A stretch of DNA of 32,000 bases. It comes from Nostoc punctiforme PCC 73102 (GTDB taxonomy: Bacteria > Cyanobacteriota > Cyanobacteriia > Cyanobacteriales > Nostocaceae). The notes under the pieces were generated by a model. It ran no database searches. It was not told where the DNA came from and saw only the letters and a list, made by a program, of their open reading frames with translations. This document shows, one piece after another, positions 1 through 32,000 of the stretch. The first letter of the stretch is position 1; each line of letters opens with the position of its first letter. Location: positions 6,390,001-6,422,000 of the forward strand of contig NC_010628.1 in the NCBI RefSeq assembly GCF_000020025.1, in the 5' to 3' direction. Made by a program: the position numbers and the translations under genes.

Positions 1-23
1 TCACCCCTAACTCCTAACTCTCT
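1..23. repeat. Heptamer tandem repeat (CCTAACT / AGTTAGG type) overlapping the ugd stop
   Basis: tcaccCCTAACTCCTAACTctct. This is the same unit seen at 11252-11266, 11855-11867 and 13426-13451. Confidence 0.7.
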
Positions 24-1413
24 GCCTTCCTACGCCTACATATTGGAATCCAGCGCGTATAAGTGTTTCGGGGTCGAGGAAGTTACGACCATCGATGATA
101 ACGGGGTGGGCCATCAATTTTGCCATCTTCAGATAGTCGAGAGTGCTAAACTGCTGCCATTCGGTGACGAGTACTAAGGCATCGCAGCCGTCAGCTAATC
201 TTTCGGCATCTGTTTCTACTAGCACCCCAGAAAGACCATGACGCATACCTGTTTGGGAAATAATTGGATCGTAGGCTTTAACTTTGGCTCCTAGTCTGTT
301 TAGCTGCTCAATTAAAATGAGGGCTGGAGCATCGCGTAAGTCATCGGTATCTGGCTTGAAGGTCAGTCCGAGTAGTCCGACTGTTTTGCCTTTGAGAATT
401 TTCAGAACTTGTTGGAGTTTCTCCAGAGCAATCAAGCGTTGGCGTTCGTTAACACTAACGGCAGATTTTAGTAACTGGGCTTCATAACCATAGTCATCAG
501 CAGTATGAATCAGAGCCGAGACATCTTTGGGAAAGCAGGAACCACCCCAACCAATACCAGCTTGTAAAAACTTGTTACCAATGCGGGAGTCTAAACCAAT
601 ACCTTTAGCTACTTGGGTGACATCAGCACCGACGCGATCGCAAATATTAGCAACTTCGTTAATAAAACTAATTTTAGTGGCTAAAAAGGCATTAGCGGCG
701 TATTTAATCATCTCCGCCGAACTCAAGTCTGTTGCCAAAATTGGCACTGGGGGCAAAGATTGATCTTCAGCGTACTTGCGTTGGACAATTGGGTCATACA
801 GTTGTTCCATTAAGGCTACTGCTCTTTGGCTATTGCCTCCTAGTACAATGCGATCGGGGTTGAAAGTGTCGTGAACTGCCGAACCTTCGCGCAAAAATTC
901 TGGATTGCTCACTACATCAAACTCGGCTGCAAACTCAGATAATTTCTCATCACTCGGTACTCCACCTGCGGGTACCAATGTTTTTTGCCGCTCTACAATC
1001 CCATCTAAAACAAGCATCCGCACCCAGTCACCTGAGCCAATGGGGACTGTAGACTTATTCACTATCACCTTATAACCACCGTTGAGATTTTCCCCAATCC
1101 CACGGGCTACAGCTTCAACGTAACGAGTATCACTTTCACCAGTGGGTAAAGGTGGTGTTCCCACAGCAATAAACAGAATTTCTCCGTGGGAAACTCCAGC
1201 AGCCAGATCGCTTGTAAAATGAATCTTCTGTGTTTGGATGGCAGACTGCATAATCTCTGAGAGTCCCGGCTCAAAAATTGGGGACTGCCCAGACTTCATT
1301 AACTTAACTTTTTCTTCGTTGTTGTCTACGCAAATTACATCATGTCCAATATGAGCCAAGCAAGCACCTGTAACTAAACCAACGTAGCCAGTACCAATAA
1401 CGCAAACACGCAT
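7..1413 (-). CDS. ugd: UDP-glucose 6-dehydrogenase
   Basis: 468-aa ORF with an ATG start. N-terminal NAD Rossmann motif VIGTGYVGLVTGACLA and the GGSCFPKD catalytic-Cys motif. Full-length look of the UDP-glucose/GDP-mannose dehydrogenase family. The last 5 codons and the stop lie inside a CTAACTC/GAGTTAG heptamer repeat at the window edge. Confidence 0.9.
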   Translation of the reverse strand: MRVCVIGTGYVGLVTGACLAHIGHDVICVDNNEEKVKLMKSGQSPIFEPGLSEIMQSAIQTQKIHFTSDLAAGVSHGEILFIAVGTPPLPTGESDTRYVEAVARGIGENLNGGYKVIVNKSTVPIGSGDWVRMLVLDGIVERQKTLVPAGGVPSDEKLSEFAAEFDVVSNPEFLREGSAVHDTFNPDRIVLGGNSQRAVALMEQLYDPIVQRKYAEDQSLPPVPILATDLSSAEMIKYAANAFLATKISFINEVANICDRVGADVTQVAKGIGLDSRIGNKFLQAGIGWGGSCFPKDVSALIHTADDYGYEAQLLKSAVSVNERQRLIALEKLQQVLKILKGKTVGLLGLTFKPDTDDLRDAPALILIEQLNRLGAKVKAYDPIISQTGMRHGLSGVLVETDAERLADGCDALVLVTEWQQFSTLDYLKMAKLMAHPVIIDGRNFLDPETLIRAGFQYVGVGRQRVRS

Positions 1414-1562
1414 TCTTTAACTCCCTAATTTTTTGGGTGTAGTCTTCAAAAAGAAGTTATCAATATGACACATAACACACAGTTACAAAACTCAGTAACT
1501 AAGCATACCAGCTACCCTTTGGGTAAGCCTGCATGAAAATTCAGAGCGACGCTAGGCGCTAC

Positions 1563-2513
1563 TTAGTTGGTTGAATTATTGACATCGCCTTGAATGCGAT
1601 CGCGGAAATCTTCTATTGTCAGTTTTAACCCTTCTTGCAGAGGAATGGTAGGTTCCCAATTTAACAAAGTCTTTGCCTTAGTAATATCAGGCTGGCGACG
1701 ACGCGGATCGTCCGAAGGTAGTGGCTCAAATTTAATCTGTGCGTCTGGATCGATCATGTTCTGCACAGCTTGTGCCAATTGTAAAATCGTGTATTCTCCA
1801 GGATTACCCAAATTTACTGGGCCAACATAGTCGCCATTCATCAGGCGGATGAATCCTTCTACCAAATCGGAAACATAGCAAAAACTCCGAGTTTGCGAAC
1901 CATCGCCATAAACAGTTAAAGGATTACCTCGCAAGGCTTGAACTATAAAATTGCTTACTACCCGACCATCGTTTTCTAACATTCTCGGGCCGTAGGTATT
2001 AAATATTCGCACAACTCGAATATCAACTTTATTTTGTCTGTAGTAATCAAATGCTAAAGTCTCAGCAATTCTTTTACCTTCGTCGTAGCATGAACGTATC
2101 CCAATGGGATTGACGCTACCCCTATACTCTTCAGTTTGGGGATGAACTTCTGGATCTCCGTATACTTCGCTAGTTGAAGCCAAGAAAAACCTAGCTTTCA
2201 CACGTTTAGCCAGCCCCAACATATTCAGGGTTCCCATAACGTTAGTCTTAACGGTTTTAACTGGGTTGTACTGGTAATGTACTGGTGAAGCAGGGCAAGC
2301 TAAATGATAAATTTGATCCACTTCTAACCGAATTGGTTCGGTAATATCGTGACGGATCAGTTCAAAATACGGATGACCTAACCATTTAAGAATGTTACGT
2401 TTATGGCCAGTGTAAAAGTTATCCAAGCATATTAATTCATGCCCCTCGGTCATTAATCGGTCGATGAGATGGGAACCAATAAACCCAGCACCGCCCGTCA
2501 CCAAAATTCTCAT
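1563..2513 (-). CDS. uxs: UDP-glucuronate decarboxylase (UDP-xylose synthase), SDR family
   Basis: 316-aa [15 protein letters not shown] Rossmann motif, [11 protein letters not shown], and [36 protein letters not shown], which is typical of UXS. It sits directly downstream of ugd on the same strand, matching the pathway order UDP-Glc -> UDP-GlcA -> UDP-Xyl. Confidence 0.9.
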
Positions 2514-2930
2514 AGTTTCCCAGTTACTTACAAATATTTTCAGTACTTATTGCACTTACTTTTAGATTACCCAGCTTGGAGACAAAAATACAGAACTCAA
2601 AAAAGAAGGCTTAATCAAAAAGTGTTGTTGAAATTACTTATTTTTCTATGGTTATAGTTTTATGATGTTTTTACCTGCTTTTTTAACAATTTAACTAGCA
2701 AAATAACAAACTTAGTCTCAATATTGTTAGTTTTCCACTTAAAGTTCATCAAATCTTCAATAATATAAAATATTTTTACGGTTATTGCTGTTCTAAGTTG
2801 GATGCAAAGCAGCAAAGAATTGACTGTAAGAATATACAGATATTCCTACAATCAATTCTTTTGTTGAAAGCTTTTTTTCAATACAGATTGCAGCCCCAGT
2901 TCACTCAGATAGACTAAAATCTGCGTGATA

Positions 2931-5069
2931 TTACACAGCAGATGTAATACTAGTAACCGGATTAGACATAACTAAATTTGTGGTTTGAGTGCGCTGCGGT
3001 TCTCCAAGCATAACAATGGAGCAGGTTAGTTGTCTGGCTAACTGGGTTGTAACATCGCTAATGGCTAACCCTCCAGGACTGGTACGATTACGTATAAAAG
3101 GTAAAACTACTAAATCATATAATCGTGCTGCTTGCAAAATTGCTTGAGCAACATTTTCATGAGCGATAATTTGAATTTCTGGGGCATTAGCCAAAGCTAA
3201 ATTAGATACCATTAGGGAGAGATGCGATCGCCTCCAAGCAATTTTACTGGAACTAGTGCGGCGATCGCACACATTTAGCACAGTAATGTGGCTCTGATTT
3301 GCCTCTGCCAGCATCTGGGCAAATTGTACAGGCTGTAGTATGGGTGCTGTTAAGTTTTCTACTGGTACTAAGATACGCTGAATTTTTTTAGGTGATTCTA
3401 CTAGACGTGTTACTGCTACTGGACAATGGGATGCCCAAAGCACACCATCAATCACATTCCCAAATAAGCGCGCTCGTAACCCAGTCCGTTTACCCCAACC
3501 CATCACAATTAAATTAGCCTTTCGTTCGCGGGCGGCTCGGCTAATTCCTTGAGCAAAGGCATCATCAATTCGCAGCATTGGTTCTGCGACGACGCCCAAT
3601 ACTCGACTGTGTGTCGTGGCTTTGGTCAATAATTGCTCACTGCGTTGTAGAGAAGCTTCTAACTGTGGTGCATCCATCTGAGCCGCAGCAGTCGCGATCG
3701 CCAGTGGTATAATTTTCCCCTGAGACTGACGCGCTAATAACGCCGCCATTTCAATTAAATGCAGTTCAGTATGAGGATTATAGACAGGTACGACTATCGT
3801 AAAAGCGCTGTCTGTCTCTGGTGCATTCTGGTCAAGTAGAGGTGGTGCTGGATCTTCCTCTGGTAAGGAATTCAAACCAACAGCTATTCGACTGGTTATC
3901 AAAGGCCCCAAGGTTGATGTGACAACCATTAAGGCAATGACACTGTGTAATACTTCTAGTGGCAGCAACCCAGCCCGGTATCCCACTAACGTAGCTGCTA
4001 AGGTTGTACCAACCTGGGGAAGTGATAGCGACCAGATGGTTAACGTTTCTTGCCACCTATAGCGGTAAACCAGTTTTGTCAACAAAGCTGCAATCAATTT
4101 ACTGGCAATCAAACCGACTATTATCAACAGCGTTAACTTGAGCGTATCCAGGTTGTTCACAAAGGCGGGTAGATCGATCAGTAAGCCAAGGTCAACAAAG
4201 AAAATGGGAATAAACAACACACTGCCAATAAATACTACCTTTTCTTTGACTGGACCTTCACCCACAGCTTCATTCACCGCCAAACCAGCTAAAAAAGCAC
4301 CAACAATTTTTTCTACCCCAATCAATTGAGCGCCTACAGCTGCCAGAAATACGGAAAGTAATACAAACAAAAACTTGTTTCCTTCATCATCTCCAGACCG
4401 CTTGAAAAATTCCTTACCTGCCCAATCAAAGCCTGTAACAACGGCAACAGAGTAAATAATTAACCAACCCGACAACGTGAGTAGTTTAGCAAAGCTAAAT
4501 GCTCCAGCATGGGTGATGCCTACACAAACACCTAAGATCAGCACTGCCCCAATATCTGTAAAAATCTTAGCTCCAATGGTGACAGTAACAGCTTCATTGT
4601 TTACTACTCCCAAACGGCTGATTATGGGATATGCCAAAAGAGTATAGGAAGTGAATAAAGAGCCAATTAAAATTGAAGTATTCCAGCCATAGCCTAAAAT
4701 CAGCCCTACTAAGGTTCCCATTATCAGGGGGACAATGAAAGTCAAGCTAGCAAACCCAAAGGCACGACTTTTTTGCCGACGGAACTTTTCGAGATCAACT
4801 TCTAGCCCTGCGACAAACAGTAAATAAATTAACCCAATGTCTGATAGCAGGTTAATCATCAGTGAGTCAGACTGAAATAAATTCCAGCCTGAAGGCCCAA
4901 GTACTAGCCCTGAAAAAATCAAACCCACTAATTCTGGTAATCTTAGCCGCTCAAACATGATGGGGATAACTAAGATAATCACCAGCAAAATAGCAAAGGG
5001 AACAATTGGTTGCTTGCCAAGAACTTGGGAAGTTGGTTCCAGAACAAGAACTTGTGATATGAGTTCCAT
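2931..5069 (-). CDS. Cation:proton antiporter (CPA2/Na+-H+ exchanger family) with C-terminal tandem USP-like domains
   Basis: 712-aa ORF. The N-terminal ~400 aa are multi-pass hydrophobic with the exchanger-like start PELVGLIFSGLVLGPSGWNL. The C-terminal ~290 aa contain two universal-stress-protein-like modules (IVVPVYNPHT...ANLIVMGWGKRTGL...CPVAV and ILVPVENLT...YDLVVLPF...CSIVMLG). Confidence 0.8.
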   Translation of the reverse strand: MELISQVLVLEPTSQVLGKQPIVPFAILLVIILVIPIMFERLRLPELVGLIFSGLVLGPSGWNLFQSDSLMINLLSDIGLIYLLFVAGLEVDLEKFRRQKSRAFGFASLTFIVPLIMGTLVGLILGYGWNTSILIGSLFTSYTLLAYPIISRLGVVNNEAVTVTIGAKIFTDIGAVLILGVCVGITHAGAFSFAKLLTLSGWLIIYSVAVVTGFDWAGKEFFKRSGDDEGNKFLFVLLSVFLAAVGAQLIGVEKIVGAFLAGLAVNEAVGEGPVKEKVVFIGSVLFIPIFFVDLGLLIDLPAFVNNLDTLKLTLLIIVGLIASKLIAALLTKLVYRYRWQETLTIWSLSLPQVGTTLAATLVGYRAGLLPLEVLHSVIALMVVTSTLGPLITSRIAVGLNSLPEEDPAPPLLDQNAPETDSAFTIVVPVYNPHTELHLIEMAALLARQSQGKIIPLAIATAAAQMDAPQLEASLQRSEQLLTKATTHSRVLGVVAEPMLRIDDAFAQGISRAARERKANLIVMGWGKRTGLRARLFGNVIDGVLWASHCPVAVTRLVESPKKIQRILVPVENLTAPILQPVQFAQMLAEANQSHITVLNVCDRRTSSSKIAWRRSHLSLMVSNLALANAPEIQIIAHENVAQAILQAARLYDLVVLPFIRNRTSPGGLAISDVTTQLARQLTCSIVMLGEPQRTQTTNLVMSNPVTSITSAV

Positions 5070-5210
5070 AGGTAGGAATTGAAGGGGCTATGGTAAAACT
5101 GCGATTACCTTGGGGCGATCGCCTGATGGATATAAAATGGGTCAGCCACCTGACGAAAAATTAAAAATATTAACTTACAGTAACTAGGTAATTGTCTAAG
5201 AACTAACTAC

Positions 5211-5867
5211 CTACGGATGGATTTGACTTAAAATAAACCGCAAGCGATCGTAGTCGTCTTTAAGTAGTACGCTTAGGTTACGTCCAGCTTTAATTAGCCA
5301 TTCTCGGTCAGCTTTGCGTAACTGGTATACATCTCGAATAGCAGCTGCGGTCAAGGACTCGACTGGCGCACCGTTTATACAAAGCAATGTCCGCAAAAAA
5401 TCTAGTTCTTCAGTAAATTTAACGATCGCTTCTGGTTCACACCGATAAACAGCTTGATGAATTTGCGGGGGACGGGGTGGTAGATACTGATATATTCTTT
5501 GGTTATAACCTCGATTTTGGGAAGATTGTTCAAATCCCACGATCGCAGCTCGAAATTCTGTTCTCAACATGGCAAATATCTGGGGTTGTTCCTCGCGTAA
5601 GTCTTGCAGTGACAACCCCAAAGCCCTAGCTCGGTGTACTGAATCTATAGGCATAGTAGTGGCATAATATACCACACCATAAACTTGATTCCCAGATTCT
5701 TCATCCACAGAACAAACCCAACTACCAAAGGGTGGCATGGAGGGAAAGCTCAAATCTTCTGGTTCCAAACACTGAGCTAGAAATTCAGTACTAGTAGTTT
5801 CAATCACCTCCGCAATGTGGTTGGGATGGCGATCGCCAGTAGCAAACTGTGGTAGTGGGAGGCGCAT
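5211..5867 (-). CDS. Conserved hypothetical protein (possible HAS-barrel-like N-terminus)
   Basis: 218-aa ORF with a clean ATG start and no competing ORF. The N-terminal pattern IAEVIETTSTEFLAQC...GSWVCSV...VYGVVYY resembles small beta-barrel (HAS-barrel type) domains. I cannot verify this without a profile search. Confidence 0.55.
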   Translation of the reverse strand: MRLPLPQFATGDRHPNHIAEVIETTSTEFLAQCLEPEDLSFPSMPPFGSWVCSVDEESGNQVYGVVYYATTMPIDSVHRARALGLSLQDLREEQPQIFAMLRTEFRAAIVGFEQSSQNRGYNQRIYQYLPPRPPQIHQAVYRCEPEAIVKFTEELDFLRTLLCINGAPVESLTAAAIRDVYQLRKADREWLIKAGRNLSVLLKDDYDRLRFILSQIHP

Positions 5868-5873
5868 AGTAAT

Positions 5874-6052
5874 TTAGTCATTAGTCATTGGTGAGCCAGC
5901 GCGATCTTCTCTACGAGACGCTGTGCGATGGGGGTTTCCCCCATGAGTGACTGGCGTTAGCGCAGCGTTAGCGAGGAACGAGCGTCACCCGTAAGGGTCA
6001 TTAGTCATTAGTTTTTGCCAAAGGACAAAGGACAAATGACTAATGACTAATC
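5874..6052. repeat. Composite repeat: TTAGTCA/TTGGTGA heptamers flanking a GC-rich insert, then AAGGACA and AATGACT heptamers
   Basis: TTAGTCA x2 + TTGGTGA at 5874-5894. The GC-rich core contains GGGGGTTTCCCCC and CTTCTCTACGAG. TTAGTCA-type units resume at 5995-6015. AAGGACA x2 is at 6021-6034 and AATGACT x2 at 6035-6048. A 12-bp perfect inverted pair lies at 6000-6011 / 6040-6051, right after the ndhS stop. Confidence 0.8.
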
Positions 6053-6250
6053 TTATTTGGCTTTTTTCCGTCCGGCTATGGTCTCTACAAGTTCCAACTC
6101 GCTCAGGCGAAAGGTAACTAATTTATCCCAGTTACCACCTTCAAATAATACGGCTACTTTGCCATCGGTCAGTCGTTGTACGAGTCCTTCGTAGCGATAA
6201 TAGGTATCTGCGGGATTCTTGACGCGAACAGTTGCTCCAGGCAGAATCAT
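6053..6250 (-). CDS. ndhS: NAD(P)H-quinone oxidoreductase (NDH-1) subunit S
   Basis: 65-aa [50 protein letters not shown]. From memory it matches the SH3-like NdhS/CRR31 family (the Synechocystis Ssl0352 type). Confidence 0.75.
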
Positions 6251-6295
6251 GTTTTTAGCCTCGCTTGTTTCCTTTTAATAGCTTAATACTTGTTA

Positions 6296-6330
6296 TTAGT
6301 CATTTGTCGTTGGTTCTTACAAATGACTAA
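6296..6330 (-). terminator. Hairpin built from TTAGTCA-type repeats just 3' of rodA
   Basis: Perfect 12-bp stem TTAGTCATTTGT / ACAAATGACTAA with an 11-nt loop. The repeat run continues into the rodA stop (6338-6340). There is no clear U-tract. Confidence 0.35.
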
Positions 6331-6337
6331 TGACGAA

Positions 6338-7651
6338 TCAATAATACTTCTGCCTTTGGCGAAAATTTGCTACCGATTCTACTATTCCCAAGGAAATGAA
6401 GTTGGTCAGCATAGCAGAACGCCCATAACTCATCCAAGGTAAAGGTATTCCTGCCACAGGTGCTAAACCTACAGTCATGCCAACGTTCACAATCACCTGA
6501 AACACGATCATAGACAAAACGCCAATAGCCAATAAGGAACCAAAGTTATCTTTGGCGGTTTGGGCAACATGCAGCAGACGGAGGCAAATTAAGCAGAAGA
6601 CAAACAGCACTAACAAACAACCAACAAAACCGAATTCTTCTCCGACTGCGGAGAAAATAAAGTCTGTATGCTGTTCGGGTACAAAATTCAGTTGCGTCAT
6701 TGGCCCCTTGAATAGACCCCATCCCCAAATTTCACCAGCACCAATGGCAATACGAGATTGGATTAAGTGATACCCAGCACCGAGTGGATCGTGATCGGGA
6801 TCCATGAATACAGTTAACCGAGCTTTTTGATACGGTTTTAAAATATGGTTCCAAGCGAAGACTCCTAATTCGCCACCCAATATATTGAGAGTCCAGGCAC
6901 CGATCGCACCGCAACCAAATCTACGCCAGGGAAGAGTTTGCCAGCCCACAATAGCCATCGCAAATGACCAAACTATTCCTAATGGGCCAAAAGATAGTTC
7001 TTTGAATAAAATTATCGGCTCTGATAAAGGCCAAGATATACTAAACAAAATGGCGGCAACTACAGGAGAAATCAGCAGAATTAACCAGCCTGGGTTAGCA
7101 TTTGCCCAATAAAGCATTCCTAAGACGATCGCACCAAATACCAATGATGTTGCTAAATCTGGCTGCAAAAATACTAATCCCCAAGGTATGGCAGTAATTG
7201 CCAGAACCCGAAAAACACCTTCAAGGCTAGAAGCAGTACGCCTGTGTAGCAAAGCTGCTAAGGTAACGATCATGCCGACTTTGGCAAATTCTGAGGGTTG
7301 CACGTTAAAGCCGGCGATACTAATCCACCTCTGTGCCCCTTTAGCGCTAGTACCAGCTATCATCACCGCGATTAAGCTGAAATTCGTTAGTGAGTATGTT
7401 ACCCAGTGCCACTGCATTAAGAGTTCGTAGCGGATGCGAGATAAAAATAGGGCTATAACCACGCCGATACCCGCTACCATCCAGTGCCACCACCAGTCAG
7501 TTACTGGCTGCTTCAGTTCCGTACTGAGGATCATGATGCCACCAAAGATACTGATAGCAACTGGCAAACAAAATAGTAGCCAATCTACATTCTGCCAGGG
7601 CTTAACCCAAGACTTCCAGCGAATTTTGGGGAGCGATCGTTTTAATAACAT
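6338..7651 (-). CDS. rodA: SEDS-family peptidoglycan glycosyltransferase RodA (FtsW/RodA/SpoVE family)
   Basis: 437-aa polytopic membrane ORF. The motif DPLGAGYHLIQSRIAIGAG...QLNFVPEQHTDFIFSAVGEEFGFVG is closer to the RodA pattern (GAGYHxIQS) than to the FtsW pattern (GxGYQxxQS). Confidence 0.8.
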   Translation of the reverse strand: MLLKRSLPKIRWKSWVKPWQNVDWLLFCLPVAISIFGGIMILSTELKQPVTDWWWHWMVAGIGVVIALFLSRIRYELLMQWHWVTYSLTNFSLIAVMIAGTSAKGAQRWISIAGFNVQPSEFAKVGMIVTLAALLHRRTASSLEGVFRVLAITAIPWGLVFLQPDLATSLVFGAIVLGMLYWANANPGWLILLISPVVAAILFSISWPLSEPIILFKELSFGPLGIVWSFAMAIVGWQTLPWRRFGCGAIGAWTLNILGGELGVFAWNHILKPYQKARLTVFMDPDHDPLGAGYHLIQSRIAIGAGEIWGWGLFKGPMTQLNFVPEQHTDFIFSAVGEEFGFVGCLLVLFVFCLICLRLLHVAQTAKDNFGSLLAIGVLSMIVFQVIVNVGMTVGLAPVAGIPLPWMSYGRSAMLTNFISLGIVESVANFRQRQKYY

Positions 7652-7671
7652 TGTGCCAATTTAGACTTTTT

Positions 7672-7886
7672 GAAGTGTTGGGTATGGGTCGTTGGGCACT
7701 TGTACTGAGCCTGTCCTGAGCGTAGCCGTAAAGCCTGTGGCATAGCTACGCTTAGTGCGCAGCCTCTCGTAGAGAAGGGCGAAGCCGAAGTATTGGGCAT
7801 TGCTTGCTCTCGTTGTCCCTACTCCCTATAAAGTTCTGATCTATTGAGTTGTCTTCCTTGTTCCCATGCCCTATGTCCCATACCCG
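7672..7886. repeat. Composite repeat: TTGGGTA/TTGGGCA heptamers with a GC-rich insert, closed by inverted CCCATGC/CCCATAC units
   Basis: GGGTATGGG at ~7679 and CCCATACCC at ~7877 are inverted. The core contains hairpin AGCGTAGC...GCTACGCT and the 12-mer CTCGTAGAGAAG (7766-7777). Confidence 0.7.
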
Positions 7887-7939
7887 ATCTTTAGTATTCC
7901 CAGAACATAGCCCAGGAAGCTGATAGAAATTAAAATTAA

Positions 7940-9010
7940 TTATGTCAATGCAGCAACTGATACTTTACCAGCAATGGTAAGAGCGATCGCAGTTAATGCT
8001 TTTGCCGATGCTGAATCTGGATCGCCAACAACTATGGGCACACCACTGTCACCGCCAACTCGTGTGGAAATCTCTAGTGGCACGCACCCCAGCAGTGGCA
8101 CTCCCAATTCGGCGGCGGTTTTGGAGCCTCCACCGGAACCAAAGATGTCATAGTGCTTATCTGGTTGATCGGGGGGGATAAAATAGCTCATATTTTCCAC
8201 GAGCCCCAATACCGGGACATTCATCTGCTGGAACATCCGCAATCCCTTGCGAGAATCTAATAGGGCTACAGTTTGCGGTGTGGTGACAATTACCGCCCCG
8301 GCCATTGGCACTGCTTGAGTTAAAGTTAACTGAGCATCTCCGGTTCCCGGTGGCATATCTACAATCAAATAATCCAGTTCTCCCCATTGCACTTGATAGA
8401 GAAACTGGCGAATTACGCCATTGAGCATAGGCCCCCGCCAAATGACTGGTTGATCTCGGTCAATCAAAAAGCCCATTGAAACTAATTTGACACCGTGATT
8501 AAAAGCAGGTTCCAGAATGTCACCTGTTTCAGTGGAACGTACCACAATTTGGGCATCAGCTAGACCCAGCATAGTGGGATCGTTGGGGCCGTAAATATCA
8601 GCGTCTAACAACCCAACTTTCGCCCCAGTTTGAGCTAGAGCCACTGCTACATTCACCGCCACTGTACTTTTACCAACGCCACCTTTGCCACTGGAAACAG
8701 CAATAATATTTTTTACACCAGAAATGCCAGTGCGATCGGGTAAACTTTTTTGTTGGGGTGTTTCTGCCGTAACTTCTATGCTGACATCTGTAACACCCGG
8801 TAGCTTTTTGACAGCTTTCTGACAGTCTTCAACGATAAATTCGCGTAAAGGACAGGCAGGAGTAGTCAACACTAAAGTGAAACTAACCTTGCCACCGTCA
8901 ATTTTGACGTTGCGAATCATATTCAGTTCCACCAGACTTTTGCGGAGTTCTGGGTCTTCCACTGGACGCAAAATTTCTAGGATAGAGCGAGAATCGAGGA
9001 CATCGTACAT
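7940..9010 (-). CDS. mrp: Mrp/NBP35/ApbC-family Fe-S cluster carrier ATPase with N-terminal DUF59-like domain
   Basis: 356-aa ORF. N-terminal DUF59-like segment (DPELRKSLVELNMIRNV...TTPACP), deviant Walker A SGKGGVGKST, and the ...PPGTGD... motif. Confidence 0.9.
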   Translation of the reverse strand: MYDVLDSRSILEILRPVEDPELRKSLVELNMIRNVKIDGGKVSFTLVLTTPACPLREFIVEDCQKAVKKLPGVTDVSIEVTAETPQQKSLPDRTGISGVKNIIAVSSGKGGVGKSTVAVNVAVALAQTGAKVGLLDADIYGPNDPTMLGLADAQIVVRSTETGDILEPAFNHGVKLVSMGFLIDRDQPVIWRGPMLNGVIRQFLYQVQWGELDYLIVDMPPGTGDAQLTLTQAVPMAGAVIVTTPQTVALLDSRKGLRMFQQMNVPVLGLVENMSYFIPPDQPDKHYDIFGSGGGSKTAAELGVPLLGCVPLEISTRVGGDSGVPIVVGDPDSASAKALTAIALTIAGKVSVAALT

Positions 9011-9168
9011 AAAAATTCAAAATTCAAAATGAATAAATACACTTGTGGCGAACATCTTAGCTATTAACTCGATGTTTTCTTAAGTAAGGTCAGCTTAGTG
9101 TTTTCACTGTCAATGCCGTAATAAAACTTAGCAAATGGAATTATTACCTAATAGAATATTAACTTTCT

Positions 9169-9322
9169 TTGGGCATTGGGCATTGAGCATGAAGAAGAGA
9201 CAAGGGAGACAAGGAAGAGGGGGGAGACAAGAGAGAGGCTTTTTCAATAATTCCCCCTTGTCCCCCTTGTCTTCCTACCTCCCCCGCTCCCTGCTCCCTG
9301 CCCTCTTCCCACTCCCCTTTAC
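9169..9322. repeat. Purine-arm/pyrimidine-arm hairpin element, copy A (MITE-like)
   Basis: It shares an identical 44-mer GAAGAGACAAGGGAGACAAGGAAGAGGGGGGAGACAAGAGAGAG (9194-9237) and a 29-mer TTCAATAATTCCCCCTTGTCCCCCTTGTC with copy C. It is preceded by TTGGGCA heptamers and ends 1 nt before the stop of the SRPBCC gene. Confidence 0.85.
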
Positions 9323-9847
9323 CTAAAAATCAAAACAACTGTCATCAAGAGATTTCTTCTTCCCTGATACCGTTGGCAATGCCGTCTTTTCTGCTGCTTC
9401 TACTAAAGACCGTGCTACGCGGTCTACATAAGGACGGGATAAAGACCAAATCAGGGGCGATAACCAACCCCGTAGGGTTACAGAATAAGATAAACAAGTG
9501 CCACAAACCGTTGACTCTACTTGATAAGTCACCCGTTCTTCTATTCCTGGAATTGCCAGCACTCGGATACTCAGCATTTCTCTAGGATTGACGCGCTCCA
9601 CAAAAATACGGATGGGAATTGGCGAAAAGCGTGTTACAGCATGAAAAATCAATCCTGGTTTGGGTACTAAACCGTAGGGTACATTAGTACTCTTAAGTAG
9701 TGGATGCCAAGAAACATCTGTTAAGTCAGCAACTTTTTGCCACAGTTCATCTACAGAAGCAGAACTAATCTCTCGATATGTCCGCACCAGAGAAGCGCAA
9801 AACCGACGACGTTTGCGGTGGATGAATTTGGATAACCAATCTTGCAT
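9323..9847 (-). CDS. SRPBCC (START/polyketide cyclase-dehydrase-like) family protein
   Basis: The ORF track gives 9323..9967. I prefer the internal ATG at 9847 (MQDWLSKF...) because GGGAGGAGGA lies just upstream on the coding strand. The size (174 aa) and the pattern WQKVADLTDVSWHP fit SRPBCC proteins. Family assignment is by eye only. Confidence 0.55.
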   Translation of the reverse strand: MQDWLSKFIHRKRRRFCASLVRTYREISSASVDELWQKVADLTDVSWHPLLKSTNVPYGLVPKPGLIFHAVTRFSPIPIRIFVERVNPREMLSIRVLAIPGIEERVTYQVESTVCGTCLSYSVTLRGWLSPLIWSLSRPYVDRVARSLVEAAEKTALPTVSGKKKSLDDSCFDF

Positions 9848-10155
9848 TTTCCTAATCCTCCTCCCTAGACACTTTCTGGTAACTCTGGTATTGTGTGCAA
9901 CTACGCTCAGTTCCTGAAGTACCAAATGAGCGAAATAGTTAAAATTAACAAAATAAAACTCAGTCAATATACAAGCCTATACGCATTTGAGGGAAAATAA
10001 CTCTAGTGATGGCCATCAATCGTATAAATGCTTAACCAGTAAGAAAAAAGCGGGTTGGGCAAATAGAGCTTGATTGTTGGCGCGTGTTTCCCCCAAATTT
10101 TTAAAATTAAGAAATTTGTGGCTTTCTGGAAATTGTAATTTAGGTTCGGGAATCT

Positions 10156-11196
10156 ATGTTGACCAACTCGCAAACACCAACTGTAGCAGCAGAATCATCC
10201 AAGTCTTTGCCAGCACCTGACGCTCAGATTAGAGTCAGTCAGTTTATGAAACAACTGCAAGACGAAATTACTGAATCATTGGCAAAACTAGATGGTGTGG
10301 CTAAGTTTAATGAAGATAGTTGGGAACGCCCTGAAGGGGGTGGAGGGCGATCGCGCGTGCTGCGAGAAGGTGCAATATTTGAACAAGCAGGTGTAAACTT
10401 TTCTGAAGTTTGGGGTTCCCATTTGCCAGCCTCAATTTTAACCCAACGCCCTGAAGCCGCAGGACATGGCTTTTATGCCACGGGTACTTCAATGGTATTA
10501 CATCCTCACAATCCTTACGTGCCCACAGTTCATCTAAATTATCGCTACTTTGAAGCGGGGCCAGTGTGGTGGTTTGGTGGTGGTATTGACTTGACACCTT
10601 ATTACCCCTTCGCTGAAGATGCGGCACATTTACACAAAACATTAAAACAGGCCTGTGACAAACACCACCCAGAGTATTACCCAGTATTTAAGAAATGGTG
10701 TGATGAATATTTTTACCTCAAGCATCGTGATGAGACACGGGGTGTAGGTGGTTTGTTTTTTGATTACCAAGATGGTCAAGGTGCTTTATATCGCGGGCCA
10801 AATCCCAATGGGGAAGCGGCTATTTATAGCAACCAGGTGGGAACACCAGCAACCCGCAATTGGGAAGATTTGTTTGCTTTTGTGCAAGGCTGTGGCAGAG
10901 CATTTTTACCAGCCTATGTACCTATTGTAGAACGGCGGCATGGGATGGAATATGGCGATCGCCAACGGAATTTTCAACTCTATCGCCGGGGACGGTATGT
11001 AGAATTTAACTTGGTTTATGACCGAGGTACTATTTTTGGTCTGCAAACAAACGGACGCACCGAATCAATTCTCATGTCTTTACCGCCTTTAGTGCGCTGG
11101 GAATACGGTTATCAACCAGAACCCAATTCCCCCGAAGCGGAGTTGTATGAAACCTTCCTTAAGCCCCAAGATTGGATTAACTGGACACCCAAATAG
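10156..11196 (+). CDS. hemF: Oxygen-dependent coproporphyrinogen III oxidase
   Basis: 346-aa [38 protein letters not shown] and [21 protein letters not shown] are hallmark HemF segments. Confidence 0.92.
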
Positions 11197-11338
11197 TGCT
11201 GAGTGCAGGGTGCTGTTAGCGATCGCGGGGCGTTTAGTCCGTTCTGGGTGCTGAGTTAGGAGTTAGGAATTCCTCCCTATCTCCCTCATCCTTCTCATCT
11301 TCCACACTCCCCCTCGCTTTAAATTGCTACTCAGCACT
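11195..11338. repeat. 144-bp element bounded by a perfect 10-bp inverted repeat
   Basis: AGTGCTGAGT (11195-11204) and ACTCAGCACT (11329-11338). The interior carries GAGTTAGGAGTTAGG plus a C/T-rich tract. The left repeat overlaps the hemF stop (11194-11196). Confidence 0.65.
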
Positions 11339-11481
11339 TATTTGGTGAGTTAAACTACTAAAGTTAAGCACTTAGCAGAAAAAGGTGACAATTTTAGCTA
11401 TAGCTTGTTAATCTCAAGTGACAGCATTAGACAATTCTGTAACTAGCTAATCTTAAGAAGAATGCCACGGGGAGGGCTTTA

Positions 11482-11850
11482 GTGATTCATATAGACCAAA
11501 AAACTTATACAACTCAAGACGGAAACACCGTTATTGTCCTGACACCAGCTGGTCGCCTCGACATTACCACCGCTTGGCAATTTCGCCTGAAGTTACAAGA
11601 GTGTATTTCCAAACTCAGCCGCCATGTAGTTGTAAATCTGGCTCAGGTAAATTTTATTGATAGTTCTGGTCTCACGTCTTTGGTGGCTGGAATGCGTGAT
11701 GCGGATAAAGTCAAAGGCAGTTTCCGCATCTGCAATGTACATCCAGAAGCCAAACTCGTGTTTGAAGTAACGATGATGGATACTGTCTTCGAAATTTTTG
11801 AAACAGAAGAGGAAGCTTTAGAAGGTGTACCTCGTAGCATCGCTAGCTAA
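11482..11850 (+). CDS. STAS-domain anti-sigma-factor antagonist (SpoIIAA-like)
   Basis: 122-aa ORF with a GTG start preceded by GGAGGG. Contains the motif VNFIDSSGLTSLV with the phosphorylatable Ser context DSSG. No partner kinase or phosphatase is adjacent. Confidence 0.8.
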   Translation: MIHIDQKTYTTQDGNTVIVLTPAGRLDITTAWQFRLKLQECISKLSRHVVVNLAQVNFIDSSGLTSLVAGMRDADKVKGSFRICNVHPEAKLVFEVTMMDTVFEIFETEEEALEGVPRSIAS

Positions 11851-11854
11851 AAAA

Positions 11855-11892
11855 GAGTTAGGAGTTAATTTAAACTTCATAACTCGTAACTC
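11855..11892 (-). terminator. Hairpin from GAGTTAG heptamers between convergent STAS gene and cpcT
   Basis: GAGTTAGGAGTTA / TAACTCGTAACTC: a 13-bp stem with 1 mismatch and a 12-nt loop. On the minus strand it is followed by TTTTT, consistent with an intrinsic terminator for cpcT. Confidence 0.5.
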
Positions 11893-11909
11893 ATGAATGA
11901 TAGATAGGT

Positions 11910-12515
11910 TTATCTTATTGAATACTGATTCCGCTTGGTGTAGCGATAAGGGCCCATAATCGCTCCCCAAGTTGCTTTTCCAGTTTCTGGATCGATTCCT
12001 TTGTCGTAGCTGTGAAATTCAGCCGCAGTGGTTTCAAACCCCAAGGAAACATAGATGCTATTACCAAGATAAGTAAAGCTGCAACGAGTCTCAGGTTGTG
12101 GTGTGGCGGTAAACTTATAGCGATCGCCAGCTAATGCTTCGTGAGTTACTGTTAGGACACAACCTGGTAGTAAATCTAATTGTTTGGCTGACAATGTGTT
12201 CAATAGAGCAGGATTATTGCCTGCACCTCTTAATGCATCGGGATCTTGAGGTATATAGTATTGTACTTCCAGAGATGTGTCAGAGTTGCTGCCCTGACGC
12301 AACCGCATAATTCTCTGGCGGTAAGGTTTATCTAGGTTAATCACGCTAGCTTGTTCGGCAAACAAGGTGATGCTATCTTCTGTAAACAAGTTCACTGGTC
12401 TTTGCCACATTCGGAGATGGACATACCAAACTGGTTCTTCTATAGCTTGTTCCCGATTATCAAATTCACCAGCTAGGTACTCACCTAAAGCAATTAACTG
12501 TGGCGAGAAGTTCAT
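11910..12515 (-). CDS. cpcT: Phycobiliprotein chromophore lyase, CpcT/CpeT family
   Basis: The track start at 12530 is TTG. I prefer the ATG at 12515 (MNFSPQLIALGEYLAGEFDNREQA...), which matches the usual CpcT N-terminus. The rest is the T-type lyase beta-barrel family (WYVHLRMWQRP..., PYRQRIMRL). Confidence 0.85.
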   Translation of the reverse strand: MNFSPQLIALGEYLAGEFDNREQAIEEPVWYVHLRMWQRPVNLFTEDSITLFAEQASVINLDKPYRQRIMRLRQGSNSDTSLEVQYYIPQDPDALRGAGNNPALLNTLSAKQLDLLPGCVLTVTHEALAGDRYKFTATPQPETRCSFTYLGNSIYVSLGFETTAAEFHSYDKGIDPETGKATWGAIMGPYRYTKRNQYSIR

Positions 12516-12719
12516 AAATTCAATAAACAAATCATTAAGGAGAAATATTTTTGGCTAGTTTTTTAGAGGAAAAGGTCTTAATCCCCTGTGGCTACTAGCT
12601 TATAAAATACTTCTGATTTGTTTATATTGTAAATGAAACCGTCGCAAGTCAAAAGCTCAACTTGGCAAAGTAGCCTTTAAGCGAGAAAATAAAGATACGT
12701 CGCCCTTAACATTTTCTTT

Positions 12720-13427
12720 GTGAATAACGTCCGTACTGTCTCTGATACAAAACGAACTTTTTACAATCTTCACACTCGTCCGATTAACACTATTTATCGT
12801 CGGGTAGTAGAAGAATTGATGGTAGAAATGCATCTACTGTCAGTAAATATCGATTTTAGCTACAATCCAATTTATGCCTTGGGCGTCGTCACTACTTTTG
12901 ACCGCTTCATGCAAGGCTATGAACCAGAACGGGATCAAGAATCAATTTTTAACGCCCTATGTCGGGCTATAGAACAAGATCCGCAACACTATCGACAGGA
13001 TGCTGAAAGATTGCAAGCTATAGCTAAAGGTTTGCCAGTTAAAGATTTAATTGGGTGGCTAGGCCAAACTACTTACTTAGATCGAGATGCTGACTTGCAA
13101 GCACAACTGCAAGCGATCGCTAACAATCCTAACTTTAAATACAACCGTTTGTTCGCAATTGGTGTATTTTCGTTATTGGAACAGTCAGATCCTGAATTAG
13201 TCAAAGATGAAAAGCAACTAACTGAGGCGCTAAAAGCGATCGCAGCTGGCTTACACGTATCTGATGACAAACTCAACAAGGATTTGGAATTATACCGTTC
13301 TAACCTAGATAAGATGGCGCAAGCGCTGGTAGTGATGGCAGATATGCTCTCAGCCGATCGCAAAAAACGCGAACAACGTAAACAACAATCAACGGCCCCC
13401 GTTGCTCCCCCAAGTTCCAACGAATAG
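12720..13427 (+). CDS. thf1: Thylakoid formation protein Thf1 / Psb29
   Basis: 235-aa ORF with a GTG start. VSDTKRTFYNLHTRPINTIYRRVVEELMVEMHLLSVN is the conserved Thf1/Psb29 N-terminus. The Gln/Lys-rich C-terminal tail is typical. Confidence 0.9.
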   Translation: MNNVRTVSDTKRTFYNLHTRPINTIYRRVVEELMVEMHLLSVNIDFSYNPIYALGVVTTFDRFMQGYEPERDQESIFNALCRAIEQDPQHYRQDAERLQAIAKGLPVKDLIGWLGQTTYLDRDADLQAQLQAIANNPNFKYNRLFAIGVFSLLEQSDPELVKDEKQLTEALKAIAAGLHVSDDKLNKDLELYRSNLDKMAQALVVMADMLSADRKKREQRKQQSTAPVAPPSSNE

Positions 13428-13431
13428 TTAG

Positions 13432-13479
13432 GAGTTAGGAGTTACGAGTTATTAACAATTAACTCCTAACTTCTAACTC
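13432..13479. terminator. Long hairpin from GAGTTAG heptamers between convergent thf1 and holin-like gene
   Basis: 13432-13451 pairs with 13460-13479 (20 positions, 1 mismatch, 1 G-T) with an 8-nt loop. The repeat begins within the thf1 stop codon (tAGTTAGG). Confidence 0.4.
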
Positions 13480-13492
13480 ATCGCTATTGATT

Positions 13493-13855
13493 TTAAACAC
13501 CCAATAATTTGTAGATTAAGCTGTTAATTATAGTTAGCGTAAATGCTCCAATAACAGCACTCCAAATACCGTAACGTAAGCGGAAGCCCTCTACTAACCA
13601 AGCAGCAATACTAAAGCAAACTACGGCAATCATAAATGTGAAAATGCCGGATAGTAAATCCAATGTAAGTAAATTGGGGACTGCAAAAACAAGGCTTAAA
13701 ATCGGTCTGACTATTGCCGTCACGATACCAAGCACTGCGGCAGAAAGAAAGGCTTTACCAGGAGTATCAATTTCAACTCCTAAAGGTAATTTACTAATGA
13801 TCAACAGGCTGATAGCTGTTACTACCCAAACAATTAAAAGCGTAACGATATTCAT
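13493..13855 (-). CDS. Small 4-TM membrane protein, phage-holin-4_2-like family
   Basis: 120-aa ORF with four predicted hydrophobic helices. The layout resembles the widespread superfamily IV 4-TMS holin-like (PF04020-type) proteins. No lysis genes are nearby. Confidence 0.65.
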   Translation of the reverse strand: MNIVTLLIVWVVTAISLLIISKLPLGVEIDTPGKAFLSAAVLGIVTAIVRPILSLVFAVPNLLTLDLLSGIFTFMIAVVCFSIAAWLVEGFRLRYGIWSAVIGAFTLTIINSLIYKLLGV

Positions 13856-14012
13856 GCCACAACCCCTGAAACGTGAATGGCAATTGGTGATAAATTACTT
13901 CAGTTTATCGGTGGAAAAATCTTTAAAGCTCAACCAATTATTTGTAAGTTAGCAGAAATTTGATTGCTAACCGAATTTTGTTTTAGATATCTTTAGGATT
14001 GAGAAAAAGCTT

Positions 14013-14152
14013 CGGGAGAGTGGGGAAGAAGCAGGGAAGCAGGGAGCAGAGGGGCAGGGGTATAAAGAAGAGACAAGAAAGAGGGGGGAGACAGGAGAGA
14101 GACTTGTTCAATAATTCCTCCTTGTCCCCCTGCTCCCCTGCCCAATCCCTCA
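14013..14152. repeat. Purine-arm/pyrimidine-arm hairpin element, copy B (variant)
   Basis: The core GAAGAGACAAGAAAGAGGGGGGAGACAGGAGAGAGACTTGTTCAATAATTCCTCCTTGTCCCCC is related to copies A and C. It carries an extra left arm, GGGAGAGTGGGGAAGAAGCAGGGAAGCAGGGAGCAGAGGGGCAGGGG, which is the complement-type of the right arms of A and C. It ends 11 nt before the exbD stop. Confidence 0.8.
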
Positions 14153-14163
14153 TACTCGCTATT

Positions 14164-14844
14164 TCATCTTTTAAGAGGTGGTTGGGTTTGTTTGGGTGCT
14201 ACAGGGGCTTTGGATGCAGGTGGGTTGGAAATACCAGGATTGATAGGACTGATGCCTTGCCCGGTTGGAGGCTGACTTATACTAGGTAAGGGTACGGAGT
14301 TAGGTGCTAAGGGGAATTTAGGGGTAATATTCCCCTCGGGATTGATGCCTGGAACTGGTGCTATACCAGGATTGACTGGGAAAGAGGGGATATTAGGCTG
14401 ATTGAGTGAGTTTGTGGGTGGTTGAGATGGGCCAGGAATAATTCCCAAAGAAACGCGATCGCCTCCTACTTGCCGTAGCAAATCCAATGTCTCAATCACA
14501 TCATTATAAGTTGCTGTCCGCGAAGCATTTAGCACCACAACAGCACTGGGGTTTGCTTGGAGATACTGTTTTAGTCTAGCTCCCAAATCATCGCGTTTTA
14601 CAGGCTGTTTTTCTATGTAAGTATTACCAACAGCATCGATAGTTACAATCAGACTTCCGCTCTGTGATGTTATTGCAGATACTGTACTTGGGCTGGCTTT
14701 GGGCAAATCAACATTTATTGCCTGTTGCCGTGTAAATTGTAAAGCCGCTAACAAAAAAAACGTCAGTATACAAAAAACGACATCAATTAAAGGGATGATT
14801 TGAATCTGGACTTCTTCAATTGGGGTATGTAGATTAACTTTCAT
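14164..14844 (-). CDS. exbD: ExbD/TolR-family biopolymer transport protein with ~90-aa Pro-rich C-terminal tail
   Basis: 226-aa ORF. N-terminal PLIDVVFCILTFFLL TM segment plus the ExbD periplasmic core (..VVLNASRTATYNDVIETLDLLRQVG). This is followed by a P/N/G-rich tail with NPGI-like repeats. Confidence 0.85.
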   Translation of the reverse strand: MKVNLHTPIEEVQIQIIPLIDVVFCILTFFLLAALQFTRQQAINVDLPKASPSTVSAITSQSGSLIVTIDAVGNTYIEKQPVKRDDLGARLKQYLQANPSAVVVLNASRTATYNDVIETLDLLRQVGGDRVSLGIIPGPSQPPTNSLNQPNIPSFPVNPGIAPVPGINPEGNITPKFPLAPNSVPLPSISQPPTGQGISPINPGISNPPASKAPVAPKQTQPPLKR

Positions 14845-14884
14845 TTTCTCAATTTAATCGCCTGCTTGGGGGTTTAATTCTTGA

Positions 14885-15613
14885 CTAATTAGGTAAATTC
14901 GGGGGTTCAGGAGGTTCAGGCAACCTAGTCTTTCCTGGCTTGCGGGGTGGAGTGAAATTTTCCCGGACAATTGGTGATGTAATATTACTAAAATCAGGGG
15001 GGGACTGGCGGTAGAGTAATTCCATCTCATTCCCTGCCTTCCGAAAAACTTTGACTTGGTTAACTACAAAACTTTGAAATAGTCGATAAAATGCCAAGCT
15101 AATAATGGCAACTATTAACCCAGTTGCCGTACTAATTAAGGATTCACCAATACCAGTAGTCACTCCGGCGGTAGATTCAGTTCCCAAATCGCCAATCCGA
15201 ATTGAGCGCAGAGACTGGATTAGACCCAGAACTGTACCCAACAATCCCAGCAGGGGCGCGAGGGCAATCACAGCCTCTAAAAGCTTTTCGCCGCGCCGCA
15301 TTCCAGCCAATTCATCTTCTGCTGTAGCCTCAAGTGCTAGTCGAAAGGTTTCCACATCAGTTTTTGCAAAACGTAAAGGGGCATAGAGAAAACGCCCGAC
15401 AGGTTGATGGCTTGCTTGTTTGGCAATGTCAGCAGCTGCTTGCCAATTATCTTGTGCAGCATCCAGAATGCGATCAACTATTTGCTTTTCCTGAGTCAAA
15501 ATTCGCAACCAGAACCACAAACGCTCAAAAATCACACTCAAAGATAGAATCGACAGGACAAGTAAAGGCCACATCGCTGGCCCGCCCTTATAAAATAAAT
15601 CTAAAATATCCAC
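14885..15613 (-). CDS. exbB: MotA/TolQ/ExbB proton-channel family protein
   Basis: 242-aa ORF with a GTG start preceded by GGAGGGAGG. Typical ExbB core ([16 protein letters not shown]..., [33 protein letters not shown]). Pro-rich C-terminal end [21 protein letters not shown]. It lies 40 nt upstream of exbD on the same strand. Confidence 0.85.
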
Positions 15614-15978
15614 TGTTTAAGTTTCCTCCCTCCATGACTAGAGCAAATGTGCTAAGGCATTTTAATTCTAGAGATTAATGCAAAATGAGGGACTTCCAAA
15701 ATATAAATTTCTCGAAAAGCTAAAAAGACACTCTAAGCATGGCGTATTTGACTTAGAGTGGTGGACAAACTTGCTGCTGGGTTGCCATAATCCCGAATTA
15801 ATACAATCACTGTCTAATTTGTCAAACCCTTGCGGTATTAAACTCTTATGGATAATTACAAAATAGGTTTTTGATGACAGATTACGAGTAGCGTCTTCCA
15901 GACTAATTAGGGCGGTTATTCGCACCGGAAGTTTTTAGGATAATTTGTCAAAATTAAAGATAACTGGAGGTTCAAAAT

Positions 15979-16293
15979 ATGAAATTTTCAATCCAATCAC
16001 TTTACACCTGGTATCGCGATGTGCTCCGTAACCCCAAGTACCGTTGGTGGGTTATTTTAGGAACGTTGGTCTATTTGGTCAGCCCATTTGATGTTCTCCC
16101 AGATTTTATACCCGTTGTGGGACAGATTGATGATGTTTTCCTTTTGACTCTGCTAGTTTCTGAGGTGTCTGGGCTAGTAATTGAGGGCTGGAAGGCTCGT
16201 AAGAGTGAGGTGGGTAATGAAGTGCCTAATACTACTGATGGTTCTACCTCTAGTGCAAGCACTATTGATGTTGATGCTGTTTCTGTTAAGTAG
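15979..16293 (+). CDS. DUF1232 (YkvA-like) membrane protein
   Basis: 104-aa ORF with GGAGG 9 nt upstream of the ATG. Contains the signature LVSPFDVLPDFIPVVGQIDDVFLL. Confidence 0.7.
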   Translation: MKFSIQSLYTWYRDVLRNPKYRWWVILGTLVYLVSPFDVLPDFIPVVGQIDDVFLLTLLVSEVSGLVIEGWKARKSEVGNEVPNTTDGSTSSASTIDVDAVSVK

Positions 16294-16342
16294 TTTTAAT
16301 AAAACCCCTGCTTTTGGAATCTGAGGTGGGGGATATTTTTTT

Positions 16343-16384
16343 AACGCAAAGGGGCGCGGAGGGAAGCGCGGAGGTTCGCGGAGG
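16343..16384. repeat. Left inverted repeat of the GxxExxY cassette, with three CGCGGAGG units
   Basis: AACGCAAAGGGGCGCGGAGGGAAGCGCGGAGG. CGCGGAGG occurs at 16355-62, 16367-74 and 16377-84. Confidence 0.75.
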
Positions 16385-16389
16385 GGGAG

Positions 16390-16752
16390 TTAGAGGTTGT
16401 TGGCTAAGCGTTTGATGCCTTCTTTGAGGTGGAGGACGTTGAAGTTGAGGAGAAGACCTAGTTTGCAGTTTGCTAGTTTGAGATAGGTTAGGAGTTGGAC
16501 GGAGTGAATGGGGTGGAATAATTCTACAGATTTAATCTCTACAATTACTTTGTTTTCGACTATCAAATCTAATCGATAAACACATTCCAATTGCACATCT
16601 TGATAAACTAAGGGCAATGGAATTTGCTTACCAACATTCAACCCGGACTTCTTCAACTCATAATCCAAACACTCCTTATAAGCCGACTCTAATAAACCAG
16701 GCCCCAAAGCAGTATGCACCCTCATCGCACAACCAATAATCACCCCACTCAA
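16390..16752 (-). CDS. GxxExxY protein (PD-(D/E)XK nuclease-fold family)
   Basis: Family signature ALGPGLLESAYKECLDYEL (G-x-x-E-x-x-Y) plus DLIVENKVIVEIK (D...E.K). The only in-frame start is the TTG at 16752. The frame is open 13 codons further upstream (TQRGAKGNAENEL) with no ATG or GTG, so the 5' end is uncertain. Confidence 0.75.
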   Translation of the reverse strand: MSGVIIGCAMRVHTALGPGLLESAYKECLDYELKKSGLNVGKQIPLPLVYQDVQLECVYRLDLIVENKVIVEIKSVELFHPIHSVQLLTYLKLANCKLGLLLNFNVLHLKEGIKRLANNL

Positions 16753-16758
16753 CTCATT

Positions 16759-16789
16759 CTCTGCGTTTCCCTTCGCGCCCCTCTGCGTT
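16759..16789. repeat. Right inverted repeat of the GxxExxY cassette
   Basis: The minus strand reads AACGCAGAGGGGCGCGAAGGGAAACGCAGAG, which matches the left repeat at 21 of the first 23 positions. It overlaps the TAA stop (16789-16791) of the GH15-like gene. Confidence 0.75.
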
Positions 16790-19700
16790 TAAAAATCCTT
16801 CACAAATTCCGTCAAGAACCTAAACGCCTTCAAAATATAACTAGCGCAATCTCTAGGAGAAGTATTGTAAAACGATCGCCATGCACTCGCCTTATCCTCA
16901 TCATAGCGATCGCTGCGTTGACTATGGTTTTCTAACCACGCCAATCGCACTGCGTGTCCAATCAATACATCTAACACAATATATTCTTCGATTTGCAGCT
17001 TGGGATTATTAGCTGCGATCGCAGCTAATTCGATTAATGCTTCAATATTAACTTGGCGATATTCTGGAGCTTCGATTTTATTCAGCAAATGCTCAACTAA
17101 CAGAGCAAAATTTCTTTCCCCTGCTGTCATCTCGGACAACATTATCTCACTATCTAAACGATTGCGGCGCTCTAGTTTATCCCCAATAACTAGACCCTTG
17201 CAATGTTGCATTAATAGCCAAACCTGCTTGAAAAAGTCTTTTGGTACGCGCCCAGTCGCACCCTCGGCTTGACGAAACCGCCGCCAACCACCTGGTGGAA
17301 CTTCTATTCCTTCGGCGATTCCTGGTAACACCACCCAAGCAATATCACTTTCTTTTTGCTTGACGTGTAGTGATTCTTGTTGGCGTAACAGGTTACTCAT
17401 GCCAGTATATCCAGTTAATACCTGACGCAAGCGCATTTTCACTTCAAAGGGTGAAAGTTGCATTAAGCGATCGTAAGCTTCATCTTGAGTGACATCCAAT
17501 TTCTGCGCTAGTTCGCTGGTTATCAATAAGATGAGATAGCCGACTCTCAGCGTCAGCAGTCCCTGAAATAATTGGGGTTCTGAGCGAATTAAGATACCAA
17601 GATAGATTAAAATCTCTTGAGTTAGGACGCGATCGCGGATATCTTCACGACAAAAATGATTAATTTTATCGGCAATTTCATCGTGTGACATGGGTACAGT
17701 AATCAAGGACGCTTCACTGTAAGCTTTACCTACAGCAATTTGCTTACCCCTTACCAAAATACTCGTTACTGCATCTGATAGGCTGATATCAACCATTTGC
17801 CGTAATCCAGCAGCCCGACGCACTACTGCCCAAATGCCTAAATCTCCAGCTTTGGTGTAAACTTCATCAAGTAAATCGCCTACGGTGACAGGATATCCTG
17901 GGCCGCCATACCCTGTATCAAATTTCATTCCCTGCAAGCGAGTTAAAGTTTGCAATAACTCAATTTGCTCGTAGATATTCTCTGAAGCACGCAAAGAAGA
18001 AAGTAATAATCCGAAATTGGTTTCACACTCCATCTGAAATTCTTGAGTATGCCCTAAGCGCCAGTTTTTATCAGGATGATAAGCCAAATAATAGCAATGT
18101 GGGCTAGCATTTTTAACTGGCGATCGCGAGAATTCTGCATTGGGAAGAAAATCAATTCTTTGGATTCCAGCCGTCAGCATTAACTGATTTAGCCGCCCTA
18201 ATTTCACTCGCACACCGTTACAAATACCATCTTTTAGTTCTTGCATCAATTCTAGTAATGCTTCCGAACCACTTTCTAACATGGTGTGCGTCAACATTAA
18301 AGTCAAGGTAGGACGACCTAAATCGCTCCAATATTTTTGGATGTAAGCTAGTTCGCTTCTAATTTGATCTAACAGAAAATGGTAATCAAGGGTTAAGTAA
18401 AATTGTTGAGAGTCTGAGAATGAAGGCAAAAATACAATTGTTTCACCACGAATCCGAAAGATTCTAGATGTTGTCAAACTCCGCAGCCGTCGAACTGGTC
18501 GCCCAGTTAAACCAAGTTTATCGTTACGTCCGATTTGGGTATAAATAGCTGAGAATTCTCCAGCTTTTCTCACCTGAATCGGTTCTACTTGAGTAGGCGT
18601 TTGCGCTTCTATTCCGTGAACTTCTAGTTTAGTTTGTAAATCTTCATCTTCTGCTAACAAGGCAATTTGTACCAATGCTTCGCGCTGTTTGCCCACACAC
18701 AAATGTCTTCCCAAAGGATCGATATCACCAACCGCTAGTAACCCTTCACTCAACATTTCACCGAGAAAATATAAACTCTGCGCCCACACCAAAGGGACAT
18801 TTTCATTGGGCAAACGTGGTTGCGTTTGGGGTGCTAACTTTTCTGCTTCTATGTTTTCGCCTGAGACATAATATAGTTCTGGCAGTAAACGCAAACCATC
18901 TTGTTCTATAAGTAATGATTCTAAAAGTTCTTGGTATTTTTTTACTTGTTCTTGCTCACCGCAAAATAATCCATCTAAAACTAAATAAGTGAAAAATAAC
19001 GGCCATTCGCATTCAATATGCTCAAATTGCTTGAGTTCCCACGGTTCGTAGTGCAAGCGCTGATTATCTTCTAAAACCGTCTGGTGCCCATCCCGCAAAA
19101 AGCGTTTGCAGCCGTATTTACCTGCGAGTTTATTGATAATATCGTTTAAAGTGCGATCGCGTAACTCCAAATCTTCCACTGCAAAGGCAGGATAACTAAT
19201 AATACTCAACAGCGCCGCATCAATTTCTTTGGAACCAGATTCCCTCGGTAATAGCGATTCTAAAGTAATCCGGGCGCGGGCGATTTCATCTGGTAGCACA
19301 TGAATCACCGATGCTTGACTACCACGCACACCAAACAAATCCAGTCCGTTGATAGCTTCTAAAGCAGCTTTTGCCATACCTACGGAACTGGCATTTAACT
19401 CAGCATTACCACGATTAATTTTATTACCGCGTTCCCAAATGCCGTAATCCGGTGTGCGGTAAGCTCGTCCAATGTAGTAAACCAAATTTTGGACGAAATT
19501 GACTTCATCAATCGTATAAATTATTTGCAATCCTGCTGCGGTCATTTGCGCCAATATCAGCAAAAATATAGATGTGGCATCAAGTTGCAAATGTCCCCAT
19601 TCATCATCACCAACAACAATGTCACCGGTTGCGGTATTATATTTGGCGTGCAGTCCATCGAGTAGCGACTGAGTATGTTTAAATGTCTCTACTTTATGAG

Positions 19701-19995
19701 CCTGTCGCATCATCGCAAATAACAACCCGCGCATCAGTTTGATGACACTGTGTTCTAGTTCATAAGTGCGTCCCTTATCGTCATCAATCTTGCGGTATGC
19801 AAGCCCTAAACCCCAAACTGCCAAAATACTATAAACATTGTCTCGCACCCAGGCATCTGTATAATCGCCGTGGGCTGTAATCGCTGTACTCGCAGGTAGT
19901 AAACCAGTAATCGGATTTTGCCGAGCCAGGATAATTGTCTTGATTTGCTGGTAGTAATAGTCCAGACGAGCTAGCAATTCGGTAGATGTTTTCAT
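16789..19995 (-). CDS. Glycoside hydrolase family 15 (glucoamylase-like) / phosphorylase-kinase alpha-beta-like large protein
   Basis: The track start at 20019 is TTG. I prefer the ATG at 19995 (MKTSTELLARLDYYY...), giving 1068 aa. N-terminal GH15-like segments are GDYTDAWVRDNVYSILAVWGL, GHLQLDATS and PDYGIWERG. A long C-terminal extension matches the cyanobacterial proteins usually annotated as phosphorylase kinase alphabeta. Confidence 0.8.
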   Translation of the reverse strand: MKTSTELLARLDYYYQQIKTIILARQNPITGLLPASTAITAHGDYTDAWVRDNVYSILAVWGLGLAYRKIDDDKGRTYELEHSVIKLMRGLLFAMMRQAHKVETFKHTQSLLDGLHAKYNTATGDIVVGDDEWGHLQLDATSIFLLILAQMTAAGLQIIYTIDEVNFVQNLVYYIGRAYRTPDYGIWERGNKINRGNAELNASSVGMAKAALEAINGLDLFGVRGSQASVIHVLPDEIARARITLESLLPRESGSKEIDAALLSIISYPAFAVEDLELRDRTLNDIINKLAGKYGCKRFLRDGHQTVLEDNQRLHYEPWELKQFEHIECEWPLFFTYLVLDGLFCGEQEQVKKYQELLESLLIEQDGLRLLPELYYVSGENIEAEKLAPQTQPRLPNENVPLVWAQSLYFLGEMLSEGLLAVGDIDPLGRHLCVGKQREALVQIALLAEDEDLQTKLEVHGIEAQTPTQVEPIQVRKAGEFSAIYTQIGRNDKLGLTGRPVRRLRSLTTSRIFRIRGETIVFLPSFSDSQQFYLTLDYHFLLDQIRSELAYIQKYWSDLGRPTLTLMLTHTMLESGSEALLELMQELKDGICNGVRVKLGRLNQLMLTAGIQRIDFLPNAEFSRSPVKNASPHCYYLAYHPDKNWRLGHTQEFQMECETNFGLLLSSLRASENIYEQIELLQTLTRLQGMKFDTGYGGPGYPVTVGDLLDEVYTKAGDLGIWAVVRRAAGLRQMVDISLSDAVTSILVRGKQIAVGKAYSEASLITVPMSHDEIADKINHFCREDIRDRVLTQEILIYLGILIRSEPQLFQGLLTLRVGYLILLITSELAQKLDVTQDEAYDRLMQLSPFEVKMRLRQVLTGYTGMSNLLRQQESLHVKQKESDIAWVVLPGIAEGIEVPPGGWRRFRQAEGATGRVPKDFFKQVWLLMQHCKGLVIGDKLERRNRLDSEIMLSEMTAGERNFALLVEHLLNKIEAPEYRQVNIEALIELAAIAANNPKLQIEEYIVLDVLIGHAVRLAWLENHSQRSDRYDEDKASAWRSFYNTSPRDCASYILKAFRFLTEFVKDF

Positions 19996-20220
19996 GATTT
20001 GGTTCAGAACTACTTGCAAAATTCGACCCTGTGACTGTGAACTAAACCAAGCCAGAACAAGTTTTGTAATCGGCGATGGGACAACAGCTAAGGGTGGTAT
20101 GAGTTTCTTATTATCTCGTGTTAGTAGACCTCTGGGTACTGAATTTTAGTGATCGCAAACTAAAATACGATTTACTTAGGCTGTTTTATACTTAAAATGT
20201 TGAAGCTTATTACTGGGGGT

Positions 20221-20384
20221 CTTTTTGGGGCAGTGCGATCGTTAATCGCGTCGTAGAATTAGCTCAAAAACACGGTGTTAAACCAACACAAATTGCCCTA
20301 TCTTGGCTATTGCACCAACAACGGTAGTTGGTGCTAGTAAGATAGAGCATCTAAAAAAGCAGTTATTGGTGTGACTTGCAGATT
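20221..20384 (+). pseudogene. Aldo/keto reductase C-terminal remnant (frameshifted, internally deleted)
   Basis: One frame reads ...SAIVNRVVELAQKHGVKPTQIALSWLLHQQ then a stop. After a +1 shift the text continues VVGASKIEHLKKQLL. Together these match the AKR C-terminus pattern (..ELAxxHGVxPxQxALAWLLxQ..VxxxIxGASKxEHLxE). A possible further fragment (..SRPLGTEF, compare SLxRLGTDY) lies at about 20069-20146 in a third frame. Confidence 0.55.
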
Positions 20385-20428
20385 TTCGACTAATTGAGTC
20401 TGGTAGAAACCTCAATTAAACACCCAAA

Positions 20429-20770
20429 TTAACTTTGGTAGGGGCGCGGCAGTTGGCGCAGTTGATGAGCAGTATCCAATTCACTATTGTTTTTTCTGCC
20501 ATACCCCCAACCCAAGATGCGACGATATTCACCCATGATGCCACTTTCAATTAAATCATCCTCATTGACTGCAACATTGGTATGAGATTGGGGCGCAACA
20601 TAGAGTGCATCCGCAGGACAATAAGCCTCACACATGAAACAAGTTTGACAGTCTTCTTGTCGAGCGATCGCAGGTGGTTGGTTAGGTACGGACTCAAAGA
20701 CATTGGTAGGACATACTTGGACGCACACATTGCAATTGATACAGAGTTTATGGCTGACAAGCTCGATCAT
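20429..20770 (-). CDS. 2x[4Fe-4S] ferredoxin-type protein
   Basis: I prefer the ATG at 20770 (MIELVSHKLCINCNVCVQVCP...), giving 113 aa. Two CxxCxxCxxxCP motifs are present (CINCNVCVQVCP and CQTCFMCEAYCP). It lies 13 nt downstream of the flavoprotein remnant on the same strand. Confidence 0.8.
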   Translation of the reverse strand: MIELVSHKLCINCNVCVQVCPTNVFESVPNQPPAIARQEDCQTCFMCEAYCPADALYVAPQSHTNVAVNEDDLIESGIMGEYRRILGWGYGRKNNSELDTAHQLRQLPRPYQS

Positions 20771-20783
20771 GATACTGCTCCTG

Positions 20784-22283
20784 CTACAACTTTGATACAG
20801 AGGGTGTGATTTGAGTGGTTGGTACTGGTGATGTAGCGATGGCGTTCTGCTCGTCGTAGGCGATCGCATCCGTTAGCCAATCACGCCTCACCCATAGACG
20901 ATCTAAGCCGCCGGTTGCCTGATAATAACGCTGATTTGGATCGGTTTCGGGATAGTCCATGCGAATATGTTCGCTGCGGGTTTCCGTGCGATGTAAAGCA
21001 CTAAAATATGCCCATCGCGCTACAGCCGTGAGAGCAGCCGCTCGCCGAGAAAATTCCACATCGCGCACTGTATCTTGTTTCGGGTTCGTCTTTACCTGCT
21101 GCCACAACGTTTCTAATTTGGCCAGGGAATCCAAAAGTCCTTGCTCACAGCGCAAGTAATTCTTCTCTAAGGGGAACATCTGCGCTTGTACACCGCGCAT
21201 GATCGCTTCGCTATCGAATGTTTCAGATGTGGGAAACTGTGATGGGCTACGCAATCCGGCTTGACCAGCAGGATGCACCACCCGTTCATGAGCATGAGTG
21301 CCCAGACTTTTCGCAAAAGCTGCTGCACCAACTCCTGCCCATTGTCCTGTGGAGATTGCCCAGGCAGCATTGGGACCACCACCCCCAGAAGCTAAACCTG
21401 CTAAAAACTCCCGCGATGCAGCATCACCGGCGGCGTAGAGTCCAGGAACCTTTGTACCACAACTATCATTCACAATCCGAATTCCACCCGTACCACGGAC
21501 TGTACCTTCTAAAATCAGTGTTACAGGTACTCGTTCTGTATAGGGGTCAATGCCAGCTTTTTTATAGGGTAAAAAAGATATGAAATGAGACTTTTCAATC
21601 ACCGCCTTGACTTCAGGTGTAGCTCGATCCAAACGGGCATAAACGGAGCCTTTCAGGAGGGCATTGGGAAGAAACGATGGATCGCGACGACCATTGACAT
21701 AGCCACCAAGATCGTTGCCTACTTCATCGCTGTAACTAGCCCAGCCAAAGGGAACACCTCTTGTCACCGTGGCATTAAAAGCGGTCGAGATGGCATAGTG
21801 ATTAGAAGCTTCCATACTGGAGAGTTCACCGCCAGCTTCTACTGCCATTAGCATTCCATCACCTATATTTGTATTGCACCCTAATGCTTTACTCAAGAAT
21901 GCACAACCACCATTAGCCAGGACTACTGCACCAGCGCGAACAGTATAGGTACGATGATTTTGTCTCTGCACACCTCTTGCTCCAGCCACTGAGCCGTCAT
22001 CAGCCAATAAAAGCTCTAGAGCAGGACTTTGGTCAAGAATCTGAACCCCAACACGCAATAGGTTCTTACGAAGTACCCGCATATATTCAGGGCCATAATA
22101 ACTCTGGCGCACAGATTCCCCATTTTCTTTGGGAAAACGATAGCCCCACTTTTCAACTAGAGGCAAACTGAGCCAAGTTTTTTCAATGACACGCTCGATC
22201 CAACGTAAGTTAGCTAGGTTTTTTCCTGCGCGATAACGCTCCCATAAAACTTTGTCCCAATTCTCTTCGGAATCGGGTTTGGG
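20784..22283 (-). pseudogene. FAD-dependent oxidoreductase (SdhA/FrdA/AprA-like flavoprotein), 5'-truncated
   Basis: The reading frame is open from 22283 (PKPDSEENWDKVLWERYRAGKNLANLRWIERVIEKTW...) and has no ATG or GTG before the TTG at 22166. The N-terminal dinucleotide-binding GxGxxG segment expected in this family is absent. The sequence upstream of 22284 is AT-rich non-coding. The rest looks intact (AVVLANGGCAF, GLYAAGDAAS). Confidence 0.65.
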
Positions 22284-22811
22284 TTAAAGGTTTTTTCTTT
22301 CTCCTTTTACCCTTTTCCCCAAAACCCGAGAAGTATTGAAAGTGAAGTCTCTAAATGGATTTTTTTGTATATCCACCAGCATTTAATAGAATCTTTTCTT
22401 TGATTCGCCGTGCATTAATTACTGTATATCAGCCCTTATATAGAAATCCTATTTTATCCAAACAGAATTCTTCAATTTTGTCCAGGTAACTATGCATGAA
22501 GTTGCTTGATACAAAATACTATTTATTAATGTTGTAAATATTTTGACTCTGTGAATTTTGCGAGTAAATTCATTGATTGGCTTGACATAGCTTCTAGCAG
22601 TAGTAAAATCTACTTTAATTACACAAAAATTACCTAAAATTTAAGGCAATTAAATTAGTCATAAATATTACAGATGCTGAATGCTAATATTCAGTGTCTA
22701 CCTGAGAGCGCGATTCCGGGTTAGGATGATGACTAGCAATGCCTTAATTTAGATATCGATATTGAATTGTTGAAATTTTATGGACCATAGTCCACCAGAT
22801 GGCAGTATCAA

Positions 22812-22861
22812 CCTCCTCTGAGCTGGCGAGGAAGTCTCCCAGCGCGGGGGAGACTTAGGAG
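22812..22861 (+). promoter_or_regulatory. Candidate structured 5' leader of mgtE (two overlapping hairpins plus anti-SD-like CCTCCT)
   Basis: Hairpin 1 is CCTCCTC (22812-18) / GAGGAAG (22828-34). Hairpin 2 is AAGTCTCCC (22832-40) / GGGAGACTT (22848-56), 9 bp and perfect. The two share nt 22832-34. SD AGGAG lies at 22857-61. Confidence 0.3.
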
Positions 22862-22870
22862 ATATATCTC

Positions 22871-24223
22871 ATGCTCACACAAGATATTCGTGATTTGCTG
22901 ACTGATACTACCGATTTAAACCAGTTGAAATGGGATTTAAATCGCTTGCAACCTGTGGATGTGGGAGATTACATTACACAATTGCCTGAGAAACAACGCG
23001 CGATCGCATTCCGTTTACTCAACAAAGCTCAGGCAATCGATGTATTTGAATATCTGCCTACAGAGGTGCAGGAAGAACTAATTAATTCTCTGCATGATGT
23101 CCAAGTAGTGCAACTTGTAGAAGCAATGAGTCCCGACGAACGGGCAGAATTGTTTGATGAATTACCTGCTGGGGTAATCAAACGGCTATTGCAAGAACTG
23201 AGTCCAGAACAAAGGCAAGCAACAGCAACGATTCTCGGCTATCCAGAAGGCACGGCTGGACGGGTGATGACAACCGAATATGTCCGGTTGCGGCAAGGAT
23301 TGACTGTAGGTGAAGCCCTAAGTAAAATCCGCCGTCAGGATGAAGACAAAGAGTCGATTTACTACGCCTACGTTACTGATGACAACCGGACACTAGTGAG
23401 AGTAGTTTCACTGCGCCAGTTGCTGTTTACCTTTCCCGATGTTTTCATCAAGGATATTTCTAGCGATCGCGTCATCAAAGTTAGAACTGAAACTCCTCAA
23501 GAAGAAGTGGCGCGAATCATGCAGCGCTACGACTTAATCGCTATCCCGGTTGTTGATCGGGAAGACCGATTGGTTGGCATCGTCACCATTGATGATGTCA
23601 TGGATATTTTGGAAGAGGAAGCCACAGAAGATATTCAAAAACTCGCGGGTGTGAGTGGTGATGAAGCGGCTTTATCCTCTCCCCTACTCACCATCCGCAA
23701 CCGCTTGCCTTGGCTGTTGGGCATCATGGCTATGTATATTGGTGCAGCCAGTGCGATCGCGCCTTTTCAATCTGTAATTGCCGCAGTGCCAGTGCTAGCA
23801 GTAATCATGCCAATTTTTTCTAACACTGGTGGTACTGTCGGTATTCAATCATTAACGGTGACAATTCGCGGCTTGGGAGTGGGTGAGGTAACACCCAAAG
23901 ACACTTTGAAAATTCTCCGCAAAGAACTTCTAGCTGGTTTAGGTACAGCCCTCGCTTTAGCCACAACGATGATCCTGCTTTCCTTAATTTGGGCGCGACC
24001 CCAAGAGCGATGGGTGGCTTTAATTGCCGGAATGGTAATGGCAACTAATACAATTGTGGCTGTTACACTCGGCACTTTACTGCCAATGGCTTTGAAACGA
24101 CTGAAACTTGATCCTGCTTTGGTTAGTGGCCCGTTAGTGACTACAATGCTAGATACAATTGGATTTTTAACGTTCCTCAGCTTAATTTCTCTAGCTTTAA
24201 ACGTTTTCCATTTACCAACTTGA
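22871..24223 (+). CDS. mgtE: Magnesium transporter MgtE
   Basis: 450-aa ORF with AGGAG 9 nt upstream of the ATG. It has an N-domain, tandem CBS domains (..LIAIPVVDREDRLVGIVTIDDVMDILEEEATEDI) and a C-terminal 5-TM MgtE channel domain. Confidence 0.92.
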   Translation: MLTQDIRDLLTDTTDLNQLKWDLNRLQPVDVGDYITQLPEKQRAIAFRLLNKAQAIDVFEYLPTEVQEELINSLHDVQVVQLVEAMSPDERAELFDELPAGVIKRLLQELSPEQRQATATILGYPEGTAGRVMTTEYVRLRQGLTVGEALSKIRRQDEDKESIYYAYVTDDNRTLVRVVSLRQLLFTFPDVFIKDISSDRVIKVRTETPQEEVARIMQRYDLIAIPVVDREDRLVGIVTIDDVMDILEEEATEDIQKLAGVSGDEAALSSPLLTIRNRLPWLLGIMAMYIGAASAIAPFQSVIAAVPVLAVIMPIFSNTGGTVGIQSLTVTIRGLGVGEVTPKDTLKILRKELLAGLGTALALATTMILLSLIWARPQERWVALIAGMVMATNTIVAVTLGTLLPMALKRLKLDPALVSGPLVTTMLDTIGFLTFLSLISLALNVFHLPT

Positions 24224-24227
24224 AGGG

Positions 24228-24320
24228 ATTGGGCATTGGGCATGGGGCATTGGGCATTGATTACTCCCTTATCTCCCCCAGTCCTTCAGTTCCAATCACC
24301 AGTCTCCAGTCCCCAGTCCC
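24228..24320. repeat. STRR-type heptamer arrays (ATTGGGC x4, then AGTCYCC = CCCCAGT type)
   Basis: ATTGGGC|ATTGGGC|ATGGGGC|ATTGGGC at 24228-24255. AGTCTCC|AGTCCCC|AGTCCC at 24301-24320. Together they fill almost the whole mgtE-pyrB spacer. Confidence 0.85.
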
Positions 24321-24325
24321 AAAAT

Positions 24326-25354
24326 ATGCCTACTACCACCTGGAATCGTCATCACATTCTTTCCCTAGCCGACTTCACTACCACTGAATACGATACTGTT
24401 TTGCAAACTGCTGCCAGTTTTCAAGAGGTGCTATCGCGGCGGACGAAGAAAGTGCCAACCTTGCAGGGACAGGTAGTGGCGAATTTATTTTTTGAATCTT
24501 CTACCCGGACTCGCAGCAGTTTTGAACTCGCGGCGAAACGTTTAAGTGCGGATACGCTAAATTTTGCCGCCGCTACATCTTCGATGACTAAGGGAGAAAC
24601 AATTCTCGACACGGCGAAGACTTATTTGGCAATGGGAACTGATATTATGGTAGTCCGCCATCGAGAGGCAGGAGTACCAAATGCGATCGCGGCTGAAATG
24701 GATCGTTTAGGTGTACGAGTTAGTGTCCTGAATGCTGGTGATGGTCAACATGAGCATCCTTCCCAAGCACTGCTAGATTTATTTACCATTTGTACTCTAA
24801 TTGACCCAGCTAGTCCCCGACTGGAACTTTTAAAGGGGAAAAAGATTGCCATTGTTGGAGATATTCTTCATTCTCGCGTGGCGCGATCAAATATTTGGAG
24901 TTTAATCGCCAGTGGAGCCGAAGTCCATCTGGCAGCACCACCAACCCTCTTACCCAAATTATTTGCCGAGTACATCTCTGAAGAGTTAGGGGTCAGAAGT
25001 CAGGAGTTATCCTCCCACTTCCCCACTCCGCCACTTTTTCTACATTGGCAGCTAGAACCAGCTTTACAAGATGCCGACTTTGTGATGACTCTGCGCCTAC
25101 AAAAAGAGCGTATGACAGCTCATTTATTGCCAAGTTTGCGAGAATATCATCAGCTATTTGGCATTACACGTACAGAATTGCAACTTTGTAAACCTAATGT
25201 TAAAGTTTTGCATCCAGGCCCCGTTAACCGTGGTGTTGAAATTAGTTCTGAATTGATGGATGATCCAGAATTTAGTCTTATTCAATCGCAAGTTACTAGC
25301 GGTATCGCTGTTCGCATGGCGCTACTATATTTGTTAGGTAGCGGCAAAGCTTAA
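24326..25354 (+). CDS. pyrB: Aspartate carbamoyltransferase catalytic subunit
   Basis: The track start at 24236 lies in heptamer repeats. I prefer the ATG at 24326 ([13 protein letters not shown]...), giving 342 aa. Contains [17 protein letters not shown] (STRTR), [10 protein letters not shown] (HPxQ) and [10 protein letters not shown]. Confidence 0.9.
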
Positions 25355-25447
25355 TCCTGACAATACATTTTCACCTGATAATTGGCAGATTTTACACTTC
25401 TGTATTCTATCCAGTTCCGATATATTTCTAACTCCTAAGTTTCTTAC

Positions 25448-27211
25448 TCATCCGCCCAAAGTCCGAGTATAAATTACCTGACCTTGAGAATCATAAAGGA
25501 TAAGGGACAGGTTGGCATTATCACTAATTACAGCTAGAGCTTCTCGTAAGATTTGCAAGTGATTGGTAACATCAACAGCAGTACTAGAATTCTCAGAATA
25601 AGGATTAGCCAAGTTCTTTTGTCTTACTTGGTCATACTCAGAAGTTAAACGGACAATAATTCCTGCATTGTCTATGTTAAAGGTACAAATCTGAATTTCA
25701 TTAATACAGGTTTTATCCAAGTCAGTGCGAGTTTGTTGCAAACTACTAACAACTTGTACTTTTTCTTGTGCTTGTTTGAGAGCTGTTGAATAGGGTTCGA
25801 TGAGGGACTGAGCTTGAGTGTAGTACAAGCTATCTTGGGAAATTTTTTTAACAGTTTGCAAAGCCTGCTCCCAGTATGTCGCGGCTGCTTGCCATTGGTT
25901 TTGTTGCTGATAAAGCTTGGCTTGCTTGGCGGTGCTAAGAACTTGTTGGTAGGTTTTTACAGCTAATTGTTCCTTCGTTGTGCGATCGCGTGCCGCCATC
26001 AGTTTAGGTTTATAATCTACCAACAGCTTTTCAGCTTCTTGGTATTTAGGGCTAGTTAAGGGAATACTATTCAAAGCATTAATCGCTACCAGCCAAGTAG
26101 ACCGCACCTTCTGCCAATCATTCAAAGATTTAGCAGTACCTTCTTGCTTTTCGGCAGCACTAGCTACAGCTTTTGCTGCTGTTAGTTTTTTTAGCCATTT
26201 TTCCTCAGTAAATATCTGCTGATTTATAGCGTGCAAACGAACTCGATAATTAATCAATTTCCCTTGTACTAGCCCATAGAGTTCACTGTCGGAACTTATA
26301 GTTTCTAGTGGTGCTATAGCCTGTCGCCATAAATGCTGCCTAGCTTGTAATTCCTCTAGACTATGTGCAGGAGTTTGAACTTGTTGCGTCGCCAAAGATG
26401 CCGTCTGTAAAGCCTTGACTACCTGGTTGATTTTTTCTGATCGTCCAGACAAACTTGCTTTTAGTTCTTCTGACACCTGGGAACGAGGCGACCAACTAGG
26501 AATTACATTCAAGGCTGTACTAGCTGCCGCAAGTTGCTGTTGTACGGCTACTAATTCTTGTTCAGACTTGGCACGGCGGATCAGTTGTGGAGATTTTGTT
26601 TTTAATCGCTCGGCATTTTGTATTTCTTTACACTCCGACATAACACAAGGGCGAGTCAAAAAGTAAGCACCACTACTTAAGATGACAATTCCTACCAAGG
26701 CTACACCCAGCAGCATGGGTTTGATTGCGAATGCTTTTGAAGTCGGCAAATTCGGCGCATCTGCAAACGGGTCAAACAGTTCCTCTTCTTCTGTCTCATC
26801 AAGTGATGGAGAATAAGTCAAAGCAGATGAAGAAATAGGATAAAAGTATTGCCCCTCTGCTCCCCCTGCCTCTCCTGCTCCCCCTACTTCCTCATCTCCC
26901 CATCCCCTCGTCTGCTTCAGGGGTAGAAAACATTTGGCATAAGGGAGTTGTTCACCAGAAACTCTGAGAAAACATTGCACTCGCTGCTCTCTATGGGGTG
27001 CTAGAGACTGAAGTACTTCCTCAATGACTGCAAAGATTATCTGAGCGTCAGCTATTACATCTGATTCATGTTGCGTTAAAATCATTAGCCCGTCTTTATT
27101 GACGGCACACTTAACCTCGAAGACTTCAGCCGATGAGACTTCTACAAGCAATTGTTCCTGCAAAGTCTTGGCTAAAAGCTGTAAATCTTCGTGCTGGACT
27201 GCTACTTTCAT
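25448..27211 (-). CDS. Hypothetical single-pass membrane protein with long helical C-terminal region
   Basis: The track start at 27298 is GTG. The ATG at 27211 (MKVAVQHEDL...) is an equally plausible start. One TM segment (PMLLGVALVGIVILSSGAYFL). The C-terminal ~390 aa are Q/A/K-rich and look helical. No family was recognised. Confidence 0.6.
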   Translation of the reverse strand: MKVAVQHEDLQLLAKTLQEQLLVEVSSAEVFEVKCAVNKDGLMILTQHESDVIADAQIIFAVIEEVLQSLAPHREQRVQCFLRVSGEQLPYAKCFLPLKQTRGWGDEEVGGAGEAGGAEGQYFYPISSSALTYSPSLDETEEEELFDPFADAPNLPTSKAFAIKPMLLGVALVGIVILSSGAYFLTRPCVMSECKEIQNAERLKTKSPQLIRRAKSEQELVAVQQQLAAASTALNVIPSWSPRSQVSEELKASLSGRSEKINQVVKALQTASLATQQVQTPAHSLEELQARQHLWRQAIAPLETISSDSELYGLVQGKLINYRVRLHAINQQIFTEEKWLKKLTAAKAVASAAEKQEGTAKSLNDWQKVRSTWLVAINALNSIPLTSPKYQEAEKLLVDYKPKLMAARDRTTKEQLAVKTYQQVLSTAKQAKLYQQQNQWQAAATYWEQALQTVKKISQDSLYYTQAQSLIEPYSTALKQAQEKVQVVSSLQQTRTDLDKTCINEIQICTFNIDNAGIIVRLTSEYDQVRQKNLANPYSENSSTAVDVTNHLQILREALAVISDNANLSLILYDSQGQVIYTRTLGG

Positions 27212-27860
27212 AGAGCTTTCCCGCTTAACTTCTATATTGTTTTGATTATTTTTAAGAGGATGAAATGAACTTTTTAGTTTTGTTGAATGCAAATGCACAG
27301 TTTAACCAACCACAGCCTGAAAATCTGAACGACCAACTTTCTAACACAAATTCTGACTTTTCACCAAAAATTAAAAAAGTAATTATTGTTCGCGGCGCTA
27401 CATTTTCACACTACTAGATACAAAATTAAATGATCTGTCTTCAGATATAAATTACAAATAAAAAATGGGAATAATAGGGTTTTTGAGTATTTTCACTGCA
27501 TTATTTTGCGACAGTTAAATTTAAAGTAGCTACTACTCTGTACATTTTTAGTTGCAGAGCAGTTGTGAAAATTTTATCCAAAGGTTAAGGAAACAGTGCT
27601 AAGTCAGAGGGTTTTGACAGAAATGGTAGTTATCTTCTATGCTGGAAAACTTACTGAGGAGATTAATTACGTGTTGTGGCTCTGGCACAAACAGGTTAGC
27701 TATCAAAATTAATATGCCTCATTTGCTGGATTCGATAAAATTGATCCGTGAAAAAGAAATTTTTATAGCTGCCAAAAACTTAATTTTTAAATAAAAGTGC
27801 TGCAAAATATTAAAACAGCACTCACTAAAAGCTTGGAAAGTGTCAATACAAGGTGTATCA

Positions 27861-29087
27861 ATGGATTTATTAGAGTATCAAGTTAAAGAATGGTTTGGGA
27901 AGATAGGCATTCCGGTCTTGCCCTCCCAACGGATTGACCATCCTACAGATTTGAAACGTTTAAAAATTCGCTTTCCGATTGTACTGAAATCTCAAGTACA
28001 TGGAGCAGAGCGGGCAAAAGCGGGTGGAGTCAGGTTTGCCGAAACGACAATTGATGCGATCGCAGCTGCTCAAAATATTTTTAGTCTACCAATATGGGGC
28101 GAATTGCCAGAAGTGGTGCTGGCAGAATCCCAATACGACGCGAACCAAGAATTTTATTTAGCGGTAGTGTTAGATACTGCTGTCTGCCGACCAGTACTTT
28201 TAGGTTGTAAAGAAGCAGACATCGATTGGGAATCTGCTGGGGAAAAAATGCATCATGTTGTTGTGGAACAGGAATTTTCACCATTTTATGCCCGAAGACT
28301 GGCTTTGAAAATGGGTTTACAAGGGACGCTGATGCAGTCGGTAAGCAGCGTTTTGGAGAAGATGTACCATTTATTTGTGCAAAAAGACCTGGATTTAGTC
28401 GAAATAAATCCCTTGGCAGTTAGTGCTAATGGTCAAGTTATGGCTCTCAATGGTAAAGTCAGGATCAATGAACGGGCAATCAAGCGTCATCCAGACCTAG
28501 CTGAGATGGCAGCAAAAATTATCAGCCGTCATACCAGTACTGAAATTAATGGTATTTTAGGTGACTGGGATGGTGTGAAAATGCACGGTAAAATCGGTAT
28601 TTTAGGTAATGGGACTGGTTCAGTGATGGCAACTTTGGATTTAGTCGCCAATGCTGGTGGCAATCCAGGTGTTTGTTTAAATCTACGTCATGCTTTCCTC
28701 ACAGATACGACACCAACTACCTTCCGCGATCGCCTAGAGACAGGTCTGAAAATCCTGGAAGCTGACAAAGGCATTCAAGTAATACTAATAAACTTCCTGG
28801 GTAGCATTCCTCAAACAGAGGAAGTGGTTAAAGTTATAGCCAGAGTTGTACAGCAAGACAACAGCGAACTTGAATCACAAGTTGTACGTTCTAATGGTAG
28901 TAAAAGTCGTCAAGTACAGAATTTTACACCCTTAGTTATCCGTCTTGCTGGTTCTGAATTTAATGCTGCTAGAAAATATCTAGCAACACTAAAAACCCAC
29001 AGCGATGCGCTACTCGTGGTAGAAAATTTAGATGAGGCAGTGGCGGCAGCAGTTCGTCTTGCTAAACCAACTGCTAATAAAAAGTAG
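27861..29087 (+). CDS. sucC: Succinate--CoA ligase beta-subunit-like protein (ATP-grasp), divergent
   Basis: I prefer the ATG at 27861 (MDLLEYQVKEWFGKIGIPV...) over the GTG at 27840. ATP-grasp landmarks VLKSQV, KAGGV and LVEINPL are present. The C-terminal ligase-CoA motifs are degenerate (see finding). Confidence 0.8.
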   Translation: MDLLEYQVKEWFGKIGIPVLPSQRIDHPTDLKRLKIRFPIVLKSQVHGAERAKAGGVRFAETTIDAIAAAQNIFSLPIWGELPEVVLAESQYDANQEFYLAVVLDTAVCRPVLLGCKEADIDWESAGEKMHHVVVEQEFSPFYARRLALKMGLQGTLMQSVSSVLEKMYHLFVQKDLDLVEINPLAVSANGQVMALNGKVRINERAIKRHPDLAEMAAKIISRHTSTEINGILGDWDGVKMHGKIGILGNGTGSVMATLDLVANAGGNPGVCLNLRHAFLTDTTPTTFRDRLETGLKILEADKGIQVILINFLGSIPQTEEVVKVIARVVQQDNSELESQVVRSNGSKSRQVQNFTPLVIRLAGSEFNAARKYLATLKTHSDALLVVENLDEAVAAAVRLAKPTANKK

Positions 29088-29144
29088 TGACTGTGATTTT
29101 GCTCCAAATCAAAAATTATTAATTTTTACCACGTAAATATATTG

Positions 29145-29327
29145 TTGGGAATTGGGCATTAGGCATTGGGCATAGAGAAGAGACAAGGGAGACAAGGAAG
29201 AGGGGGGAGACAAGAGAGAGACTTGTTCAATAATTCCCCCTTGTCCCCCTTGTCCCCCTTGTCTTCCTTGTCTTCCTGCCTCCCCTGCTCCCCCTGCTCC
29301 CTGCTCCCTACCCCCTATCCCTCACCT
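29145..29327. repeat. Purine-arm/pyrimidine-arm hairpin element, copy C (longest)
   Basis: Heptamers TTGGGAA/TTGGGCA/TTAGGCA/TTGGGCA, then the 44-mer at 29177-29220 identical to copy A. CTTGTCCCCC x3 and CTTGTCTTCC x2 follow, then a CCTGCTCCC-type tract. It lies between sucC and sucD. Confidence 0.85.
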
Positions 29328-29370
29328 AGTGGCTTAATTCACTGGGTTGTCAAACTTACGGTAATTTTTT

Positions 29371-30258
29371 ATGAACCTAACGCCAGAAAGTAAAGTACTA
29401 ATTCAAGGCTTTTGTGAATTTATATCAGGCACTCATGTTGCTCAAATGCAAGCTTATGGTACGAATTTGGTAGCAGGTGTCAATCCGGGATGTGGCGGAC
29501 AGGAACTACATGGACTGCCAGTATTTGACTTAGTAGAGGAGGTAATAGAACAATTTGGGGTAATTGACACAACGATTATCTGTGTAGATCCTTACGACGT
29601 GCTAGATGCTGCATTAGAAGCGATCGCATCTCATATTAGCCAGATCATTATTATCACTGCCGGCGTGCCACCTTTGGATATGGTGCAATTACTCCGCAAA
29701 GCCGAAGCCTGTGAAACTTTGGTAATCGGGCCTAACAGTCCGGGGATCATTGTGCCGGGAAAAATTCTTTTAGGCACTCAACCTAGTGAGTTTTATACTC
29801 CTGGGGTAGTGGGAATCGTTAGTCGTAGCAGTACTCTCACCTACGAAGTTGCTTACGAATTAACAAAAGCAGGTTTGGGGCAGTCGATTAGTGTCAGTAT
29901 TGGTAGTGATGCGATCGTTGGTTCCTCCTTTCTCCAATGGTTGCAAATTCTGGATGAGGATGAAACTACAGAGGCGATCGTTTTAGTCGGTCAACCAGGT
30001 GGTGGTAGTGAAGAAGCAGCAGCCCGGTATATTGCTGAGGCAATTGATAAACCAGTAATTGCCTACATTGCAGGTAGACAAGCGCCACCAGGAAAAAGTT
30101 GGCGGCAAACAGGGACTTTAGCAACGGTTATCGGACGCGATCCTAACTTTGGCACAGCCCAAAGTAAATTAGCTGCTTTAAAAGAAGCAGAAGTTCCAGT
30201 AGCTGAACGCCCTTCTCAGATTCCAGAATTATTGAGAAAGGAAATTAAAATTAATTAA
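29371..30258 (+). CDS. sucD: Succinate--CoA ligase alpha-subunit-like protein, lacking the GHAGA phosphohistidine loop
   Basis: 295-aa ORF. SucD landmarks YGTNLVAGVNPGCGG, GLPVFD, GPNSPG, VGIVSRSSTLTYE and KPVIAYIAG..APPGK are present. The loop reads KSWRQTGTLATVI where KRMGHAGAII is expected. Confidence 0.8.
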   Translation: MNLTPESKVLIQGFCEFISGTHVAQMQAYGTNLVAGVNPGCGGQELHGLPVFDLVEEVIEQFGVIDTTIICVDPYDVLDAALEAIASHISQIIIITAGVPPLDMVQLLRKAEACETLVIGPNSPGIIVPGKILLGTQPSEFYTPGVVGIVSRSSTLTYEVAYELTKAGLGQSISVSIGSDAIVGSSFLQWLQILDEDETTEAIVLVGQPGGGSEEAAARYIAEAIDKPVIAYIAGRQAPPGKSWRQTGTLATVIGRDPNFGTAQSKLAALKEAEVPVAERPSQIPELLRKEIKIN

Positions 30259-30267
30259 TTAATTAAT
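30250..30267. repeat. 18-nt perfect palindrome ATTAATTAATTAATTAAT containing both convergent stop codons
   Basis: The centre of symmetry lies between 30258 and 30259. The sucD-like gene ends ATT AAT TAA on the plus strand and the kinase-like gene ends ATT AAT TAA on the minus strand. Confidence 0.9.
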
Positions 30268-31452
30268 TACAAAAAGCGAAGGAAGCAATAATCTGGCTTC
30301 GTCTGCCAATTCTAATCCATGAGTAATAGCGATCGCTCTTGATGTGATAATCTCGTCAAAAGTTCGCCCAAAGCGCTGCTCAAGCCAGCTATGACGAGAT
30401 TCGTTTTGCACTAGCTTTAACAGCCTCCCTGCGATTAGACCAAAATGAAGTGCCGCTAAAGCAGCATAAGTAAAGCGCACAATACGTTCATCTCCATTCC
30501 ACCCAGCAGAACGTAACCCCGTTAAGTAACCCTCAAGCACAAGTTTTTCCAAGGGTATCAGTGATGAACCATTGACGAACAATAAGAAAACGCTGTCCAG
30601 CACCAAATTTATAATGTCTTCTCCCAGAACACCATAGCCAACAAAAGACCAATCGATGAGAACAGTCTGGTCATTGCCATCTGGGTTATGTCGAGAAAAC
30701 AAGTTGTTGGGCGTAATATCAAAGTGGCAGAGTGTATGGGGTGCTTTGTCCACAGCATCGAGGAGGATATGGCGATCGCTCCACAAGTCCATCACGCGAT
30801 CGCCGATATCTGGGGAAAATATCTCTTTTAGCAGAGGGTGCTGCCATACAGCAGGTTCTCGCCACGCTTCTAATGCAGTATTATCGATATTTGACACCCA
30901 TGCTCGATGCCAGCCACGACTCAGCCAAGGCTCATAAGGCAATGATTGTGCCATTACATAGCTTCCTTGTAAATAACCAAGGTGACGAGCCGCTAAACCA
31001 AAGCGCTCCATAGTCCAAGTGCTACCAGAACTACCCTGAATATCCTCCAGCCACAGCCAGACGACATTAGCAGATGGCTCTGTAATCCCGAAGCAACGGG
31101 GGGCTACTAAGTCGCCAGTCAGATTATCGAGCATTCCTGATGTATATATCAACGCCTCACGTTGCCAGTAATTCCAGTGTGTGGGGTCTTGAGAAGAATT
31201 GAAAATAGAGCCAGCATTTTCTGGTTGTAAGTGCAAAATTTTCAGAATTACCGACCAAGATAATTGTTCGCTGCCATTGTTAGCAATACCAGTAATGCGC
31301 TGCAAACCGGCTGTAACGTTATTAATAATATGGTGGGCGATCGCTTCGGAGTGCCATTCGCCCAGAGTGGCAGTTTTACTGTCGAGTATATGACAGACAA
31401 CGATCGTTAATGTCGCCTCATCAATTAGCGGATGCGCGGTAGGTAAATTCAT
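30259..31452 (-). CDS. Phosphotransferase-family protein (APH/choline-kinase-like fold)
   Basis: 397-aa ORF. Catalytic-loop motif HFDITPNNLF (HxDxxxxN) and the metal-binding segment LIDWSFVGYGVLGEDI (the DxD/DWS type). Confidence 0.75.
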   Translation of the reverse strand: MNLPTAHPLIDEATLTIVVCHILDSKTATLGEWHSEAIAHHIINNVTAGLQRITGIANNGSEQLSWSVILKILHLQPENAGSIFNSSQDPTHWNYWQREALIYTSGMLDNLTGDLVAPRCFGITEPSANVVWLWLEDIQGSSGSTWTMERFGLAARHLGYLQGSYVMAQSLPYEPWLSRGWHRAWVSNIDNTALEAWREPAVWQHPLLKEIFSPDIGDRVMDLWSDRHILLDAVDKAPHTLCHFDITPNNLFSRHNPDGNDQTVLIDWSFVGYGVLGEDIINLVLDSVFLLFVNGSSLIPLEKLVLEGYLTGLRSAGWNGDERIVRFTYAALAALHFGLIAGRLLKLVQNESRHSWLEQRFGRTFDEIITSRAIAITHGLELADEARLLLPSLFVIN

Positions 31453-31498
31453 TGAATCAATGCTTTCTAAAATTTCAACGTCTGACTGGAGCTAGGAT

Positions 31499-31529
31499 AA
31501 GAAAGAATTGTTAAACAAATTTCTTTCTT
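31499..31529 (-). terminator. A/T-rich hairpin 3' of the partial gene
   Basis: AAGAAAGAA / TTCTTTCTT: a 9-bp perfect stem with a 13-nt loop, 43 nt downstream of the stop at 31572. The stem has little GC, so the call is weak. Confidence 0.25.
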
Positions 31530-31571
31530 GTCTTACCCATGAAGACAATCTTTGAATCCTGAATTAACGTT

Positions 31572-32000
31572 CTAGTAAAGTGTCACTCCTTGGTTATAAG
31601 CATTGACAAAACTCGTGTAGTCGTACTCGACTTGAGTTGCATAGTCCACCGCAAAGTTAACAATTTCGTCTTTAAATAGACCCTTGTTACCGCCCACAAT
31701 ATCAGTCACCTCTTTGTCAACACTCACAGAAACGATCGCAGCATCGTAGTCTTTATCTGAGATTGCATGGTTCTTGGCAACGACTTTTCCCGCATATCCC
31801 ATTGCATCCATGAATTTTGACTTAGTGGTTAGCAACGTATAGTCAAAGTCTACTTGGTAGGGTGATTTTTCATGCAGCATAAAGGGGATGCTATTGACCG
31901 TAGTGTAGCCAACCAAGGGATCGGTATTGGAGAGCATTGCTTTTGCGGCGATTGTTACCCGCGCCCCTTCTTGGTTTCCGTAAACTGAAGTTGGTAGCAG
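31572..32000 (-). CDS. Hypothetical protein, partial (5' end beyond window)
   Basis: The frame stays open from the stop at 31572 to the window edge (..LLPTSVYGNQEGARVTIAAKAMLSNTDPLVGY...). The ATG at 31937 is an alternative start. No family was recognised. Confidence 0.45.
   Translation of the reverse strand: MLPTSVYGNQEGARVTIAAKAMLSNTDPLVGYTTVNSIPFMLHEKSPYQVDFDYTLLTTKSKFMDAMGYAGKVVAKNHAISDKDYDAAIVSVSVDKEVTDIVGGNKGLFKDEIVNFAVDYATQVEYDYTSFVNAYNQGVTLY

Follow-up and report, generated by a model that had tools for sequence, protein, structure and literature searches.

The gene pair and its family

The window is the whole 32,000-nucleotide stretch of Nostoc punctiforme PCC 73102 that we analyzed (contig NC_010628.1, positions 6,390,001 to 6,422,000). 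It contains two separate ORFs, without any extra domain, that resemble the genes for the beta (sucC) and alpha (sucD) subunits that make up succinyl-CoA synthetase (SCS) (Table 1). Both are full length and open, as an earlier reading of the letters alone (the sequence-only reading) had described, and every motif string quoted in that reading was found in the translations. The ORF list starts the sucC-like frame at an in-frame GTG (position 27840; 415 aa), upstream of the ATG used here, which gives a start (MDLLEYQ) that coincides in alignments with residue 1 in models and structures of SucC.

Table 1. Features of the sucC-sucD-like locus, in window coordinates
Feature	Position	Strand	Basis
ORF of 616 aa, divergent to the pair, one predicted membrane segment	25448..27298	-	no family match
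sucC-like gene (beta-like subunit, 408 aa from ATG)	27861..29087	+	ORF list
GAERAK, degenerate ATP-grasp phosphate loop GGRGK	28002..28019	+	sequence comparison
EINPL with retained equivalents of Glu197β and Asn199β	28401..28415	+	sequence comparison
Asn197 codon, position of Mg2+ ligand Asp213β (LDGK to LNGK)	28449..28451	+	sequence comparison
CLNLRHAF, replacing NFLDVGGGA of the beta C-terminal domain	28674..28697	+	sequence comparison
24-aa insertion QDNSELESQVVRSNGSKSRQVQNF in the beta C-terminal domain	28854..28925	+	sequence comparison
sucC-sucD spacer (283 nt) with long hairpin of tandem 9-mers	29088..29370	+	
Spacer repeat GAGACAAGG, four copies	29180-29219		
Spacer repeat TCCCCCTTG, four copies	29235-29272		
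sucD-like gene (alpha-like subunit, 295 aa)	29371..30258	+	ORF list
Ala97 codon, position of Glu97α (ITEGIP to ITAGVP; human Glu105α)	29659..29661	+	sequence comparison
Gln208 codon, position of Glu208α (GEIGG to GQPGG)	29992..29994	+	HMMER alignment
Gln246 codon, position of catalytic phosphohistidine (E. coli His246α)	30106..30108	+	HMMER alignment

Judged by sequence comparison, the Nostoc pair is homologous to SucCD, with the fold kept but both active sites stripped of their catalytic residues. The alpha-like protein matches the Pfam families CoA_binding (68 bits) and Ligase_CoA (48 bits); the beta-like protein matches ATP-grasp_2 (103 bits), with Ligase_CoA at 16.6 bits, below the cut-off of 24.5. 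Solved SucD chains align with alpha over its full length in HMMER (E values of 1e-68 to 1e-52; identity, 37 to 43%), and beta can be aligned to SucC structures. The pair matches chains of SCS, citryl-CoA synthetase, ATP-citrate lyase, ACD, and FdrA, and the five-subdomain architecture of the superfamily of NDP-forming acyl-CoA synthetases (ACD) (CoA-binding, CoA-ligase twice, and ATP-grasp) is present. Both proteins score below the curated NCBIfam equivalog cut-offs, alpha with 283 and 284 bits against NF004230 and TIGR01019 (cut-offs, 336 and 353) and beta with 220 and 202 bits against NF001913 and TIGR01016 (cut-offs, 370 and 376). Many orthologues carry only the name "CoA-binding protein" or "ATP-grasp domain-containing protein."

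The predicted fold of alpha is intact (TM of about 0.9 to solved SucD). Its AF2 model had a pLDDT of 88 and Foldseek TM scores of 0.87 to 0.95 to SucD structures, and the sole low-confidence segment was the loop at residues 242 to 254. The beta model had a pLDDT of 49.7, with low confidence at residues 336 to 353, probably due to a shallow alignment, and no conclusion is drawn from it. Rfam matches to microRNA precursors in the sucC-sucD spacer were below threshold and caused by the repeat hairpin, a generic hairpin; an RNA gene there was rejected.

Residues of the two active sites

In SCS, His246α shuttles phosphate between two sites ∼35 Å apart, that of the ATP-grasp and that for CoA/succinate. 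When the Nostoc alpha was aligned with solved SucD chains in HMMER, KSWRQTGT fell opposite KRMGHAGA and GQPGG opposite GEIGG. The sequence-only reading had claimed that the phosphohistidine loop lacks its His and that Glu208α has become Gln; both claims held in the HMMER alignment, which places no conserved His at the phosphohistidine position. The only His residues of alpha lie at positions 22, 47, and 88, and none was found in residues 89 to 295, so that a shifted alignment is unable to supply the phosphohistidine. A His three residues upstream of the site occurs in 43 of the 120 sequences but not in the query.

The Ala at the Glu97α site is a further change, absent from the list of the earlier reading. 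The human E105Qα enzyme, altered at the equivalent residue, reportedly has ∼100-fold-lower activity. PDB entries 7msr and 7mst are E105Qα mutants according to their titles; a literature search on H246D/H246N mutants, succinyl-CoA arsenolysis, and E105Qα kinetics yielded nothing usable.

Across 120 Nostocales alpha clusters, the His site is Gln in 115, Pro in 3, and Glu in 2, and the Glu208α site is Gln in all. Glu is found at the Glu97α site in 0 of these 120, versus 11 of 17 His-retaining cyanobacterial sequences, and the position is free to vary (A/G/P/S). Gln246 sits within a conserved loop, W244-R-Q-T-G-T-L250 (W244, 100%; G248, 99%; L250, 98% in Nostocales), and SRS(S/T)TL and GNG(T/A)GS are conserved at the N-terminal ends of the two phosphate-binding (power) helices. 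Because the CoA-binding motifs are altered (GxxGxxG to GxxExxS, Lys42 to Cys, and VPP to VDP), even CoA binding is uncertain; the GxxGxxG and Lys42 changes are present in His-retaining relatives too.

In beta, NFLDVGGGA has become VCLNLRHAF and NIFGGI has become NFLGSI; together with GAERAK, LNGK, and the insertion of ∼24 aa, these changes had been listed before, and alignment confirmed them. The Asp213β site is Asn in all 116 Nostocales beta clusters. The phosphate loop of Nostocales betas is of the G[AG]ERAK type, whereas the partners of His-, Asp-, and Asn-type alphas retain GGRGK/R; only four beta sequences have Asp at the Asp213β site, and all four also have GGRGK/R. EINPL, with the equivalents of Glu197β and of the Mg ligand Asn199β, is present in 120 of 120 beta sequences, and the equivalent of Lys46β is retained. 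Nearly all Nostocales betas read CLNLRHA[FYLS], and no cyanobacterial beta is canonical in the NFLDVGGGA region. The insertion likewise occurs in all of them; it is poorly conserved and variable in length, and the shortest is in a His-type partner.

Distribution and selection across cyanobacteria

The genome contigs listed in the scan were those of close Nostoc relatives, and the sample is without Synechocystis 6803 (sll1557/sll1023) and Synechococcus 7002 (A0891/A0890); the beta profile search returned mostly Nostocales and is useful for that order, not for model unicellular strains. The Nostocales changes were also found in Anabaena PCC 7120 (P0405) and Anabaena variabilis (P0406), whose SucD is of the Gln type. 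The substitutions are fixed in the alpha and beta clusters of the order and thus are not a matter of chance or error.

The sequence-only reading could not say whether all cyanobacterial orthologues share the divergence. His and Glu208α are lost in the Nostocales, with Gln in place of the His, and in the majority of the remaining cyanobacteria, with Asp or Asn in its place, but the divergence is not uniform, as a minority keep both His and Glu. The two sites covary across cyanobacteria (H,E in 15 sequences; D,Q in 50; N,Q in 39). Q, D, N, E, P, K, and other residues occur at the His site in different lineages, which speaks against a common new catalytic role for that residue. A phospho-Asp intermediate is imaginable for the Asp types but inapplicable to the Gln type found here or to the Asn types, and we rejected it as a general explanation.

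Of the divergences listed by the sequence-only reading, those at the Glu208α, Asp213β, and GGRGK sites do track the loss of His, as does Glu97α, with Asp213β and GGRGK doing so in Nostocales only. The CoA glycine motif, Lys42α, NFLDVGGGA, NIFGGI, and the insertion, however, are non-canonical in the whole cyanobacterial clade, and since this includes the members that keep His and Glu, these changes are no sign of inactivation.

In the tree, the Nostocales group with the His/Glu-retaining P0395 group (99% bootstrap), apart from the Asp/Asn clade. With a His/Glu-retaining lineage as sister to the Nostocales, the catalytic His was lost at least twice. The alpha and beta genes adjoin in every locus examined, and the identity of the pair across Nostocales genera is 81 to 97%.

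Both genes are under strong purifying selection. Within Nostoc, at dS values of 0.28 to 0.38, alpha had an ω of 0.067 and beta one of 0.089; between genera, ω ranged from 0.04 to 0.13. The 77 Nostoc loci contain no frameshifts or internal stops, with ORFs intact wherever covered. The earlier view that the pair is maintained and not decaying is thus well founded.

The 616-aa ORF has homologues in the same position in loci L086, L088, L085, L084, L090, and L091 (E values of 1e-41 to 0), and none was found in the His-retaining loci L081, L083, L089, and L092; it is a conserved neighbor of the pair in His-less cyanobacterial lineages. A gene for an SDR oxidoreductase lies directly upstream of the pair in five of eight loci from outside the Nostocales, with His, Asp, and Asn types alike (mutual identity of the SDRs, 59 to 63%). 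This linkage does not hold in Nostocales.

Candidate roles and comparison with known systems

We consider it somewhat probable (roughly 55%) that the Nostoc pair is a catalytically disabled SCS derivative ("pseudo-SCS"), fixed in Nostocales and maintained by selection. Site I has lost the phosphohistidine (now Gln246), Glu208α (Gln), and Glu97α (Ala), and site II, in the ATP-grasp domain, is without the Mg-ligand Asp (now Asn) and the phosphate loop GGRGK; losses of this kind took place separately in other cyanobacterial lineages. Given the SCS mechanism, an ATP/GTP-coupled ligase cycle should be unable to run because His246α is absent, the same ground on which the sequence-only reading had denied alpha the canonical mechanism, and we hold it very likely that the canonical ATP-coupled cycle is impossible in this pair. 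Cyanobacteria have no 2-oxoglutarate dehydrogenase and are not known to have much biosynthetic need for succinyl-CoA, and catalysis may have become dispensable for this reason. The complex would then be kept for a nucleotide-free role, the likeliest being to bind or sense a ligand (succinyl-CoA/CoA, or an anion at the power-helix N termini and the new W-R-Q loop) or to act as a scaffold, and such a role would resemble that of the His-less regulatory domain of Pat/PatZ. We put non-catalytic binding or regulation as the retained role at slightly under even odds.

The chief alternative is that succinyl-CoA is cleaved without coupling to ATP, through the site I half-reaction (succinyl-CoA + Pi to succinyl-phosphate + CoA) or by direct hydrolysis. 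The labile succinyl-phosphate would break down, leaving the complex as a succinyl-CoA drain or CoA recycler that phosphorylates no nucleotide; since only site I would matter, the ATP-grasp domain would be dispensable and its decay expected, in keeping with the specific decay of its catalytic residues in Nostocales. The phosphate-binding helix ends are conserved, as this rival would have it. In PCC 7120, which has a Gln-type alpha, the changes in morphology and metabolites brought about by an engineered succinyl-CoA-producing module were suppressed when sucCD was deleted (PMC12508105); on the simplest reading, the pair turns succinyl-CoA into succinate in vivo, which counts against a disabled complex. 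Synechococcus 7002 ΔsucCD, in a strain outside our residue-type sample, has lower succinate and malate (PMC5160925). The PCC 7120 genetics are indirect, however, with morphology and metabolite effects as readouts; site I is also without Glu97α and Glu208α, the beta motifs on the succinate side (GGG, FGG) have given way to others, and the strong selection on the whole beta ATP-grasp (ω of 0.09; EINPL and Lys46 kept) is not obviously required if site I works by itself. On balance, we regard uncoupled cleavage as unlikely.

A long shot is a new enzyme with other chemistry or another substrate, which would draw on residues whose conservation is new (the W-R-Q loop in alpha and, in beta, CLNLRH, which includes a conserved Arg-His) and stem from a cyanobacteria-specific SCS-like subfamily whose acid-binding motifs were already divergent and which is often SDR linked. 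The C-terminal substrate motifs of beta are indeed non-canonical clade-wide, His-retaining members included, an SDR does lie upstream in most of the non-Nostocales loci, and conservation of the new motifs is high within the Nostocales; but the lineages have no common catalytic residue at the His site, Nostocales have neither the SDR linkage nor the ATP-grasp Mg ligand, and the gene context points to no candidate reaction. Decay into pseudogenes after the loss of 2-oxoglutarate dehydrogenase would fit the loss of several catalytic residues in both subunits and the free variation at Glu97α, but it is contradicted by the selection analysis (ω of 0.07 to 0.09, intact frames in all 77 Nostoc loci), the identity across Nostocales genera, and the side-by-side arrangement in every examined locus, and its probability is negligible. 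It is also very improbable that the pair is an ordinary SCS in which the lack of the His is an artifact of alignment, sequencing, or annotation or is made up for by a nearby residue. Full-length homology is strong, and the literature handles the genes as SCS: in current publications the pair figures as a functioning enzyme, and cyanobacterial annotations, reviews, engineering papers, and pathway schemes include the reversible SucCD reaction. The sequence contradicts this, with no His in alpha residues 89 to 295, the upstream His confined to a minority that excludes the query, substitutions fixed across independent genomes (120 alpha clusters and 116 of beta), and both scores under the equivalog cut-offs; moreover, Pearce et al. 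(1969), as cited in PMC2504344 and PMC3136707, reported no SCS activity in A. variabilis.

If the pair is a disabled SCS, a wider and rather doubtful extension is that cyanobacterial "SucCD" are largely pseudo-enzymes, their chemistry given up at least twice independently once 2-oxoglutarate dehydrogenase had been lost (with Gln as the outcome in Nostocales and Asp/Asn in the others) and the heterodimer kept as a metabolite-sensing or regulatory module, e.g., for succinyl-CoA/CoA or phosphate status, perhaps with the divergent membrane protein. Such a module, if real, could explain carbon-related sucCD deletion phenotypes despite extracts without SCS activity. More generally, the SucCD reaction drawn in cyanobacterial metabolic maps is probably not as assumed: Nostocales, including the model Anabaena PCC 7120, encode proteins without the residues needed for it, and in most other sampled cyanobacteria alpha likewise lacks them. 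Our literature search found no paper describing the His-less Nostoc pair. The loss of His would reconcile the 1969 Anabaena report, as later papers cite it, with the subsequent discovery of "sucCD" genes, and ΔsucCD phenotypes call for re-reading. Sister lineages with and without the catalytic set form a clean natural experiment on a central-metabolism enzyme changing its role under strong selection.

Compared with SucCD of E. coli, Thermus, and pig/human (PDB 1jkj, 3ufx, and 2fp4), the Nostoc pair has the same two-gene beta-alpha arrangement, CoA_binding and CoA-ligase domains in alpha, and ATP-grasp_2 in beta, and it retains Lys46β, Glu197β, Asn199β, and both power-helix N termini. It differs at His246α, Glu208α, and Glu97α in alpha and, in beta, by Asp213β to Asn, GGRGK to GAERAK, the replaced GGG/FGG, and the insertion; SCS genes are closely coupled, whereas the Nostoc genes are separated by the 283-nt spacer. 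In the ACD superfamily, the phosphohistidine swinging loop is the obligatory phosphoryl carrier, and the Nostoc alpha is without that His. In Pat/PatZ acetyltransferases, an ACS-like domain lacks the catalytic His and for that reason has no catalytic activity; it serves as an acyl-CoA-binding, allosteric, and oligomerization module (PMC8556138). The fold is retained without the His in both systems, but the Pat/PatZ module, a domain within one chain that is joined to a GNAT acetyltransferase, has known acyl-CoA binding, while the Nostoc proteins form a free-standing SucCD-type pair with no fused effector.

Closer relatives lie within the cyanobacteria. The Asp- and Asn-type SucD-like groups (Chroococcales/Gloeothece, Snowella, Coleofasciculus, and Leptolyngbyaceae) have lost His246α together with Glu208α (to Gln) and Glu97α and show the same pairing and the same divergent ORF. 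They differ from Nostoc in the residue at the His site, in the loop (FGDAATIIAxQLS or VGNASAIIAAQLS), and in beta partners that retain GGRGK/R and the Mg-ligand Asp, and by the tree their origin is independent. The His- and Glu-retaining pairs (e.g., P0395/L081, P0366/L083, and P0344/L089) belong to the same cyanobacteria-specific subfamily as the Nostoc pair, sharing with it QGIxEPLGxxY in place of GxxGxxG, a Lys42α position that varies, C-terminal motifs of beta that are non-canonical, and the insertion; the P0395 alpha, from the sister group, is 73% identical to that of Nostoc. Unlike Nostoc, they keep MGHAG or GHTG, GE(I/P)GG, GGRGK, and LDGK, and, equipped with these catalytic motifs, may have remained functional ligases. 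For the Nostoc pair, they represent a natural "before" state.

Catalytic residues of the SucCD-like pair

The window carries a sucC-like (beta) and a sucD-like (alpha) gene separated by 283 nt. Nostoc sp. UCD121 has a copy of the alpha gene with 100% identity, near-identical loci in Nostoc number at least 80, and the two genes adjoin in all 12 loci examined outside that genus. Alpha matched both Pfam CoA_binding and Ligase_CoA; beta matched ATP-grasp_2 (103 bits), and its CoA-ligase domain scored below threshold (16.6 versus 24.5). End-to-end matches to the NCBIfam SucC and SucD models reached 220 and 283 bits against curated cut-offs of 370 and 336, respectively. In public databases, many orthologues carry no more specific name than "ATPase," "CoA-binding protein," or "ATP-grasp domain-containing protein," which fits scores below these cut-offs.

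In succinyl-CoA synthetase (SCS), His246α (E. coli numbering) is phosphorylated at the ATP-grasp site in beta and then swings to the CoA/succinate site (site I). In full-length HMMER alignments of alpha to solved SucD chains (E values of 1e-68 to 1e-52), KSWRQTGT lies opposite KRMGHAGA and GQPGG opposite GEIGG; therefore, the phosphohistidine is replaced by Gln246 and Glu208α by Gln208, as the sequence-only reading had proposed. A shifted alignment does not supply a loop His: the only His residues of alpha are at positions 22, 47, and 88, which leaves residues 89 to 295 without any. A third site I residue, Glu97α (ITEGIP; equivalent to human Glu105α, which is mutated in PDB 7msr and 7mst), is Ala in the Nostoc alpha. 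The AlphaFold2 model of alpha was confident (pLDDT 88, pTM 0.86; TM scores of 0.87 to 0.95 to E. coli, Thermus, and mammalian SucD) except at residues 242 to 254, which coincide exactly with the former phosphohistidine loop. In beta, alignment to SucC bore out the change of GGRGK to GAERAK and of the Mg-ligand Asp of LDGK to Asn. Lys46β, Glu197β, Asn199β (EINPL), and both power-helix N-termini (SRSSTL and GNGTGS) are retained.

We sorted these changes against His-retaining cyanobacterial pairs (loci L081, L083, and L089). An altered CoA glycine motif (QGIxEPLGxxY), loss of Lys42α, noncanonical beta C-terminal motifs, and the beta insertion are found clade-wide, also in members with the catalytic set, and thus cannot be read as inactivating. 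The altered glycine motif, the beta replacements (VCLNLRHAF for NFLDVGGGA, NFLGSI for NIFGGI), and the 24-aa insertion noted from the sequence are therefore present but give no sign of inactivation. Taken together, the clade-wide changes suggest that the cyanobacterial subfamily as a whole already departs from SCS as described in textbooks, and the acid substrate is one possible point of difference. Changes at Glu208α and Glu97α go with His loss in all His-less lineages, and those at Asp213β and GGRGK in Nostocales only. Unlike the Nostoc beta, the betas of pairs with Asp or Asn at the His site keep Asp213β and GGRGK (GGRGR in the Asn type). With these beta losses added to those in alpha, the Nostoc pair is thus more degenerate than any other form, and its two catalytic sites are both predicted to be disabled.

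Distribution, origin, and selection

The Nostocales alpha set comprised 120 clusters at 90% identity, all from Nostocales and sharing 80 to 97% identity with the query. Gln occupied the His site in 115, Pro in 3, and Glu in 2; the Glu208 site was Gln in every cluster; and Glu97α was never Glu (0/120), with Ala, Gly, Pro, and Ser interchanging freely. In the new loop, conservation of W244, G248, and L250 was 98 to 100%. The beta set also comprised 120 clusters: each of its 116 Nostocales sequences had the Mg-ligand Asp changed to Asn plus a GxERAK-type loop, and the only four with Asp also kept GGRGK/R. The alphas of Anabaena/Nostoc PCC 7120 (P0405, BAB75612.1; KTWRQTGTL, GQPGGG) and Anabaena variabilis ATCC 29413 (P0406) are of the Gln type.

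When 1.84 billion representatives at 50% identity were searched exhaustively, the His-less SucD-like proteins closest to the query fell into one large, fast-evolving clade, with canonical His- and Glu-bearing SucD sequences outside it. A profile search with 33 His-less representatives returned 119 sequences from cyanobacteria of many orders. The survey of the His and Glu positions proposed in the sequence-only reading thus gave Gln in Nostocales and mostly Asp (56) or Asn (45) elsewhere, with His in 17 of the 119 and Ser in 1. The His and Glu208α sites covary (His/Glu, 15; Asp/Gln, 50; Asn/Gln, 39), and Glu97α is retained in 11/17 His, 2/56 Asp, and 1/45 Asn types. The His-less pair is real and lineage-wide, and a missing His in cyanobacterial SucD is not described in the literature searched.

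We masked the loop and Glu208 regions and built a neighbor-joining distance tree (200 bootstraps), in which Nostocales were monophyletic (100%). Their sister (99%) was P0395, a cyanobacterial sequence of metagenomic origin that shares 73% identity with the query alpha and has a recognizably related loop (KHWGHTGTL). Unlike the Nostoc pair, P0395 keeps His, Glu208, GGRGK, and LDGK. Asp and Asn types formed a clade apart from Nostocales. This His-keeping sister and separate clade imply that the catalytic His and Glu were lost at least twice, the precise number being uncertain from a distance tree alone. Outside the cyanobacterial clade, seven SucD-like sequences dispersed among canonical ones in the tree (P0194, P0198, P0217, P0232, P0246, P0260, and P0171) also lack the His, with Tyr, Arg, Gln, Phe, or Thr in its place and Glu208 also gone in some; these could have become His-less independently in other phyla, or they could be errors in the sequences.

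Across 77 Nostoc loci, alpha gave an ω of 0.067 at a median dS of 0.28, and beta gave 0.089 at a median dS of 0.38, with no frameshift or internal stop in either gene. Between genera, ω was 0.04 to 0.13, with dS saturated. The low ω and intact ORFs rule out decaying pseudogenes and uphold the earlier argument for maintenance. Judged by its residues, the Nostoc pair is a selection-maintained, catalytically degenerate SCS.

Gene neighborhood

Of 8 loci from outside Nostocales, 5 have an SDR oxidoreductase (adh_short) of ∼300 aa directly upstream of sucC, and these 5 include His, Asp, and Asn types. The SDRs share 59 to 63% identity with one another, match only generic oxidoreductase families, at scores under the cut-offs, and occur neither in the window nor in the Nostoc loci. 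The linkage is a hint that the ancestral SucCD-like enzyme of cyanobacteria shared a pathway with a reductase.

Upstream of the pair in the window is a divergently transcribed ORF of a type (500 to 620 aa) in which a single predicted membrane segment precedes a long helical region rich in Q, A, and K, and which has no match in Pfam or NCBIfam. Homologues 25 to 57% identical to the window copy hold the same position in 6 of 7 other His-less loci (Nostocales, Asn-type, and Asp-type lineages), and none was found in four His-retaining loci. This association, from a small sample of nonindependent lineages, is a lead only; the linkage could reflect co-regulation, a partner protein, or mere synteny.

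Features of the window and of homologous loci (L-numbers)
Feature	Sequence	Coordinates	Strand	Remark
Beta (sucC-like) ORF	Window	27840/27861-29087	+	408 aa from ATG aligned with SucC residue 1
Alpha (sucD-like) ORF	Window	29371-30258	+	295 aa
SDR	L081	3767-4681	as sucC	
SDR	L084	3735-4640	as sucC	
SDR	L085	3654-4562	as sucC	
SDR	L090	2740-3657	as sucC	
SDR	L092	2467-3381	as sucC	
Divergent ORF	Window	25448-27298	-	616 aa, upstream neighbor of sucC-sucD
Divergent ORF homologue	L086	2062-3933	-	
Divergent ORF homologue	L088	1556-3355	-	
Divergent ORF homologue	L085	1596-3113	-	
Divergent ORF homologue	L084	2075-3736	-	
Divergent ORF homologue	L090	1083-2750	-	
Divergent ORF homologue	L091	1809-3524	-	
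Iso_dh-family gene	L087	7714-8802		Gln-type locus (Mastigocladopsis)
Iso_dh-family gene	L089	7071-8153		His-type locus
APH-like phosphotransferase ORF	Window	30259-31452	-	397 aa, convergent with sucD-like gene
Flavoprotein-like ORF	Window	20784-22166 (region 20429-22166)	-	partial model matches
Second ORF	Window	20429-20869	-	overlaps 3' end of flavoprotein-like ORF

Two loci carry an Iso_dh-family gene (isocitrate/isopropylmalate dehydrogenase type, ∼360 aa) just 3' of sucD, which is absent from the window. The sucC-sucD spacer, whose length among Nostocales ranges from 130 nt (L086) to 590 nt (L088), is packed at 29145-29309 with short tandem repeats (TTGGGCA x4, GAGACAAGG x4, TCCCCCTTG x4, and CCCTGCT); a long hairpin, built from the GAGACAAGG arrays and those of the CCTTGTCTC type, accounts for many sub-threshold Rfam miRNA-precursor matches. 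The sucD-like stop (30256-30258) abuts the 3' end of the APH-like ORF, and an (AATT)5 repeat spans the junction (30256-30269), leaving no room for separate terminators. The flavoprotein-like ORF matches only separated parts of L-aspartate oxidase/succinate dehydrogenase flavoprotein models (FAD_binding_2 positions 138 to 248, Succ_DH_flav_C), far under cut-offs, and the region may hold a flavoprotein gene that is split or frameshifted, or else a member of a divergent family.

Function of the degenerate pair

A nucleotide-coupled ligase cycle is very probably impossible in the Nostoc pair because His246α, Glu208α, Glu97α, Asp213β, and the GGRGK loop are all gone. The review and engineering literature takes sucCD as a working, reversible SCS (PMC7133116; PMC9855186). 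Anabaena variabilis was reported to lack 2-oxoglutarate dehydrogenase and SCS activity (Pearce et al. 1969, as cited in PMC2504344 and PMC3136707), which agrees with the sequence. In PCC 7120, an engineered module leading from propionyl-CoA to succinyl-CoA affects cell shape and metabolites, and these effects were suppressed by sucCD deletion (PMC12508105); this deletion genetics suggests that the pair somehow mediates the fate or effect of succinyl-CoA. In Synechococcus 7002, ΔsucCD lowered succinate and malate, and growth was impossible under high-CO2 sparging (PMC5160925). The finding is directly relevant to the way the TCA cycle of cyanobacteria is depicted.

The main rival to a noncatalytic role is that site I cleaves succinyl-CoA by phosphorolysis or hydrolysis without coupling to ATP. 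This would fit the PCC 7120 genetics best and would account for an ATP-grasp site free to decay in Nostocales. We consider it unlikely, and new chemistry through the conserved W-R-Q (alpha) and L-R-H (beta) motifs more improbable still. Our tentative preference (probability of roughly 0.45) is that the Nostoc complex keeps a noncatalytic role in ligand binding, sensing, or scaffolding. We favor it because site I lacks all three acid/base residues, because the fixed His-site residue differs by lineage (Q, D, N, E, P, or K) while every lineage conserves its own loop, and because the superfamily already includes a His-less acyl-CoA sensor, Pat/PatZ (PMC8556138).
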